In this document: piece by piece, positions 1 through 64,000 of the stretch | Layout: each line of letters begins with the position of its first letter | How positions within the stretch are numbered: position 1 is the stretch's first letter | Assembly: GCA_964522435.1 (NCBI GenBank) | Contig: CAZFUL010000002.1 | Location: forward strand, 108,631 to 172,630 | DNA: 64,000 nucleotides | Source: an uncultured Gammaproteobacteria bacterium | GTDB taxonomy: Bacteria; Patescibacteriota; Patescibacteriia; Magasanikbacterales; UBA922 | Reading direction: 5' to 3' | Position numbers and translations under genes: made by a program | Notes under the pieces: model-generated | Seen by the model: only the letters and a program-made list of their open reading frames with translations | What the model was told of the DNA's origin: nothing | Databases searched by the model: none

Positions 1-763
1 TTTTTGTGGCGATGATATTCGTTCTCCAAAAATAACAAAAGCGTATTATGATGCGCAACAAAAAGATACATTTATTAATTATTATAAAGAAGTGTATCCA
101 TTCTTTTTTACCGATGCCTACGAAAGACAAAAACAAAAAATAGCAGCAGATGCTGATATGTATGCTGATGTAATCTTTAATAGTCCCTTCGATCAGCGAG
201 GTTATATTACCAAAAAGACCTATCCTATTTTTTACATGATTCCTCTGGAAGAATATTCTTTTGATGCTCATAAACATCGTACCATGCAAAAACCTATTAT
301 TGTGCATGCGCCTAGTTCTTCTTTAACCAAAGGTACTCCTCTCGTGCGTGCAGCGATTAAACGGTTACAACAAGAAGGCTATGAATTTGAGTATATAGAG
401 ATAATGAATAAATCAAATGATGAAGTAAAGGCCTTACTGTTGAATAGTCACATTGTATTAAATCAATTTTATGCTGATGCTCCAGGATTTTTTGGTATTG
501 AGGCATTAGCAACCCATAATGCAGTTCTTATGTCCGCTGATCCGGAATATAATACCGCTGATCTTCCTGCTGACGCGAAAGGAGCCTGGATGGTGACTAA
601 TTATTGGCAAGTATATGATCATCTGAAGTATTTGTTAGAACACCCACAGGAGATATCTGTATATGCGCAAAAAGGACGATTGTTGGTGGAAACATATTTT
701 GATATTTCTGCAGCAAAAAAAAGATATTATACGGCATTAACAAAAGAGGGGATAACGGTATAA
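1..763 (+). CDS. Partial CDS (5' end outside window): probable GT-B glycosyltransferase C-terminal domain
   Basis: The frame is open from base 2 into the annotated GTG-start ORF with no in-frame stop. Motifs 'SSLTKGTPLVRAAIKRL...GYEFEYIEI' and 'GIEALATHNAVLMS' resemble the C-terminal Rossmann half of GT1/GT4 enzymes. It sits next to a flippase gene. Confidence 0.35.
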   Translation, partial: FCGDDIRSPKITKAYYDAQQKDTFINYYKEVYPFFFTDAYERQKQKIAADADMYADVIFNSPFDQRGYITKKTYPIFYMIPLEEYSFDAHKHRTMQKPIIVHAPSSSLTKGTPLVRAAIKRLQQEGYEFEYIEIMNKSNDEVKALLLNSHIVLNQFYADAPGFFGIEALATHNAVLMSADPEYNTADLPADAKGAWMVTNYWQVYDHLKYLLEHPQEISVYAQKGRLLVETYFDISAAKKRYYTALTKEGITV

Positions 764-764
764 G

Positions 765-2195
765 ATGATTAGACGAGTATTAAAAGATGGCATTATTTAT
801 ACTATACCAGTACTAGTTACCCAAGGTATTTCATTATTATTGCTTCCTATTTACACCCGTATACTATCACCAGAACAGTATGGTGCCTTAGATATCCTTT
901 TACTATCATTTATTATTGTTCATATTGTTATTGGATTGGAAATTTCACAAGGTATTGCACGCTATTATAGCGATACACAACATGAGAAAGAGAAAATTGT
1001 ATATGCCTCATCGGCTTGGTGGTTTATTGTATTTTTTTATTTGGTCTTTTTTCTTTTGGCTTTTTTCTTTGCCGCACCACTAGCAACGATGCTTTTGGGG
1101 GAATCTGGGTATACCGTTATTTTACAAATGGCAGTAGTTTGCAGTAGTATTGCTGGTCTTTTTTCTTTTGTATTGAATCAATATCGTTGGTCTTTTAAAA
1201 GTAAAGAGTATGCGGCATTAAGTATATTGGCATCGATACTTTCTTCTGTCTGCGCTCTGTTTTTTGCGGTATATAAAGATTTAGGACTTTTGGGTATATT
1301 ACTTGGGATGTCTGCAGGAACAGGGGTCGCGCTTATGATTGGTTTAATTGGATTACGTAAGACATTCCTCTTTACTTTTGATAAAGCTAAACTTGCGGAC
1401 ATGCTTGCTTTTTCTTTTCCCCTCGTGCCTGCAGGATTAGCATTTTTTGTTAGTTCTTATATTGATCGTTTGATGATTAATCATTATTTATCCTTAGAAG
1501 ACGTTGCCATATATAGTGTTGGAAATAAAATAGCCACCATTGGATTACTTGCGATGGTCGGATTTCAAGGGGCGCTTACTCCTCTTATTTATACACAGTA
1601 TCGATCACCAGAGACCGCAAAAAAAATTGGATTTTTGTTTAAATGGTTTATGATTGCTTCATTACTCTGTTATGTGTTGGTGAATATGTTTGCAAAAGAA
1701 ATTATACAAATACTTGCAACACCAAATTATTATGCAGCAAGCACGCTTCTTATCGTATTAATTCCTGCAATACTGTTTAACAAAATGTATATTTTTGCCC
1801 CAGGATTAAGTATTGCTAAAAAAACAAGTCGTATATTGCTTATTCAGATACTAGGGGCCTGTATAAATTTATTTGGTAATACCCTCTTTATTCCCTATTT
1901 TGGGTATATGGGAGCTGCCATAAGTACGCTCGTGAGTGCAGGACTTGTATTTTTCTTTTATATACACCAAAGTAAAAAATATTACACAATCGCGTATCAA
2001 GGCAGACCTTTGATTATGCTTTCTTTGGTAGCAGTATGTTGTTCTCTCTATATACAGTTTATATCGACACAAACAGGGGGAGTTCTTTGGTTAGTTCGTA
2101 TAGGAATTATAACTCTCTTTCTTTACTGTATCGTGTTATTTCGCATAACGTCTATTAAAGAAGTAACGCAGCGTATCATTCAATATAAAAAATGA
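765..2195 (+). CDS. Wzx-like oligosaccharide flippase (MOP/polysaccharide biosynthesis family)
   Basis: 476 aa and hydrophobic throughout, with about 12-14 predicted TM helices. The size and context inside a sugar-modification cluster fit a flippase. Confidence 0.5.
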   Translation: MIRRVLKDGIIYTIPVLVTQGISLLLLPIYTRILSPEQYGALDILLLSFIIVHIVIGLEISQGIARYYSDTQHEKEKIVYASSAWWFIVFFYLVFFLLAFFFAAPLATMLLGESGYTVILQMAVVCSSIAGLFSFVLNQYRWSFKSKEYAALSILASILSSVCALFFAVYKDLGLLGILLGMSAGTGVALMIGLIGLRKTFLFTFDKAKLADMLAFSFPLVPAGLAFFVSSYIDRLMINHYLSLEDVAIYSVGNKIATIGLLAMVGFQGALTPLIYTQYRSPETAKKIGFLFKWFMIASLLCYVLVNMFAKEIIQILATPNYYAASTLLIVLIPAILFNKMYIFAPGLSIAKKTSRILLIQILGACINLFGNTLFIPYFGYMGAAISTLVSAGLVFFFYIHQSKKYYTIAYQGRPLIMLSLVAVCCSLYIQFISTQTGGVLWLVRIGIITLFLYCIVLFRITSIKEVTQRIIQYKK

Positions 2196-2202
2196 TGCTT
2201 TT

Positions 2203-3315
2203 TTATATTGGCATAAGAAACTTTTGTATCATTTGAGCTGGGTACTCATGTCCACCATCGTGAATACCGCAAGTCACATGTGAGAGTTCTTTAAAAAAAG
2301 TACATGTTTTTTGTTCTATTGATTCTTCTTTGTACGTACCTACTTCTTCTTTTCCATAGGTAAATAGAAATTTTGTTTTCATTTTTGATATTCTTTTATG
2401 AATATAGTCTGCGTTTAATTTTTGGTATAAACCGGGAATAATGATTTGATCATGTCCTGACCATAAAATATCGTAATCCATAATCGAGAAACCACTTGCA
2501 ACGATGGTAGCATCTGGTTCTGATTGGAGAGAATTAATAAGCGCAGCTGCCCCACCTTGAGAAAGTCCGACAATCATTGTGTATGAGTATCGGTTTTGTA
2601 AAAATTTAGTAATAGCCAAACTGTTTGCAATGTAGTGTGCGGAATATGATCCACCAGTATTTATTTGCCAATTAATGATAAAATCTTTATTCAATTTATA
2701 TTTCTCATTATGAATCGCAAGGGGACTACCATTGGGTTTGATTAATATAAATTTTTGGTATTCTTCACCAAGGATATCAATAATATTTGACTGATAATTT
2801 GTATTCTTTCCTTCATGAATTTCAAATGATTGGTTAATACCCGAACCTGGTATAATCAAAGCTGCGGGCTTCTCTGTAGTAACGGCAGCTGGGGCATACG
2901 CATAGGCGGTGTATGTTTTGTTTCCCAGACTATAAGTGAGTGTTAAGATATTGTTGTTATCATCATTAATGAATGTATAATCAGTTATGGTGATATGTTT
3001 ATATGCATCAAAAAAATGTTCGACTGGAAGAAACATTAATTCATTCATTTTTTTAATATCATCTAAAGAGTCAATTGGTTCAAATATTTTTTCTTCTTCT
3101 ATTAAAGGATCCGTAAATGCAAGATCGATTAAATTTTTATCTTCAATCATGTGTGCCATGACGGATTGTTTTATTTTTTTTAACAAGGTGTAGGGAGGAA
3201 TATGGTATTGCATGACGGCTATTCCATAGATAAAAGACAGCAGTAGCGCTGCTATAATAGAAAAAATTGAAAATTGATGATGATATATCGTATTACTGAG
3301 ATGCTTTATATTCAT
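2203..3315 (-). CDS. alpha/beta-hydrolase fold protein (putative esterase), membrane anchored
   Basis: N-terminal TM helix and a GxSxG nucleophile elbow 'VGLSQGGAAAL'. Confidence 0.45.
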   Translation of the reverse strand: MNIKHLSNTIYHHQFSIFSIIAALLLSFIYGIAVMQYHIPPYTLLKKIKQSVMAHMIEDKNLIDLAFTDPLIEEEKIFEPIDSLDDIKKMNELMFLPVEHFFDAYKHITITDYTFINDDNNNILTLTYSLGNKTYTAYAYAPAAVTTEKPAALIIPGSGINQSFEIHEGKNTNYQSNIIDILGEEYQKFILIKPNGSPLAIHNEKYKLNKDFIINWQINTGGSYSAHYIANSLAITKFLQNRYSYTMIVGLSQGGAAALINSLQSEPDATIVASGFSIMDYDILWSGHDQIIIPGLYQKLNADYIHKRISKMKTKFLFTYGKEEVGTYKEESIEQKTCTFFKELSHVTCGIHDGGHEYPAQMIQKFLMPI

Positions 3316-3323
3316 AGATATAT

Positions 3324-4082
3324 TTATATCATATCAAATTCATCTTCTTTTTTATCTTTCCTCCATAATCGTATAAAAATCTTTTGGCCATCAACATAAA
3401 AAAAAGCAGGATAATCGTCTGGGTCGCAGGCCCGTATTTCATGGTATAGTGTTTCTAAATTTTTTTTCGGATCAATTTCTGAATCTTTTGGAGTACGTAT
3501 CTGAGTATAGCTACTTGCATCTTTTTCATTTTGTTCTATCCCTATAAGTTTTTTTTCTTTTATTTTTTGGATAACCTCATATAACACTTCTGGTTCTAAC
3601 TCTTGTGTTTTTCTCGAAAGACTTTTTGTTGTATCAAAAGGGCTAAGAGGAAATGATTTTTGCGCATAGATTACTCCTTTATCCATTTCTTCTGTTAATT
3701 GGTGAACGGTTACCCCACTATTTTGTTCGTTATTTATAATGATATAGGGTCCACTACGATATCCTCTATACTTTGGCAATAAGGTGGGATGCACATTAAT
3801 TGCATAAGGTGCTGCATCAATAACCGTTTTTTCTATAATAAATGGAAAACCACAAGAAACAAGAATATCGTAATCAAGGTTTTTTATTTGAGAAGCCAAT
3901 GATGCTTTCGTCACCGGAATAACAGGTATAGAAAATTCTAATGCCGTGGTGATAACGTCTAAAAATCGTTGATTTTTTTCTGTATAGGTTGGCGTAATAA
4001 CGGCGACCACCTGTTCTCCTTTTTCAAGTAAGTATTTTAGGGCTCGATGGCGTCTTCCACCACTGAGAAATAGTATTTTCAT
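3324..4082 (-). CDS. sugar N-formyltransferase (formyl_transferase family, Fmt/ArnA-N-like)
   Basis: 'HPTLLPKYRGYRSGPY' matches the formyltransferase HPSLLPxxRG signature. The 252-aa size and position beside a DegT aminotransferase are typical of N-formyl sugar pathways. Confidence 0.7.
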   Translation of the reverse strand: MKILFLSGGRRHRALKYLLEKGEQVVAVITPTYTEKNQRFLDVITTALEFSIPVIPVTKASLASQIKNLDYDILVSCGFPFIIEKTVIDAAPYAINVHPTLLPKYRGYRSGPYIIINNEQNSGVTVHQLTEEMDKGVIYAQKSFPLSPFDTTKSLSRKTQELEPEVLYEVIQKIKEKKLIGIEQNEKDASSYTQIRTPKDSEIDPKKNLETLYHEIRACDPDDYPAFFYVDGQKIFIRLWRKDKKEDEFDMI

Positions 4083-4100
4083 AAAAAAATTAATTATATG

Positions 4101-5096
4101 TTAATACAACGTAATGTTATTTTTTATAAATATATTACAAATACGCTCAACATCCTTTTTGCGAAGCGTTGGATAGATAGGAAGGGAAATAGTATGAGTA
4201 AAGGCATGCGTTGCATGAGGGAATTTGCTATCTGAGAGTCCTTCAGCTTGATGTAAAAGTGTATCCACACCCTTTCTAATAGCAATATTGTTTGAGGCAT
4301 ATATGTTATGTATATCATCGAATCGCTCATTGACCTGTATGGGAAAACGAAACCAGTTTCGTTCATCATACGTTTTTGGTATGTTAAGAAGTTTGGTATA
4401 TAAATTAGCCAAGGTATTTCTTTTTTCTAAAAATGTTGGAAATTGTTGTAATTGCGATAATCCAAGAGCTGCTGAAATAGCAGAAGTTCTTTGTGGGTTT
4501 TTGATTGGGGATTTACTAATAAGCATTCCTCCCTCACCTGTGGTCATGCATTTAGTTGCATGAAAAGAAAATAATGCATAATCACCAAGAAGGCCTACAT
4601 GTTCTCCCGTAGCCTGTTTTGTCCCTAGGGCATGCGCGCAATCCTCTATAATAGGAATATGATTGCCAAGAAGGGGGGAAAAATCAACGGCAATACCAAA
4701 TGTATGAACAACAATAATGGCTTTGGTATGTGGAGTGATCTTATTTTTTATTTCAGTTACATTCGTTATCCAAGAAGACGGTGCATTATCATAATATGTT
4801 GGTATGGCACCAAGCTGCCGAATAGGTGATAGGAGTTCCGGACAAACATAGCTCGGCAAAAGAATTTCATCTCCTTGCGTTATATTAAGATCTTGTAATA
4901 TTAATAGAAGAGCGTCTGTTCCGCTATTGGTAAACAATGCAAATTCTTTTGTTGAAGCATTCAAATAGTGTAAAAATGCTTGTTCAAATTGGTTTACGAT
5001 TACCCCGGATGCAATCATGCCCGTAGCAACTTGATTTTTTACTGCTCGGATATCAGCAGAGGTAATCGTTGGTTTTGAATGGGGTATAATGGCCAT
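4101..5096 (-). CDS. DegT/DnrJ/EryC1/StrS-family PLP-dependent sugar aminotransferase
   Basis: 'FSFHATKCMTTGEGGML' is the DegT-family lysine/GEGG motif. Confidence 0.8.
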   Translation of the reverse strand: MAIIPHSKPTITSADIRAVKNQVATGMIASGVIVNQFEQAFLHYLNASTKEFALFTNSGTDALLLILQDLNITQGDEILLPSYVCPELLSPIRQLGAIPTYYDNAPSSWITNVTEIKNKITPHTKAIIVVHTFGIAVDFSPLLGNHIPIIEDCAHALGTKQATGEHVGLLGDYALFSFHATKCMTTGEGGMLISKSPIKNPQRTSAISAALGLSQLQQFPTFLEKRNTLANLYTKLLNIPKTYDERNWFRFPIQVNERFDDIHNIYASNNIAIRKGVDTLLHQAEGLSDSKFPHATHAFTHTISLPIYPTLRKKDVERICNIFIKNNITLY

Positions 5097-5098
5097 AG

Positions 5099-6178
5099 CT
5101 ATTTTTTATCGTAAGGAAACACATAAAAAAACGGGTATTGCGTTTTTAATATGTCTAACGGTTGTTGTACTATATCTTCTTGATATATCTTTGTATAGTA
5201 GTGATAGATGGTGTCTGTCGTATTCCATCTTTTTTTAAAACGGTGAACACCTTCTTGATTTATGTGAGTGCCACCCCAATTCCACGTTGTATATCCCTCA
5301 TCAATGGCATCTTGCATTGCTGTATAAATAAGAAGAGAGAGGGGTTGTTGTGTACGATAGGATGCTGTAATCACAGGAGTAAAATATTCAACAGTTTTTT
5401 GATAATAAAGTAAAAGTAATCCAGCAACGGGTACATTATTATGTTTCGCTATATACAGCTGATACATGTTTTTAGGGAGTGTTGATACCAGGGCGTAAAA
5501 AAAAGTGCTCTCTTTTGCCGTTCCACCAATAGCCACCATGTTTTCTCTATGTGTGTGTATGATATAGTCAAGGTCTTCTTTTTTTTGAGATCGAGATATT
5601 GTTATGTCTGATTTTTTTGCTATTTCAATAGCATAGCGTGTTTTTTTATGAAGCATGCTTTCATCCAATCGTGATGGAGAAGAAAGAGCGGTAATTTGCC
5701 CAATGCGCGTATCTAAAAAAGTATATTTCCATTTTGTATCAAACCATTCTTTATGAGACATTTCTGGATGATCAATAATTGTCCATGCGGCACAGTTGAT
5801 TTTTTTTAGGAGGGACTCTGCGTATTCGATAAGAAGTGTTCGCGCCGTATCTTTCTCAACAGATGATAAGGTGTGTGATAAAAAAAATGAGCCATGACTA
5901 CCATAATAAGGGAGAGAATTGGCAACCGATGGGCCTTGGTTAGTAGGGGTATGTACCATGATGGGGAGAACGCCTTGTATCTGCTGCTGTGTATCTAAGA
6001 GAATAATATAATAACTAGAAACAGTAAGATATATTTCTAGGAGTTTTTTATATTCTAAAGAATAATACAGGGGAGTATTTTTTTGTTTTGATAAGAAATG
6101 CGTATAGTCGCTCTCTTGTTGTTCTGTGAGAAGTATTACCTTCATATTAATGAAAAAATATTCGGCACCACGACTCAA
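5099..6178 (-). CDS. FemAB/GNAT-like (BioF2-like acetyltransferase fold) protein
   Basis: 359 aa. The C-terminal half ('VAGLLLLYYQKTVEYF...WNWGGT') resembles the FemAB/Acetyltransf_6 fold. Such genes commonly accompany asnB-like genes in O-antigen clusters. Confidence 0.35.
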   Translation of the reverse strand: MSRGAEYFFINMKVILLTEQQESDYTHFLSKQKNTPLYYSLEYKKLLEIYLTVSSYYIILLDTQQQIQGVLPIMVHTPTNQGPSVANSLPYYGSHGSFFLSHTLSSVEKDTARTLLIEYAESLLKKINCAAWTIIDHPEMSHKEWFDTKWKYTFLDTRIGQITALSSPSRLDESMLHKKTRYAIEIAKKSDITISRSQKKEDLDYIIHTHRENMVAIGGTAKESTFFYALVSTLPKNMYQLYIAKHNNVPVAGLLLLYYQKTVEYFTPVITASYRTQQPLSLLIYTAMQDAIDEGYTTWNWGGTHINQEGVHRFKKRWNTTDTIYHYYTKIYQEDIVQQPLDILKTQYPFFYVFPYDKK

Positions 6179-8024
6179 AATTTAATAATGACCAAATTAA
6201 CAAGCGGTTATTTTGTTTTTTTTCTATATGATCAGTGACAATTTTTTTCACATAATCGTGATTGATAAAAGCGCTTGATGCCGTATTTGCATCCAACAAC
6301 ATTTCTTTTACATAGGCAGCATTTTCGCCACGATACCAGCTTTCATCAGGAGAAGAAAATCCTTGTTTTTTTCTTTGCCGCAGTTCTTCTGGCATATATT
6401 GCTCCATCGCTTGGCGAAGAACATTTTTTCCATCAGTATATTCTTGATACACAAATTTTTTTCTTTCTATATTTTCGTCAATTCTTTTTATTTCTCTTGT
6501 AAGGTTTCCTAATTTATGGCGAACAGGAATTTTTTGTGCAAAGTTGACCAGATCATTATCGAGAAAAGGGAAGCGTTCTTCAAGTGCATGCGCCATAGAT
6601 AATTTATCTCCAACCAATAAAAGGCCAGGCAGAAATGTCTTTATTTCAAAATATAATGAATTTTGTATATAATCTTCTGGGCGCGTGTATTCTAATTTAG
6701 GATTAAATAAAAAGACTCGCTCAAATAGTTTTTTTGGTTCGTCTATGTTAATTTGAGCAAAAGTTGCTGGGGTAAATAATCGCTGCTTATCTTCATCCTT
6801 TACCAAGCGTTGCCAGTATGTATAATAGTGATCAAAAAATTCTTGTTTGCTTAATGAATCAAACACTTGATAATATCGCCAAGGGTATCCACCAAACAAC
6901 TCATCCCCGCCGGTGCCTTGTAAACATACTTTTACTACTTGTGACGCAAGGCGAGCAATATAATAATTGGGATATGACATTCCCATACGGATATCCTCAA
7001 TATGGGATACGACTGATGGAAGAGATCGTTTAATATCTCCTGCCACAATCACTTGTTCATGATGCGTGGTTCCAACATGCTCTGCCATAATCCGCGCAGC
7101 CTGTCGTTCATCAGAGTTCATTTCTTTTCCCGTAACCTGTGACATGTCAAAACCACAAGTAAAGGTATGCAGTTGTGGAATCGTGCGTGCAGCAATTGCC
7201 GTAATGGAACTAGAATCTAATCCTCCAGATAAATAAGAGCCAACGGGGACATCGGCCACGAGTTGTCGTCGTACGGCTTGTTCTAACAGTCGTGCGGTTT
7301 CTTCTTTCGCTTCTTGAAAGCTCATGTGTTCATCGGGCTGAGAAAAATCATAATCCCACCAAGATTGGTGAACAATGTGTGTTGTACTGGTGGTAATGGC
7401 TATGGTGTTCGCGGGGGGAAGCATTGATATCCCATCAAACAAGGTACGGTAGGTAAAAATATTTTGAAAGGTAAAATATTCGTTTAATGCGCCATAATTC
7501 ATTTTCATCCGATATGCGGGATGTTTGAGAATAGCTTTTATTTCTGACGCAAAAACGCAGAGTCCATCTTGAAACCAATAATATAAGGGTTTTATGCCAT
7601 AGCGATCACGACTTAAATACAGCTGTTGTGTGTGTTTATCCCAAGCAGCAATAGCAAACATGCCATTGTATTGTTCAAATACGCTTGGGCCAAATGCAGA
7701 TAAGCCTTCGACAATGACTTCGGTATCACAATCAGAAATAAAGGTATGACCGCGAGAAATAAGTTCTTGACGTAATTCTTTAAAATTATAAATACAGCCA
7801 TTAAATATGATGACCCAGCGACCATCTTTGGATGTCATGGGTTGTGCGCCTTTATCACTCGTATCTAAAATAGCCAGGCGATTATGCGCAAAACTGATAT
7901 GTGCTTCTTGGTATATACCGGTGCTATCTGGTCCACGATGAGCAATTGCTTCTGACATCTGTTTCAAAAGAGAAGCATCTGTTCCTATTGGTTGTTTTGT
8001 AAATACGCCAGCAATACCACACAT
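6147..8024 (-). CDS. asnB: asparagine synthetase (glutamine-hydrolysing)-like amidotransferase (WbpS-like)
   Basis: N-terminal 'MCGIAGV' with the class-II amidotransferase Cys2 and a PP-loop 'SGGLDSS'. 625 aa. Confidence 0.85.
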   Translation of the reverse strand: MCGIAGVFTKQPIGTDASLLKQMSEAIAHRGPDSTGIYQEAHISFAHNRLAILDTSDKGAQPMTSKDGRWVIIFNGCIYNFKELRQELISRGHTFISDCDTEVIVEGLSAFGPSVFEQYNGMFAIAAWDKHTQQLYLSRDRYGIKPLYYWFQDGLCVFASEIKAILKHPAYRMKMNYGALNEYFTFQNIFTYRTLFDGISMLPPANTIAITTSTTHIVHQSWWDYDFSQPDEHMSFQEAKEETARLLEQAVRRQLVADVPVGSYLSGGLDSSSITAIAARTIPQLHTFTCGFDMSQVTGKEMNSDERQAARIMAEHVGTTHHEQVIVAGDIKRSLPSVVSHIEDIRMGMSYPNYYIARLASQVVKVCLQGTGGDELFGGYPWRYYQVFDSLSKQEFFDHYYTYWQRLVKDEDKQRLFTPATFAQINIDEPKKLFERVFLFNPKLEYTRPEDYIQNSLYFEIKTFLPGLLLVGDKLSMAHALEERFPFLDNDLVNFAQKIPVRHKLGNLTREIKRIDENIERKKFVYQEYTDGKNVLRQAMEQYMPEELRQRKKQGFSSPDESWYRGENAAYVKEMLLDANTASSAFINHDYVKKIVTDHIEKKQNNRLLIWSLLNFESWCRIFFH

Positions 8025-8030
8025 ACGTAT

Positions 8031-9140
8031 TTAGAGTAAACGAGTTATAGCGTCAACAACGGTTTGTTGTTCGGTAATAGTCATATCATGATAGAGGGGG
8101 AGGGTAAGACATTCATGATATGCAGAAAGACTTTGTGTCATTGTTCCTTCAATGCGTATAAGCGGATGATTATTGAATGCGTTGTGCATATGCAAAGAAT
8201 AGGTACCAATTTGTACTTCAATACCTTCTGCACGCAGTGTTTGCATAATACGATCACGCTCCGGAACAAATATGCAATACGATTGGTAAGAATGAATCGC
8301 ATTTTTTGTCACCGTGGGGAGCATTACACGGCTATTGTTGGTGAATAATGTATCATATTGTTTTGCGAGTGCTCTTCTTTTGCTAAGGAGCGTATCAATA
8401 GATTTCATTTGGACCACGCCAATAGCAGAAGCAAGATTAGATAATTTATAATTTGTGCCAATGATATCAAACATCATCTGCTCACGATTACTATCTCGGT
8501 TACTAATACCAAAGCGTTTGTATGAGCGCATCCATTCTGCCCAAACAGGATTATTGGTCGTGATCATACCACCTTCCCCTGTGGTAATAAATTTTCTTGG
8601 ATGTAAACTAAATACAGAAATATCTGCTTGGGTTCCGACGCGTGTATTGTTATATTCAGCACCAATGGTACAAGCGGCGTCTTCTATAAGAAACAAATTA
8701 TGTTCTTTTTTTATGGCATTCAGCGCCTCATAATCAAGTGGGTTTCCAAATAATGATACGGGAATAATGGCCTTTGTTTTTGGCGTAATAGCGTTTTTTA
8801 TCGCCGCTATGTCAATGAGCATGCTTTGTTTATCAATATCAACAATGACGCAGGTAGCTCCAACAATAGCAACAACGGCAGCTGTGGCGGGATAGGTATA
8901 ATCTGGAACAATGACTTCGTCCCCTGGGCCTATACCAAGTGCGCGTAGCGCAACTTCGAGTCCTGTCGTACAAGAGCTTATGGCAATGGCTTCTTTGCAG
9001 CCAATGTAGGTTGTAAATGCGGTTTCAAATTCTTTTGTAACTGGGCCTTCGGTAAGGTAGCCACTGTCTAACACCGCAAGAACTTTTTCTTTTATTTCAT
9101 CGGTGATAAAGGGCTTCATGAGGGGAATAGTGTGCATCAT
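8031..9140 (-). CDS. DegT-family sugar aminotransferase
   Basis: 'SVFSLHPRKFITTGEGGMITTN'. The start was moved to the internal Met pair (MMHTIPLMKPF) to avoid overlap with the upstream gene. Confidence 0.75.
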   Translation of the reverse strand: MMHTIPLMKPFITDEIKEKVLAVLDSGYLTEGPVTKEFETAFTTYIGCKEAIAISSCTTGLEVALRALGIGPGDEVIVPDYTYPATAAVVAIVGATCVIVDIDKQSMLIDIAAIKNAITPKTKAIIPVSLFGNPLDYEALNAIKKEHNLFLIEDAACTIGAEYNNTRVGTQADISVFSLHPRKFITTGEGGMITTNNPVWAEWMRSYKRFGISNRDSNREQMMFDIIGTNYKLSNLASAIGVVQMKSIDTLLSKRRALAKQYDTLFTNNSRVMLPTVTKNAIHSYQSYCIFVPERDRIMQTLRAEGIEVQIGTYSLHMHNAFNNHPLIRIEGTMTQSLSAYHECLTLPLYHDMTITEQQTVVDAITRLL

Positions 9141-9147
9141 AAAAAAA

Positions 9148-10125
9148 TTATTTGAGGGACGTACGCCATGCAATAAGTTTGCGGAGACCCTCTTCTAAAC
9201 TATACTGTGGAATAAACTGTAAGTCTTTTTGAATTTTTTCTGTTGACCCAATACGATTTTTAACAAATTGACGCGCATCATCTGCTGTATAGGGGATATA
9301 CTCAACTGATACAGTGGATTGTGTTAATCGAAGCATCGTATTACACAAATCACGAATACTTGTTTGTATGCCCGTGCCCACATTATAAAAACCATGCGTA
9401 ACAGGAGCCGTAAGGGCGGCAATATTTGCGCGTGCAACATCATCAACATACACAAAATCATAGGCTTGTGAGCCATCGCCGTTTACTTGTGGAGAACGCT
9501 GTGTATCAATACTATTTAACACATTTGGTATTACTCCCGTATAGGCTGCTTGTTGATCTTGATGTGGGCCATATACATTCATATAGCGTAATCCGATAAC
9601 CGGTAATTTGTATCGATCATTAAACGCCGTACACATCGATTCTCCTGCAATTTTTGTTGCTCCGTAAAAATTTTTATTATGAAAGGGATGTTCTTCTGTC
9701 ATGGGAGTAAAAGCCGCATCGCCATATACAGAAGCAGACGAAGAATAAATGAGTTTTTTTACTCCGTGCTTTACACAGGCTTCTAACACATTAAATGTTC
9801 CTGCGATATTTACTTCAAATGCCGTGCGAGGAAAATCTTTGCAATGGAGTAACCACATGGCTGCTAAATGAAATACATAATCAACACCTGCAAATGCGTT
9901 ATCCAATACATCAACGTCGCGAATGTCTCCGCCATAGGGAAACAGGCTGCACCGTGGATCTTGCAGACTTTCAGTAAGATATTCTTTTTTTCCACGAGTA
10001 AAATTATCGTAAATAACGACTTCTTTTACTGGGTGTTTAAGGAGTTCTTTTACCACGGCACTCCCAATAAATCCCGCACCACCAATCACGAGTACTTTTT
10101 TATTATCAAGAGGAAAATCCATCAT
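9148..10125 (-). CDS. NAD-dependent epimerase/dehydratase (extended SDR)
   Basis: 'VLVIGGAGFIGSAVV' Rossmann motif and 'YGATK' YxxxK catalytic motif. Confidence 0.8.
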   Translation of the reverse strand: MMDFPLDNKKVLVIGGAGFIGSAVVKELLKHPVKEVVIYDNFTRGKKEYLTESLQDPRCSLFPYGGDIRDVDVLDNAFAGVDYVFHLAAMWLLHCKDFPRTAFEVNIAGTFNVLEACVKHGVKKLIYSSSASVYGDAAFTPMTEEHPFHNKNFYGATKIAGESMCTAFNDRYKLPVIGLRYMNVYGPHQDQQAAYTGVIPNVLNSIDTQRSPQVNGDGSQAYDFVYVDDVARANIAALTAPVTHGFYNVGTGIQTSIRDLCNTMLRLTQSTVSVEYIPYTADDARQFVKNRIGSTEKIQKDLQFIPQYSLEEGLRKLIAWRTSLK

Positions 10126-10137
10126 ACTACGTTACGA

Positions 10138-11184
10138 TTATGTATCTAATAAAATAGGCAAACTCAACACGGTGTTACACAATTGTTCAGAAATAGGAAA
10201 GTCACCTGTTGTATACCCTAAATACGCAAAACAGGGCTGGGTATGTAAGGGTTCAGGATAATAGATCATCGTTGGTATGCCTTGTTCCTCAAATTTGTGT
10301 ATCAACGCATCGCGGTTGGGTACTTGTATGGTGTATTGATTATAACTATGCCCACTTGCCGCAGCAACAAAAGGAATCGTGATATCACTTTCTGAAGAAA
10401 ATTGTTCATCATATTTTTTTGCTTGTGCCTGTCGTGCTGCAATTTCCTTTGGTAGATAGGGAAGTTTTACTCGTAAGATTGCTGCTTGTATAGTATCTAA
10501 TCGAGAATTATGTCCTAACATTTCGTGGTGATATTTTTTTGTCTGTCCTTGTAATTTTAATAAGCGAATTTTTTCAGCAAGCGCTGCATCATTGGTGCTA
10601 ATAGCACCCCCATCACCATAGCAACCTAAATTTTTGGTTGGAAAAAAAGAGAAGGTATTAATATGACCAAATGTACCGCTTTGTTTGCCGTTCCAGGTTG
10701 CCCCAGTACTTTGCGCGCAGTCTTCAATAACAAAAAGATCATGTTCTTTTGCCAGTGTCATGACCTCGTCCATATTCGCCATTTGTCCAAATAAATGTAC
10801 GGGGATAATTGCTTTGGTTTTTGCTGTTATTTTTTTTCTTGCTTCTGCTACATCAAGAGTATATGTTTGTTGATCAACATCACAAAACACGGGTGTTGCG
10901 CCAAGGTGCGCAATAACATTTGCTGTTGCCACATAGGTAAAGGCAGGAACAATGACCTCATCGCCCTGAGTAATACCCAGTGCTTTTAATGCAAGAAAAA
11001 GCGCATCAGTCCCATTTGCACAACTGACAACATGCGGTATTCCCAGATAGTTCGCGAATTCTTGTTCAAATAATTCTACTTCTTCGCCCCCAATAAAAAC
11101 ACCTGCAGATAATACTCGTTGTACTGCGTCGAGAATTGCTTGTTTATAAGGTTTATTGTCTAGTGAGAGGTTTATGAAGTCCAT
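10138..11184 (-). CDS. DegT-family sugar aminotransferase (WbpE-like)
   Basis: 'TFSFFPTKNLGCYGDGGAISTN'. Confidence 0.8.
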   Translation of the reverse strand: MDFINLSLDNKPYKQAILDAVQRVLSAGVFIGGEEVELFEQEFANYLGIPHVVSCANGTDALFLALKALGITQGDEVIVPAFTYVATANVIAHLGATPVFCDVDQQTYTLDVAEARKKITAKTKAIIPVHLFGQMANMDEVMTLAKEHDLFVIEDCAQSTGATWNGKQSGTFGHINTFSFFPTKNLGCYGDGGAISTNDAALAEKIRLLKLQGQTKKYHHEMLGHNSRLDTIQAAILRVKLPYLPKEIAARQAQAKKYDEQFSSESDITIPFVAAASGHSYNQYTIQVPNRDALIHKFEEQGIPTMIYYPEPLHTQPCFAYLGYTTGDFPISEQLCNTVLSLPILLDT

Positions 11185-11253
11185 AGATTAAACGTGTATG
11201 TGGGGTGGTTATTAACCCCCTCCAGCCTCCCCCTTGATAAGGGGGAGAGTTAT

Positions 11254-11745
11254 TTATTTGATTATATTGCCTTCCTCATCTATTTTCCCTTGTACTTTTG
11301 CTGGATTTCCATAGACAAGGGTATAGGGGGGAACATCTTTGGTGACTACTGCGCCTGCGCCAATAAACGCATACTCACCAATGGTAACGCCAGCAACAAT
11401 GGTTGCATTTGCTCCAATGGTCGCTCCTTTTTTTACCAGTGTTTTTTTATAGATACCATGTTTGGGAAAAGCACTGCGGGGATTGCTATCATTGGTAAAG
11501 ACCACACTTGGGCCACAAAATACCTCATCTTCAAGTGTCACGCCTTTGTAGACAGAAACATTATTTTGAATTTTAACCATATTTCCAATGGTAACACCGT
11601 CCGCAACAAACACATTTTGTCCCAACACACAGCTGTGCCCGATTGTCGCGCCAGACATAATGTGAGAGAAATGCCAAATGCTGGTGTTATCGCCAATGCT
11701 GACGTTATCGTCGATAATAGAAGAGGGATGGATAGTGGGGGACAT
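11254..11745 (-). CDS. hexapeptide-repeat sugar N-acetyltransferase (WbpD/PglD-like)
   Basis: Left-handed beta-helix hexapeptide repeats (IGDN, IGHS, IGNM, IGAN, IGEY). 163 aa. Confidence 0.75.
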
Positions 11746-11748
11746 ACA

Positions 11749-12657
11749 TTATGTATTTGTTATTTGATTCACTAATGCAATCGCTGGCCGGGCGTCTGCA
11801 ATACGAAAGCCATTTCCTTTCAGTGTTTCTTCATAGACCTTGGTATGTAAATCAGTAAAGCCATCAGAAAATTCCATTTCTTCTCCATCAATGGTAATAG
11901 AACGGTAGGTACGTTGTCCTGTTTGTTGAATCTGTGTTGGTAGGTCATTGCTATCAATAGACAAAAACCAACTCACGGTCGCGTGTTCTAATTCAATAAC
12001 CCCACGCATGCGTTGTTGTTCTGAGAGCTGTACTTCTTGCTGTTGTACGCTACCAAATAACCACAGCATCATATCAAAAAAATGCACCCCAATGTTACTT
12101 GCTAATCCCCCAGATTTTTGGGGATTATTTTTCCAGGATTGTAAGTACCAATTTCCACGAGACGTGACATAGCGAATTTGTACCTGTTTTTTTGAGGCAG
12201 GCGATTGTTTTTTCCACGCCTCTATGTCTTGTTTTATTTTTTGTATCGCAGGATGTACCCGCAATTGTAAAATAGTATAGACCCGTTGTCCTGTTTCTTT
12301 TTCAATTTGTTCAAGGGCGTCTAAACTGTGGAGATCTAAGACAAGTGGTTTTTCACAAATGGCGTCTGCGCCTTGTTGTAGCGCCATGCGAATATGCGCG
12401 TCGTGCAAATAATTGGGTGAACAAATACTGACATAGTGTACGCGTTCAGTTTCACCACGGCGGCGTAAGATATCGAGGTGTTTGGCAAATTGTTCTGCTT
12501 CGGTAAAAAAAGCAGTATTGGGAAACGATTTATCTAAAAAACCCACAGAATCATGGGGATCAAGGGCGGCAACAAGGCGGTTTCCTGTTTGTTGCATGGC
12601 TTCTATATGCCGGGGAGCAATGTACCCAGCAGCGCCGATAAGAGCAAAATTTTTCAT
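11749..12657 (-). CDS. Gfo/Idh/MocA-family NAD-binding oxidoreductase (WbpB-like sugar 3-dehydrogenase)
   Basis: N-terminal Rossmann 'MKNFALIGAAGYIAPRHIEA'. It is first in the operon and followed by an acetyltransferase and an aminotransferase, matching WbpB-WbpD-WbpE logic. Confidence 0.7.
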   Translation of the reverse strand: MKNFALIGAAGYIAPRHIEAMQQTGNRLVAALDPHDSVGFLDKSFPNTAFFTEAEQFAKHLDILRRRGETERVHYVSICSPNYLHDAHIRMALQQGADAICEKPLVLDLHSLDALEQIEKETGQRVYTILQLRVHPAIQKIKQDIEAWKKQSPASKKQVQIRYVTSRGNWYLQSWKNNPQKSGGLASNIGVHFFDMMLWLFGSVQQQEVQLSEQQRMRGVIELEHATVSWFLSIDSNDLPTQIQQTGQRTYRSITIDGEEMEFSDGFTDLHTKVYEETLKGNGFRIADARPAIALVNQITNT

Positions 12658-12842
12658 AAAAAATAATAAAGAAAGGCATTCATGGAATTGCCTCTCTTAG
12701 TCTACCCCAAGCGATTCTCTTTTTCAAGCAAAAATAAAAAATCCCCCTATAGTCATCAAAAAAATATATTGATGAACATAGGGGGATGGGCGCGGGGCAA
12801 GGGTGACGAAGCCTTGCGCGCGCCGAATTGGTAATAAGGGGA

Positions 12843-15437
12843 TTAAGGCTGCAGGTGCAGCCCGCATCCCTCATGATCGTATGCGGACGGGGGGGATGCC
12901 GGGTTGAGGATATCTCGACCCCGGATCAGGTTGCCGCCGGAGTCGTAGTCGAACTCCTGCAGCAGGGTCACCTGACCGTTCCCATTCCGGATACGCAGGG
13001 TGGTGGGCAAGCGGTCGTTCACGTTGACATACGTGAACGTCCACTCAAATTCGGTCCGGCCCAGGTTGTCCTGGACCAGGATGCGGCGGAGGAGATTGGG
13101 GTTGCCCCCGTACTCCCACACCCAGGGGTTCGTGGGAACCCCTTCGCACTCGGTGTTGGCGTACTGGTTCCCACGGGTGGGTCGACCAGCGCCATCAAAG
13201 TTCGTGACCAGCACACAGGTGCCGGCCACAAAGTCGATACGGCGGCTCCAGTAGGTGCCGCCCTGCCCATCACTGACGGGCAGGAATTCTGCGACCACCT
13301 GGCCATTGACCAGGCTCCGACAGGCCATTGCCGGGGCGCGCACCGTCGATGCGGCACAGCCTTGGCACAGGCCCTCGCCGTTTTCGCCGCAGGCACCGCT
13401 GCCCGGCACCCCCAGGGCGCATTGGCCTTGGGGGGGCTGGCAGGGAGCGCCGACGTTGAAGTCTTCGTCGACGGTGCCGTCGCAGTCTTCGTCTTCGGCG
13501 TTGCAGAGCTCGGCCGGAGCCGGGCCGCATTCGCCGCAGGCGTTGACCAGGTTTTCGTCGACGGTGCCGTCGCAGTTGTCGTCGATGTTGTTGCACTGAG
13601 CCCCTTCGGGGCGGGGAGTCACCCCACCCACACAGGCGGCCCAGGCGCCGTTGACGCAGGTCTGCGTGCCTTCGCGGCACGCGCCAACATTGCTCCCGCA
13701 GTTGCGGGTGGTGTCGTTGGCGCAGGCACAGCCCTCATTGGCTGTGCCATCGCAGTCTTCGTCGAGACCTGCTTGGTCGCAGACCTCTTGGGGCACGGGG
13801 CCACAGGCGCCACAGGCGTTGAACACACCTTCGTCGATGTTGCCATTGCAGTTGTTGTCGATCCCGTCGCAGATTTCCGGCTGGGCAGGACCCGGCTGGC
13901 AATCTGCGACGAGTTGACCGTTTTGGCACACCATCTGACCAGCGCTCTCACACGCGCCGGTGCCGCACATCGTGGGACTTGCGGCGATCCCTTCGTCACT
14001 GCGGCCATCGCAGTCGTCATCTTCGTTGTTGCAGATCTCGGGGATGGGTTGCCCCGCACCCGAGCAGGCACCAAAGGTGCCATCCTCGAGACAGACCTGC
14101 ACCCCGGGGGTGCAGCGGCCGACATTCTCGCCGCAGGGGCGGCTTTCATCGGGGGTGCAGCCGCAGACCCCGTCGTCCACGCTGCCGTCACAGTCGTTGT
14201 CAAGGTCGTCGCAGACTTCCTCACCGGGGGCCCCGGCTTGGCAGGCTGCTTCGTAGGCGCCGTTGATACAGCGCCGGTTGACCTCACGTCGGCACTCGCC
14301 GACGCCACAGCTCTCCGGAATGGGAGCTGCGTTTTCGTCGCTGCGGCCATCGCAGTCGTCATCGATGTTGTTGCAGGTCGCATCAGCCGCGGCCGGTTGC
14401 CCAGCCTGGGCATTGCAGACCACGCCGTTGCCGCGGGGATCGCAGACGTTGATCCCGTTGGAGCGACAGGCGCCGACGCCGGCGTTGCAGGCCTGCCCCA
14501 GAGTGGGGAAGCTCTCGTCGATCGTGCCGTCGCAGTCATCATCCAGGCCATTGCAGGTTTCAGCCTGAACGCCCGGACTGACATTGGCGGTGCATTGCTC
14601 GCAGCCGGTCAAAACACCGGCGGCGCATATGCCAGGCAGGCTGCTGTCGCAGCCCGCCTCACCTTGGCCGGGGAACGACTCATCGCTGCGGCCGTCGCAG
14701 TCGTCGTCGAGGCTGTTGCAGGTCTCCTCCCCAGGCATGCCCGGGGTGCAGGAGCGGTTGGTGAAGCCACCTTCGCAGGTGACCGTCCCTTCCGCCCTGC
14801 AGATGCCTTCGCCGCAGAGGATTTCCTCCGGGACGAATTCATCAGGATCGCATTCGCAGTTCTCGTCGACGTCGCCGTCGCAGTCGTTGTCGCGCTCGTC
14901 GCAACCGTCGTCTTCCGACTCCGGCTCGCCAGGCGTACACTCGGGTACGCGCTGCCCATTCAGGCAGACTTGCCGTCCGTTGCGCTGGCAAACGCCTACC
15001 CCGCAGTTGCCTGCAGGAAATGGCTCAAGGTCTTCGTCGACGTTGCCATCGCAGTCGTTGTCTGCGTCATCGCAGCGCTCCGGAGCAGGTCGCTCGACCT
15101 GCTCACACACGAAGGCTCCATCCGCCAGGCAGCGGATGAGGCCAACGTGGCAGACCCCCAAGTTGGGGGTGGTGCAGGGCGCGTCGTGGACACAGGCGGG
15201 CGGCCCTTGGTCAGGGCTGCCATCGGGGCGCGGGGTCTCTGCGTCGGTTTGCGGCTCGCCCAGGTCGGGCGCCGCCCCGTCTTCTTCTACGCCGCTGTCG
15301 GAAGGAGGGGTGATCTGGGCGTCAGCAACGACGCCCGTGTCAGACCCGCCCTGAGGCGGGTCAGGAAAGTCTCCGGGGCAGCCCGTGAGGCTGCCGAGAA
15401 GCAGGGCCCAAAACAGGGCCGTCATGAGGTTCTTCAT
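12843..15437 (-). CDS. GC-rich secreted lipoprotein with about 11 DDDCDG-type cysteine-rich repeats, ending in a YD-repeat start (apparently truncated)
   Basis: ATG start with a signal peptide plus lipobox 'LLGSLTGC'. Repeats run 'CNxxDDDCDGxxDE'. The C-terminus reads '...TLLQEFDYDSGGNLIRG...' and stops exactly at the GC-content boundary. The opposite-strand 918-aa ORF is a GC shadow. Confidence 0.7.
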   Translation of the reverse strand: MKNLMTALFWALLLGSLTGCPGDFPDPPQGGSDTGVVADAQITPPSDSGVEEDGAAPDLGEPQTDAETPRPDGSPDQGPPACVHDAPCTTPNLGVCHVGLIRCLADGAFVCEQVERPAPERCDDADNDCDGNVDEDLEPFPAGNCGVGVCQRNGRQVCLNGQRVPECTPGEPESEDDGCDERDNDCDGDVDENCECDPDEFVPEEILCGEGICRAEGTVTCEGGFTNRSCTPGMPGEETCNSLDDDCDGRSDESFPGQGEAGCDSSLPGICAAGVLTGCEQCTANVSPGVQAETCNGLDDDCDGTIDESFPTLGQACNAGVGACRSNGINVCDPRGNGVVCNAQAGQPAAADATCNNIDDDCDGRSDENAAPIPESCGVGECRREVNRRCINGAYEAACQAGAPGEEVCDDLDNDCDGSVDDGVCGCTPDESRPCGENVGRCTPGVQVCLEDGTFGACSGAGQPIPEICNNEDDDCDGRSDEGIAASPTMCGTGACESAGQMVCQNGQLVADCQPGPAQPEICDGIDNNCNGNIDEGVFNACGACGPVPQEVCDQAGLDEDCDGTANEGCACANDTTRNCGSNVGACREGTQTCVNGAWAACVGGVTPRPEGAQCNNIDDNCDGTVDENLVNACGECGPAPAELCNAEDEDCDGTVDEDFNVGAPCQPPQGQCALGVPGSGACGENGEGLCQGCAASTVRAPAMACRSLVNGQVVAEFLPVSDGQGGTYWSRRIDFVAGTCVLVTNFDGAGRPTRGNQYANTECEGVPTNPWVWEYGGNPNLLRRILVQDNLGRTEFEWTFTYVNVNDRLPTTLRIRNGNGQVTLLQEFDYDSGGNLIRGRDILNPASPPSAYDHEGCGLHLQP

Positions 15438-15855
15438 GGTATGTCTCTCTTTCTCCTCGTATTCGACGAGGGTGTGTGTATGGGTTTGCGTTTACCAGGC
15501 GCTCACCCGGATTCTGTTGCAACAGGCAACAGAGAAAATATAGGGAATACCCTATGCTTTATCTGTTGCCTGTTATGTGTATAGGTATATCTCTTATTGT
15601 AGAGAGCAAGCGCTTCTTTGAGTATACTGTTTTTGTTATCGCAAAAACAGCTTTTTTGCCTAAAGAAAGCTCCTATTTATGCCATAAATAAGCGAATTTG
15701 TCAAGTGGTATAGGTACTCATGCTACAGGGAAAGTGCTTCTTTGTTCCTTCATATCGCCTGTCTGTATCCCTGTGTTTCAAGGGGGAATATATACGTTGC
15801 TCATTACGCAAAAATGCGTTACACTACCCATACTTATTTTTGATGTATATTGTGT

Positions 15856-16752
15856 ATGAACTACCTGGTTACTGGCGGTGCTGGATTTATTGGTTCTCAT
15901 ATTACAGACACCCTACTTGCTCAAGGCCATAAGGTGATTGTGGTCGATAATTTATTATTAGGAAAAAAAGAATTTGTTCAACCACAAGTCCAATTTGAAC
16001 AAGTCGATATTTGTGATTTTGATACCCTACGCTCTTTGATGAATGGGATTGATGGGGTGTTTCATGTTGCTGCAGATCCACGTTTACCTATTTCTATTGA
16101 AAATCCCCGTGCGACCCATGAGAGTAATGTAAACGGTACCCTCAACGTACTCGTTGCGGCAAAAGAAGCTGGCGTGAAAAAAGTGGTGTTTAGTTCAACC
16201 TGCGCGATGTATGAAGATAACCAGCCATTACCTTTGAACGAATTGTCCCGTGTGAATCCAGAAAGTCCCTATGGCTTGCATAAAAAAATAGGCGAGGATT
16301 ATTTGCGCCTCTTTGCAAAGTTGTATGGCTTGAAAACAATTTCTTTGCGCTATTTTAATGTCTATGGTCCAAGAAAAACTGCGGATGGCGGATACCCTAT
16401 GGTGATTCCTATTTTCTTAAAACAACGAGCACAAGGTGTCCCAATGACGATTGTTGGGGATGGAAAACAAACACGAGATTATGTCCATGTGCGTGACGTG
16501 GTACAAGCAAATATCTTAGCCATGAATAGTGACATAGGAGATGGTCGTGTCTTTAATATTGGATCTGGCAGACAAATAAGTGTAAACGAAATTGCCGAGA
16601 TGATTGGTGGAGAAAAAGTGTATTTGCCACAACGTCCCGGAGAAATGCGCTTTATTCAATGTGACGCCGCTGCGGCAAAAGCCGCTTTTGGTTGGGAATC
16701 GACCGTTGTCTTTGAAGAGGGGTTGGAAGAATTAAAAAATCAGGCATCTTAG
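15856..16752 (+). CDS. NAD-dependent epimerase/dehydratase (GalE-like)
   Basis: 'MNYLVTGGAGFIGSH' and YxxxK 'YGLHK'. Confidence 0.8.
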   Translation: MNYLVTGGAGFIGSHITDTLLAQGHKVIVVDNLLLGKKEFVQPQVQFEQVDICDFDTLRSLMNGIDGVFHVAADPRLPISIENPRATHESNVNGTLNVLVAAKEAGVKKVVFSSTCAMYEDNQPLPLNELSRVNPESPYGLHKKIGEDYLRLFAKLYGLKTISLRYFNVYGPRKTADGGYPMVIPIFLKQRAQGVPMTIVGDGKQTRDYVHVRDVVQANILAMNSDIGDGRVFNIGSGRQISVNEIAEMIGGEKVYLPQRPGEMRFIQCDAAAAKAAFGWESTVVFEEGLEELKNQAS

Positions 16753-17600
16753 CCTGATTTTTTTTGCCTCTGTTTCCCGCAGTGTAAGGTATTTAAGAGT
16801 AATCGTGCAACCGTTACTGGGCCCACACCACCAGGGGTTGGCGTAACGTATGCCGCAAGGGCAGCAACACTCTCTATATCTACATCGCCATACATGTTTC
16901 CGTTTTCATCATAATCAACCCCCGCGTCAATAATAATGGCGTCTTTTTTTACCATGCCTGCATTGATTAAGTGTTTTTTTCCTACACCACTAATAATAAT
17001 ATCTGCTTGTGTTGATATTTTTTCTGGATGATCTGTTGTGCTATCAATTACAAACACCCGTGCCCCTTGATGGCGGGCAATAAGTGCCATAGGTTTACCA
17101 ACGAGTACGCCATGACCAAAAATAGCAACGGTTTTATTTGTAAATGACATACCAAGAGCCTCTAAAATAGAGCAAATCGCTCCTGGTGTTGGGGGAAGTA
17201 AGCGCAAGTCACCCTGTGCTAATCGTTGCATCTGTATGTCAGTTAAACAATCAACATCACGGTCAGGGTCAATGGCATTGAGAATCTGTTGTGTATCAAT
17301 ATGCGCGGGAAGGGGGAGCTGTACAATAAGGCCAGAAGGCGCTTGTTGTTGAATGTTTGTTATCTCTTTGAGCAGCGCTTGCTGTGTAATGGTTTCAGGA
17401 AATTCGTATCGAGTAAAAACAATACCACATTCTTTTGCGGCTAATTCTTTTTGTTTTACATAACTGTGAGATGGTTTGTCGTTTCCCACTAATATAACCG
17501 CCAAAGAAACCACCATACCTTGAGCATGGAGTTCTTGCACTTGTTTGGCAATACTTGCGCGTAATTGTTGGGCAATGGCTTTGCCATCAATACGTATCAT
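16749..17600 (-). CDS. folD: bifunctional methylenetetrahydrofolate dehydrogenase/cyclohydrolase
   Basis: 'YVKQKELAAKECGI', 'GKPMALIARHQGARVFV' and 'PGGVGPVTVARLL'. The start is set at the ATG of MIRIDGK. Confidence 0.85.
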   Translation of the reverse strand: MIRIDGKAIAQQLRASIAKQVQELHAQGMVVSLAVILVGNDKPSHSYVKQKELAAKECGIVFTRYEFPETITQQALLKEITNIQQQAPSGLIVQLPLPAHIDTQQILNAIDPDRDVDCLTDIQMQRLAQGDLRLLPPTPGAICSILEALGMSFTNKTVAIFGHGVLVGKPMALIARHQGARVFVIDSTTDHPEKISTQADIIISGVGKKHLINAGMVKKDAIIIDAGVDYDENGNMYGDVDIESVAALAAYVTPTPGGVGPVTVARLLLNTLHCGKQRQKKSG

Positions 17601-17737
17601 AGTCGATATCATCATATCACAGTGTGGTCGAGGGTACCACGAAAAAAGAGAAAAATCAAGATGATCGGCAAAAGAATCAAAATATGTTACCATATAGATA
17701 CCTCATAACCTCGTAAACTAAGATACCATCGTAGCCT

Positions 17738-18772
17738 ATGAAATCCATATCCAATTATTTTGCCACTGCTGTCGAAATGAACGCATCGGATCTTCACTTA
17801 GTGGGGGGATCATTGCCTTATGTTCGTCAACAAGGAGAATTGATTGAATTAGATAAAAAGCCCTTGTCTTCTAAAGAATTAGAAACACAAATTTATTCGC
17901 TGTTAAGTACTGATCAAAAAAAACGTCTTATTGATGAACGGGAATTAGACATGGGCTATGAACAAAAAGGCTCTCGCTTTCGGGTGAACGTGCATTGGCA
18001 AGAAGAATCAATTGGGTTAGCGGCACGTCTCATTCCACAAACCATTCCATCAACAGAAGCCTTGCAGTTTGAAGAAGTATTACAAGAATTACCTCATTTG
18101 CTTGATGGCCTTGTGTTAGTGGTTGGGCCAACTGGGCACGGAAAATCAACCACGCTTGCCTCAATGATTGATCAAATTAATAAAACTCGCAAAGCCCATA
18201 TTGTGACGATTGAAGATCCCATTGAATTTTTATTTCAAGAAGATAAAAGTTTGATTGAACAACGAGAAGTGGGGAGTGATACGCAATCGTTTGCAAACGC
18301 GCTTAAGCATGTGTTGCGGCAAGATCCGGATGTTATTTTGGTAGGAGAAATGCGTGATCCAGAAACCATTGCTACAGTACTCACCGCGGCAGAAACCGGG
18401 CATTTGGTATTTTCTACCTTACATACTTCTTCTGCTGCGGAAGCCATTGAACGTATTGTCGATGTATTTGACGGCGCCAAGCAAAAGCAAGTATTAATTC
18501 AACTCTCTACGGTGTTGCGTGCGGTGGTTGCGCAACAATTACTTCCTGCGGTAGATGGCACACGGGTGGCTGCTCGCGAAGTATTGATTAATACCCCTGC
18601 GGTGGCGAACCTGATTCGAGAAAATAATGTCGCCCATATTCCGAGTGTGATTCAAACCAATGCCAAAGACGGCATGATTCCTATGGATACCTCGATAAAA
18701 AATTTGTTGAAACAAAATCTTATTAGTAAAGAAATTGCCGAAAAACGCATGGGACGACAACGAAAGATATGA
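17738..18772 (+). CDS. pilT: type IV pilus retraction ATPase PilT
   Basis: Walker A 'GPTGHGKSTT'. The overall PilT/PilU layout is present, ending 'ISKEIAEKRMG'. Confidence 0.85.
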   Translation: MKSISNYFATAVEMNASDLHLVGGSLPYVRQQGELIELDKKPLSSKELETQIYSLLSTDQKKRLIDERELDMGYEQKGSRFRVNVHWQEESIGLAARLIPQTIPSTEALQFEEVLQELPHLLDGLVLVVGPTGHGKSTTLASMIDQINKTRKAHIVTIEDPIEFLFQEDKSLIEQREVGSDTQSFANALKHVLRQDPDVILVGEMRDPETIATVLTAAETGHLVFSTLHTSSAAEAIERIVDVFDGAKQKQVLIQLSTVLRAVVAQQLLPAVDGTRVAAREVLINTPAVANLIRENNVAHIPSVIQTNAKDGMIPMDTSIKNLLKQNLISKEIAEKRMGRQRKI

Positions 18773-20541
18773 GTGACTTTGTCATAAAAAAATCAAGCAA
18801 TAAAGCAGGTACTGGTGACCGACGATTGCAGATCGCTGCTCTGTGTATTGCAGGGATCGCTGGTATTATTATGGTACGGCTTTTTTTTCTTATGGTCGTG
18901 AACCATTCCTTTTATGAACAACTAGCGGCAGGTGCCCATGATTTATATGCGCAATTATTTCCTAAAAGAGGGAGTGTATTTATTCAGGATACCAGAACCA
19001 AAGAAACGTTTCCTTTGGCTATGAATCGCGATGTATTTTTGTTATACGCAGATACGAGAAATATTACAACAGACGATGAAGCAGAAAAAATTGCCGAGAC
19101 GCTTGCGCCCCTTCTTGGCTATGATGATGAAAAAAAATTTGCATTGTTTACTGCGATAAATAAACGGACAGATCCCTACGAACCAATAGAGCCACAAATT
19201 GAAGAATCGGTAAAACAGCAGATTGAAGAAAAACAATTGCCTGGTATTCAGTTTGTTCGGCAGTCAAAACGCTTTTATCCAGAAGGACCCTTAGCTGCTT
19301 CTGTTATTGGATTTTTAGGAAAAAATGAAGAAGGAAAAGATATTGGTCGTTATGGTATTGAAGGGTATTGGAATGATACCCTTGCCGGTGTCCAAGGATA
19401 TGTCGCTGGATTGCGAGGAGCAGGGGGGAGTGTGATTACGTCTGCAGGAAGAGTATTTGAACCAGCGCAACATGGATCTGATGTATTGTTAACGCTTGAT
19501 AGGACCTTGCAATACCGTGCCTGTGAAATATTGCGCGAACGTATGACAGAGTATGGAGCCGATAGTGCCTCGCTTATTATGATGAATCCGCACAGCGGGG
19601 CGATTATTGCGATGTGCAGCTTGCCAGATTTTGATCCCAATATCTATTCTCAGGTGGATGATGCTGCGGTGTACAACAATGCGAGTATATTTACTCCATA
19701 TGAACCAGGATCTATTATGAAGCCCTTAGTGATGGCGGCAGCGATTAATGAAGAACTCGTGACCCCAAATAGTGTTTTTTTTGACAGTGGGTTTAAAGAA
19801 GGGTTGTGTCAAAAACCAATTCGTAATGCGAACAACAAATCATACGGTGATCAAACCATGACCGGTGTATTAGAAAATTCTATCAACACCGGGATGATTT
19901 ATATTGCTGAGTTACTAGGTAAACAACGGGAGATTGCGTATTTAGAACGCTTTGGGTTGGGCGTAAAAGAGGGAATAGAGTTGGATAAAGAGAGCAGTGG
20001 CACCCTTGAAAGTTTATCATTAAATAGTGGAGATAAGATTGATTGTTATGCCGCAACCGCGTCGTTTGGTCAGGGAATTACGGCAACACCGTTGCAAATG
20101 GTAACGGCCTTTTCTGCGATTGCAAATGGTGGGCTCTTAATGAAACCGTATATTGTGGAAGAAATTCGTCATAGTGATGGACGTGTAGAAAAAATAAAAC
20201 CAACACAAATTCGCCGCGTGATATCTGAACGCGCTGCAGGACTCGTGGGAGCAATGATGGTAAGCGTGATAGAAAAAGGGCAAACAAAAAGTGCGGTAAT
20301 TCCGGGCTATCATGTGGCGGGAAAAACAGGAACTGCGCAAATTGCTGAAAAAGGAATATATGTTGATGCCACCAATCATTCCTTTGTTGGATTTGTTCCG
20401 GTAGAGGATCCCGCGTTTGTGATGATTGTTACCTTTGAAAAACCAGATCGTGGATTTGCTGACTCAACCAGTGGTCCCACGTTTCAAAAAATTGCATCGT
20501 TTGCCTTGCAGTATTATGGGATAGCACCCAGAGGACAGTAA
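18769..20541 (+). CDS. penicillin-binding protein transpeptidase (PBP2/FtsI class B)
   Basis: N-terminal TM helix and motifs SxxK 'SIMKP', SxN 'SIN' and KTG 'AGKTGTAQ'. The start overlaps the pilT stop in an ATGA arrangement. Confidence 0.85.
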   Translation: MSDFVIKKSSNKAGTGDRRLQIAALCIAGIAGIIMVRLFFLMVVNHSFYEQLAAGAHDLYAQLFPKRGSVFIQDTRTKETFPLAMNRDVFLLYADTRNITTDDEAEKIAETLAPLLGYDDEKKFALFTAINKRTDPYEPIEPQIEESVKQQIEEKQLPGIQFVRQSKRFYPEGPLAASVIGFLGKNEEGKDIGRYGIEGYWNDTLAGVQGYVAGLRGAGGSVITSAGRVFEPAQHGSDVLLTLDRTLQYRACEILRERMTEYGADSASLIMMNPHSGAIIAMCSLPDFDPNIYSQVDDAAVYNNASIFTPYEPGSIMKPLVMAAAINEELVTPNSVFFDSGFKEGLCQKPIRNANNKSYGDQTMTGVLENSINTGMIYIAELLGKQREIAYLERFGLGVKEGIELDKESSGTLESLSLNSGDKIDCYAATASFGQGITATPLQMVTAFSAIANGGLLMKPYIVEEIRHSDGRVEKIKPTQIRRVISERAAGLVGAMMVSVIEKGQTKSAVIPGYHVAGKTGTAQIAEKGIYVDATNHSFVGFVPVEDPAFVMIVTFEKPDRGFADSTSGPTFQKIASFALQYYGIAPRGQ

Positions 20542-20585
20542 ATAAAAAAGCAATGAGTTGTTCATTGCTTGTCCTAAAATTTCGC

Positions 20586-20659
20586 GTAACAAGGGGGAGA
20601 TTCGAACTCCCGACCTGAGGGTTATGAATCCTCCGCTCTTACCAACTGAGCTACCCTGT
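20586..20659 (-). tRNA. tRNA-Met (anticodon CAT; an elongator or lysidine-Ile2 type cannot be excluded)
   Basis: Hand-folded. Acceptor GACAGGG/CCUUGUU includes two G-U pairs. D-arm is GCUC-AGUUGGUAA-GAGC, the anticodon loop is UUCAUAA, and the T-arm is GGGAG-UUCGAAU-CUCCC. No CCA is encoded. Confidence 0.7.
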
Positions 20660-20860
20660 CGTCGCCCCTAAAGGGAATTTTTGTTTCCTAGCCAGTATAC
20701 GGTATAAAAAGAAATATTTCAAGAGTCTACTATTGTTCTCCTGAACATCATCCGTATCTACGAATAAGGTATTTGGAGTGGGAAGTGCATAAATGCCCTT
20801 CCCATACCGGCAGGTGAGCCACCGCGTCAATCGCGTTGGTTGCACACTGTTTTGTGGTTG

Positions 20861-21775
20861 TTACTTCTTCACGGCGAGGAAGTAGGTGTTGGAGTCCCAC
20901 TTCTCGGGCTCTTTCTCCGAGAATGAGAAGCTCCGCCATTCGTCAAGGCTCAGGGAAGCGAAGTAGATTGTTTCGCGTCCACTGTATGTTTTAATGGCGT
21001 AGTGCCAGCCAATGGTCACGATCGGACCTTTGGCAAACATCCCTTTGCTTGCCTCGGCAAAGGAGAGAATTTCTCCCAGTAGGGCCGGTTGCAGGCCTCG
21101 CTTGGCCAATTCGTAGGACACTCCTTCGCTCGTCATCGGTTGATCGAATTTGATGATTTGGAAGGTTACATTACGGTAACCGTCGATCATCGGGAATTGG
21201 ATCTCGTCGACGGTGCCCCGTACACCCCAGGGGAACACCGTAACGTTGTCGAGTTCGGCCAGCGCGAGCATTTCCCGCAAGGTCAATCCCAGGTCAAACT
21301 TTACGTCGAAGGTATCTCCGGGCTTGATCTCGCGATAGCCTGCAGGCATGAAGCGCCAGGGATCGAAGGAGATACGCGAACCCTGGGAACATCCCAGGGT
21401 GACCTGCCAGCGGTTGATGGGGTCAGCCTTTCGTGAAAGCAGCATGTAGCTGCATTTGCACTTGCAGCGCATGGGAGTGTTGTCGTCCTCGACGTCAGTC
21501 AGGGTGCGGAGCTCCCAATCCCCGCCGCCGTTGGCGTTGAAGTGGCGCGCGATGGCCTGAAGGCGCAGGTTTTCATCTTGATCCGGCTCCGTCGCGGCGT
21601 TGGCCGCGTTCACTCGCTGCTTCACTTCTTCGGGCAGCGCGTCGAACATCTGCGCACGCCAGGAGCGTTGCGTGTCGGCCTGGCTTTCGTGCCAGGGCTT
21701 GATCGTGGGGCGGGCTGCTGTGCAGGCCGCCAAAAACCAGCTGATGATCAGCAGAGAAAGGTTTTTGAATTTCAT
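20861..21775 (-). CDS. GC-rich lipoprotein of unknown function
   Basis: ATG start, signal peptide and lipobox 'FLAACT'. 304 aa with much higher GC than its neighbours. It lies between two tRNA genes. Confidence 0.6.
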   Translation of the reverse strand: MKFKNLSLLIISWFLAACTAARPTIKPWHESQADTQRSWRAQMFDALPEEVKQRVNAANAATEPDQDENLRLQAIARHFNANGGGDWELRTLTDVEDDNTPMRCKCKCSYMLLSRKADPINRWQVTLGCSQGSRISFDPWRFMPAGYREIKPGDTFDVKFDLGLTLREMLALAELDNVTVFPWGVRGTVDEIQFPMIDGYRNVTFQIIKFDQPMTSEGVSYELAKRGLQPALLGEILSFAEASKGMFAKGPIVTIGWHYAIKTYSGRETIYFASLSLDEWRSFSFSEKEPEKWDSNTYFLAVKK

Positions 21776-21956
21776 CGAGATATCCTTTCCTCAGGTGTTG
21801 TTTCGCCCATCATATTTCACACTATGTGGCTTGGGCGCGTAGCATGTTGTTTACCAAACATTGATACACAATATGCTCTGCGTCAATTGGTTTACGAGGA
21901 AGAATAAGGCATAGAGTATATATACAAAAAAAGAGGTTTTGTCAACCTCTTTATTG

Positions 21957-22028
21957 TAGCCCCAAGGGGAATTGAACCCCTGTTACCTGGATGAGAACCG
22001 GGCGTCCTAGCCACTAGACGATGAGGCC
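21957..22028 (-). tRNA. tRNA-Glu (anticodon CTC)
   Basis: Hand-folded. Acceptor is GGCCUCA/UGGGGCU, D-arm GUCU-AGUGGCUA-GGAC, anticodon loop UUCUCAU, T-arm AGGGG-UUCAAUU-CCCCU. It resembles the E. coli tRNA-Glu architecture. Confidence 0.65.
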
Positions 22029-22043
22029 ATTGCCTAGCACCCA

Positions 22044-22403
22044 TTACACGTCCATGGTTGCGTCAGTCGTATCAACCGTTGTTGGTTCTTCTTGTAAAAG
22101 CATTTGTTTAGAAGAAAACGGTTTTTTTCCTTTTAAAGCATCTTTTAATGCTTTGCCTGCTTTAAATTTTGGTACGGTTACTGGGGGAATTTGAATTTTT
22201 TCTTGTGGATTTTGTGGATTTACCCCAATACGTCCTGCGCGAGTTTTGGCACTAAATTGTCCAAATCCGGCAATATTTACTGAATCTTTTTTAAGAAGTG
22301 TTTCAACCACAACCTCAACAAAGGCATGCACCATTTCTTCCGCTTCTTTTTTCGACATGCCAGCACGATCGGCAATTGCTTGTGCAAGGGCTGCTTTATT
22401 CAT
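22044..22403 (-). CDS. hup: HU/IHF-family nucleoid protein with Lys/Ala-rich C-terminal tail
   Basis: 'MNKAALAQAIADRAGMSKKEAEEMVHAFV...GFGQFSAKTRAGRIGVNPQNPQEKIQIP' is canonical HU, followed by a roughly 30-aa extension 'KFKAGKALKDALKGKK...'. Confidence 0.85.
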   Translation of the reverse strand: MNKAALAQAIADRAGMSKKEAEEMVHAFVEVVVETLLKKDSVNIAGFGQFSAKTRAGRIGVNPQNPQEKIQIPPVTVPKFKAGKALKDALKGKKPFSSKQMLLQEEPTTVDTTDATMDV

Positions 22404-22589
22404 AGTACGGATATGGGGATAAATATATATAACGCAGTTATTATAACGAAAGAGTTTTTTTATGTCAATGGAGCGCAATTATTCCCTCTATGTGATCTTG
22501 ACAAAATAGAAAAAGGTTTGTAGGCTGAAGTGCTTCTTTCCCATGGTGGGAGAGAAGGTGTGGTACTCAAACATGACTGGAGAAATGTC

Positions 22590-23573
22590 ATGAAGAAGAT
22601 TCTTTTGTTGTTGCTCCTCGCTGGGTTGGGCGTCCTCGTATGGAAAAACCATACCCCCAAGAACACGTTGGGAGGGGACGCGCCGCCGGTAGTGACGGTC
22701 GCACAGAAGATGACTGAGCTGCTCACTGCCTACGAGGCGCTCCATCCCCAGCCGGATCATTTCTGGTTGACGGGTGGAGATCAGCTGATGTTGATCGGTG
22801 CTCCCGCGTACAACAAGCTCCTCCAGACTTGGAAGGCGGACGCCATCGCGGGTTTGCGTCGCAACATGGAGGCGCACCCGCTCATGCACGACCTCATGAG
22901 CGAGTTTCCTGACTTCCGGATCACTGAGGTGGTTCGGCAGGGAAATAGCTACGGGTCCCGGGCGGTGTTCCCTGGAAAGATTGAGGGGAATATCGAACAG
23001 TTCATGCAAGAGCAAGGGAAGTTCCTCGAAGTCGCCCTCATCCCAGAGCAAAACTGGGATCACTCGGCGTTTCCCTCTTGCTTGTACTACAACAAGGGAT
23101 GGGGAGCCGTGATGGTGGTTGGCGTGGACATCCCTGCAACGTTTGGCACGGCGCTGTTGGCTCATGAACTTGGGCATGCGTTGCGTCATCGCCAAGGTGC
23201 CGGGTCTGCAACCGCTCACCCGAGCACGGATCTCTTCATCGGCGAAGAGGTGGAGATGCATGTTCTTGAACATGAGGTGTTGAACTTCGCGGTTCAGGGC
23301 AAGTTCAATCAGCTCTTGGATCGCATCATCGCCCGCGCGGCCAACAAGCAAGACATGAACCAGGTGATCAAGTCTGTCACTGCAGAAGACCTCAAGGCCT
23401 ACGACCAGCTCTTCGGGCTTGAGTCTGCTGGCAAAGAGATTGCCTCACTTGCCCTTGGGCAGTTCCTGTTGTCCTTGGGCTTCCGCATGATTGACGGCTA
23501 CATCACAGAGCCGCAAGCCGCACATGCAGAGAAGATTCGCTTCTATCGTTGGATCAGCAATCCGGCGAAGTAG
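22590..23573 (+). CDS. GC-rich exported protein with HExxH zinc-metallopeptidase-like motif
   Basis: Start at 'MKKILLLLLLAGLGVLVW' (signal peptide or anchor). It carries 'ALLAHELGHALRH'. The high-GC antisense ORF 22488..23351 is a shadow. Confidence 0.45.
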   Translation: MKKILLLLLLAGLGVLVWKNHTPKNTLGGDAPPVVTVAQKMTELLTAYEALHPQPDHFWLTGGDQLMLIGAPAYNKLLQTWKADAIAGLRRNMEAHPLMHDLMSEFPDFRITEVVRQGNSYGSRAVFPGKIEGNIEQFMQEQGKFLEVALIPEQNWDHSAFPSCLYYNKGWGAVMVVGVDIPATFGTALLAHELGHALRHRQGAGSATAHPSTDLFIGEEVEMHVLEHEVLNFAVQGKFNQLLDRIIARAANKQDMNQVIKSVTAEDLKAYDQLFGLESAGKEIASLALGQFLLSLGFRMIDGYITEPQAAHAEKIRFYRWISNPAK

Positions 23574-23644
23574 CTTCTTTCTCATGTGCTTCTGTCGCGC
23601 AGGGTAACAACACCATGGTTGCCCTGCCGACTTCCTTCCATATA

Positions 23645-23682
23645 TAAAAAAACAAGGTGTATCACCTTGTTTTCTTTTTTAT
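23645..23682. terminator. bidirectional rho-independent terminator between the HExxH gene and rny
   Basis: Hairpin 'acaaggtg-ta-tcaccttgt' is flanked by an A-run on one side and a T-run on the other. Confidence 0.6.
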
Positions 23683-23686
23683 CGGT

Positions 23687-25201
23687 TTATCTTGCGTATT
23701 CAATCACGCGATTTTCGCGAATTAAGTTTACTTTAATTTCACCAGGATATTGCAATTCACTTTCAATTTTTCGTGCAATATCTTTTGCAAGATTATAGGA
23801 TTGATAGTCATCTACTTCTTTTGGATTCACAAATACCCGAATCTCACGACCAGCTTGGATAGCATACACTTTATCCACGCCAGGGAAATCTTTGGCTGTT
23901 TTTTCTAAATCTTCTAAGCGGGCAACATATTGTTCATAGGTATCACGACGTGCACCCACACGAGAAGCAGAAATAGCATCTCCTGCCATACATAATTTTG
24001 TCAGTAAAAGTGGGGGATTGGTATCATGATGGGTTAACGCTACTTGCGCTGTGTCTTCATCTACATTGAATTTTTTCAAAATAGTATAGCCAATTTGCGT
24101 GTGGGTTCCTTGTGTTTCATGGTCTACTGCTTTTCCAATATCGTGGAAAAAGCCTGCTTTTCTTGCTTTTGCTGGATCCATGCCCAATTCTTCTGCCATT
24201 AAGGCAGACAAGTGACCAACTTCAATACAGTGGTTTAATACATTTTGTCCATAACTGGTACGGTATTTTAACCGACCAATAATAGAGATGAGTTTTGGAT
24301 CAAGGGCAATAATACCCATTTGATGCGCGGCTTCTTCTCCTGTTTTACTTAAGTCAATCGCTAAATCACGTTTTGCTTCTAAAATATATTCTTCAATTTT
24401 TGCTGGTTGAATACGTCCATCAGCAATCAATTTTTCAATCGCTAATTGACAGACGCGTCTGCGAATAGGGGAGAAACTAGAGACCACCAATACCTGAGGA
24501 GTTTCATCAATAATCAATTCACAGCCAGTCATTTTTTCAATGGTTTTAATATTGCGGCCTTCTTTTCCAATAATACGGCCTTTCATTTCTTCACTTGGCA
24601 AATCAATCACCGTTCCGGTGGTTTCTGCTGCATGGTTACAGGCAGTTCGTTGCATTGCCCCAACAACCACTTCTTTTGCTTTTTGTTCAATTTCGTCTCT
24701 GGTGCGTTGATCTAATTTTAATTGCAAATTGAGCAAGGTTTCTTGAGAACTTTTTTCTACCTCTTGAATTAATACTTGCTTTGCTTGATCTTGAGAAAGA
24801 GCAGACACCTTTTCAAGGCGAGTAATAACCTCTTGTTCTTTTTGAGATATTTTTACTTTAATTTCTTCTATTTCTTTTGCTTTATCTTCAATCTGACTTT
24901 TTCTATCGTCTAAATCAGCAATTTTTTTTACAAAAAGACCTTCTCGTTCTTCAAGGCGTTCTCGTGCTTTGTCTACTTCTTTTCGACGCTGTTCTTCTTC
25001 TTTTTTGGCTTCATCAATAATCTGAATGGCCTTTTCTTTTGCTTGTAAAATTACTTCTTGTTCTTTTGTCTTGGCTTCAATTAAGCGTTTTTCAGCCAAG
25101 GCTTCGACAGAGTTTGCTTTGGTTTGAGCAACGTGTTTGCGGATAACATATCCCGCTGCTCCTCCAATGCCGGCGGCAAGGAGAAAAATAAGAATATACA
25201 T
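23687..25201 (-). CDS. rny: ribonuclease Y
   Basis: N-terminal TM helix, a long coiled-coil, a KH domain 'GRIIGKEGRNIKTIE' and an HD domain (FHDIGK, HHD). Confidence 0.9.
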   Translation of the reverse strand: MYILIFLLAAGIGGAAGYVIRKHVAQTKANSVEALAEKRLIEAKTKEQEVILQAKEKAIQIIDEAKKEEEQRRKEVDKARERLEEREGLFVKKIADLDDRKSQIEDKAKEIEEIKVKISQKEQEVITRLEKVSALSQDQAKQVLIQEVEKSSQETLLNLQLKLDQRTRDEIEQKAKEVVVGAMQRTACNHAAETTGTVIDLPSEEMKGRIIGKEGRNIKTIEKMTGCELIIDETPQVLVVSSFSPIRRRVCQLAIEKLIADGRIQPAKIEEYILEAKRDLAIDLSKTGEEAAHQMGIIALDPKLISIIGRLKYRTSYGQNVLNHCIEVGHLSALMAEELGMDPAKARKAGFFHDIGKAVDHETQGTHTQIGYTILKKFNVDEDTAQVALTHHDTNPPLLLTKLCMAGDAISASRVGARRDTYEQYVARLEDLEKTAKDFPGVDKVYAIQAGREIRVFVNPKEVDDYQSYNLAKDIARKIESELQYPGEIKVNLIRENRVIEYAR

Positions 25202-25531
25202 AAAAACCTATATTACAAAGGATATAGGCATAGTGAGTTGCTGTATTCTCTCAGGAGAGAGAATGAACAAAAATAGACATGAAGCACTTAGGACTTCATG
25301 AGGAAGAAAAACGAAGGGAGAGACAAGGTTCGGTTCGTATGCATAGTCTGAATAACGGTCTTTTCTTATTTCTGGTTAACAACTCAATATGAGGCATCCT
25401 TTCATAAATTATATACTGTGATAAAGATAGCATGAAGAAGGGGGATTGTCAACCAATCTTTTTATCACCCTATAATTGCATATCCGCTCTAAGTATCGTA
25501 CAATAAGCACATCTTTTATGATGTTTCTTCT

Positions 25532-26959
25532 ATGCGGATTACCCAAAATGCCAGCTACATGACCATTGCTTCTATTGCCCAAAAAGTAGTGGCATTTGTG
25601 TATTTTACCCTTATTGCAAGAACCTTGGGTCCTGAACAGCAGGGCATATATAGTACCGCCTTAACCTTTACCACGATTATGGTGGTATTTATTGACCTTG
25701 GCTTAACCAATGTGCTTATTCGCGAGGTGGCAAAAGCAAAGGATAAGGCACAAACCTATTTATCCACCGTTGTTGCTATTAAAATAGTATTGGGGATACT
25801 TACCTATCTGGCAACCGTACTTATTGTAAATGTTGTTCCGTATGATCCGCTGTTAAAACAGTTGATTTATGTGTCTGCTATTACCATGCTGTTTGATTCT
25901 TTTCACACCACCATGTATGGGGTGTTGCGTGGTTTAGGTGATTTGCGCTACGAATCTATTATGGTATTTGGGAGCCAGTTATGTACCCTCGCGCTCGGAT
26001 CAATTTTTTTATTTTATGGCCTTCCCATAGTCTTTTTGATTCTCGCGTTTACCATTGCGAGTGCGGTAAATTTTTTGTTTGCCTTTGTCATGATGAAAAA
26101 ACACTACGCGGTTCGGCTTATTCCTTCATTTGATCCGGAAATTGCTCGTTTGCTTATTCGTATTGCTATTCCCTTTGCCTTAGCGGGATTGTTTGCGCGG
26201 GTGTACTCGTATGTAGATAGTTTATTATTAGAACGGTTCCTCGATGTGCGTGCTGTTGGTTGGTATTCTGTTGCCTATAAAATTACTTATGCCTTTCAAT
26301 TTATTCCGCTTGCGCTTGTGGCCGCTTTGTATCCTCAACTCAGTAAATATTATAAAGAAAACAAAGAACGCTTGGCCTATATATTTGAGCGTGGCTTGGT
26401 GTATTTGGCGCTGGCCGCGTTTCCTATTGCCTTTGGTATTGCGGTATTGGCAAGGGATATTATTTTGTCTATTTTTACCGTGGCTTATGAACCATCAATT
26501 ATGCCCTTACAAATATTGGTAATCAGTTTAATATTTTCGTTTATTGGCTTTCCTATTGGGGCCTGTTTAAATGCCTGTGATCGTCAAGCAACCCAAACAA
26601 AAATAGTGGGAGCTGTGATGGTAGTAAATGTTCTATTAAATATACTCTTTATTCCAATCTGGGGGCCAAGTGGGGCAGCGGTTGCCGCACTTATTGGAAA
26701 CATTCTTCTTACCGTTATTGGGTATTTGTATATTCCCTCTATTGCTGCCATTTCACACCGATATATTTTTAAGAATATTGGTCTTATTGCTCTTAGTGCC
26801 GCAGTGATGGCAGCGGTTGTGTTTGCCGTGCATAGCTCTGTATCCTACAGTATCTCAATTATTATTGGGGCCTTTGTTTATGCCGCTATGGTTATAGCCA
26901 CAAAAGTGCTGCGCCCAAGCCAACTGGTTGAATTGCGGTTATTGTTGCAAAAAAAATAA
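25532..26959 (+). CDS. Wzx-like polysaccharide flippase (MOP superfamily)
   Basis: 475 aa with 12 or more TM helices. The N-terminus 'IASIAQKVVAFVYFTLIARTLGPEQQGIY' is typical of Polysacc_synt proteins. Confidence 0.55.
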   Translation: MRITQNASYMTIASIAQKVVAFVYFTLIARTLGPEQQGIYSTALTFTTIMVVFIDLGLTNVLIREVAKAKDKAQTYLSTVVAIKIVLGILTYLATVLIVNVVPYDPLLKQLIYVSAITMLFDSFHTTMYGVLRGLGDLRYESIMVFGSQLCTLALGSIFLFYGLPIVFLILAFTIASAVNFLFAFVMMKKHYAVRLIPSFDPEIARLLIRIAIPFALAGLFARVYSYVDSLLLERFLDVRAVGWYSVAYKITYAFQFIPLALVAALYPQLSKYYKENKERLAYIFERGLVYLALAAFPIAFGIAVLARDIILSIFTVAYEPSIMPLQILVISLIFSFIGFPIGACLNACDRQATQTKIVGAVMVVNVLLNILFIPIWGPSGAAVAALIGNILLTVIGYLYIPSIAAISHRYIFKNIGLIALSAAVMAAVVFAVHSSVSYSISIIIGAFVYAAMVIATKVLRPSQLVELRLLLQKK

Positions 26960-26968
26960 TCTCTTTTT

Positions 26969-28114
26969 ATGAAAAAAATATTGATTATTACCTTAGAATA
27001 TCCTCCCATTATTGGCGGCATTGCTACCTATGTCGAACAATTTGCTCGCTCCTTGCCCTCTGGGAGTGTCGTTGTTCTTGCCCCCTCAGATACGGGCGCA
27101 CAAGAACATGATGCTATATCAGGAGTTACCATTGTTCGTCATCCACTTTTGTTTCCACGGTTTCTGTGGCCGCGCTGGTTGCGTATGTTTGGGGTGGTAA
27201 GACGTATTGTGAAACAAGAACAGATACAAGCAATCCATGTGCACCATATATTACCGGTTGGCTATATTGCGTGGATAATGAAAAAACTATTTGGCATACC
27301 CTATCTTATTTTTTCTCATGGGACAGATATTGCCGCAGCAGCGTCATATCGATTTAAGCGTCGTACCGCAATGCTGGTTGCGAAGGGAGCTGAACAAATT
27401 ATTGTGAATAGTCAGCATTTAGCAGAGCGTTTATGGGCGGCTTTTCCTCTCTTACAAGAAAAAACAACCGTGTTGTATCCCTGTCCTGATGCAACATTTT
27501 TTACCGCACCAGCGCAAAGTGACATTGACGCGCTCAGATCTCAATATGCGTTGGAAGGAAAAAAAGTATTATTAACGATTGCCCGTTTTGACGAAGGAAA
27601 AGGCTTTCCGCATCTTATTCGAGTTATGCCGCGTATCTTACAACAGTATCCGCAAGTAGTATGGTTAATTATTGGCGATGGTACGAATGAGAAACGAGAA
27701 GAAATTATTCAGGCAATACAAAAAGAACAACTGCAAAACATTGTTCGTTTTGTGGGAAAAATTCCTCATGACAAATTAAAGGCCTATTATTATCTCGCGG
27801 ATATGTTTGTATTATTAACTCATCCCGATGCGCGAGGAAAAGAAGAAGGGCTTGGCTTAGTGTTTTTAGAAGCCGCTACGGCTGGTTTGCCGGTTGTTGC
27901 CGGTAAAAGTGGGGGGGTAGAAGAAGCCGTGATTCATGGACAAACCGGCATTGTGGTTGACGTACTTGCTCCGGGAACACAAATTGAAGAGAGCATTGTG
28001 TTGTTACTGCAACAACCCGCATATGCCAAAAAACTCGGTCTTGCGGGTCAAGAACGCATGCAGCGTGAATTTCGTTGGGAACATCAAGTGACCCGTATTC
28101 AACAGTGGTTGTAA
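26969..28114 (+). CDS. glycosyltransferase family 4 (GT-B)
   Basis: 'EGLGLVFLEAATAGLPVVAGKSGGVEEAV' carries the E-x7-E motif. Confidence 0.85.
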   Translation: MKKILIITLEYPPIIGGIATYVEQFARSLPSGSVVVLAPSDTGAQEHDAISGVTIVRHPLLFPRFLWPRWLRMFGVVRRIVKQEQIQAIHVHHILPVGYIAWIMKKLFGIPYLIFSHGTDIAAAASYRFKRRTAMLVAKGAEQIIVNSQHLAERLWAAFPLLQEKTTVLYPCPDATFFTAPAQSDIDALRSQYALEGKKVLLTIARFDEGKGFPHLIRVMPRILQQYPQVVWLIIGDGTNEKREEIIQAIQKEQLQNIVRFVGKIPHDKLKAYYYLADMFVLLTHPDARGKEEGLGLVFLEAATAGLPVVAGKSGGVEEAVIHGQTGIVVDVLAPGTQIEESIVLLLQQPAYAKKLGLAGQERMQREFRWEHQVTRIQQWL

Positions 28115-28121
28115 CCATCAT

Positions 28122-28880
28122 ATGGAAATGCCCCTCATCTCTATCATCATTCCCGTATATAATCATGCGGATATACTAGTACGCTCACTAAAAACGCTTG
28201 TTGCCCAGACCTATCGTCCGCTTGAGGTAATTATTGTTGATGATGGGAGTGTGTCACCAATCGCTATGTATCGTGAAGATATTTTTGCATTGGGATTTTG
28301 TGACAGAAGCGATACACCTCAAACCAGCGGATCCATTCCCATATTGCTGCTTCGCCAAGAAAATAAGGGAGCCCCAGCAGCAAGAAATTTGGGGACAAAA
28401 CATGCGCGAGGAGAGTATTATCTGTATTGGGATGCGGATATTTTTGCGACAACAGAGATGATTACCCGTTTATTTGCTGCGCTTGAATCCACGAAAACAG
28501 CAGCATTTGCGTATGGCAATCTCTCTATTGGTGCAAAAAAAATGCCAGCAAGAGCGTATGATATTGCGGCACTACAAAAACAAAATTTTATTGCGATTGC
28601 GGCACTCATTCGTCGTTCTGCTGCGGTGCCGTTTGATGAGACACTCACACGATTTCAAGATTGGGATATGTGGCTTACCATGGCAGAACAGGGTAAGACT
28701 GGTGTTTGGGTGGATAAATATCTGTATCGTGTGGAAACACGGGGCAGTACCATGAGTGCGTGGTTGCCGTCGTTTGCCTATCGTGTTCCGTGGAAGTATT
28801 GTCCATGGTGGTACCATACCGTCCGGCGCTATGAGAAGGCAAAAAAGATCGTAGAAAAAAAACACCACAAATGTATATAA
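28122..28880 (+). CDS. glycosyltransferase family 2
   Basis: 'ISIIIPVYNHADIL...VIIVDDGS' and a 'DADI' DxD motif. Confidence 0.85.
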   Translation: MEMPLISIIIPVYNHADILVRSLKTLVAQTYRPLEVIIVDDGSVSPIAMYREDIFALGFCDRSDTPQTSGSIPILLLRQENKGAPAARNLGTKHARGEYYLYWDADIFATTEMITRLFAALESTKTAAFAYGNLSIGAKKMPARAYDIAALQKQNFIAIAALIRRSAAVPFDETLTRFQDWDMWLTMAEQGKTGVWVDKYLYRVETRGSTMSAWLPSFAYRVPWKYCPWWYHTVRRYEKAKKIVEKKHHKCI

Positions 28881-28948
28881 TAACCGTATTTTGACAAATA
28901 CGTTCCTACATCGTTATACTGTAGCTATTATTCAATTATTTTTTCTCT

Positions 28949-29602
28949 ATGGAAAATCGTGCCGTTCCTATTGGTGAATCCATTCGCGTTGGATGGAGTG
29001 CAACCAAAGAACATATTGCCTTCTTTATTTTACTCTTCGTGGTGTATCTTGCGGTATCGTTTGGTTTGAGTATGGTCTTAGGTTTTTTTGTAGATTATAC
29101 GCTTGTATATATTATTCTTAATATCGCTATATACGTAGTTGATGTCTTACTGTCGTTTGGGCTTATTGCGATTTCGTTAGCGGTCCTTGATAAAAAAGAA
29201 CTATCTATTGGACAATTATTTAGCCAAACACACATATTAGGAAAAGGTATTCTTCTCTATGTTGCCTATTATGCGATTGTATTACTCGGGCTCATTCTTT
29301 TTATTATCCCAGGTATTATTTTCGGAATAAAATATAGTCAGTCATTTTATTTGTTACTTGATAAAAATCTTTCTGTAAAAGAGTCATTAAAGCAAAGTGC
29401 TGCAATGGTGAAAGGATTAAAGCTAGAATTATTTTTATTTGCTATTGCCCTTGGGTTTATTAATTTGCTCGGGTTGATTGCCTTGCTCGTTGGGTTATTT
29501 GCTACCGTGCCTCTTACGATGATTGCCTCTGCCTATGTGTACCGGGTGATGCTTAAGTCTATGCCTGCCGCCAATACAGAGACGGTTACTGTACAAGCAT
29601 AA
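28949..29602 (+). CDS. integral membrane protein, unknown function
   Basis: 217 aa with about 5 TM helices and no recognisable motif. Confidence 0.4.
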   Translation: MENRAVPIGESIRVGWSATKEHIAFFILLFVVYLAVSFGLSMVLGFFVDYTLVYIILNIAIYVVDVLLSFGLIAISLAVLDKKELSIGQLFSQTHILGKGILLYVAYYAIVLLGLILFIIPGIIFGIKYSQSFYLLLDKNLSVKESLKQSAAMVKGLKLELFLFAIALGFINLLGLIALLVGLFATVPLTMIASAYVYRVMLKSMPAANTETVTVQA

Positions 29603-29638
29603 AAAGATACAATACTGTAAAAAAAGAAACAGGGTGCG

Positions 29639-31129
29639 TTACCCTGTTTTTTGTTTTATCTGCAAGAGCGTGATCGTTGCAACCAACAGCACCACCCCAA
29701 ATACATGCATAAACACGGGGGCAAATATGGTAATAATCATGTAGGCTCCGGTGCTTGCGAGAATGCCAACAAAAAAAAGCTCCTGTTCTTTTTGCTCTTG
29801 TATCTGTTTTAACAACTCTTTACTTATGCGAAGCAACAGATAGAGTATAAGAATAAGTCCTGCAATGCCTAATTTTACCCAGAGTTCTAAATAGCCCCAA
29901 TCAAATTGGGTTGTCTGTATTTGCGTATGGGAGAGGGGGTGCATAAAGGTAAGCGTGGTCCCGAGTCCCTGACCAAGAAGGGGGGAAGAAGAAATATGCG
30001 AATATATTGGCGGCAGTAAACTCATGCGGGTGTAGGTACTTTCTTCTATCTGTGGTTGAATAATACTTTGGGTACGGATACCAAGCAATGACAGTCCCCA
30101 AGATTGTCCGCCACTTCCATACAAATGCAGAGAAAAAAAGATACTCAAAAATAAGACCGTATTTATAAGACCAATACCTAGCCATTGTTTCCATGATTGT
30201 TTGTATAATAAGATAAAAAAAGAAACAAACAAGGCAAGCAGATATGCCCGAGACAAGTTAATTGCCATAATAGATAATGACGCAGCAAGAAGGAGTATTT
30301 GGAGCCATAGTCTCTTCGCTTGTTGGGTATAGGTTGCAGAGAGGACTAAGACCGCAGCAGGAATAAAGAGATGTTCCGGAAATACCACACGGAAAAATCC
30401 GGTTTGCATATTGGTAATTTTTCCAGCAGCAACATCCCGAATCCAGTTATAAAAAGGTTGATGAATTTGCTCCGTACCCGTAACAAAGAGAATAAATAGA
30501 CTCATGCCCCAAATGGCGGAACCAATAATGCTCGCGGCAAGTAATTGTTTGATATAGCGCGTTGGTATGCTCGTTTGTTCTTTCACATACAAATGGTAGC
30601 TGGGGATCAACAGGAGAAAAAAGGCAAATGGAAGCGCATCTCTGACCACGTTCATAAAGGGATAGTGGAGTATGCCCTGTACAAAGGCAATGCCAATAAC
30701 AAAAAACAGAACACAGATACTATAAAATAATCGTTGGGGTACCCACAAGGTTTCTTTTTTATGGGTATAGAGTGAATGAATCGCCCATAAGAGTAAAAAG
30801 GTAGCCAAATACAGCGTGCGTAAGGAGAGACCGCCGAATTGTAAAAATTGTCCTGCGCCCCCTAAGAGTAATTCACTATACACGAGTAATAGTGCCCAGC
30901 CGGGGTGTTTATAGTAGAGCAGCCCCAACAACAGAAGTAAGGCAAATACCAGACTGCCTTCAATAATATCGTGTTGAATAAATGCCCAAGAACTCAGCCG
31001 AATAGCAAAAAAACTACACAAAAAAATATAAAAAGGAGCAAAGCGACTAATACCAGCACGCAGTGTGTGTGTCATAGACATAGTCCTAATCAAGAATGCT
31101 TTGATGAATACGTGGACCGTATCCGGCAA
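29639..31129 (-). CDS. polytopic membrane protein, possible O-antigen ligase/polymerase (Wzy/WaaL-like)
   Basis: 496 aa with 10 or more TM helices. It is placed only by its context in a GT-rich glycan cluster. Confidence 0.3.
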   Translation of the reverse strand: MPDTVHVFIKAFLIRTMSMTHTLRAGISRFAPFYIFLCSFFAIRLSSWAFIQHDIIEGSLVFALLLLLGLLYYKHPGWALLLVYSELLLGGAGQFLQFGGLSLRTLYLATFLLLWAIHSLYTHKKETLWVPQRLFYSICVLFFVIGIAFVQGILHYPFMNVVRDALPFAFFLLLIPSYHLYVKEQTSIPTRYIKQLLAASIIGSAIWGMSLFILFVTGTEQIHQPFYNWIRDVAAGKITNMQTGFFRVVFPEHLFIPAAVLVLSATYTQQAKRLWLQILLLAASLSIMAINLSRAYLLALFVSFFILLYKQSWKQWLGIGLINTVLFLSIFFSLHLYGSGGQSWGLSLLGIRTQSIIQPQIEESTYTRMSLLPPIYSHISSSPLLGQGLGTTLTFMHPLSHTQIQTTQFDWGYLELWVKLGIAGLILILYLLLRISKELLKQIQEQKEQELFFVGILASTGAYMIITIFAPVFMHVFGVVLLVATITLLQIKQKTG

Positions 31130-32018
31130 TAAATGCTGCGGCAGTAACCGCTGCTTTTCCCTCTTTTTGAAGGCTTGTTATTTCAAGAGGGCTGGTGGCT
31201 GTCCCAATATAGAGCTGTTTGTTATTTACGTATACTTCACCTGGTTGAAGAGAAACAGTAATATCTGATGCTGGGTGGAGATCAAGCAATTTGAGTCGTT
31301 GACCCTCACTTGTTGTCCAAACACCCGGCCAAGGGTTGTAGGCACGCCATTGATTGTATATTTCTGTTGCGCTTTGTTGCCAATTAATTTTTCCACTATC
31401 TCGACTGAGTTCATAACAGTGTGTTGCCTGCGTTTCGTCTTGTGGTATAGGAAGAAGGGTTCCTGCAACATAGGCGGGAATGGCTTCTTTGAGTGCATCA
31501 ATACTTACTGTCGCTAAACGCGTTTCGAGTGTTGCATAGGTATCGTTATCTGCAATAGCAATGTCTTTTTGCAATATGATTGGGCCAGTGTCTAAGCCTG
31601 CATCCATTTTCATAATGGTGACGCCGCTTATGGTATCTCCGTGTAAGAGTGCGGCTTGAATAGGAGAGGCCCCGCGATATTTGGGTAATAAGGAGGTATG
31701 CGTATTTACTACCCCATAGCGTGGGGCGTCAAGCATTGAAGAAGGAATAAGACGGCCATACTGCGCAACAATAATAATCTCTGGCGGCAAGGTAAGAGGA
31801 TAGCCTTTGAGTGTTTCTGGTTGATCAACAAGAATACCTAATTCTTGTGCAACAAGTTTTACCGGCGGGGGAGTGAGGATGCCTTTTCTTCCTACTGGTT
31901 TATCTGGTTGGGTGATAACTTTTTGAATAGTTAAAAATTCCCAAGCGTGAATGCCTTGCAGTACTGTTGCGGCAAATGCATGGGTGCCAATAAAGCAAGT
32001 GGAGAGGGGAGAAGACAT
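31086..32018 (-). CDS. fmt: methionyl-tRNA formyltransferase
   Basis: 'NTHTSLLPKYRGASPIQAALLHGDTISGVTIMKMDAGLDTGPII'. The start is set at the internal Met (MSSPLSTCFIGT) to remove overlap with the upstream gene. Confidence 0.85.
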   Translation of the reverse strand: MSSPLSTCFIGTHAFAATVLQGIHAWEFLTIQKVITQPDKPVGRKGILTPPPVKLVAQELGILVDQPETLKGYPLTLPPEIIIVAQYGRLIPSSMLDAPRYGVVNTHTSLLPKYRGASPIQAALLHGDTISGVTIMKMDAGLDTGPIILQKDIAIADNDTYATLETRLATVSIDALKEAIPAYVAGTLLPIPQDETQATHCYELSRDSGKINWQQSATEIYNQWRAYNPWPGVWTTSEGQRLKLLDLHPASDITVSLQPGEVYVNNKQLYIGTATSPLEITSLQKEGKAAVTAAAFIAGYGPRIHQSILD

Positions 32019-32019
32019 A

Positions 32020-32943
32020 TTATTGTTGAAGATCGGATGGAAAAACAGGTTGCAGATTTTGTATATTAATTGATGGTTGTTCCACTGTAGGGGTAATGGT
32101 GTTTTTGACACTATCAAACACAAATACTTGCTTTTGTTCTTTGTAATCCAGGGTAAAAAATACTTGATCAAATAGTTCGTTGATACCGATAAATCTAATT
32201 CCTGCTGGATTATCAACAACACAGCTGCCATCGAAAACTCCAGGCTCGCCACAAATACCTACAATATTGTTGAGTTCATATAGCGCTGTATTATTTACTT
32301 GAATGGCTTGATATGTTTTTTCTGTCCCGGTATAACAGATCGTTTCGTAATCAAAATCTTTATAATCTGTACAGGCAGTAGATTTAATATCAATATATAA
32401 TTCTTGTTCAGGAGTATGTATCCGTATAGATGATTCATCGGGATATGATGCACTGCTTACTATCTTCACGCCTTCTTTTCTTTCTGTATCGATGGCAAAC
32501 CATATCTCTGCTACGCCAGGTCCATCACCCCAGTGCGCCTTAAGAAGAAAGATATTTGGGAATGGGGTACTATATATCACTTTATCAGAATATTCGTGAA
32601 TCAGACGATCAAGAGTTCCTGGAATGGCATATTGACTGCCATCAGTTGTTTCTAAAAATAATTCGAATAGAGGAGGCCCATTTTCAGATGCCTTTGATGT
32701 AAAAGATACTTTTTGTCCAGTCGGGAGGATATAGCTATCTTTCCCTGATGAAGAGTGAGATGTGTCGTTATGTAGCTCTACAGACGTTGTTGTGTTGGTT
32801 TGTACTAGTGTTGATTGAGGTGTTGAATCCATTGCTGGTTTAGGTAAATAATAGAGAATACCACCTGTGATAATGAGTAGTACGACAAACATCACTGCAA
32901 TACAAATAGCAATAAAAGAGAGTGTTGATTCTTTTTTGATCAT
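32020..32943 (-). CDS. membrane-anchored hypothetical protein
   Basis: N-terminal TM helix and no recognisable motifs. It sits between def and fmt. Confidence 0.4.
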   Translation of the reverse strand: MIKKESTLSFIAICIAVMFVVLLIITGGILYYLPKPAMDSTPQSTLVQTNTTTSVELHNDTSHSSSGKDSYILPTGQKVSFTSKASENGPPLFELFLETTDGSQYAIPGTLDRLIHEYSDKVIYSTPFPNIFLLKAHWGDGPGVAEIWFAIDTERKEGVKIVSSASYPDESSIRIHTPEQELYIDIKSTACTDYKDFDYETICYTGTEKTYQAIQVNNTALYELNNIVGICGEPGVFDGSCVVDNPAGIRFIGINELFDQVFFTLDYKEQKQVFVFDSVKNTITPTVEQPSINIQNLQPVFPSDLQQ

Positions 32944-32970
32944 AATAAAAAAGAGAGATAAAACAAACGA

Positions 32971-33507
32971 CTACAGTCGCTTGCGATAATTTGAATGATG
33001 AATATTTTTTGCTTTATCAATAAACAATATCCCATTGATATGATCTGTTTCGTGCTGAATCACGCGTGCTAAAAAGTTATGTGCTTCACAGCGAAAGGGT
33101 TTACCAAAACGGTCGTAGCCAGAAACCATAATATCTCTATATCGTTTTACATCACCAAGCATATCAGGAACAGATAAACAGCCTTCTGTTTCCCAAATGG
33201 TTTTGCGGGAAATTTTTTCCCAGGTCGGATTAATTACAGCAATATCCGTACGTTTTTTAAGATTCCCCTCAATCATGGTCAAATCATCGGTTACGGCATC
33301 TTTGCCAATAACAAACAAACGAATATTTTTTCCAATTTGTGGGGCAGCTAATCCAATGCCATCATCGTCATACATCGTTGCGATCATGTCATCAATAAGT
33401 GTTTGATATTCTTTTGTCTGTAGAAGAGACATATCAAGATTAACAGACATGCGACGCAGTTGTGTTTCTTGCTGTGGAATTTGGCTAATCGGTAATATCA
33501 TATGCAA
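32971..33507 (-). CDS. def: peptide deformylase
   Basis: Motifs 'GIGLAAPQIG', 'EGCLSVP' and 'HETDHINGILF'. Confidence 0.85.
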   Translation of the reverse strand: MHMILPISQIPQQETQLRRMSVNLDMSLLQTKEYQTLIDDMIATMYDDDGIGLAAPQIGKNIRLFVIGKDAVTDDLTMIEGNLKKRTDIAVINPTWEKISRKTIWETEGCLSVPDMLGDVKRYRDIMVSGYDRFGKPFRCEAHNFLARVIQHETDHINGILFIDKAKNIHHSNYRKRL

Positions 33508-33513
33508 ATAACT

Positions 33514-35379
33514 CTAGGGAGATAGGAGAGAAAATGGGTGCGGATCAATACGCCACTCTTGTCCAAAACAGGTATTTATTAGCGGGAGCTCTTCTTGCCA
33601 GGTATCTGGTGAAAGCCGTACTAGTATAGCATACCAGTATTTTCCTCTCATATACTGCGGATGGGTGTCGTAGGGACTGGTCACCATAATATCTTTTTTT
33701 GTTTTTGTCAATATAGTGTTTATCACGCTATGGGCCTGTTTCGCCACGGTCTCTGCTTTTGTTTGTGAGGGTAATCCAATTAAATAGCGAACAAGATAGC
33801 GCTGCGGTGGGTAATGGAGGAGCGTGGCACTTTTTGCAAGTGAACTATAAAATTGTTCAGGGTTGGTGAGTTGTTGGAATATGGCATGTTCTGGATTCAT
33901 GGTTTGAATAAAAAATTTCGTATGATCCTGAATCGAGTACATAATGGTATGAATAAATTGCCAAATACTTTCACTTGCGCGATATTCCGGAATGGCGAGT
34001 TGTTGATCAAGAGAACTTAAGACCACCAAATCAGTCCGCTCCCAGCGAATAAAAGAGAGCGCTTTTTGGGTGCCAATAATAATACGAGGCCGTTCACTCT
34101 CTAAAGACAGTTGTTCTATATCTACATCTGCATCAATGCGAATAATATCATGGCTGGTTTGTTTGCCCAGTTCTTCTCTCACATATTGCTCAACCAGTTG
34201 TGTTCCTGCTCCGCGTAAACGAACGAGGGGAGATTGGCAGCTAAGACAAACTAATGAGACTGCTGCTTGCTCATGACAGTAGTGACAACGCAATTTTTTT
34301 TGTGTTTCATGGTATACCATGGGCAGCTCACAACGCTCACAGCGTTTAGACCAGCCACATTGTTGGCAACTCAGGGCTGCAGCATAGCCACGACGATTTA
34401 AAAAAATAAATACATCGTTTTCTACTGCATGTAATTCTTTTTTTGTTCGTTCTGATAATAAGGAAAATGTTGATTGGGCGCGTTCGCTGCGCATATCAAT
34501 AATACGAGGGAGCGTTTCTTCGCGTGGGGGCTCGAGGTTGGTACTTCCTTGACTATATATGGTAAAGGAAGGAATAGCACTCATATATGCAAGAGCAACG
34601 CCATAGTGTTGTTGCCATAGTGCCAATACATCTTGTACATGAAAGCGTGGTTGTTGTTCTGCTTGTTTATATTGTTCGTCTGCTTCATGCGTCACGACGA
34701 CCTGTGTTAAGGAAAAAAAAGGAAGCCATACCGCGCTGCGTGTTCCTACAATAATATGGCACTCGCCATTACGAATACGGAGCCATGCGTCAAATTGTTC
34801 TTTGGTCGTTAATTGACTGTGCCATACCACCACATCTGCTTGTGTATTTTTTTTCAGGTGATCCGTAAGTTCTCGTAATCGGGAGTGATCTGGCACAAGG
34901 ATTAATAGCTGACCATTCGTATGGTTGTGTGTGATACGATCTATTTCGCTAAAGTACGCTGCTTTGTTTGCTGTTCTGCTATACGTTGTTTTTGCGGGTG
35001 TTGATACGTCGACTGTGTGTTCTGAATAAGGCTGCAAGGTCATGCGGGATAATTTTCTTTTTTGCATGGGTAAGAGTATTTGTTTGAGGATAGTGGCAAC
35101 AGACATACCGTACCAGCTTGCGAGTGTCATATACAGCTGCAGGTGTTTTTCTGAGATAAGCGGTACGGGCTGAATACTATCAATGAGTTCTTTTGTTGCC
35201 ACGTGTTCTTTATCTTTTTGCTGTATGGAAAAAACAATCCCCTGGGTGGGGGAGTGTTTTAACGGAATCGTAACCAGTTGCCCAACAGTAAGCGTTGCTT
35301 CAAGAGATTCAGGAATCGTGTAGTCAAATACGCTCAACTGTTTGGGTAACCGTTGAATGGGAATAATTTGAGCAATCAC
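33514..35379 (-). CDS. priA: primosomal protein N' (PriA)-like, with degenerate ATPase motifs
   Basis: PriA-type Cys4-Cys4 zinc region 'CQQCGWSKRCERCELPM...CHYCHEQAAVSLVCLSCQS'. No GxGK[ST] Walker A is visible in the translation. Confidence 0.65.
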   Translation of the reverse strand: MIAQIIPIQRLPKQLSVFDYTIPESLEATLTVGQLVTIPLKHSPTQGIVFSIQQKDKEHVATKELIDSIQPVPLISEKHLQLYMTLASWYGMSVATILKQILLPMQKRKLSRMTLQPYSEHTVDVSTPAKTTYSRTANKAAYFSEIDRITHNHTNGQLLILVPDHSRLRELTDHLKKNTQADVVVWHSQLTTKEQFDAWLRIRNGECHIIVGTRSAVWLPFFSLTQVVVTHEADEQYKQAEQQPRFHVQDVLALWQQHYGVALAYMSAIPSFTIYSQGSTNLEPPREETLPRIIDMRSERAQSTFSLLSERTKKELHAVENDVFIFLNRRGYAAALSCQQCGWSKRCERCELPMVYHETQKKLRCHYCHEQAAVSLVCLSCQSPLVRLRGAGTQLVEQYVREELGKQTSHDIIRIDADVDIEQLSLESERPRIIIGTQKALSFIRWERTDLVVLSSLDQQLAIPEYRASESIWQFIHTIMYSIQDHTKFFIQTMNPEHAIFQQLTNPEQFYSSLAKSATLLHYPPQRYLVRYLIGLPSQTKAETVAKQAHSVINTILTKTKKDIMVTSPYDTHPQYMRGKYWYAILVRLSPDTWQEELPLINTCFGQEWRIDPHPFSLLSP

Positions 35380-35381
35380 AA

Positions 35382-36173
35382 TTAAAATACAAAATTACCA
35401 ACAAGGTACCCAACACCAAAGGGATATTCATATGAATAGGTTTTGAATTCATAATCCATCTCTTTAATCATACCAAGTAACAGTAACAAAGAACGATACC
35501 CACATTCTTGTGCAGCAGAAATGATCAAGGGATTAAACTGAATAATGCCTGCCGTGTTTCTGGTTTCAAGTAAGGTAATTAATTCTTTATCAAATAAGGC
35601 GCCTGTTTCATCGTATCCTGCGGGAGCATCGTTTGTTAAGGTGTGAGACAAGTCCCCAGACGCAATAATAGCGACTCGTTTATTGTGATCCATGATCACT
35701 TCCTTTAATACTTCTCCAAATTCAATGTGTTTTTTTGGTTCTAAATTACTAAATCCAATCGGTAATACGCGAACCGTATCCATGTGCATGGTGAGAAAAT
35801 GCAAGGGGATACTGGCACCATGGCTCAGGGTTTCTTCACTAATTAAGCGAGTGGGAATATTTTTCATATTACTCACATGGCTAATTTTTGCGGCTAAATC
35901 GGTTGCCCCTGCCCATTCTTCTTTAGTAATAACATCACCAAATTCAGTATAAGAGGAATGAAATTGGGTATGGGCATTTACGACAAAGGTATCTTCATAC
36001 AATCCTTCATGAGGAGAAATAATAAGAATGATATCTGGTTTGGACAAATACAGGTCTTGCTCTAATTTTTCTAATGCCTGTTGTGTTTGTACTAATATAC
36101 CTACTTTTTCTTTGCCAATAGAGGGCATAAGCAAGGGAGGGTGCGGCACCATGGCTGCAAAAACGAGTGACAT
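35382..36173 (-). CDS. MEMO1/LigB-family (class III extradiol dioxygenase fold) protein
   Basis: 263 aa. Its 'AAMVPHPPLLMP...IILIISPHE' resembles the AmmeMemoRadiSam protein B/MEMO1 fold. Confidence 0.4.
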   Translation of the reverse strand: MSLVFAAMVPHPPLLMPSIGKEKVGILVQTQQALEKLEQDLYLSKPDIILIISPHEGLYEDTFVVNAHTQFHSSYTEFGDVITKEEWAGATDLAAKISHVSNMKNIPTRLISEETLSHGASIPLHFLTMHMDTVRVLPIGFSNLEPKKHIEFGEVLKEVIMDHNKRVAIIASGDLSHTLTNDAPAGYDETGALFDKELITLLETRNTAGIIQFNPLIISAAQECGYRSLLLLLGMIKEMDYEFKTYSYEYPFGVGYLVGNFVF

Positions 36174-36195
36174 AGGCGTATAACTAAACTAAAAA

Positions 36196-38493
36196 TTAGA
36201 GATTATTCATAACAAATTCACTCAAACGTTTTGGTTCGCGAAAGGGTTGTTTATAATCAACATTACCTAATGTAATAATAAGAAATTCTTTATTATCATT
36301 ATGGCGACGAACAAGCATCGCAAGATTTGCTCCAGATTCATATAAGTATCCTGTTTTACTTGCGATAATGCGAAAGCCGAGGTCTTTTTCTGTCATGAGT
36401 TCATTGGTGTGAGTATCAAAATGGTTTGGTTTACCATCAATATCTAACAGTTCTGCATAGCTATAGGATTGTTTTCCCATATATGCACGAACGGTATCGT
36501 TTCTGATTGCTTCTAAAAAGAGGGTGGCATATTCTTTTGCCGTACTTACCGTATCTTCTTTTTCACCAGTGACACTCGTAAATAAGGTTTTTTCTAATCC
36601 AAGCGCACGTGCTTTGGTATTGAGCGCGGCAATAAACACAGATTCTTGTTCTTGTATGCCGTCAACGAGCATACGCGTTGGGGTATTGAGTGATGATACG
36701 AGGACTGCATCGAGTAAGTCGCTATAGCGTACTTGTTCTCCATCAACAATACGAAAACGATGATAGATGGCTTTGTGATCTGCCGCATCGTAGGTGCTAA
36801 GCGCCGTAAGATCAAGTCCTTTCTCTAGGACGGTAGATGCGGTAACGACTTTGGTAAGGGAAGCAATAGGGCGAACGCTATTGATATTTTTTCCTAGGAT
36901 AATCTCTTCTGTTTCCATATCCATAACCAAATAGCTATCCATATCTGTTACAAATGGAGCTCCAATAAAAGTTGTTGCGCTTTTTGGCGTGCGAACCATT
37001 TGGGCTGCAATTTGTTCAAAGGTACTGTCGGTACTCGGACTTGTTTCTTTGCTTGTTGTCTCTGGTGATTGTTCGGCTACGGTTGTTTCTTGTGCTGTTT
37101 GTGGGGCTGTTGAACGTAAATAGACGGGTTGTCCTGTCGGGTGCAACATCCCAGTTAAGATATCGGTTCTTATGATTTGGTCCCAGCGATAGCCAAGACC
37201 CAAAAAGACTTCTTCAGAAACAATATGTCGTTTTTTTCCATCTTCAATCACGTACACATGGTTAGAGCCAGGGATCAGGATTAAGGTTCCATTGCTAAAC
37301 AATACGGACGCGCCAAGTTCTGGATTAGGGAGGGTAGCCGTATCAATTTCTTTTGGTTTGATCTGAGGAAAATTAACCGTAGCAATTTGCGGGTCACTAA
37401 TAGGGAAGAGGGTATTTTCTTTATAATAATACAGGGTGGTACTGCCTTTTTTCTTAATCACTTCACCAATAACTGATGGCGTATCACTATAAATAGTTTT
37501 GCCAATCGTAAAGCCATTGATATCTTCTGCTGTTACAGAAATAATTTCATCGGGATTATACCCAAGGGCGCGTACCGTATTCGCGCTATCAAACGGACGG
37601 AGTGTTGTGCCATCAAGTAAATAGTAGCTCGTACCTTGTTGTAATAACGAGTAATTAGGTAATGAAATAGCCGCACCCAGTTCGTAGCGGTTGAGCTCAG
37701 AAGCCGGAATGGTAATAATACGTTTCGGATCAAAACGAGTGGTGAGCGCAACCATACTTCCAAAAGGAAAGCGTTTCCCTTCTTGAATCAAATACACGGT
37801 TGGATCGGTTGCAACTTTTACTAAGGTGCCGTTTGGATATACTTGATCAAACCATTGTTGCCAGAGTTTCCAAAAATTCGCGTTTCCTTCTAAATGGGGC
37901 GTGTAGGTATATAAAAAGGCGGTGGCATTACTGGCAGGACGGATGGTGGTATTGTTTATGGTGTAGGTTTCTCCTGCCCGTTTGATCCAGCTCTGGCTGT
38001 CCATGTTGTCATAATACCAGCGCATAATGCCTGCGGCGCTGTCTACTTGTTTGCCAAATCCTTTATTGCGTTCATACATGTCACAAGTCCAGCCACAGCC
38101 GTCAGTAATACCATAGCCGGTAGCCCCGTTTAATTGTTTTTCGGTGGGAGTTGGATCGGTAATGAGACTTTGTTCTTTTTGTAATTTAACCAGTAAATAT
38201 TTAGGATTAATACGGTGTTCAACCGCGGCACGGTGAATAATGTCTGCTGCGGTGCGGGTACTCCCATCTTTATCTTCTGTGATAAGTGTGTGTAATGTTC
38301 CTGGTTGCTCTTTTAAAAATGCCTGAATGTCGGAGCGATCCATGGCAGTATATTGTTGGAGCTCTTCATCAGAAATAAGGAAGTTTGGGTTAAAACCCGG
38401 AATTTCCGAAATAGTAAATACTGGAGAGAGGGGAGCTGTGATCATCCCTACGCTCATCATAAAAATGATCAATTGTTTTATTGATACATGCAT
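36196..38493 (-). CDS. D-alanyl-D-alanine carboxypeptidase (S11, PBP5-like) with roughly 480-aa N-terminal extension
   Basis: The C-terminal half carries SxxK 'ASLTK', SxN 'SLNT' and KTG 'SKTGY'. There is a signal peptide, and the annotated ORF begins with TTG. Confidence 0.65.
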   Translation of the reverse strand: MHVSIKQLIIFMMSVGMITAPLSPVFTISEIPGFNPNFLISDEELQQYTAMDRSDIQAFLKEQPGTLHTLITEDKDGSTRTAADIIHRAAVEHRINPKYLLVKLQKEQSLITDPTPTEKQLNGATGYGITDGCGWTCDMYERNKGFGKQVDSAAGIMRWYYDNMDSQSWIKRAGETYTINNTTIRPASNATAFLYTYTPHLEGNANFWKLWQQWFDQVYPNGTLVKVATDPTVYLIQEGKRFPFGSMVALTTRFDPKRIITIPASELNRYELGAAISLPNYSLLQQGTSYYLLDGTTLRPFDSANTVRALGYNPDEIISVTAEDINGFTIGKTIYSDTPSVIGEVIKKKGSTTLYYYKENTLFPISDPQIATVNFPQIKPKEIDTATLPNPELGASVLFSNGTLILIPGSNHVYVIEDGKKRHIVSEEVFLGLGYRWDQIIRTDILTGMLHPTGQPVYLRSTAPQTAQETTVAEQSPETTSKETSPSTDSTFEQIAAQMVRTPKSATTFIGAPFVTDMDSYLVMDMETEEIILGKNINSVRPIASLTKVVTASTVLEKGLDLTALSTYDAADHKAIYHRFRIVDGEQVRYSDLLDAVLVSSLNTPTRMLVDGIQEQESVFIAALNTKARALGLEKTLFTSVTGEKEDTVSTAKEYATLFLEAIRNDTVRAYMGKQSYSYAELLDIDGKPNHFDTHTNELMTEKDLGFRIIASKTGYLYESGANLAMLVRRHNDNKEFLIITLGNVDYKQPFREPKRLSEFVMNNL

Positions 38494-38512
38494 ATAGAAA
38501 AAGTATAGCATT

Positions 38513-38622
38513 ACAATGAACAATGAGCAATGAACAATTAACAGGTATCTATAAATAATAAAACCCTCTAACGAGGGGGATAAATTTGTTAATTGCTAAT
38601 TGTTAAATGTTCATTGTTATTG
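38513..38622. repeat. CAATGA(G/A)CAAT-type imperfect palindromic intergenic element (copy 1)
   Basis: Left arm 'caatgaacaatgagcaatgaacaattaaca' and an inverted right arm 'tgttaattgctaattgttaaatgttcattgttattg' flank a small 'ccctc-taac-gaggg' hairpin. Confidence 0.55.
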
Positions 38623-39067
38623 TGAAGGTCGGCCAACCCACTATGTGTGGGTTGGCCGTACCTATTGCTCCTTGTCAGTCCTCCACCTGATACTGGCTCG
38701 GGGGGTTGGTGCGCACCTCAACTGATGCGGCAATCGACGCGTCTTGCGACGCTTTGATCCGTTGCCGTTCAGTGGGCTTTCCTCGTTGGCTGCTCCAATG
38801 GTACAAAAAGGCCAACACTGCCAATACGAGACACAAAGCACCAAAAGATTCCACGGCGGCTTCCTTACCTGTCCTCTGTCAGGGGTAATACGCATCAAGG
38901 CCAACTCCCTTTGGCCAGGGCATAAAAAAAGAGGACAACCGAGGCTAGCAGGTTTGCTGGATTTTGTCAATACGGAAGGGCAGACAGCTTTTTTGTTCCT
39001 GTATGCCTCAATCGAATGAATCCGTTTTGGCCTTTTCTTATCGCATGGTTTCTGCTATACTCGCTCT

Positions 39068-39775
39068 ATGAATACTATGGCAGAATCACTGTTGGGTACC
39101 CTCTTTGTGGTGGCTACCCCGATTGGCAATTTATCTGATATGACCCCGCGCGCGATTCATATACTCCGCTCGGTTTCTTTTATTTTATGTGAAGATACTC
39201 GCGTTACCAAAAAATTACTCCATCATTTTTCTATCGATACTCCCGTCATGACCTATCATCATCATTCTGACGAAAAAACCATGAAAGAGGTCGTACATAA
39301 ATTACAACAAGGGCTTTCTCTTGCTTTAGTTTCTGATGCTGGAACACCAGCTATTTCTGACCCGGGTGGATTATTGGTTGAATATCTTCAACGAAATGAA
39401 CCTACTATCCGGATAGAAGCCATTGCTGGGGTATCTGCTGTGACAGCTGCGCTGTCTATTTCTGGATTTGCAGCGGAACGCTTTGTCTTTTTAGGCTTCC
39501 CACCACACAAACAAAAACGGAAGCAATTTTTTGAAGAAGTCGCACAGAGTCCCTATACCGTGGTGTTTTATGAATCACCCTATCGTATAAAAAAGGCAAT
39601 CGACCAATTGACGGCTTTGTGTGCGCCCAATCGTCATATCACTATCTGTCGAGAATTGACCAAAAAATTTGAAAGCAGATATAGTGGCACGATAGAAGAA
39701 ATACAACAGATGACGATTCCTGAAAAAGGCGAGTTTGTGGTTGTTGTTGAAGGAAATAAGAATAAACCAGCATAA
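39068..39775 (+). CDS. rsmI: 16S rRNA (cytidine1402-2'-O)-methyltransferase
   Basis: 'LFVVATPIGNLSDMTPRAIHILRSVSFILCEDTRVTKKLL'. 235 aa. Confidence 0.85.
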   Translation: MNTMAESLLGTLFVVATPIGNLSDMTPRAIHILRSVSFILCEDTRVTKKLLHHFSIDTPVMTYHHHSDEKTMKEVVHKLQQGLSLALVSDAGTPAISDPGGLLVEYLQRNEPTIRIEAIAGVSAVTAALSISGFAAERFVFLGFPPHKQKRKQFFEEVAQSPYTVVFYESPYRIKKAIDQLTALCAPNRHITICRELTKKFESRYSGTIEEIQQMTIPEKGEFVVVVEGNKNKPA

Positions 39776-39778
39776 ACT

Positions 39779-41302
39779 ATGTTATCGGATTATCAACGCT
39801 ATCGACTCTATGAAATTCTTCCCGGGTTAAGTATTTGGGTTACGCTCATACTTGCCGTTGTGCTGTCATTTATCCAACCACTCTGGATGATTTATGCGGT
39901 TATTGTGTTTGATATTTACTGGGTCTTACGCGTACTTAATTTTTCTTTTTATTTGGTACTGTCGTGGTTACGCTATTCAAAAGTAAAACAAATCGATTGG
40001 CAAGATCGTCTTATTCATGACATTGCTGATTGGGAACAAAAAAAACATGTTGTTTTTTTAACCTTATATAAAGAAGAATGGGATGTGGTGCACACCGCCA
40101 TAGAAAGTGTTGCTCGCGCAGCAGGCTATGCGCCGAAAACAATTACCGTCGTTATAGCAGGAGAAGAACGGGCCCGTGAGGTATTTGACGATATTTTGGC
40201 GCAGGTACAAAAAAATTATGGCGCGGTGTTTGCGGATATTGTTGGGGTGTGCCACCCGATGGATTTGCCAGATGAAATTTCTGGAAAAGGCTCTAATTTG
40301 CATTATGCAGAACAGCACATGAAAGAGTACATTGATGCAAAAAAATGGAAAGAAGAAGATGTGATTGCCACCGTGTTTGATATTGATACGGTTTGTCATC
40401 CACAATATTTTGCCTACTTAACGTATTTATATTGTACAGATCCAGATCCAACAAAAACTTCATTTCAGCCTATTGCCTTGTTTAATAACAACATGTGGGA
40501 TTCTCCTGCGGTACTCAGAATTATGTCCTTTGGGACTACCTTTTGGATTCTTACCGCCCTTGCGCGCCAAGATGCGTTGGTAACCTTTTCTTCACACTCC
40601 ATGAGTTGGAAAACAATTGTTGCGGTAGGCTTTCATGATAAACGTATTGTGAGTGAAGACTCTCGTATTTTTTATCAAAGTTTATTGCACTATAATGGAA
40701 ATTACAAAGTAACCCCCATGTATCTCCCAGTATCTATGGACACGGTGCGTGATGATTCCTGGATAAAAAGCATGGTGAATTTATATAAACAACAACGTCG
40801 TTGGGCATGGGGAGTAGAGCATGTGCCGTATTTGTTGTGGGAATTTAAGAAAAAAGGAAACAGTATCCCTTGGTATATAAAATTAAAATGGGTATTTATT
40901 GAATGGGAAGGAAAGTGGTCTTGGTGTGTGGTAGCGATTTTAATTACGGTCCTTGGTCGCTTGCCTTTGTGGGTTGCCCCAGAAACGGTGCGTCAAAGTG
41001 CATTGTTTTTCAATACGCCACATGTGTTAGCCGATTTAATGACTATTTCTATGGTCGGTTTATTACTCACCGCATTGTTTAGTTTTCCTTTACTTCCCAA
41101 ACGTCCAGATACGCATCCAAAGCATCGCTATATATTATTTTTGTTGCAATGGATATTAGTTCCTGTTACGATGATTTTTATGAGTGCGATTCCGGCAATT
41201 GATGCCGTAACACATTTAATGAGAGGAAAATATCTTGGTTTCAATGTGTCTCAGAAAAAAAGAAAGCAGGGGACTACCTTGCATCCAGATGTTGTTAAAT
41301 AA
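39779..41302 (+). CDS. membrane-embedded processive GT2 glycosyltransferase (cellulose/chitin-synthase-like)
   Basis: N- and C-terminal TM helices, 'FDIDTVCH' (DxD-like) and the QxxRW signature 'YKQQRRWAWG'. Confidence 0.6.
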   Translation: MLSDYQRYRLYEILPGLSIWVTLILAVVLSFIQPLWMIYAVIVFDIYWVLRVLNFSFYLVLSWLRYSKVKQIDWQDRLIHDIADWEQKKHVVFLTLYKEEWDVVHTAIESVARAAGYAPKTITVVIAGEERAREVFDDILAQVQKNYGAVFADIVGVCHPMDLPDEISGKGSNLHYAEQHMKEYIDAKKWKEEDVIATVFDIDTVCHPQYFAYLTYLYCTDPDPTKTSFQPIALFNNNMWDSPAVLRIMSFGTTFWILTALARQDALVTFSSHSMSWKTIVAVGFHDKRIVSEDSRIFYQSLLHYNGNYKVTPMYLPVSMDTVRDDSWIKSMVNLYKQQRRWAWGVEHVPYLLWEFKKKGNSIPWYIKLKWVFIEWEGKWSWCVVAILITVLGRLPLWVAPETVRQSALFFNTPHVLADLMTISMVGLLLTALFSFPLLPKRPDTHPKHRYILFLLQWILVPVTMIFMSAIPAIDAVTHLMRGKYLGFNVSQKKRKQGTTLHPDVVK

Positions 41303-41305
41303 TGT

Positions 41306-42790
41306 ATGAATGATACTACCCAACTCAAAAAATCTCGTCGCTGGCCCTATGTCCTGCTTATTATTTTCGCAGTTGTTGTTGGCAGTATTGGGTATATTAT
41401 CTATACCATTAAGCAATTGACACCGGAAAGTATTGTACAAAGTAGCTTTGTTCAACAACAAATTATTAATAGTGTGGGTGAAGAATATCGTGATGTTATT
41501 GAGCATGCACCCGTGTTATTGGGATTTGAAGAACCAAAAACGTATTTGATTCTCTTTTTAAATAATACAGAAATGCGTCCAGGAGGGGGATTTATTGGGA
41601 GTTATGCCACAGTGCGGATGACAAAAGGACATCCCGAGGTATTGGTACTCGAGGGAACAGAAGTACTTGATGGGGGAGCACCAAAAGACTGGCGTGTAGA
41701 ACCGCCTGCTATTCTTACAAAAGAATTAGGAGTAGATCGTTGGTATTTTAGGGATAGTAATTGGGATCCAGATTTTGCGAGTAACGCAACACGATTATTG
41801 AATTTTTATTCAGCCGAACAAGGGGTAGCAGCAGAAGATATAGACATGGTGATAGCGGTAACACCAACAGTATTAGAAGCCGTAATGAAAAGAGTGGGGA
41901 ATGTAGAATTACAAGGTCTTACTTTTACGCCAGAAAATGTGGTAGAAGTATTAGAATATGATGTGGAATACGGCTATGAAAAACGAGGGATTTCTTTTGC
42001 AGATCGCAAGCAAATTATGCAGCCTTTTTTTCATGTACTCGTAGAACATTTGCAACAGGATGTATTGTTACATCCAAAAGAATATTTGGCATTGGTGCGT
42101 GGCCTTATTGACCAAAAACATATCATGGCATACAGTACAGATGCTGCAATTACGTCTATTATTGATGAGATGCATGCTGCAGGTAAGGTAGCCCAAACAG
42201 AAAAAACAGCAGATTATCTCCTTTGGGTGGATGCGAACTTAGCTGCCTTAAAAACAGATCATGCCATGACCCGTGTCTTGAGCTACACGATTGTGCCACA
42301 AGAAACAGGATTGTTATTGGCGACAGCAAACATGACCTATACCAACAACGGGGTGTTTGATTGGCGCACAACGCGCTATAGAACATTTGCACGCGTCTAT
42401 GTTCCCGAAGGTGCTGTCCTAAAGCATGCCATACTCACCGATGCACAAGGACGAGAGCGTATGATATTGGCAGAAGATATAGAACAAGGACGACAGTTTG
42501 AAAAACAGTGGTTTGGCTATTTTACGGTTATTGAACCTGGTGATACAGAAGCACTTGCCTTTGTGTACGAATTACCGTCAGCTATTACCACGCAGATCGC
42601 AACAGGGAGCTATCACCTCACGCTTCAAAAACAATTGGGCTTGCCGACCATGGGTTTTATAATGAATGCTCAATTTACCAAACCCGTGCAACGAGCCACT
42701 CCTGCAGAAGAACAACAGCACTGGGGAGATAATACGTATACATTCACCAAAGAACTGACAGAAGATGTGTCTTTTGATATAGGCTTATAA
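41306..42790 (+). CDS. membrane-anchored extracytoplasmic protein (possibly DUF4012-like partner of the GT2 synthase)
   Basis: N-terminal TM helix and 'MRPGGGFIGSYA'. Translationally coupled to the GT2 gene. Confidence 0.35.
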   Translation: MNDTTQLKKSRRWPYVLLIIFAVVVGSIGYIIYTIKQLTPESIVQSSFVQQQIINSVGEEYRDVIEHAPVLLGFEEPKTYLILFLNNTEMRPGGGFIGSYATVRMTKGHPEVLVLEGTEVLDGGAPKDWRVEPPAILTKELGVDRWYFRDSNWDPDFASNATRLLNFYSAEQGVAAEDIDMVIAVTPTVLEAVMKRVGNVELQGLTFTPENVVEVLEYDVEYGYEKRGISFADRKQIMQPFFHVLVEHLQQDVLLHPKEYLALVRGLIDQKHIMAYSTDAAITSIIDEMHAAGKVAQTEKTADYLLWVDANLAALKTDHAMTRVLSYTIVPQETGLLLATANMTYTNNGVFDWRTTRYRTFARVYVPEGAVLKHAILTDAQGRERMILAEDIEQGRQFEKQWFGYFTVIEPGDTEALAFVYELPSAITTQIATGSYHLTLQKQLGLPTMGFIMNAQFTKPVQRATPAEEQQHWGDNTYTFTKELTEDVSFDIGL

Positions 42791-42799
42791 GGATAGTAT

Positions 42800-43807
42800 A
42801 TGATGATTAAAAAAGTAGCGATTGATTTAGGAACAACCAATGTGCTGGTGCATGTACCAAAGCGCGGTATTGTGATTAACGAACCCTCTGTCGTTGCCGT
42901 ATCAAAAGAAGATAACCGTGTATTGGCGGTAGGGATTGAAGCAAAAGAAATGATTGGACGTACTCCCGACAGTATTGTGGCAGAACGACCACTCAAAGAC
43001 GGCGTGATTGCCAATTATCGGACAACAGAAGCCATGCTTCGCTATTTTATTAATAAAGCCATTGGGGGAGTACGCTTATTTCGGCCAGAAGTTATGGTAG
43101 CGGTTCCGGCTGGGATTACCTCAACAGAACGTCGTGCTGTAATTGATGCGACCATGGCAGCAGGGGCACGCGCTGCCTACATTATTAAAGAACCAATCGT
43201 TGCGGCGATTGGCGCAGACATTCCTATTGGTAGTGCCTCTGGGCATATGATTATTGATATTGGCGGAGGAACCAGTGAAATTGCGGTCATTTCTTTGGGC
43301 GGTATTGTTTCCTGTGGATCCGTGCGTATTGGCGGAACCCGCTTTGATGCCTCTATTGCCGAACATATTCGCCGCAAATACGGTTTGGCTATTGGAGATA
43401 GATCTTCTGAAGAAGTAAAAATTCGCGTAGGCTCTGCCATGTTTATGGATAAACCATTAGTTATGGATGTGAAGGGACGAGATATGATTAGCGGCTTGCC
43501 ACGTACTATTCCTGTTACTTCTGATGATACGACCGAAGCCTTACAACATGATTTAGAAGGCTTAATTGATGCCGTGAAACAAGTACTGCATGATACCCCA
43601 CCAGAATTATCCGCTGACGTGATGAACAAAGGCATTATTATGTCTGGCGGATCCAGTCAATTACGGAATTTAGATGAATTAATTGCGCAAGCAACAGGTG
43701 TTGCCTGTTATGTGGCAGACGAACCATTATTATGTGTTGCCAAAGGAACGGGTATTGCCTTAGAAAATTTGGAAAATTACAAACGATCGATTATGGCGAC
43801 ACGATAG
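42800..43807 (+). CDS. mreB: rod-shape-determining protein MreB
   Basis: 'VAIDLGTTNVLVHV', 'IDIGGGTSEIAVIS' and 'GIIMSGGSSQL' actin-fold motifs. Confidence 0.9.
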   Translation: MMIKKVAIDLGTTNVLVHVPKRGIVINEPSVVAVSKEDNRVLAVGIEAKEMIGRTPDSIVAERPLKDGVIANYRTTEAMLRYFINKAIGGVRLFRPEVMVAVPAGITSTERRAVIDATMAAGARAAYIIKEPIVAAIGADIPIGSASGHMIIDIGGGTSEIAVISLGGIVSCGSVRIGGTRFDASIAEHIRRKYGLAIGDRSSEEVKIRVGSAMFMDKPLVMDVKGRDMISGLPRTIPVTSDDTTEALQHDLEGLIDAVKQVLHDTPPELSADVMNKGIIMSGGSSQLRNLDELIAQATGVACYVADEPLLCVAKGTGIALENLENYKRSIMATR

Positions 43808-43837
43808 TTTGCTGAGTTGTCTAAATTTTTTTACCCC

Positions 43838-43947
43838 GTCACCCCGAGCGAAGCCCATAGGGCGTAGTCGAGGGGGTAAGGATCTTTATATCATCGGTGC
43901 TAATATCCTAAACTCCTCGACTCACTTCGTTCGCTCGGAGTGAAAGG
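43838..43947. repeat. 110-bp long-armed imperfect inverted repeat (about 45-nt arms)
   Basis: The left arm is 'ccccgtcaccccgagcgaagcccatagggcgtagtcgagggggtaaggat'. Its reverse complement closely matches the right arm 'atcctaaactcctcgactcacttcgttcgctcggagtgaaagg'. Confidence 0.6.
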
Positions 43948-43978
43948 ATACTAAATGTAGAAAATTATTTTAAAAAAT

Positions 43979-44012
43979 AACCCTGCAATATTGTATTACA
44001 GGGTTATTTCTT
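43979..44012. terminator. rho-independent terminator (hairpin aaccctg...cagggtt plus T-rich tail)
   Basis: Perfect 7-bp stem followed by 'atttctttcctcctttcttttttct'. Confidence 0.55.
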
Positions 44013-44054
44013 TCCTCCTTTCTTTTTTCTCCTTGGTTTGGGGTGATTGTCGCG

Positions 44055-44222
44055 TCAGCTCTTGGGCTGGGCGGGAATACGGCGAAGCACCTCGAGCGTT
44101 TCTCGATGGAGCTTGCACAGGAGAGCAATCTGCTGTGCGTTCAACGTTCCGGTCCCGCCATAGACCCGTTCGTACAGATCAGGGTCAAGGCAGCAGGGGC
44201 ATTTCTTATACAGAAGTGGCAT
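44055..44222 (-). CDS. small GC-rich Cys/His protein, paralog 3 (CPCC...LCKLH)
   Basis: 'MPLLYKKCPCCLDPDLYERVYGGTGTLNAQQIALLCKLH'. It shares the motif C-x(1-2)-C ... Q-Q-I-A-x-L-C-x2-H with the gene upstream. Confidence 0.35.
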   Translation of the reverse strand: MPLLYKKCPCCLDPDLYERVYGGTGTLNAQQIALLCKLHRETLEVLRRIPAQPKS

Positions 44223-44236
44223 CGTTCTTCTCCTTG

Positions 44237-44419
44237 TTAGCGGCGCTGGGCGCTGCTGGGTTTGGGATTTTCTTGCTCTGCTTGCCACGCTGCCTTATGC
44301 TGTGAGCACAGGTCAGCGATCTGTTGCTTGTCCAGATTCAAAAAGGGCGAGCGTCCGGTGTTGTTCCGTGGATAGCTGCACAAATGGCAGTGCCGGTTGA
44401 ACTTAAAGAACGCAGGCAT
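44237..44419 (-). CDS. small GC-rich Cys/His protein, paralog 2 (CHLC...LCSQH)
   Basis: 'MPAFFKFNRHCHLCSYPRNNTGRSPFLNLDKQQIADLCSQH'. Confidence 0.35.
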   Translation of the reverse strand: MPAFFKFNRHCHLCSYPRNNTGRSPFLNLDKQQIADLCSQHKAAWQAEQENPKPSSAQRR

Positions 44420-44435
44420 GGTTTTTCTCCCTTCC

Positions 44436-44669
44436 TCAGTGATTGTCGCCATAGTCGTTGAACTGCTTCGTCAACGCATCGAAGATCACCTGGGCTTCCT
44501 TGTAGTTCATTTCTCGTCGGCGGCTCACCATACGAACATGCGGTTCGCACAGGTGGTGGGGTTCTTTCTCCACGACATGCGCTCCGAGCTCGAAGAGCTT
44601 AAGCAACATCGGTTTGCTGGTGCAGAGCACACAGGCCGAATCGTGGGGAATTGGCTCGATTTCTACCAT
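44436..44669 (-). CDS. small GC-rich Cys/His protein, paralog 1 (CVLC...HHLCEPH)
   Basis: 'MVEIEPIPHDSACVLCTSKPMLLKLFELGAHVVEKEPHHLCEPH'. First of three same-strand tandem genes. Confidence 0.3.
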   Translation of the reverse strand: MVEIEPIPHDSACVLCTSKPMLLKLFELGAHVVEKEPHHLCEPHVRMVSRRREMNYKEAQVIFDALTKQFNDYGDNH

Positions 44670-44807
44670 CCTCGTTCTCCTTTGACCTGAGGGTGTTTCA
44701 TAGGAAGCCATATTTTTTTCTTTTTGTCAATGCCCAAGGCAAGGAGCTTGTATTTTTATGCTCATCCCGTATACTAGGGGTCAAGACAACCTTGTGTAAC
44801 GCAGTAT

Positions 44808-45899
44808 ATGATCATCGGCATTGACGCTTCTCGAGCAAACAAACACCAAAAAACCGGCGTAGAATGGTATGCCTTTTTTGTGATTGAAGAAATGAAACAA
44901 TTACTTACAGATAGGGTGTCTGTCGTCCTCTATTCGGATACTCCCTTGCAAGGGGAGTTGGCAAATCTTCCTCCTGGCTGGTCATCAAAAGTATTGCCTT
45001 GGCCACCCAAACGTTTTTGGACACAAGTTCGGTTGAGTATTGAAATGCTTTTCCACGGACCAGATGTATTATTTGTTCCTGCGCATGTCGCACCCCTGAT
45101 TCATCCCAAAAAAACAGTGGTAACCATTCATGATATTGCGCCGTGGCGCTTTCCAAAAAGCTATTCTTGGTTTGAACGTTGGTATTGTTTATGGAGTACC
45201 CGCTATGCCGCAAAACGGGTATCACATATTATTGTCCCGAGTGAATTTACGAAACAAGAGATACATGATTATATAAAAAAAATCACGGCACATATCCACG
45301 TCATTCATCATGGGATAGATACGCGCTTTATAACAGCAGATCCTGGTAGCTCTCTTTCTAAAGATATACGAAAGCCCTACATACTGTCTGTTGGCCGTAT
45401 TGAAGAAAAAAAGAATACCCGTCGACTCATTGAGGCATTTACGCTTCTTCGATCGCAGTCCGCGACTGCCTATCAACTCGTGTTAATTGGTAAACCAGGT
45501 TTTGGCTATGACGCTGTGCGTGCAGCATACAACGCCAGTCCATATAAAGAGGATATTCTTTTTTTGGGATGGACAGAGCAAGAGCAATTACCTACCTTGT
45601 ATAAAGAAGCAAGCCTGTTTGCTTTCCCGAGTTTGTATGAAGGGTTTGGTATTCCCGTAGTAGAGGCCTTTGCTGCAGGTGTTCCGGTCTTGACGGCACA
45701 AGGCAGTTGTTTGTCAGAAATTGCAGCAGATGCGGCCTTGTTTGTTGATCCCTTATCCGCAGCAAGCATCCATGTGGGGCTTGAAACAGTACTCAATGAT
45801 GAATCGCTTCGTAAAGAGTTGATTGAAAAAGGAAAAAAACGAGCACGAACTTTTTCTTGGGAAAAAACCGCAAAAGAAACAACACATATTCTTATATGA
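44808..45899 (+). CDS. glycosyltransferase family 4/1 (GT-B)
   Basis: 'FAFPSLYEGFGIPVVEAFAAGVPVLT'. Confidence 0.8.
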   Translation: MIIGIDASRANKHQKTGVEWYAFFVIEEMKQLLTDRVSVVLYSDTPLQGELANLPPGWSSKVLPWPPKRFWTQVRLSIEMLFHGPDVLFVPAHVAPLIHPKKTVVTIHDIAPWRFPKSYSWFERWYCLWSTRYAAKRVSHIIVPSEFTKQEIHDYIKKITAHIHVIHHGIDTRFITADPGSSLSKDIRKPYILSVGRIEEKKNTRRLIEAFTLLRSQSATAYQLVLIGKPGFGYDAVRAAYNASPYKEDILFLGWTEQEQLPTLYKEASLFAFPSLYEGFGIPVVEAFAAGVPVLTAQGSCLSEIAADAALFVDPLSAASIHVGLETVLNDESLRKELIEKGKKRARTFSWEKTAKETTHILI

Positions 45900-46825
45900 G
45901 CGTGTTTGGCCATCAACAACTGCAACAATTTTTTGCTACTGCGCTGCAGGAGGGTCGCTTAGGGCAGGCCTATTGTTTGGTGGGTGAAGAACATATTGGA
46001 AAAAAATATTTAGCAGAAACAATTGCTAAACAACTTTTGCAGACGGATGTCCTGAAAACGCATCCAGATTATGTATTTATTGAACGAGAAATAAACCCCA
46101 AAACAGGCACACTCAAAAAACATATTGATGTCTCGCAAATTGCCAGGGTTCGCGCATTTTTTTCTCGCTTTGCGGCGGTAGAGAATGGTTACCGTGTGGT
46201 GATTATTGATAATGCGCATGAGATGAATGAACAAGCAACCAATGCCTTGCTCAAAACCCTGGAAGAACTTCCGCCACGCAGTCTGCTGTTTTTTATTACG
46301 TCGCAAGAAGACCGCATTGCCAAAACAATATATTCTCGTTTAGCCCGCTGTTATGCGACTGCGTTATCCGTAGCAGAGATGACGGCATTTTCACAAACCT
46401 TGGGCGGTTCGGTATCACCAGACATGATTCGCGATGCCAGAGGAAAACCAGGATTACTCTATCGGTTCGTGACAGAACACGGTTGTTATGAAGAATATCA
46501 ACAAGATAGAGAGCGATTTATTGCGCTCTGGGGAAAACCGTTTCATGAAAAAACAGCGCAAGTTGATGCCTTATTTTCTTCTAAAGATGACCACATGCTT
46601 GCCCGAGCACGCGTTCTTCGCTTGCTTGATACCTGGATGGTATTACTCAGAGACTATTATATAGGGAATGATGATGCGATGAGGCAAGAATTGCCCGCGA
46701 TGACTACTCTTTCTCAAACAAATATGGTACTATTGCTGCAACAGATTGCCCGTGCAAAACAGCTGATAGCACAGCAAGTGCATCCGCGTCTGGTTGTTGA
46801 ACATATCTTACTTTCTATTCCATAA
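45896..46825 (+). CDS. holB: DNA polymerase III delta-prime subunit
   Basis: 'FGHQQLQQFFATALQEGRLGQAYCLVGEEHIGKKYLAETIAKQLL'. The start overlaps the GT4 stop in an ATGA arrangement. Confidence 0.7.
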   Translation: MSVFGHQQLQQFFATALQEGRLGQAYCLVGEEHIGKKYLAETIAKQLLQTDVLKTHPDYVFIEREINPKTGTLKKHIDVSQIARVRAFFSRFAAVENGYRVVIIDNAHEMNEQATNALLKTLEELPPRSLLFFITSQEDRIAKTIYSRLARCYATALSVAEMTAFSQTLGGSVSPDMIRDARGKPGLLYRFVTEHGCYEEYQQDRERFIALWGKPFHEKTAQVDALFSSKDDHMLARARVLRLLDTWMVLLRDYYIGNDDAMRQELPAMTTLSQTNMVLLLQQIARAKQLIAQQVHPRLVVEHILLSIP

Positions 46826-46838
46826 TAGTATATTTTTT

Positions 46839-47921
46839 ATGAAAAAACATTTTTTTCATACGCTAAGTCTTGCTGCAATTCTTTTATTCATGGGGCAAGG
46901 TTGTGTGTCTATTAGAAATAATGATGCGGCGGGTAATGGTCCTGCAGGGGTATTTGTTTCTACGGATAGGGGAGAATCTTGGCAAGGTATTTCTTCATAT
47001 CCCACAACAGAAGGGGTAAAAGATATTTCTGCGGCAAGTGTCTATCGCTTGGTGCAAGATCCTCAAGATGTTCATGGGCTGTATTGGGCAACTCGCGCAC
47101 AAGGATTTTTTTATAGCTACGACGATGGAAAAACCTGGCAACGTCCAGGAGAAAGTGTCAATACCGGATTTATTTATTCTATTGCCGTGCACCCAGCTGA
47201 CAAATGTACTATTTATGCCTCAACAGGAAATATGGTTTATCGATCGACAGATTGTAACCGCACCTGGGCACAAGTGTATCAAGAAAATGAAAACGATACC
47301 TTACGTTCTGTGGTCATTAATCCATTTTCTCCTCACCAAATTTTTATCATGAAGCAACGGGGAGATATTCTTATGAGTAGTGATGCTGGTATTAGCTGGG
47401 AATTGGTAACTTATTTTCAAGATGGGGGATTATCTGATATGTTTGCTGACCCTCTGGTACAAGGACGCTATTATGTTGCTACCCAAGAAGAAGGCATGTT
47501 TAGAAGTACGAATTTTGGAAAAACTTGGGAATCGTTAGAAGAAGGATTATCCGGATTCTCTGGGGGACTTGAATATCGTCGCTTTTTAGTGTATCCTTCT
47601 CGCAAAGATTTATTGTACTATGTATCCACCTACGGGATTCACCGGTCAGAAGATGGAGGAACTACCTGGGAAGCATTAGAGTTAATTCATCCACCAGGGA
47701 GTGCACGGATTTACGGTTTTGATGTAAATCCACAAAATGAAAAAGAATTATACTACACCGCAACCATTAATGATCGTTCTACCTTTTATAAAAGTATTGA
47801 TGGAGGACAAAGTTGGATAACCAAAAAATTGCCCACAGATCAAATTCCAACGGCCTTACAAATTCATCCAAAAGAACAAAGTTGGGTCTATCTCGGCTTT
47901 ACCATTCCGCCATCTCAATAA
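46839..47921 (+). CDS. BNR/Asp-box repeat lipoprotein (beta-propeller, Ycf48/sialidase-like fold)
   Basis: Lipobox 'FMGQGC' and seven SxDxGxTW-type boxes: STDRGESW, YDDGKTW, STDCNRTW, SSDAGISW, STNFGKTW, SEDGGTTW and SIDGGQSW. Confidence 0.65.
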   Translation: MKKHFFHTLSLAAILLFMGQGCVSIRNNDAAGNGPAGVFVSTDRGESWQGISSYPTTEGVKDISAASVYRLVQDPQDVHGLYWATRAQGFFYSYDDGKTWQRPGESVNTGFIYSIAVHPADKCTIYASTGNMVYRSTDCNRTWAQVYQENENDTLRSVVINPFSPHQIFIMKQRGDILMSSDAGISWELVTYFQDGGLSDMFADPLVQGRYYVATQEEGMFRSTNFGKTWESLEEGLSGFSGGLEYRRFLVYPSRKDLLYYVSTYGIHRSEDGGTTWEALELIHPPGSARIYGFDVNPQNEKELYYTATINDRSTFYKSIDGGQSWITKKLPTDQIPTALQIHPKEQSWVYLGFTIPPSQ

Positions 47922-47965
47922 ATTATTTATTCTATTCTTGCCTGTGAGTATCACTGTAATATTGT

Positions 47966-48517
47966 ATGAGTATTATTGATTCGTATAAAGAACAATTTAG
48001 TAAAACCATTGAGTTTTTAAAACAAGATATTTCTGGTCTTCGTACCGGAAGAGCGAGTGCTTCTATTGTTGAAGATGTGATGGTAGAGGCATATGGATCG
48101 TTTCAACCCCTTAAAGCCGTGGCATCAATTAGTATTGCCGACGCAAAGACCATTAATGTTGAACCCTGGGATAAATCGCTTATGCAAGCGGTGGAAACAG
48201 GGATTCGCAATTCTGATGTTGGTATTAACCCGGTGAATGATGGCAAGCTCATCCGCTTACCTTTACCAGATTTAACCGCAGAGCGTCGTCAAGAATTGAT
48301 AAAAGTATTGCATAAAAAATTAGAAGAAGCGCGTATCGCCATTCGTAAAATTCGTGAAGAAGTGCGCCAATCAATTGATAAAGCAGAAAAAGCAAAAGAA
48401 ATGGGTGAAGATGAAAAATTTAGTTTGCAAGAAAAATTAGAAGAAATCGTGAAAGACTATAATGAACAAGTAAAAGATATTGGAGAGAAAAAAGAAAAAG
48501 AGATTGCGACGATTTAA
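47966..48517 (+). CDS. frr: ribosome recycling factor
   Basis: 'VEDVMVEAYGSFQPLKAVASISIADAKTINVEPWDK'. 183 aa. Confidence 0.9.
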   Translation: MSIIDSYKEQFSKTIEFLKQDISGLRTGRASASIVEDVMVEAYGSFQPLKAVASISIADAKTINVEPWDKSLMQAVETGIRNSDVGINPVNDGKLIRLPLPDLTAERRQELIKVLHKKLEEARIAIRKIREEVRQSIDKAEKAKEMGEDEKFSLQEKLEEIVKDYNEQVKDIGEKKEKEIATI

Positions 48518-48536
48518 TACATCATAAAATCATACG

Positions 48537-48568
48537 AACAGGGTGCTATGCACTCTGTTTTATATATA
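48537..48568 (+). terminator. rho-independent terminator after frr
   Basis: Hairpin 'aacagggtgc-tat-gcactctgtt' followed by 'ttatatat'. Confidence 0.5.
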
Positions 48569-48588
48569 AAACAGTCGAGTCTTTTTTA

Positions 48589-48617
48589 TTGACATTTTTC
48601 ACTATGTATAGTATATA
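48589..48617 (+). promoter_or_regulatory. near-consensus sigma70-type promoter (TTGACA-N17-TATATA)
   Basis: -35 element ttgaca at 48589-48594, a 17-nt spacer, and a -10 element tatata at 48612-48617. It lies about 45 nt upstream of the 48660 ORF. Confidence 0.6.
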
Positions 48618-48659
48618 AATCCTACTGCCAAAATCACAAACTACCGGCAGGAAAAGGGG

Positions 48660-49250
48660 GATACAATGATGCGTGGCCTATTTGTTCCTACCGCAGAGCA
48701 GTACTTCCAACTTCTGATGGTGGGACTGTGGTATCAGATTCCTCTGCAGGTCGGAGAAAACGGCCTGATCACCACGTTTGATTTCCGAAGCACGAGCACC
48801 TGTCATCATGTTATGCTGGGAATCTTGCAGGTTCTCGGATATGACATTGATGCGGCAAAACGACTGATCAAAAAAGCGAGCAAGGATAGGACCCTCCATG
48901 CGCAGCTTCGCCGCTACGCCGTGGCGTTTGATGCGAACGGAAGTCGAGAAGAACAGATTAATCAAATCCAAACAACACCTGCGTCGTTGTTGCACAAAAC
49001 AGCACTCACCGAGGACACAAACTGGGTCAAGGTGTTGTTGGATACAAAATTGTTCATTACCGTGGCAGGGGCAAAGCGTGCTGCTCAGTTTGAGGGGCGA
49101 TTTACTGGCCTTACCTATGAAAAGTATTATCGGGTAAAAGAAGAGCACGCTGCACGGGTTGCGGCTATGTCAGAAGCCGCTCGATCTGCAATGATGCTTC
49201 AACACCGCCGAAGCATGTCGGCATTCGCTGATGATCATTCTTCTGACTGA
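48660..49250 (+). CDS. hypothetical protein in GC-elevated cassette
   Basis: 194 aa with higher GC than its neighbours. It has its own promoter and two downstream hairpins, and no recognisable motif. Confidence 0.45.
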   Translation, partial: DTMMRGLFVPTAEQYFQLLMVGLWYQIPLQVGENGLITTFDFRSTSTCHHVMLGILQVLGYDIDAAKRLIKKASKDRTLHAQLRRYAVAFDANGSREEQINQIQTTPASLLHKTALTEDTNWVKVLLDTKLFITVAGAKRAAQFEGRFTGLTYEKYYRVKEEHAARVAAMSEAARSAMMLQHRRSMSAFADDHSSD

Positions 49251-49372
49251 AAGCGATTGTTCTACATGAGGAGATTCCCCGAGTTCATCGTGAAACACGA
49301 ACATCGGGGGACATAAAAAACAATTCATCGCTGGATTGTTTTTTTGTATGCTATACTATACGCTATAAGTAT

Positions 49373-49816
49373 ATGAAAATACTCCTCCAAAAAGTTACCC
49401 AAGCGCAGGTGCGTATTAACGAAAAAATCGTAGCCCAAATTGGCCATGGCTTTTTATTGTTAGTTGGCATTACTCATAACGACACACAAACTCAGGCGGA
49501 TAAATTGATCGACAAAATACTCAAGTTGCGTTTATTTTCCGATCCGGGAAGCACGACGTTTATGGAAAAAAATATCATTGAAGCATCTGGATCAGTTCTT
49601 GCCGTTTCTCAATTTACCCTCTATGGTGATTGTCGCAAAGGCACTCGACCCAGTTTTACGGAAGCTGCGCGGCCAGAAGTTGCCAAACCACTGTATGACT
49701 ATGTTGTGACCACCTTACAACAAAAAGGCCTCCCAGTACAAAGCGGTGTCTTTGGAGAACATATGCAGGTCTCATTAACAAATGATGGCCCCATTACTTT
49801 AGTGTTGGAAGTATAG
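49373..49816 (+). CDS. dtd: D-aminoacyl-tRNA deacylase
   Basis: 'SQFTLYGD' and 'NDGPITL' motifs. 147 aa. Confidence 0.85.
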   Translation: MKILLQKVTQAQVRINEKIVAQIGHGFLLLVGITHNDTQTQADKLIDKILKLRLFSDPGSTTFMEKNIIEASGSVLAVSQFTLYGDCRKGTRPSFTEAARPEVAKPLYDYVVTTLQQKGLPVQSGVFGEHMQVSLTNDGPITLVLEV

Positions 49817-49834
49817 TCTGATATAACCTCTTGC

Positions 49835-50060
49835 GTCATTACCCTAGCATTGCTTGACGAATACGGTATTTATTTTTATACTAGACATATCCTTGCAATG
49901 AACAAGCTTGGCAGCTTGGGAGTAGGGAAGACAATAGAGTAAAGTGAAATGATTGGGTGGAACCGCCGCTGGTAACTGTCAACAAGTACCCTCTGGCCCC
50001 AATATATTATTCCGGAAATACCATTGTTCTTGAGTAATGTATTGGGGTTTTTTATTAGTT
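49835..50060 (+). promoter_or_regulatory. T-box riboswitch leader (glycine specifier) upstream of glyS
   Basis: T-box core 'gggtggaaccgccg' at 49955-49968, with UGGA complementary to tRNA-Gly UCCA. A 'ttGGCAgc' sequence is the candidate specifier. The terminator is 'ccccaata...tattgggg' followed by tttttt. Confidence 0.55.
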
Positions 50061-50077
50061 ATCTTAATGTTATATAT

Positions 50078-51433
50078 ATGGATATCATGGATAAAGTCGT
50101 CTCGTTATGTAAACGTCGTGGGTTTATTTTTCCTGGTTCAGAAATTTATGGGGGCCTTGCCAATAGTTGGGACTATGGTCCACTTGGCGCACAATTAAAA
50201 ATGAATATAAAAAATGATTGGTGGACAAAAGTACTGCAAGAACGCAGTGATATGGTGGGGCTAGACGGAGCAATTATGATGAATCCTAATGTGTGGATCG
50301 CGAGCGGCCATGTGAGTAATTTTAATGATCCCCTAGTCGAAGACGTGGTAACCCGTAAACGCTATCGTGCGGATCACTTGGTAGAAGAAGCAACTGGCTT
50401 AGACGTGGATGGAAAATCTTTAGCAGAATTAGCGCTCTTGATAAAAGAACACAACATCAAAAGTCCAGAAGGAAATGCGGTAACCGAACCAAAACAATTT
50501 AATCTCATGTTCCAAACAGAAATTGGAACAACCGAAGGGGATAAACAAATTGTGTACTTGCGTCCAGAAACGGCGCAAGCCATTTTTGTTAATTTTAAAA
50601 ATGTGCTCGATACCACCAGAAAAAAATTGCCTTTTGGTATTGCGCAAATTGGTAAAGCGTTTCGTAACGAAATTACGCCAGGAAATTTTACCTTTCGTAC
50701 GTTAGAATTTGAACAAATGGAAATAGAATATTTTTGTAAAGAAGAAGATTGGTCAACACATTTTGATGCCTGGGAACAGTGGCGTATGCAATGGGCAAAA
50801 GATATCGGATTAGACATGGACAAAGTTCATTTTGAAGACATTCCTGCCGAAAAATTATCTCATTACTCTAAAAAAACAGTTGATGTGATGTTTGATTTTC
50901 CTTTTGGAAAAAAAGAATTGTGGGGTATGGCCTATCGTACGGATTTTGATTTGAATCAACATCAAGAACATTCAAAACAAAAGCTTTTGTATAGCGATCC
51001 AGATGATAACCGTATAAAGTTTATCCCGCATGTTATTGAACCATCATTTGGTGTTGATCGAACATTATTAGCGTTGTTGGTAAGTGCCTACCATGAAGAA
51101 GTTGTTGCAGAAGGGGATACGCGTATTGTGATGAAATTCAAACCGCATATGGCTCCCGTGCAAGTGGCGATTTTACCACTCATGAAAAAAGATGGACTTG
51201 CAGAAAAAGCACAAGAAATTCAACAAACATTACGGAAACAATTTCGGGTAGATTATGACGATGCAGGGAGTATTGGAAAACGCTATCGTCGTCAAGATGA
51301 AATTGGAACGCCAGTGTGTATCACCATTGACCACACGACCTTAGAAGATAATACCGTTACCCTTCGCGATAGAGACACTATGGCTCAAGAACGGGTGAAT
51401 ATTAATACATTAGCCCAATTGTTTACTAAATAA
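50078..51433 (+). CDS. glyS: glycine--tRNA ligase, alpha2 homodimeric type
   Basis: 'MDKVVSLCKRRGFIFPGSEIYGGLANSWDYGPLG' matches class II GlyRS of the eukaryote/Gram-positive type. The start is set at MDIMDKVV. Confidence 0.9.
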   Translation: MDIMDKVVSLCKRRGFIFPGSEIYGGLANSWDYGPLGAQLKMNIKNDWWTKVLQERSDMVGLDGAIMMNPNVWIASGHVSNFNDPLVEDVVTRKRYRADHLVEEATGLDVDGKSLAELALLIKEHNIKSPEGNAVTEPKQFNLMFQTEIGTTEGDKQIVYLRPETAQAIFVNFKNVLDTTRKKLPFGIAQIGKAFRNEITPGNFTFRTLEFEQMEIEYFCKEEDWSTHFDAWEQWRMQWAKDIGLDMDKVHFEDIPAEKLSHYSKKTVDVMFDFPFGKKELWGMAYRTDFDLNQHQEHSKQKLLYSDPDDNRIKFIPHVIEPSFGVDRTLLALLVSAYHEEVVAEGDTRIVMKFKPHMAPVQVAILPLMKKDGLAEKAQEIQQTLRKQFRVDYDDAGSIGKRYRRQDEIGTPVCITIDHTTLEDNTVTLRDRDTMAQERVNINTLAQLFTK

Positions 51434-51439
51434 GTGTGT

Positions 51440-52702
51440 ATGGTTCAACAATACAAATTAAAAAACAATCTTTCTGTTATTCTTGTTCCACAAAAAGATA
51501 CCCAGTCTACTACCACCCTTGTTATGTATCCGGTAGGCTCTCGCTATGAACCAGAAAAACTTGCTGGGGTATCTCATTATATTGAACACCTCATGTTTAA
51601 AGGAACAAAAAAACGAAAGTCCGCGCAATTATTAACCAGAGAAATTGATCGTCTTGGTGCAGAATATAATGCGTTTACGAGTAAAGAATATACTGGCTAT
51701 TACATAAAAGCAGGGGCAGAATATTTGGATATTTCTTTAGATATTTTATCCGACATGTTGTTTCAATCGGTGTTTGATCCCAAAGAAATGGAGCGGGAAA
51801 AAGGTCCTATTATTGAAGAGTTACGCATGTATGCGGATAATCCCATCATGAACATTGATACGATATTTGAAAATCTATTATATGCGGGTTGTCCATTAGG
51901 CAGAGATATTGGTGGAACCGTTAAGCATGTTCAGTCCTATCAACGAGATGATGTCCTTGCGTATCGAGACAAATATTATGTCCCAAGTAATATGACGATT
52001 GTTGTAGCGGGAAATTTACCCGTGGGTATTGAATCACGTATTGAGCAATTTTTTGGACAAGAACCAAATACTAAAAAACCCTCTCGTGTATTTAAACCTG
52101 GCGTCTTTGCGTCTGCAAAAAAACAAGATCGTATTGTTGTAGAAAAAAAACAAACAGATCAAGCCCAACTCATGCTTGGCTTTCCTGGGTTTGAAATTGA
52201 TGACATGCACCGGGCTATTGTGGGAAAAGTATTGACGACGATTCTTGGTGGCTCTATGAGTTCTCGGTTGTTTACGCAAATTCGTGAACGCCGCGGTCTT
52301 GCCTATACCGTTCGTGCAGGGAGAGAAGCCTATAGAGATACTGGCTATTATTACGTGCGTGCAGGCTTAGAACCAAAAAATATTAACAAAGCCATTGAGG
52401 TGATTAGTGCCGAGATAGAAAAATTATGTAGTAAAGGCGTTACGGGAAGAGAATTGCGTGATGCAAAAACACATATCACTGGCGGGCAAGTGTTATCATT
52501 AGAAGACTCAAGCGTGCAAGCAAATTGGTATGCCCAATATGCGCTCTTTCATAGTCGTATTTGGACCCCCCAACAAATTCGTGATGCGGTAAATACGGTG
52601 ACTCAAGCAGAAGTACAACAGTTGGCACAAGAGATATTTGCTCTTAATCAAATGCGTGTGGGTATTATTGGTAGTGTTGAACAAGCAGATGTGGTATTTT
52701 AG
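51440..52702 (+). CDS. M16-family (pitrilysin/insulinase-like) zinc peptidase
   Basis: Inverted zinc motif HxxEH 'SHYIEHLMFKGT'. Confidence 0.75.
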   Translation: MVQQYKLKNNLSVILVPQKDTQSTTTLVMYPVGSRYEPEKLAGVSHYIEHLMFKGTKKRKSAQLLTREIDRLGAEYNAFTSKEYTGYYIKAGAEYLDISLDILSDMLFQSVFDPKEMEREKGPIIEELRMYADNPIMNIDTIFENLLYAGCPLGRDIGGTVKHVQSYQRDDVLAYRDKYYVPSNMTIVVAGNLPVGIESRIEQFFGQEPNTKKPSRVFKPGVFASAKKQDRIVVEKKQTDQAQLMLGFPGFEIDDMHRAIVGKVLTTILGGSMSSRLFTQIRERRGLAYTVRAGREAYRDTGYYYVRAGLEPKNINKAIEVISAEIEKLCSKGVTGRELRDAKTHITGGQVLSLEDSSVQANWYAQYALFHSRIWTPQQIRDAVNTVTQAEVQQLAQEIFALNQMRVGIIGSVEQADVVF

Positions 52703-52738
52703 TAGTACGCGCGTCTGTTCTATTTTTAACTCCTTTGT

Positions 52739-53485
52739 ATGACCTATCTCTTTGCTAATTGGAAAATGTATTTGCATCATCAAGAGGCGCTTGCATTAGC
52801 ACAGCAACTGGCACATACCACGAGCTCTGCTGATACGACGATTACTATATTCCCAACGGCGCTCAGTTTTTTGTCTGTACAAGAGGCGCTTGCAACAACG
52901 AATATTTCTTGTGGTGTACAAAACATTTCTTGGACTCCGCAGGGGGCCTATACAGGAGCGCTTTCTGCTCATCTAGCCAAAGATGTGGGTGCTCGCTATG
53001 CCTTGGTTGGCCATTCAGAACGACGCTATATTTTTGGTGAAAGCGATAGCGATGTACGAAAGAAAATAGACGCAGCCCTAGAATCTGGAATGATCCCTGT
53101 CGTATGTATCGGAGAAACACAAGAGGATGTTGAGGCTGGCAAAACCGCGTATCGATTAAAAAAACAGCTTATGATGGCGTTTGAAGGGCTTATGCTGAGT
53201 GATAATCAATTGATTGTTGCCTATGAACCGGTATGGGCTATATCTCAATCTGGCAAGGGGATTGCCTGTGATCCGCTACAGGCAGAAGAGCAACATGCCT
53301 TTATTGCAGAAGAAATAAAACGCTATACCACGGCACAAGTACCGCTTATCTATGGTGGTAGCGTTACAGCAGATAATGTGCTATCATATATCTCATGTCA
53401 CCATATTGACGGGGTGCTTGTTGGAAGTGCCTCAACACGTTTAGAAAGTATGTCCGCACTGATTCAAGCGGTGACCAGTAAGTAA
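52739..53485 (+). CDS. tpiA: triosephosphate isomerase
   Basis: 'ANWKMY', 'LVGHSERR', 'AYEPVWAI' and 'YGGSV'. Confidence 0.9.
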   Translation: MTYLFANWKMYLHHQEALALAQQLAHTTSSADTTITIFPTALSFLSVQEALATTNISCGVQNISWTPQGAYTGALSAHLAKDVGARYALVGHSERRYIFGESDSDVRKKIDAALESGMIPVVCIGETQEDVEAGKTAYRLKKQLMMAFEGLMLSDNQLIVAYEPVWAISQSGKGIACDPLQAEEQHAFIAEEIKRYTTAQVPLIYGGSVTADNVLSYISCHHIDGVLVGSASTRLESMSALIQAVTSK

Positions 53486-53502
53486 TTGTCGTATTTTTCC
53501 TT

Positions 53503-54411
53503 ATGTATCAGGTGGTTCCGTTTCTTCTTATTATCATCTCGTTATCCGTGATTATTGTTATTATTATTCGTAAGTTTCCACAACTTACGTTATTAGATGT
53601 GGATAGTTTACCAGAGGTAAAAGAAGAAAAACAAAAAGATGCGTTTTTAAAAAAACGGGTAGAAAAGATTCATGAGACCAAGAAAAAACAACATACGGAA
53701 AAAGTACAAAAAATGGGAAAATCATTTAGTAATGTACAAAAATTATTCCGTCAATATGTGACGGATGTATACCATAAAATAGAGAAAAAAAGTGGTTCAG
53801 AAACACTCCCCTCAGAAGAAACACCCCGCGTCTTTGTAAAAAAAGAAGCAGGAAATAAAGTGATGGCGATGGTGGAACGCGCACGTCAATCATTTCAAGA
53901 AAATAAATTAGATTTAGCAGAGAATCAATTTATTGCTGCTATTCGGTTAGATAAAAAAAATATGGATGCCTACCGTGGCTTGGTAGATGTCTATATAAAG
54001 CAAGAACAAATAACCGAAGCAAAAGAAACGATTCAATTTTTATTACAATTATACCCGCAAGATGATTGGGCACATATGCGTTTTGTTGATATTGCTCTTG
54101 AAACAGGGGATACGCATGTGGGAATTGAACATTTGCGTCAAGCGATACGTATTAATGACGCACTTGCCGAACGCCACTTTTTATTATCAGATTTTTTGCG
54201 AAAAGAACAGGATATTCCTTCGGCACTTGCGGCTGCACAAAAAGCGGTAGACCGAGAATCAGAAAATCCTCGTTATCTTGACAATATTATTGAGCTTGCT
54301 ATAATGAGCTCCAATAAAAAGCTCGCAGAAGAAATGTTTCAACAACTGCGATTAGTGAATCCAGAAAATCAAAAGTTAGAGGTATTTCGGCAAAAAATTG
54401 CCTCTTTGTAA
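53503..54411 (+). CDS. membrane-anchored hypothetical protein, probably TPR-like helical repeats
   Basis: N-terminal TM helix and a Lys/Glu-rich, alpha-helical repeat character. Confidence 0.35.
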   Translation: MYQVVPFLLIIISLSVIIVIIIRKFPQLTLLDVDSLPEVKEEKQKDAFLKKRVEKIHETKKKQHTEKVQKMGKSFSNVQKLFRQYVTDVYHKIEKKSGSETLPSEETPRVFVKKEAGNKVMAMVERARQSFQENKLDLAENQFIAAIRLDKKNMDAYRGLVDVYIKQEQITEAKETIQFLLQLYPQDDWAHMRFVDIALETGDTHVGIEHLRQAIRINDALAERHFLLSDFLRKEQDIPSALAAAQKAVDRESENPRYLDNIIELAIMSSNKKLAEEMFQQLRLVNPENQKLEVFRQKIASL

Positions 54412-54422
54412 TGAGTATATAC

Positions 54423-54495
54423 GCCATCTTAGCTCAGCTGGTAGAGCAACGGTTTTGTAAACCGTGGGTCGCGAGTTCGAATCTCGCAGATGGCT
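54423..54495 (+). tRNA. tRNA-Thr (anticodon TGT)
   Basis: Acceptor GCCAUCU/AGAUGGC is fully paired. D-arm is GCUC-AGCUGGUA-GAGC, the anticodon stem is ACGGU/ACCGU with loop UUUGUAA, and the T-arm is GCGAG-UUCGAAU-CUCGC. Confidence 0.8.
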
Positions 54496-54502
54496 CAGAT
54501 AC

Positions 54503-54569
54503 AATGAGCAATTAACAATGAACAATAAACAAAGCTGAAAAGATTTGTTCATTGCTAGTTGCTCATTGT
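54503..54569. repeat. CAATGAGCAAT-type palindromic intergenic element (copy 2) in the tRNA-Thr/tRNA-Tyr spacer
   Basis: The left arm 'caatgagcaattaacaatgaacaa' is nearly complementary to the right arm 'ttgttcattgctagttgctcattg'. Confidence 0.55.
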
Positions 54570-54580
54570 TAATTGAACTT

Positions 54581-54665
54581 GGGTCGGTTCCAGAGCGGTC
54601 AAATGGAGCAGACTGTAAATCTGCTGGCCCTGCCTTCGGGGGTTCGAATCCCTCCCGGCCCACCA
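54581..54665 (+). tRNA. tRNA-Tyr (anticodon GTA), CCA encoded
   Basis: Acceptor GGGUCGG/CCGGCCC, anticodon loop CUGUAAA, a long variable arm, T-arm GGGGG-UUCGAAU-CCCUC, and a 3' CCA. Confidence 0.8.
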
Positions 54666-54668
54666 ATA

Positions 54669-54702
54669 CAAAAACCCCGATGTAATCGGGGTTTTTGTTT
54701 TT
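54669..54702. terminator. bidirectional rho-independent terminator
   Basis: Hairpin 'aaaaaccccgat-gtaa-tcggggttttt' followed by tgtttttt. It lies between the tRNA-Tyr gene and the convergent bcp gene. Confidence 0.6.
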
Positions 54703-55163
54703 TAACCAGCTATGTCTTTGAGTACCTCATCCACATGCGTCTCAGGTTTCACTTTTACATAGTGCTTTACCATATTGCCTTTTTCATCAATGAGGAAAGA
54801 GTCTCGTTGAATCCCCATATATTTTTTTCCAAACATTGATTTTTCTCCCCATACACCATAGGCGGTGACCACCGTTTTTTCTTCATCTGCGAGTAGGGGA
54901 AAGTTTAAAGAAAATTTTGTGGCAAATTTTTTGTGCGAAGCAACACTATCAACACTAACCCCAAGCACCTGCAGTCCATGTGTTGCTAATTCATTTAAGC
55001 GATCTCGAAAATTGCAGGCTTCTTTTGTACAGCCGGGTGTGTCATCTTTTGGGTAAAAATATAATAATACTTTTTTCCCAAGATAATCTGACAAGGCATG
55101 GTTTATTCCATCTTGATCTGGTAATGAAAATAGGGGAGCGGAGCTTCCTAAAGTGAGGGCCAT
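54702..55163 (-). CDS. bcp: thiol peroxidase Bcp/PrxQ (AhpC/TSA family)
   Basis: 'LLYFYPKDDTPGCTKEACNFRD'. Confidence 0.85.
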   Translation of the reverse strand: MALTLGSSAPLFSLPDQDGINHALSDYLGKKVLLYFYPKDDTPGCTKEACNFRDRLNELATHGLQVLGVSVDSVASHKKFATKFSLNFPLLADEEKTVVTAYGVWGEKSMFGKKYMGIQRDSFLIDEKGNMVKHYVKVKPETHVDEVLKDIAG

Positions 55164-55281
55164 AGGGGTAATTAATTATAAACGCTATTGCTAGTATACA
55201 GGCAAATACCCGTATCGGCTAGTATGATAAAAAAAATATTGTGAGAATTATTGAAAATAAGGTATACTATACAAATTCCTA

Positions 55282-56574
55282 TTGTTTGCTTCTATGGTGA
55301 AATCAAAAGTATATACTATTATTGTATGCAGCATCAGTGTTTGCCTATTATTTTTTTCACAACAAAGCGTGTTTAGTCATGAAGGAGAACATGAAGAAGT
55401 AGAGGCATTTTCTGGTGGAAATCAATCAGAAATAGATGAGTTAAATGAAAAAATTCAACAAAAAAAAGATCGGGTTGCTGAATTAGAAAAAAGTATTGCC
55501 GCCTATAAAGAAAAAATTACTCAAAAACAACTCGAAGCACGATCATTAACAAACCAAGTTGTTCTTTTTGATAATTATCTTGCTCGAACGCAATTAGAAA
55601 TTAATGAAACAGAAGAAAAAATTGACACCCTTGAGTTAGAAATTCAATCTCTGGCATTGGCGATAGAGGATAAAGAACAAACCATTATGCGCCAGCAAGA
55701 CATGATGGGAGAATTATTGCGCACGATTCATATTCAAGATAATAAAGATTATATTGAAATTGCTGCCAATTACGATAACTTTTCTGAATTTTATAATCAA
55801 AAACAATATGTAAAAACAGTCGAGTCTCAGCTTGGAAATAATGCAAGAGCCTTACGGTTATTAAAAGAAGAGTTAGAAAAAAAACAAGAGCAGCAAGAAG
55901 AACGACAACAGAGTTATGAAGATCTTAAAAAAAATTTAGAACAACAACAAAAAGATCTGCAAGAACAAGCGTTTGCTAAAGAACAGCTGTTAGTACAAAC
56001 ACGATCAGAAGAGATGGTATTCCAAACATTAATTGCTCAACAAAAAAAACAATATCAACAAATAGAAAATGAAATTAGTGGCATTGAAAAAGAAATCCGT
56101 CGCCAATTAGAGCAGCAAGATAAATTGGATGATCTGGAATCAAGCTCAGGAGATTTGGTCTTAAGTTGGCCAACACAAAGTCGCTATATTACGGCACGCT
56201 TCCGTGATCCAGACTATCCGTATCGTCATGTATTTGAACACAGTGCAATTGATATTCGTGCGGCGCAAGGAACACCGTTAAAAGCCGCCGCCTCTGGCTA
56301 TGTTGCGCGAGCACGGTATTGTAAAGAAGCATCTTGTTATGCCTATGTGTTGTTAATTCACTCAGGAGGAATATCAACACTCTACGGGCATATGAGTAGT
56401 ATTACGGTGCAAGAAGGTCAATTTGTTGCAAGAGGGGATGTTATTGGGGCAAGTGGGGCACAACCTGGTACGGTCGGGGCAGGACCGTTCACTACCGGGC
56501 CTCATTTACATTTTGAAGTACGTAAAAATGGCATTCCTGTTAATCCACTGTTATTTTTAATAAAAGATTATTAA
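55282..56574 (+). CDS. M23-family metallopeptidase with N-terminal coiled-coil (EnvC/murein-hydrolase-activator-like)
   Basis: Signal or TM segment, a long Gln/Glu/Lys-rich coiled coil, and a C-terminal 'HSAIDIRAAQGTPL...GPHLHFEVRKNG'. Confidence 0.8.
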   Translation: MFASMVKSKVYTIIVCSISVCLLFFSQQSVFSHEGEHEEVEAFSGGNQSEIDELNEKIQQKKDRVAELEKSIAAYKEKITQKQLEARSLTNQVVLFDNYLARTQLEINETEEKIDTLELEIQSLALAIEDKEQTIMRQQDMMGELLRTIHIQDNKDYIEIAANYDNFSEFYNQKQYVKTVESQLGNNARALRLLKEELEKKQEQQEERQQSYEDLKKNLEQQQKDLQEQAFAKEQLLVQTRSEEMVFQTLIAQQKKQYQQIENEISGIEKEIRRQLEQQDKLDDLESSSGDLVLSWPTQSRYITARFRDPDYPYRHVFEHSAIDIRAAQGTPLKAAASGYVARARYCKEASCYAYVLLIHSGGISTLYGHMSSITVQEGQFVARGDVIGASGAQPGTVGAGPFTTGPHLHFEVRKNGIPVNPLLFLIKDY

Positions 56575-56653
56575 CATTTTGTACAAAAGAATAATCTATG
56601 GTAATATAATCGCATTATCTTAATTCTTTCTATCGTTAATTATTAATCTCTAT

Positions 56654-57412
56654 ATGTCTATGATGGATAAAAAAAGAGGATTGCTTGATGGCATGAGCCC
56701 AATGCAAGTATTTACCTTTGGTATTATCGAAGGAGTCTTAGTACTCTGTACTATTGGATTTTTTATTATGCTTGGTGTGTATTTTGGCGATGGGAGTAGT
56801 GGAGGAAGAACAGTAAAAACACCAACCACCCCAACGGTTGCGGTAAATCCAACGGCAAACCCTGCTGCTGCCGTTGAAGTAGTCCCTGTAGATCCAGAAA
56901 ATGATCATATTCGTGGAGAAAAAAATGCACCGCTTACCATTATTGAATACTCTGATCTTGAATGTCCTTATTGTGAATCATTCCACAATACCATGAAACA
57001 AATTGTGGCAGAGTACGGTGGTGAGGTAAATTGGGTATACCGTCATTTCCCATTAGAAAGTATTCATCCAAATGCACGTACCGCAGCTATTGCTTCTGAG
57101 TGTGCGGCAGAACAAGGAAAATTTTGGGAATTTGCCGATGAGGTGTTTGAGGCACAAGCAGGTGGTTTAAGTACCACCGTGTTAAAAGACATTGCTGCAG
57201 GCTTATCGTTAAATACCGTAACCTTTAGTAATTGTTTAGACACTAAAAAATACGATGCTGTGGTCACCGCTGATATCCAAGAAGCTGCACGCGCGGGTGC
57301 TCGTGGAACCCCATACAGTATCTTGGTAGGGGAGAATGGTGAGCAACAAGTAATTTCTGGGGCACAACCATACGCTGCTGTAGAAGCTGCAGTCCAAGCA
57401 ATGCTTAAGTAG
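56654..57412 (+). CDS. DsbA-like thiol:disulfide oxidoreductase (thioredoxin fold)
   Basis: TM anchor and the CxxC active site 'LECPYCESFH'. Confidence 0.75.
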   Translation: MSMMDKKRGLLDGMSPMQVFTFGIIEGVLVLCTIGFFIMLGVYFGDGSSGGRTVKTPTTPTVAVNPTANPAAAVEVVPVDPENDHIRGEKNAPLTIIEYSDLECPYCESFHNTMKQIVAEYGGEVNWVYRHFPLESIHPNARTAAIASECAAEQGKFWEFADEVFEAQAGGLSTTVLKDIAAGLSLNTVTFSNCLDTKKYDAVVTADIQEAARAGARGTPYSILVGENGEQQVISGAQPYAAVEAAVQAMLK

Positions 57413-57432
57413 TTCGTAAGTACAACAACATA

Positions 57433-57466
57433 AAAACTCCTGGTAAGATAATCAGGAGTTTTTTAT
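57433..57466 (+). terminator. rho-independent terminator after the dsbA-like gene
   Basis: Hairpin 'actcctg-gtaagataat-caggagt' followed by tttttt. Confidence 0.6.
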
Positions 57467-58154
57467 TTTAAAAATAGTTCAATTGTGTCGCACAATATAT
57501 AAGAATAGGTAGCCTTGCTTAACATGGAGGTTGCAATGAACATGCCTAGTCAAAAACTGTTCCGCTATCATAACGAGGATGGAGCGTTGGTACTTTTTTC
57601 GTATAGGTATGCCGGTATATCAACTATCCTTGTTTATCTATAGTCGTTTAAAATCAGGCTAGTAATTTTTTTATAAAAGAGTGGTATGCAATTACCTACC
57701 CAAAATAAAGCACTAATTTGTAGTGTCGCAAAATGAACTACTTACCAAGATAATAGGGGAGCAGGGGAAGTATGAGAGGGCTTTTTCAGTATAGCTACGA
57801 CTACATGAGGGATAACATGCTTTTTATAATAGATAGTATAATACACTGCGAACCGTTGGTTGTATCTATTATAGAATAACATTTTTTATTTAATATATTT
57901 TATTATACGAAATATAGTCAGAGTTTGTCGGTAGCATTTTTGGGATAATCAGATAAACAGTTGGTTGTGTATATCGGCAGCGCCCCGTGTACTAAGCTAG
58001 ATTTGCTATACCATGTCGCATAACAAACATTGTGCGACGTTGTATTTATTTAAAAAATACTCTATTGTTCCACGCGATTATAGAGAGGGCCTGATGTATC
58101 TGTAATGAGTAACAAGGCCCCCCGCCTACCGACTACAATAGCCATCATGGTTGA

Positions 58155-59171
58155 TTACTTCCAATATACCCGTTGTGGAAAACGAATATCAATATATTCC
58201 ATATTGCGGGTGTCTATTTCTTGGGTAAGCGTATGTTGTAATACACGGGCTTGTATTTCTGGATCTTCTTGAATATTGATTAACACTGCCCAGCCTTCTT
58301 TGGTATACAGGGTTGCATGATAGGGGCTCTCCCCTATTTGTGCATAGCCAAAGGGAATATTGAGGAGCTGTTCAAATAATGCATACCATTCAATAATGTG
58401 TGAAACAATTGTGGGGTTGACGATTGACTCCCCTTCTTTTGACGAAGAGGGATTGGTAGTATAGATTATTGGATAATTACCATATTGTGCTGTGATAGCG
58501 TCTACTGCCGGCGTATGGGTACGCGAAATAATATTTTCTTGTTGTGTGAGTGAATCCGTGCTGCTTGTTGTTGTCGCGATAACCACTTCTGTAATAATAT
58601 CCCATTCATCCTCCCCTACTAAACGAATCTTTTCTACGACATTGCCGCGTAAATCAACATAACTATATTCTTGTCCATTATCATAAATAACCGTAGAAAT
58701 TTTTTCTTCAATAGAAATAGATACGTTATGTGGAAACACTTTTTTTACCACAATGTGTTCAATTGGAAAACGTTCTTTTAAAATATCTTTTAATTCTTGT
58801 ACATCAATAATAAAATAATTGTTTCCGGGAAAAATAAACAAGCGATTATAATCCAGAATGCCATAGACCGCTTCTTGCATTTCTTGCTCTGATATTCGTT
58901 GTAGGCCCGTAATAGAAAGCGCTGAAATAGCAAAAAAAGGATGGTATAATCCTAATCCTATAGTAGAAATAAAAGCGACGATACCCGTAATAATAACAAT
59001 ACGCTGACGGTTTTTTTGGTGTACCTGTTCTCGTCGAAAAGGATTTGTTCGTTGTTTGGGTGCAACAAAATCTTGCCGAGAACGAACATGCCGGCGCTGC
59101 ATGTGTTTTTTGCGCTCAAAACGATCAGATAAGCGCTGTTGAACACTTTCATATTTGTACCTCCGAAGCAT
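58155..59171 (-). CDS. FtsQ/DivIB-like cell-division protein (TM plus POTRA)
   Basis: A basic N-terminus, one TM helix, then 'ISALSITGLQRISEQEMQEAV...LKERFPIEHIVVKKVFPHNVSISIEEK', which looks like a POTRA domain. Confidence 0.5.
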   Translation of the reverse strand: MLRRYKYESVQQRLSDRFERKKHMQRRHVRSRQDFVAPKQRTNPFRREQVHQKNRQRIVIITGIVAFISTIGLGLYHPFFAISALSITGLQRISEQEMQEAVYGILDYNRLFIFPGNNYFIIDVQELKDILKERFPIEHIVVKKVFPHNVSISIEEKISTVIYDNGQEYSYVDLRGNVVEKIRLVGEDEWDIITEVVIATTTSSTDSLTQQENIISRTHTPAVDAITAQYGNYPIIYTTNPSSSKEGESIVNPTIVSHIIEWYALFEQLLNIPFGYAQIGESPYHATLYTKEGWAVLINIQEDPEIQARVLQHTLTQEIDTRNMEYIDIRFPQRVYWK

Positions 59172-59183
59172 AAAAATAGTACG

Positions 59184-60215
59184 TTAAAATCCTCGTTTAA
59201 TGCGGCGAAGACTTTCTATAAGCCAGGTAATATAATAGCGCTTTGATATGGCGACATCATGCGCAGGTAACAAATCTTTTTGTTCTCCTCCAAATCCTTT
59301 TTTAAAATGCGTGATGCCAGCAAAGGGATGGTCTGTGGAAGCGCCTTCTGGTGCAATACCCCAAAAATTATACCATACTTTGCCTCGTTTCTTTGCTTCT
59401 TGAATCGCTTCCCATTGAATAAGATAGGAACTGGGTAATCGTTTATCTTTGTTGAGTGAGGCACTATGACGGTATGCTGCCATGGAACCAAAAAAATAAA
59501 TAATGGCAGAGGCATCTACTTCTCCATTTGGAAGGGTGGCTTCAAAAATAACTACATTTCCTTTTCCCGTTAATGCTATAAATTCTTTTTCAATAAATGT
59601 TTTTGAAAATCGCGCAAAATCATGACGCTTCGCGACGACGTCATGCATGGCGTTTAAGCGATTGAGGGCCGCAATATCTTGGTATTTGGTAACAACGACT
59701 CCCTCTCGTTGACAACGGCTAATCAAATTACGATGATTTTTTTTCATGCGGGATAATAATTCTTTTTCCGATGCAGATATGTCTAAAAGCCAGGTATGCT
59801 CTGCTAAAATATGAATCGGTGAAGGTCGATACCCCTGCAAATGAAATATCTCACGGTGGCGAGCTGTGTCGTCGATAAACGGACTGACTCGAATAAAATG
59901 GTACCCTTCTTGTTTTGCAAATTTTTTTATGAAAGTAAAAAAACGATCAATATACGCTGGATTGTAATAGTCGGCAAATACCGGCCCATAGGGTAATAAT
60001 AAAAAGTTTCCTCTTTTTGCATGTACCGTGGTAATGAGTGAACCACCGACGAGTGTATCATTATCATAAACCCCAAAAATCCAATATGATTCTCCCATTG
60101 ATTCATAAAATAAGCCATTTGCTCCTGATTGGGTGAATAAGGTAAATGATTGGTTGAGCAAGAATGAATGCCACTCCTCTTCTTGTTGTTTATGTATTTG
60201 TCTTATTTCTATCAT
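59184..60215 (-). CDS. FemAB-family peptidoglycan interpeptide aminoacyltransferase
   Basis: 'LLLPYGPV', 'NFWGIAP' and 'GITHFKKGFGG' are typical of FemX/FemAB. The start is set at MIEIRQ. Confidence 0.7.
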   Translation of the reverse strand: MIEIRQIHKQQEEEWHSFLLNQSFTLFTQSGANGLFYESMGESYWIFGVYDNDTLVGGSLITTVHAKRGNFLLLPYGPVFADYYNPAYIDRFFTFIKKFAKQEGYHFIRVSPFIDDTARHREIFHLQGYRPSPIHILAEHTWLLDISASEKELLSRMKKNHRNLISRCQREGVVVTKYQDIAALNRLNAMHDVVAKRHDFARFSKTFIEKEFIALTGKGNVVIFEATLPNGEVDASAIIYFFGSMAAYRHSASLNKDKRLPSSYLIQWEAIQEAKKRGKVWYNFWGIAPEGASTDHPFAGITHFKKGFGGEQKDLLPAHDVAISKRYYITWLIESLRRIKRGF

Positions 60216-61455
60216 ATATGTGATGCATGACGGTAACAATTTTTTCGGCATCTTTTTGTGAAATACCTTCATGCGTTGGTAAGTTAATGGATTGTGCTGC
60301 CAACATTTCTGCGTTAGGGCAGCTCCCGTTCTTATAGCCGGTGCTACTCATATCACTATCGCGAGGAGCAATAACCGTATCATACCAATTTCCTAATAAG
60401 ATGTGCTGTGTTTTGGCATAGCTGTGATATTGTTTTGGATCTTGTACGAGTAATGGATAACGCAAAAAAATACTGTTGGGATGATTCGCTATGGGAGATG
60501 CTATCTGCAATGTTTTTGCGTAATACGCCGCGATATGTCTTCTATGGGTATTGATTTTATCAATACGAGAGAGTTGGTCAATAAGAAGAAGCGCAAGGGC
60601 ATTAGGAAACTGCGCTGGGTACGGAAGAGCCATCTGTCCTTTTTTTTCTTCTTTATAGATAATTTTATTTATAATAGATGTCTGTTGTGCGATATATAAT
60701 AGCCACTTCCCCACCCCCCAAGAATACAAGCGTTTCCCAATGGCCATAATAGGAAAATGCAATAAATGTTGTGCAATACGTTTGGCGGTGGTTTGTGGTA
60801 AGGATTGTTGATAGCTTCGTAAACGAAGGGCATAGGTCTCTGATGCGGTTACGGCTGCGCCACCACGGGCACAAGAAATAACTTTATCTGATCCAAAACT
60901 AAAAATACCGATATCGGCGACGGTTCCTGTTTGTTTGCCATTGCTGTATCGTGCACCTAATGAGTGGGCGGCATCTTCAATAGTAAATAGGTTATGCTTC
61001 TTTGCAACAGCGATAAGATCTGCGATGTTTGCTGGTGTCCCAAAGCTATGTTGAATAATAAGGGCTTTTGTTTTTGAACTGATGCGTTGTGCAACTTGCG
61101 CAGGATCAATAGTAAAATCAGGGAGTATATCAAGATATACGGGTGTTGCCCCGGTCCATCGAATAGCATTAATGACCACCATACAGGTGTAGGCTTGCAC
61201 GAGTACTTCATCTCCCGGTTGAATATCTCCCGCGAGGAGTGCTGCGTACAAAGCGGTTCGGCCACTATCAACACTTACCACATGAGGAACTTGCAGATAG
61301 TCTGACAAGAGACGTTCTGCGGTTTGGGTATAGTTCCCTTTTTTCCAATGTGACCATTTCCAAGGAAGTACTAATAATGCAAGCGCATTCCACACTTGGC
61401 TGGATTGTATATTTGGCGCCATGCCAGTAAAAATTGTTTTTGGTATAGAGATCAT
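60190..61455 (-). CDS. DegT-family PLP-dependent aminotransferase (fourth paralog in the window)
   Basis: 'IGIFSFGSDKVISCARGGAAV'. Co-operonic with femAB and a MurF-like gene. Confidence 0.6.
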   Translation of the reverse strand: MISIPKTIFTGMAPNIQSSQVWNALALLVLPWKWSHWKKGNYTQTAERLLSDYLQVPHVVSVDSGRTALYAALLAGDIQPGDEVLVQAYTCMVVINAIRWTGATPVYLDILPDFTIDPAQVAQRISSKTKALIIQHSFGTPANIADLIAVAKKHNLFTIEDAAHSLGARYSNGKQTGTVADIGIFSFGSDKVISCARGGAAVTASETYALRLRSYQQSLPQTTAKRIAQHLLHFPIMAIGKRLYSWGVGKWLLYIAQQTSIINKIIYKEEKKGQMALPYPAQFPNALALLLIDQLSRIDKINTHRRHIAAYYAKTLQIASPIANHPNSIFLRYPLLVQDPKQYHSYAKTQHILLGNWYDTVIAPRDSDMSSTGYKNGSCPNAEMLAAQSINLPTHEGISQKDAEKIVTVMHHIYDRNKTNT

Positions 61456-63089
61456 TCTCGTTGTGGTTTATATGCAGATAGTTCACACACAATATTTGAC
61501 GGTATTCTATTTTCTAATAAGATAATCACCTCTTCTTCTTTTTGTGCCGTAACATACAGAAATAGATCACGGGGGTCTGTTTTTAGCTGCACGGAGGTAT
61601 GATATTTTTTACCGACACCTTTTTTAAGGGATTCATAGGGATCGCGACTAATAACAATAAGCTCGTCAGCCACAAAAGCAATTTCTCCTCCTAAGCGTTC
61701 ATGAATCTCTTCACTTTCTTCCCCTAATTCCAACATGCCACGAGTAATAACAATACGTTTTTTTTCTGAAGAAAATTTCCCCATGATTTCTAAGGCAGAG
61801 ACAAATCCTCTGGGATTGGCATTATAACTATCATCAATAATAGTTGCTTTACCATATTGATATATATTAATTGATCCATGACTCTGGGTTGGGAGGGTTT
61901 TGGCACGCTCAATACTGGTCGCAAGAGGAATGCTAAGAAATTCTGCTACCAAGAATGCTGCGGTAATGTTATAGGCATGATGTGCCCCGATCACTGGCGT
62001 TATCACATGCTGCTTACCTTGTGTTTTATGAAGAATATCAAAGGTATTTCCTTGTAATCCGGAATCAATATTGGTAATTAAAATATCAACAACATCTTGT
62101 TGGTCATCATCTGCACTAAAGAGGACTTGTTGTTTACAGGCTAATTCTGAGAGAAATTCTGTACAATAGCTATTTTCTGCATTGGTAATTACCAGACCTG
62201 TTTCAGGAATGGCACGCAACAATTCGTATTTTGCTTGTTGTGTTTTTTTAATTGATCCAAATAATGAGAGGTGTTGTTCATTAATTGCTGTTAATACTCC
62301 AATCGTAGGCCGTACCATGCGGCAAATTTTTTGAATTTCCCCTATTTTGTAGGCGCCCATCTCACAGACAAATACATCATAATTACTAAAATCATGTTGT
62401 AAAATAAACTTGGCAACACCAATTTCTGTATTAATATTTCTTGGAGTTTTTATAACGCGATACCGTGTACCGAGTATGTGGCTCGTAAATTCTTTGACCG
62501 ATGATTTACCATAACTTCCTGTTATCCCAATAGTAATGATATGTGAAAATGATTTCATTTTTTTTGTTGCCAAAAAAATATATATTTGTTTAATAATATA
62601 CGTTGGTAATTGCAGCAGTTGTACCAATGTTGCATGAACAAAATATCTACTCACAAAGAATAATAGCATGAGTTTTACGGGATAAAACACAATGCTACAG
62701 AGCAGTTCTATCAAAAGAGATATACCAATAATAATAATTGCTTTTGGGGTAAATGTAGGACGTTTAATAAATGACTTTTTATAACTATAGATATTATATC
62801 CTAGATCTGTGATGCCAAGGATAAGCGCAAATAGCTGGATAGAAAGCGTGTCTCCAGCAAAGGTGTATACAAATAATAACACCAGTGGTCGAATAAAAAT
62901 GCGGTAACTTCGGCTAAATTCTTTTCCTTTTTCGCTTTGTAAATAATCTTTAAAACGATCAAAACGATATTCTTTTAATTGCCACAAATAGGTAAAGTGC
63001 AGATAATCGGCAAGTGCACTTAAAAACCATAGAAAAAATAATATGGGATAAATTTCAGTACTAGTGGCAAAGGTATTCATAACAATCAA
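61452..63089 (-). CDS. Mur ligase (MurF-like) with N-terminal roughly 180-aa polytopic membrane domain
   Basis: P-loop 'IGITGSYGKSS' and 'IDDSYNANPRGF', the MurF signature. The first 180 aa form 4-5 hydrophobic helices in place of the usual N-terminal domain. Confidence 0.65.
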   Translation of the reverse strand: MIVMNTFATSTEIYPILFFLWFLSALADYLHFTYLWQLKEYRFDRFKDYLQSEKGKEFSRSYRIFIRPLVLLFVYTFAGDTLSIQLFALILGITDLGYNIYSYKKSFIKRPTFTPKAIIIIGISLLIELLCSIVFYPVKLMLLFFVSRYFVHATLVQLLQLPTYIIKQIYIFLATKKMKSFSHIITIGITGSYGKSSVKEFTSHILGTRYRVIKTPRNINTEIGVAKFILQHDFSNYDVFVCEMGAYKIGEIQKICRMVRPTIGVLTAINEQHLSLFGSIKKTQQAKYELLRAIPETGLVITNAENSYCTEFLSELACKQQVLFSADDDQQDVVDILITNIDSGLQGNTFDILHKTQGKQHVITPVIGAHHAYNITAAFLVAEFLSIPLATSIERAKTLPTQSHGSINIYQYGKATIIDDSYNANPRGFVSALEIMGKFSSEKKRIVITRGMLELGEESEEIHERLGGEIAFVADELIVISRDPYESLKKGVGKKYHTSVQLKTDPRDLFLYVTAQKEEEVIILLENRIPSNIVCELSAYKPQRE

Positions 63090-63090
63090 G

Positions 63091-63825
63091 TTAGGAGGTT
63101 TCTATAATTGTTTGTATAATCTCGGCAAATTCACTGGGTTTATGGATGTGTAGTCCATGACTCCCCTTTTTAATAATATAGGCTGTTGAGAGCGGAACCG
63201 CATGCTGTATTTTTTTTACAAATGCCAGTGGTGTATACCGATCATGTTCTCCCCATACCAGTGCTGTTGGGCAAGAAATCTTTGATAGCACGTGGCTTGT
63301 ATCTTGACGGATTACTTTCTTAAAGATTTCTCGTTGTATGTCTTTTGTTTTTTCATAATCAGGAGAATCAGCAACTTTATAGAGCATGCGTTTTACTCTC
63401 TGTTCCTGAGAACGTAACAGAGGAAGAGAAAAAAACGCTTTTCCTGTTTTTGCAAGCGCCCAAAAGATTGCGCGTTTGATACTTTTTTTCGGTCTGTACA
63501 GTGCAGCCCCACTTAAAATAAGTATATCACAAATAGATGGTTCTGTAGCAGCAAGGTAGGCGGCTATTTGACCGCCAAACGAATGTCCTAATAAAACAGT
63601 TTTTTTGCTCGAGTCCGTGGGTATTTGTGCTATGGTCTTTTTTACAAAGCCAGCATACTCTTCTACTCCCCATACTTCTTTGGGACAAGGTTCATTTCCA
63701 AAACAGGGTAAATCAATAACCGTAACCGAGCTAAAGAGTGGTTCTATCCTTGTTATAAAGGCTGCCCATGTTTTTTGGGATCCACCCCAACCAGGGAGAA
63801 TAATAAGTTTATACTTGTTTGTCAT
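63091..63825 (-). CDS. alpha/beta hydrolase
   Basis: 'LLGHSFGGQIA' nucleophile elbow. 244 aa. Confidence 0.65.
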   Translation of the reverse strand: MTNKYKLIILPGWGGSQKTWAAFITRIEPLFSSVTVIDLPCFGNEPCPKEVWGVEEYAGFVKKTIAQIPTDSSKKTVLLGHSFGGQIAAYLAATEPSICDILILSGAALYRPKKSIKRAIFWALAKTGKAFFSLPLLRSQEQRVKRMLYKVADSPDYEKTKDIQREIFKKVIRQDTSHVLSKISCPTALVWGEHDRYTPLAFVKKIQHAVPLSTAYIIKKGSHGLHIHKPSEFAEIIQTIIETS

Positions 63826-64000
63826 ATCCGAGCGTGTGAATTATCTGATCAAGTGCGGTAATAAGGGGAAGCTGTAATGCGTCTTGACCAGTTACCCATA
63901 CAAATTCGGTATGAGCGTTTGGATCAATCTGTATATCGACTGGTGTATCTATATCACAGCGGTATCCAATAAAATCGCCACTGCCACCTGGACCATTAAA
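63809..64000 (-). CDS. partial CDS (3' end only; gene continues past window edge), unknown product
   Basis: Open minus-strand frame from the window edge ('...GPGGSGDFIGY...LGYDKQV*') that overlaps the start of the next gene. Confidence 0.25.
   Translation of the reverse strand, partial: FNGPGGSGDFIGYRCDIDTPVDIQIDPNAHTEFVWVTGQDALQLPLITALDQIIHTLGYDKQV

Follow-up and report, generated by a model that had tools for sequence, protein, structure and literature searches.

A probably horizontally acquired three-gene islet encoding small putative zinc-binding proteins between mreB and a glycosyltransferase gene of a Patescibacteria genome

Genes and signals of the mreB-GT4 spacer

The spacer between mreB and a GT4 glycosyltransferase gene of this Patescibacteria genome consists of about 1 kb of GC-rich foreign DNA, with junctions at about 43808 and 44807 of the 64-kb stretch that was analysed (hereafter the window). 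One flank encodes MreB (PF06723, E=7e-128) and the other a GT4 glycosyltransferase matching PF00534 and PF13439. Three ORFs, named A, B and C, lie back-to-back on the minus strand within 44055-44711. They form a compact three-cistron operon in which each cistron is preceded by a Shine-Dalgarno (SD) sequence and which ends at a terminator. The initial annotation had described three same-strand ORFs of 55-77 aa between mreB and the GT4 gene; read from their SD-led starts, they measure 77, 60 and 55 aa. The features of the islet are, in the direction of the operon:

44712..44807, no strand assigned: divergent intergenic region, 96 nt from ORF A to the GT4 start
44677..44682, minus strand: SD sequence of ORF A, AAGGAG, 7 nt upstream of the ATG
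44436..44669, minus strand: ORF A, 77 aa (MVEIEP...YGDNH), SD-led ATG at 44669, stop TGA
44427..44432, minus strand: SD sequence of ORF B, AGGGAG, 7 nt upstream of the ATG
44237..44419, minus strand: ORF B, 60 aa (MPAFFKF...AQRR), start 16 nt past the ORF A stop, stop TAA
44230..44235, minus strand: SD sequence of ORF C, AAGGAG, 7 nt upstream of the ATG
44055..44222, minus strand: ORF C, 55 aa (MPLLYKK...AQPKS), start 14 nt past the ORF B stop, stop TGA
44013..44054, minus strand: 3′ untranslated tail, with the 11-nt repeat GCGACAATCAC and then the purine-rich SD-like tract AAGGAGAAAAAAGAAAGGAGG
43972..44012, no strand assigned: terminator hairpin, 19-bp stem between an A-tract and a U-tract
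43815..43965, no strand assigned: long imperfect palindrome or hairpin between the mreB stop and the terminator, occurring once

Longer frames are available for each ORF. An ATG at 44711, which lacks an SD sequence, would extend ORF A to 91 aa (44436..44711). The longer frame of ORF B (44237..44452) encodes 71 aa and is reduced to 60 aa by the SD-led ATG at 44419, and that of ORF C (44055..44288) encodes 77 aa from a GTG and is reduced to 55 aa by the SD-led ATG at 44222.

The hairpin at 43972..44012 (-24.9 kcal/mol, z=-7.9) is the intrinsic terminator of the islet operon and, in the opposite direction, probably serves as the terminator of mreB. The only Rfam match at this position was a sub-threshold, Thr_leader-like (that is, terminator-like) one. 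The neighbouring palindrome at 43815..43965 belongs to the ~1 kb of extra DNA and folds with a z-score of -5.7, terminator included. At the other end of the operon, the divergent region 44712..44807 is presumed to hold the promoter. It contains a TTGACA on the minus strand at about 44728-44733, and a search of the minus strand upstream of ORF A did not reveal a full sigma-70 consensus promoter. Past ORF C, the repeat GCGACAATCAC recurs from the 3′ end of ORF A and the tract AAGGAGAAAAAAGAAAGGAGG is not followed by a start codon. The 3′ tail may be a remnant, either of a fourth cistron or of a duplication junction.

Foreign origin of the islet

GC content within the islet rises to 0.52-0.56 (300-nt windows), compared with a mean of 0.416 for the whole window, and the GC3 of the islet ORFs is 0.64-0.69 compared with 0.32 for host genes. 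SD matches of 6, 4 and 6 nt precede A, B and C, respectively, and are absent from 35 of 38 host genes. Three further GC-rich, SD-led genes are present in the same window.

The islet DNA and its proteins were sought at 160 related loci and were absent from all of them. The mreB-GT4 junction measures at most 200 bp in 47 of 71 relatives and carries unrelated inserts in 22. GC-rich inserts are found at this junction in the relatives L102 (0.66 vs 0.54) and L012 (0.56 vs 0.47), and the MreB and GT4 neighbours are conserved in relatives lacking the islet. The deviant composition and signals of the islet, together with its absence from the orthologous site in relatives, are those of horizontally acquired DNA. 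The earlier proposal of a GC-rich foreign islet is borne out by the GC3 values, the SD sites and the 160 islet-less loci.

No integrase or transposase ORF and no att-like repeat was found at the islet, and the short repeats flanking it are at chance level. A 14-nt inverted repeat flanks the operon and is, by estimate, also at chance level for a 1.2-kb region. The edges of the islet showed no convincing direct-repeat target duplication, and phage, plasmid, viral and metagenome collections contained nothing similar to the islet DNA or its proteins. The islet had also been considered the most system-like unexplained unit in the window. This view is not supported: the operon is accompanied by neither a partner enzyme nor an integrase, toxin or defence gene, and conserved housekeeping genes adjoin it.

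Both genomic islands and genes gained by transfer have been recorded in Patescibacteria, where islands are reported to account for up to 13% of genome length (PMC12455944). The islet resembles them as compositionally deviant DNA in a streamlined CPR genome, but differs in that it is only ~1 kb long, has no mobility genes and encodes orphan micro-proteins only.

Coding potential and relationships of the three ORFs

Codon-position GC (GC1/2/3) is 0.60/0.31/0.69 for A, 0.53/0.44/0.67 for B and 0.63/0.43/0.64 for C. In each ORF GC3 exceeds GC1 and GC2 is the smallest value, a coding pattern that is mirrored or flat in the plus-strand ORFs. A codon model that had been trained on the other GC-rich genes of the window scored the annotated frame positively, and no other of the six, for each of A, B and C. 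One of 3000 Markov-1 simulations produced three ATG-ORFs on the same strand that together covered 660 of 681 nt (p ~3e-4). Nucleotide identity between B and C is 0.58/0.54/0.46 at the three codon positions, with its minimum at position 3, and synonymous differences occur within the shared QQIA.LC segment.

The plus strand has ORFs of its own, 104 and 97 aa long, and whether they might be the real genes had been raised by the initial annotation. They have TTG starts, no SD sequence, negative codon scores and no Pfam match. These ORFs behave as shadows, and the sequence-intrinsic signals favour the minus strand. It had likewise been argued that a lack of homologs, combined with transcription from the plus strand only, would identify A, B and C as GC-shadow ORFs. 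Homologs are indeed lacking (see below), but the signals within the sequence speak against use of the plus strand only. A structured RNA was also considered and rejected: an Rfam scan of the islet (gathering threshold and E<=1) returned no family, the terminator match aside, and the fold z-scores, -2.5 for the minus strand (20 shuffles) and -1.8 for the plus strand, are not compelling. With their SD sites, close spacing, terminator and coding-type GC values, A, B and C look like real genes. Their expression in this host is putative, and the fact that host genes do not use SD sites is counted against its being efficient.

All three proteins carry the motif C-x2-C-x23/24-C-x2-H. In A it reads C13-x2-C16-x24-C41-x2-H44 and in B C11-x2-C14-x23-C38-x2-H41, and each of these proteins has three Cys, all within the motif. 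In C it reads C8-x2-C11-x24-C36-x2-H39 and includes three of the four Cys. A six-frame scan of the window found the motif exactly three times, each time in one of A, B and C, and its frequency in shuffled versions of each protein is ~2e-4. B and C had been said to align convincingly, which is confirmed by BLASTP (E=6e-5) and a Smith-Waterman shuffle (p=0.0016). They share the string MP..[FY]K..C..C...TG..L[ND].QQIA.LC..H and are 30-40% identical with every motif residue kept; by their sequences, B and C are true paralogs. ORF A, as previously noted, keeps the C-x2-C / C-x2-H spacing, and its similarity to B or C is not significant in BLASTP or the Smith-Waterman shuffle. On the basis of the motif alone, A may be a divergent member of the same family.

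The predicted isoelectric points are 6.0 for A, 9.65 for B and 8.8 for C, so that A is near-neutral and B and C are basic, and no signal peptide or transmembrane segment is visible in the three sequences. A is predicted to possess a long C-terminal helix. AlphaFold2 (AF2) confidence is low (pLDDT 65.8 for A and 57.5 for B) and only helices are assigned; in these low-confidence models the C-x2-H pair is located at the start of the main helix in A and inside it in B. Foldseek searches with the same models against PDB and BFVD gave no match at E<=0.001. The ligand layout of the zinc-ribbon/treble-clef class, a CxxC knuckle with a second pair about 15-30 residues downstream, is present in all three. 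Of the earlier term 'zinc-ribbon-like', the motif is found in all three proteins, but the low-confidence models and empty fold searches restrict the term to an inference at the level of the motif. A, B and C are described as putative Zn(Cys3His) proteins, which would bind metal.

Database searches did not reveal any relative. None emerged for A, B or C from 5.8 bn proteins in a word-indexed search, and exact-sequence look-ups of A, B, C, MreB and GT4 were empty as well. A HMMER profile of B and C gave two matches only among 1.84 bn representatives, both spurious, being repetitive eukaryote-like proteins that add up many weak repeats. Scanning IMG/VR and JGI metagenomes with back-translated patterns yielded no relatives. 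The single IMG/VR match to a degenerate DNA pattern for L[DN]xQQIAxLCxxH came from a giant virus, lacks an upstream CxxC and is due to chance. With tblastn against phages and plasmids the best E values were 0.3-10, without any homolog, and the best-covering match (Salmonella plasmid, E=0.8) has an internal stop codon and no Cys/His motif. Pfam-A, NCBIfam, PHROGs and PADLOC profiles at E<=10 gave no family for A, B or C beyond chance-level matches, such as those to PHROGs at E 0.2-0.4. The resemblance of B to the TilS/PP-loop region 'RPLL..sk.eI..y' (E=0.026, 0.068) is attributed to chance, as it spans 30 residues, lies far below cut-offs and is absent from C. PDB sequence searches with the islet proteins found nothing. 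No known family fits A, B and C, in agreement with the initial annotation. The candidates that it had named (Cys_rich_CPCC, zf-ribbon, Trm112-like and anti-sigma families) are not supported by any HMM match at E<=10. Because no search returned a homolog, selection on these genes has no support from cross-species conservation or dN/dS.

Interpretation and comparison with known systems

Our preferred explanation, tentative and rated at a little under even chances, is that the islet is a lineage-specific operon gained by horizontal transfer. It would encode small putative Zn(Cys3His) proteins, which are probably regulators that bind nucleic acid or protein. The ~1-kb mreB-GT4 spacer would have been gained horizontally, bringing with it a self-contained three-cistron operon. 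Its products would be small proteins of the cytoplasm, all from a single lineage-specific family that expanded by tandem duplication. The C-x2-C knuckle and the C-x2-H pair at or in a helix would most likely chelate one Zn2+ in a Cys3His, treble-clef or zinc-ribbon-like arrangement, and the ion would stabilize a domain too small to fold alone. A, B and C would then probably be regulators or adaptors of mobile-element origin that bind nucleic acid or protein. Such a regulatory role is suggested by analogy with other stand-alone zinc-finger micro-proteins of prokaryotes and phages, which are regulators or adaptors of this kind. A, B and C are translationally coupled and therefore probably act together; they may form a complex.

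The DNA could instead be a recent foreign arrival that is inert here, the donor genes being intact but unexpressed, or neutral passengers awaiting decay. We consider this unlikely. The composition is unameliorated (GC3 0.67 vs 0.32), the SD sites are of donor type in a genome not using them, no promoter consensus was found upstream and the SD-like tract without a start codon past ORF C is possibly a decayed fourth cistron. Furthermore, the islet occurs in no relative, and the junction therefore tolerates arbitrary inserts. However, each ORF is intact together with its SD site and start, as is the terminator, and streamlined Patescibacteria genomes tend to shed useless DNA. B and C, at 30-40% identity, also retain all motif residues, and divergence with the motif kept argues for long purifying selection, possibly in the donor.

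A phage or plasmid conflict module is a weak candidate. It could be a group of proteins directed against defence or against the host, a zinc protein of the restriction-alleviation kind, or a toxin-antitoxin or addiction cassette, retained because it protects itself or its host. Tiny, fast-evolving orphans in a tight SD-led operon, on foreign DNA at an insertion hotspot, would fit this origin, and orphan zinc-binding micro-proteins are common among phage early genes. Yet PADLOC, PHROGs, tblastn against phages and plasmids, IMG/VR and BFVD folds gave no conflict-module match, integrase, att-like repeats and other mobile-element genes are missing, and the proteins are three paralogs rather than a toxin and an antitoxin of differing folds.

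Distinctly unlikely is a more ambitious proposal, in which A-C would be a previously unseen Cys3His zinc micro-protein family forming a hetero-complex that acts on core machinery of the recipient, hence a mobile regulatory or anti-host module of a new type. The target could be RNA polymerase, the nucleoid, or the adjacent MreB/cell-envelope apparatus, and the donor from which the host-dependent Patescibacteria cell captured the genes would have been a GC-rich neighbour or that neighbour's phage.

GC-rich patches of AT-rich genomes are often RNA genes, and the ORFs could be GC-driven shadows over a structured RNA or similar, or the plus strand could be coding. The absence of homologs, the 104- and 97-aa plus-strand ORFs and the minus-strand z-score of -2.5, from 20 shuffles only, lean this way. 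We nonetheless judge it improbable: Rfam is empty apart from the terminator and the plus-strand z-score is only -1.8. An SD+ATG unit stands at all three ORF starts, the tiling has p=3e-4 and the motif is found in these frames only. Codon-position GC and the codon model also point to the minus frames; the ORFs of the plus strand begin with TTG, score negatively and have neither an SD nor a Pfam match.

RiPP or bacteriocin precursors, which would be three paralogous Cys-containing peptides, are very improbable; tandem small Cys-bearing paralogs are typical of precursor arrays and a glycosyltransferase adjoins, but no modifying enzyme, protease, transporter or immunity gene is adjacent, GT4 and MreB are also kept in relatives without the islet, it is the entire Cys/His scaffold that is conserved and not a leader ahead of a variable core, and leader-type cleavage motifs are missing. 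A foreign fragment mis-joined into the MAG contig is hardly credible: despite the metagenome-type source, the abrupt composition change and the lack of anything similar in relatives, the insert is internal, whereas chimeric joins normally lie at contig ends, the host genes that flank it on either side are syntenic and keep their expected order and orientation, the window contains three other GC-rich SD-led genes, and L102 and L012 also have GC-rich inserts at this junction.

Returning to the preferred operon of putative zinc proteins, if these are expressed and bind metal they would constitute a bacterial zinc micro-protein family that is new in sequence and has unusual Cys3His ligands. In that case, even tiny, streamlined Patescibacteria genomes would be shown to acquire and retain operons of orphan micro-proteins whose donors are GC-rich and use SD sites. 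As a clean natural case of SD-led foreign genes in a genome without SD use, the locus is also useful for the question of how foreign mRNA is translated after transfer. Its present value is mainly that of a well-delimited candidate for small-protein studies, one among very many orphan operons of uncultivated bacteria.

Two known types of small Cys-containing protein were set aside. ZAS-type anti-sigma factors carry H-x3-C-x2-C with an upstream Cys/His and are encoded beside an ECF sigma factor gene. In the islet the motif order is reversed (CxxC...CxxH), no zf-HC2 match was obtained and the neighbours are MreB and GT4, not a sigma factor. A RiPP precursor array was rejected on its housekeeping neighbours, which are syntenic in islet-less relatives, and on the conservation of the whole scaffold; the precursor-peptide idea of the initial annotation is likewise not supported, no modifying enzyme being adjacent.

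The THAP domain, found in DNA-binding factors of eukaryotes, is described as a 'large C2CH module' (PMC2879526). Its ligand order and types, C-x2-C...C-x2-H, are identical to those of the islet proteins. THAP inter-pair spacing is tens of residues above the 23-24 found here in proteins of 55-77 aa, which have no Pfam match, and the domain is not known from bacteria. FmdB-type 'CxxC_CxxC_SSSS' zinc ribbons (Zn-ribbon_8 / TIGR02605) have the N-terminus MPxYxYxCxxC; B and C similarly start with MP, two hydrophobic residues, an aromatic one and K..C..C. Their second CPxCG knuckle is, however, replaced in the islet by a helical LCxxH, and no Pfam or NCBIfam match exists at E<=10.

P2 Ogr, P4 Delta and Mu Com are small phage or plasmid zinc-finger regulators, stand-alone proteins of 60-80 aa from mobile DNA, with a CxxC and a second pair ~16-22 residues later, and P4 Delta is a tandem duplication of an Ogr-like unit. 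These are Cys4 proteins, whereas the islet is without phage context and has no Pfam or PHROG match at E<=10.

Among predicted zinc-finger micro-proteins of Haloferax, 9 of 14, about two thirds, were zinc-bound and 5 of 14 zinc-free (PMC11241148); because of the latter, a Cys/His motif is no guarantee of zinc. A parallel in overall design exists with the C(P)XCG micro-proteins, which also have fewer than 80 aa, one predicted site, two ligand pairs ~20 residues apart and no other domain; the first knuckle of ORF C is a CPxC. The islet proteins do not have two C(P)XCG motifs, CPxC being present in C only and no knuckle being followed by G. They differ as well in their second pair, a C-x2-H in a helix (Cys3His) instead of a second knuckle (Cys4), in showing no sequence similarity, and in being encoded by a bacterial, horizontally acquired, triplicated operon. 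The C(P)XCG micro-proteins are a class rather than a homologous family, in which zinc binding had to be established for each protein separately, and many of them are orphans with regulatory or stress phenotypes.

The locus and its three reading frames

The window has a mean GC content of 41.6% and belongs to a Patescibacteria-type genome. Between mreB and a GT4 glycosyltransferase gene lies a spacer of exactly 1,000 bp, the core of which reaches 52–56% GC. In this islet core, three ORFs (A, B and C) tile the minus strand, each preceded by a Shine-Dalgarno (SD) site.

42800-43807: mreB (PF06723, E=7e-128)
44436-44669, minus: ORF A, 77 aa, ATG at 44669; SD AAGGAG, 7 nt upstream of the ATG
44237-44419, minus: ORF B, 60 aa, ATG at 44419; SD AGGGAG, 7 nt upstream of the ATG
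44055-44222, minus: ORF C, 55 aa, ATG at 44222; SD AAGGAG, 7 nt upstream of the ATG
44808-45899: GT4 glycosyltransferase gene

The initial annotation described three tandem small Cys/His ORFs in a GC-rich islet, and the ORFs, their SD sites and a motif scan confirm this description. The products carry the motif C-x2-C-xn-C-x2-H, with 24, 23 and 24 residues between the ligand pairs in A, B and C, respectively; in A the motif takes up all three Cys. A six-frame scan of the window (spacing 20–28, no stop codon) returned the motif three times, in A, B and C, and its frequency in shuffles of a given protein is about 2e-4. B and C are indeed paralogs, with a BLASTP E value of 6e-5, 40% identity over the columns aligned by MAFFT and a Smith-Waterman score above 99.8% of shuffles. 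Nucleotide identity between them is lowest at codon position 3 and their differences in the QQIA.LC block are synonymous third-position changes, so it is the protein sequence that is conserved. A retains the Cys/His spacing, as had been proposed, although its sequence similarity to B and C is not significant.

The intercistronic spacers are short (16 nt for A-B, 14 nt for B-C), and the SD+ATG unit was recovered independently by a repeat finder as a three-copy family. The hairpin located 3′ of C, a 19-bp stem between A- and U-tracts (-24.9 kcal/mol, z=-7.9), is the sole element of the region with even a weak Rfam match, leader/terminator-like and sub-threshold. The 11-nt sequence GCGACAATCAC is exactly repeated, at the A/B junction (3′ end of A) and after the C stop codon, with an SD-like purine tract behind each copy; this arrangement fits growth by tandem duplication. 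The copy after C (44013-44054, minus) is followed by the SD-like blocks AAGGAG and AGGAGG without a start codon, and is possibly the vestige of a lost fourth cistron or of a duplication junction.

The mreB stop codon and the islet terminator are separated by a further feature, an imperfect palindrome of about 150 nt (43815-43965) made up of the nested inverted repeats I1 and I2. Compared with shuffled sequences, its predicted fold is much more stable (z=-5.7, terminator included). It is single-copy in the window and absent from relatives, and candidate identities are a MITE-like relic, an mreB terminator/attenuator or a small RNA.

Coding strand

When the islet was simulated 3000 times with a first-order Markov model, three same-strand ATG-ORFs over 660/681 nt arose once. 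GC at codon positions 1/2/3 follows the signature expected of coding sequence (A 0.60/0.31/0.69; B 0.53/0.44/0.67; C 0.63/0.43/0.64). A codon model was also trained, using the window's three other GC-rich genes; for A, B and C alike, it gave a positive score to none of the six frames except the one proposed. The plus-strand ORFs (104 and 97 aa), which the initial annotation had put forward for checking, display the flat or mirrored codon-position GC of shadow ORFs. Their TTG starts, the lack of an SD site, negative codon scores and a Pfam search without match also speak against them as the real genes. Finally, RNA folding of the islet as a whole shows nothing remarkable (z=-2.5 and -1.8) and an Rfam search of the islet gave no family. 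Taken together, these data identify the minus-strand ORFs as the real reading; A, B and C are likely to be genuine protein-coding genes, in the donor at least.

Probable foreign origin of the islet

GC3 of the islet ORFs is 0.64–0.69 versus 0.32 for host genes. An SD-consensus match of at least 4 nt is missing from 35 of 38 host genes and present in most GC-rich islands of the window, so that SD sites mark foreign genes in this genome; the matches of A, B and C span 6, 4 and 6 nt. In the closest public relatives MreB identity reaches 86–90%, that of GT4 only about 51–57%. The succession of mreB and GT4 is conserved among related loci, with a gap of at most 200 bp in 47 of the 71 loci having both genes (median 87 bp). 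Unrelated inserts of 0.4–4.3 kb, some GC-rich, occupy this junction in 22 of the 71 and carry riboflavin genes, membrane proteins or lipoproteins. The islet DNA and A, B and C are absent from all 160 related loci (L001-L160, 1.43 Mb in total). At the islet, neither mobility genes (integrase, transposase) nor a convincing target duplication was found. We conclude, in agreement with the initial annotation, that the islet is very probably foreign. Three more GC-rich SD-led genes in the window indicate that this genome has repeatedly acquired DNA horizontally, which agrees with published Patescibacteria surveys (PMC12455944).

Across this Patescibacteria clade, DNA has repeatedly been inserted between mreB and GT4. 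Inserts downstream of mreB include:

ribBA+ribD: L002, L004, L082, L084, L085, L089, L090
four-helix-bundle protein: L001
Ada-like Zn protein and membrane protein: L013, L016, L020, L022
GC-rich lipoproteins: L102 (GC 0.66 vs 0.54), L012

Elsewhere in the window, a 2.7-kb island (12843-15437, minus; 65% GC, GC3 0.77) encodes an 864-aa lipoprotein-like protein with many Cu-binding_MopE/'CxxDDDCDGxxDE' repeats (PF11617, E=2.4e-36), a myxobacteria-style Cys-repeat protein within a 42% GC Patescibacteria genome; the opposite strand carries long shadow ORFs. Genes for a 304-aa lipoprotein (20861-21775, minus, between tRNA-Met and tRNA-Glu) and a 327-aa secreted protein (22590-23573, plus) have GC3 of 0.72–0.73 and SD-like upstream motifs, and gave no significant family in a Pfam search. 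An SD-led (GGAG-N9-ATG) 77-aa ORF occupies 38665-38895 (minus) in the intergenic region 38523-39068.

Predicted proteins and known families

A, B and C had no match among 5.8 billion word-indexed proteins, and a HMMER profile retrieved just two of 1.84 billion representatives, both spurious repeat proteins. Six-frame and pattern scans of viral and metagenome contigs, tblastn against phages and plasmids, and a PDB sequence search were equally empty. The trio could not be assigned to a known family, as initially stated, Pfam, NCBIfam, PHROGs and PADLOC giving no match. AF2 models are weak (pLDDT 57.5 and 65.8), agree solely on a long helix with C-x2-H at its start (A) or inside it (B), and matched nothing in PDB or BFVD with Foldseek.

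The three sequences show neither a signal peptide nor a membrane segment. The N-terminal CxxC, which in B and C comes after MP-hydrophobic-aromatic-Lys, is followed by a 23–24-residue linker and a helical LCxxH. B and C end in short, basic, Pro-rich tails (pI 9.65 and 8.8), and near-neutral A in a predicted 35-residue helix. This layout is that of a predicted treble-clef or zinc-ribbon-like Cys3His site, the usual folding route for a chain of 55–77 residues. In prokaryotes and phages, the typical ligand of such stand-alone proteins is DNA, RNA or a partner protein. Our preferred reading is that the trio forms an operon obtained by horizontal transfer, with coupled translation of three small predicted Zn(Cys3His) proteins. 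These would probably act jointly, as regulators or adaptors that bind nucleic acids or proteins and descend from mobile elements. Metal binding is somewhat favoured, an estimate tempered by Haloferax, where 5 of 14 predicted zinc-finger micro-proteins are zinc-free (PMC11241148). A regulatory role is a tentative proposal.

Five alternatives were weighed. The heaviest is intact yet inert passenger DNA. A phage- or plasmid-type conflict module comes second, and no defence context surrounds the trio. The non-coding or shadow-ORF reading ranks third, the coding signatures and the tiling simulation speaking for real-looking ORFs, as first annotated. RiPP precursors follow, again with no RiPP context around the trio. 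An assembly chimera, which would make the junction of islet and flanking genes artificial, weighs least. The suggestion of a 'system-like' unit found no support; the cautious interpretation first given was otherwise largely right. Orphan micro-ORFs being common in acquired DNA, the trio would not surprise a specialist.

Tests of membership in curated families placed the trio in none. Its second ligand pair is CxxH, unlike the second C(P)XCG knuckle of C(P)XCG micro-proteins; its ligand order is the reverse of that in ZAS anti-sigma factors; and its spacing and size are far from those of the eukaryotic THAP C2CH module (PMC2879526). Zinc-finger micro-proteins with a single domain form a broad class, and the trio would work in the same manner; it is most aptly called a new sequence family, a putative Cys3His variant of a known protein kind.
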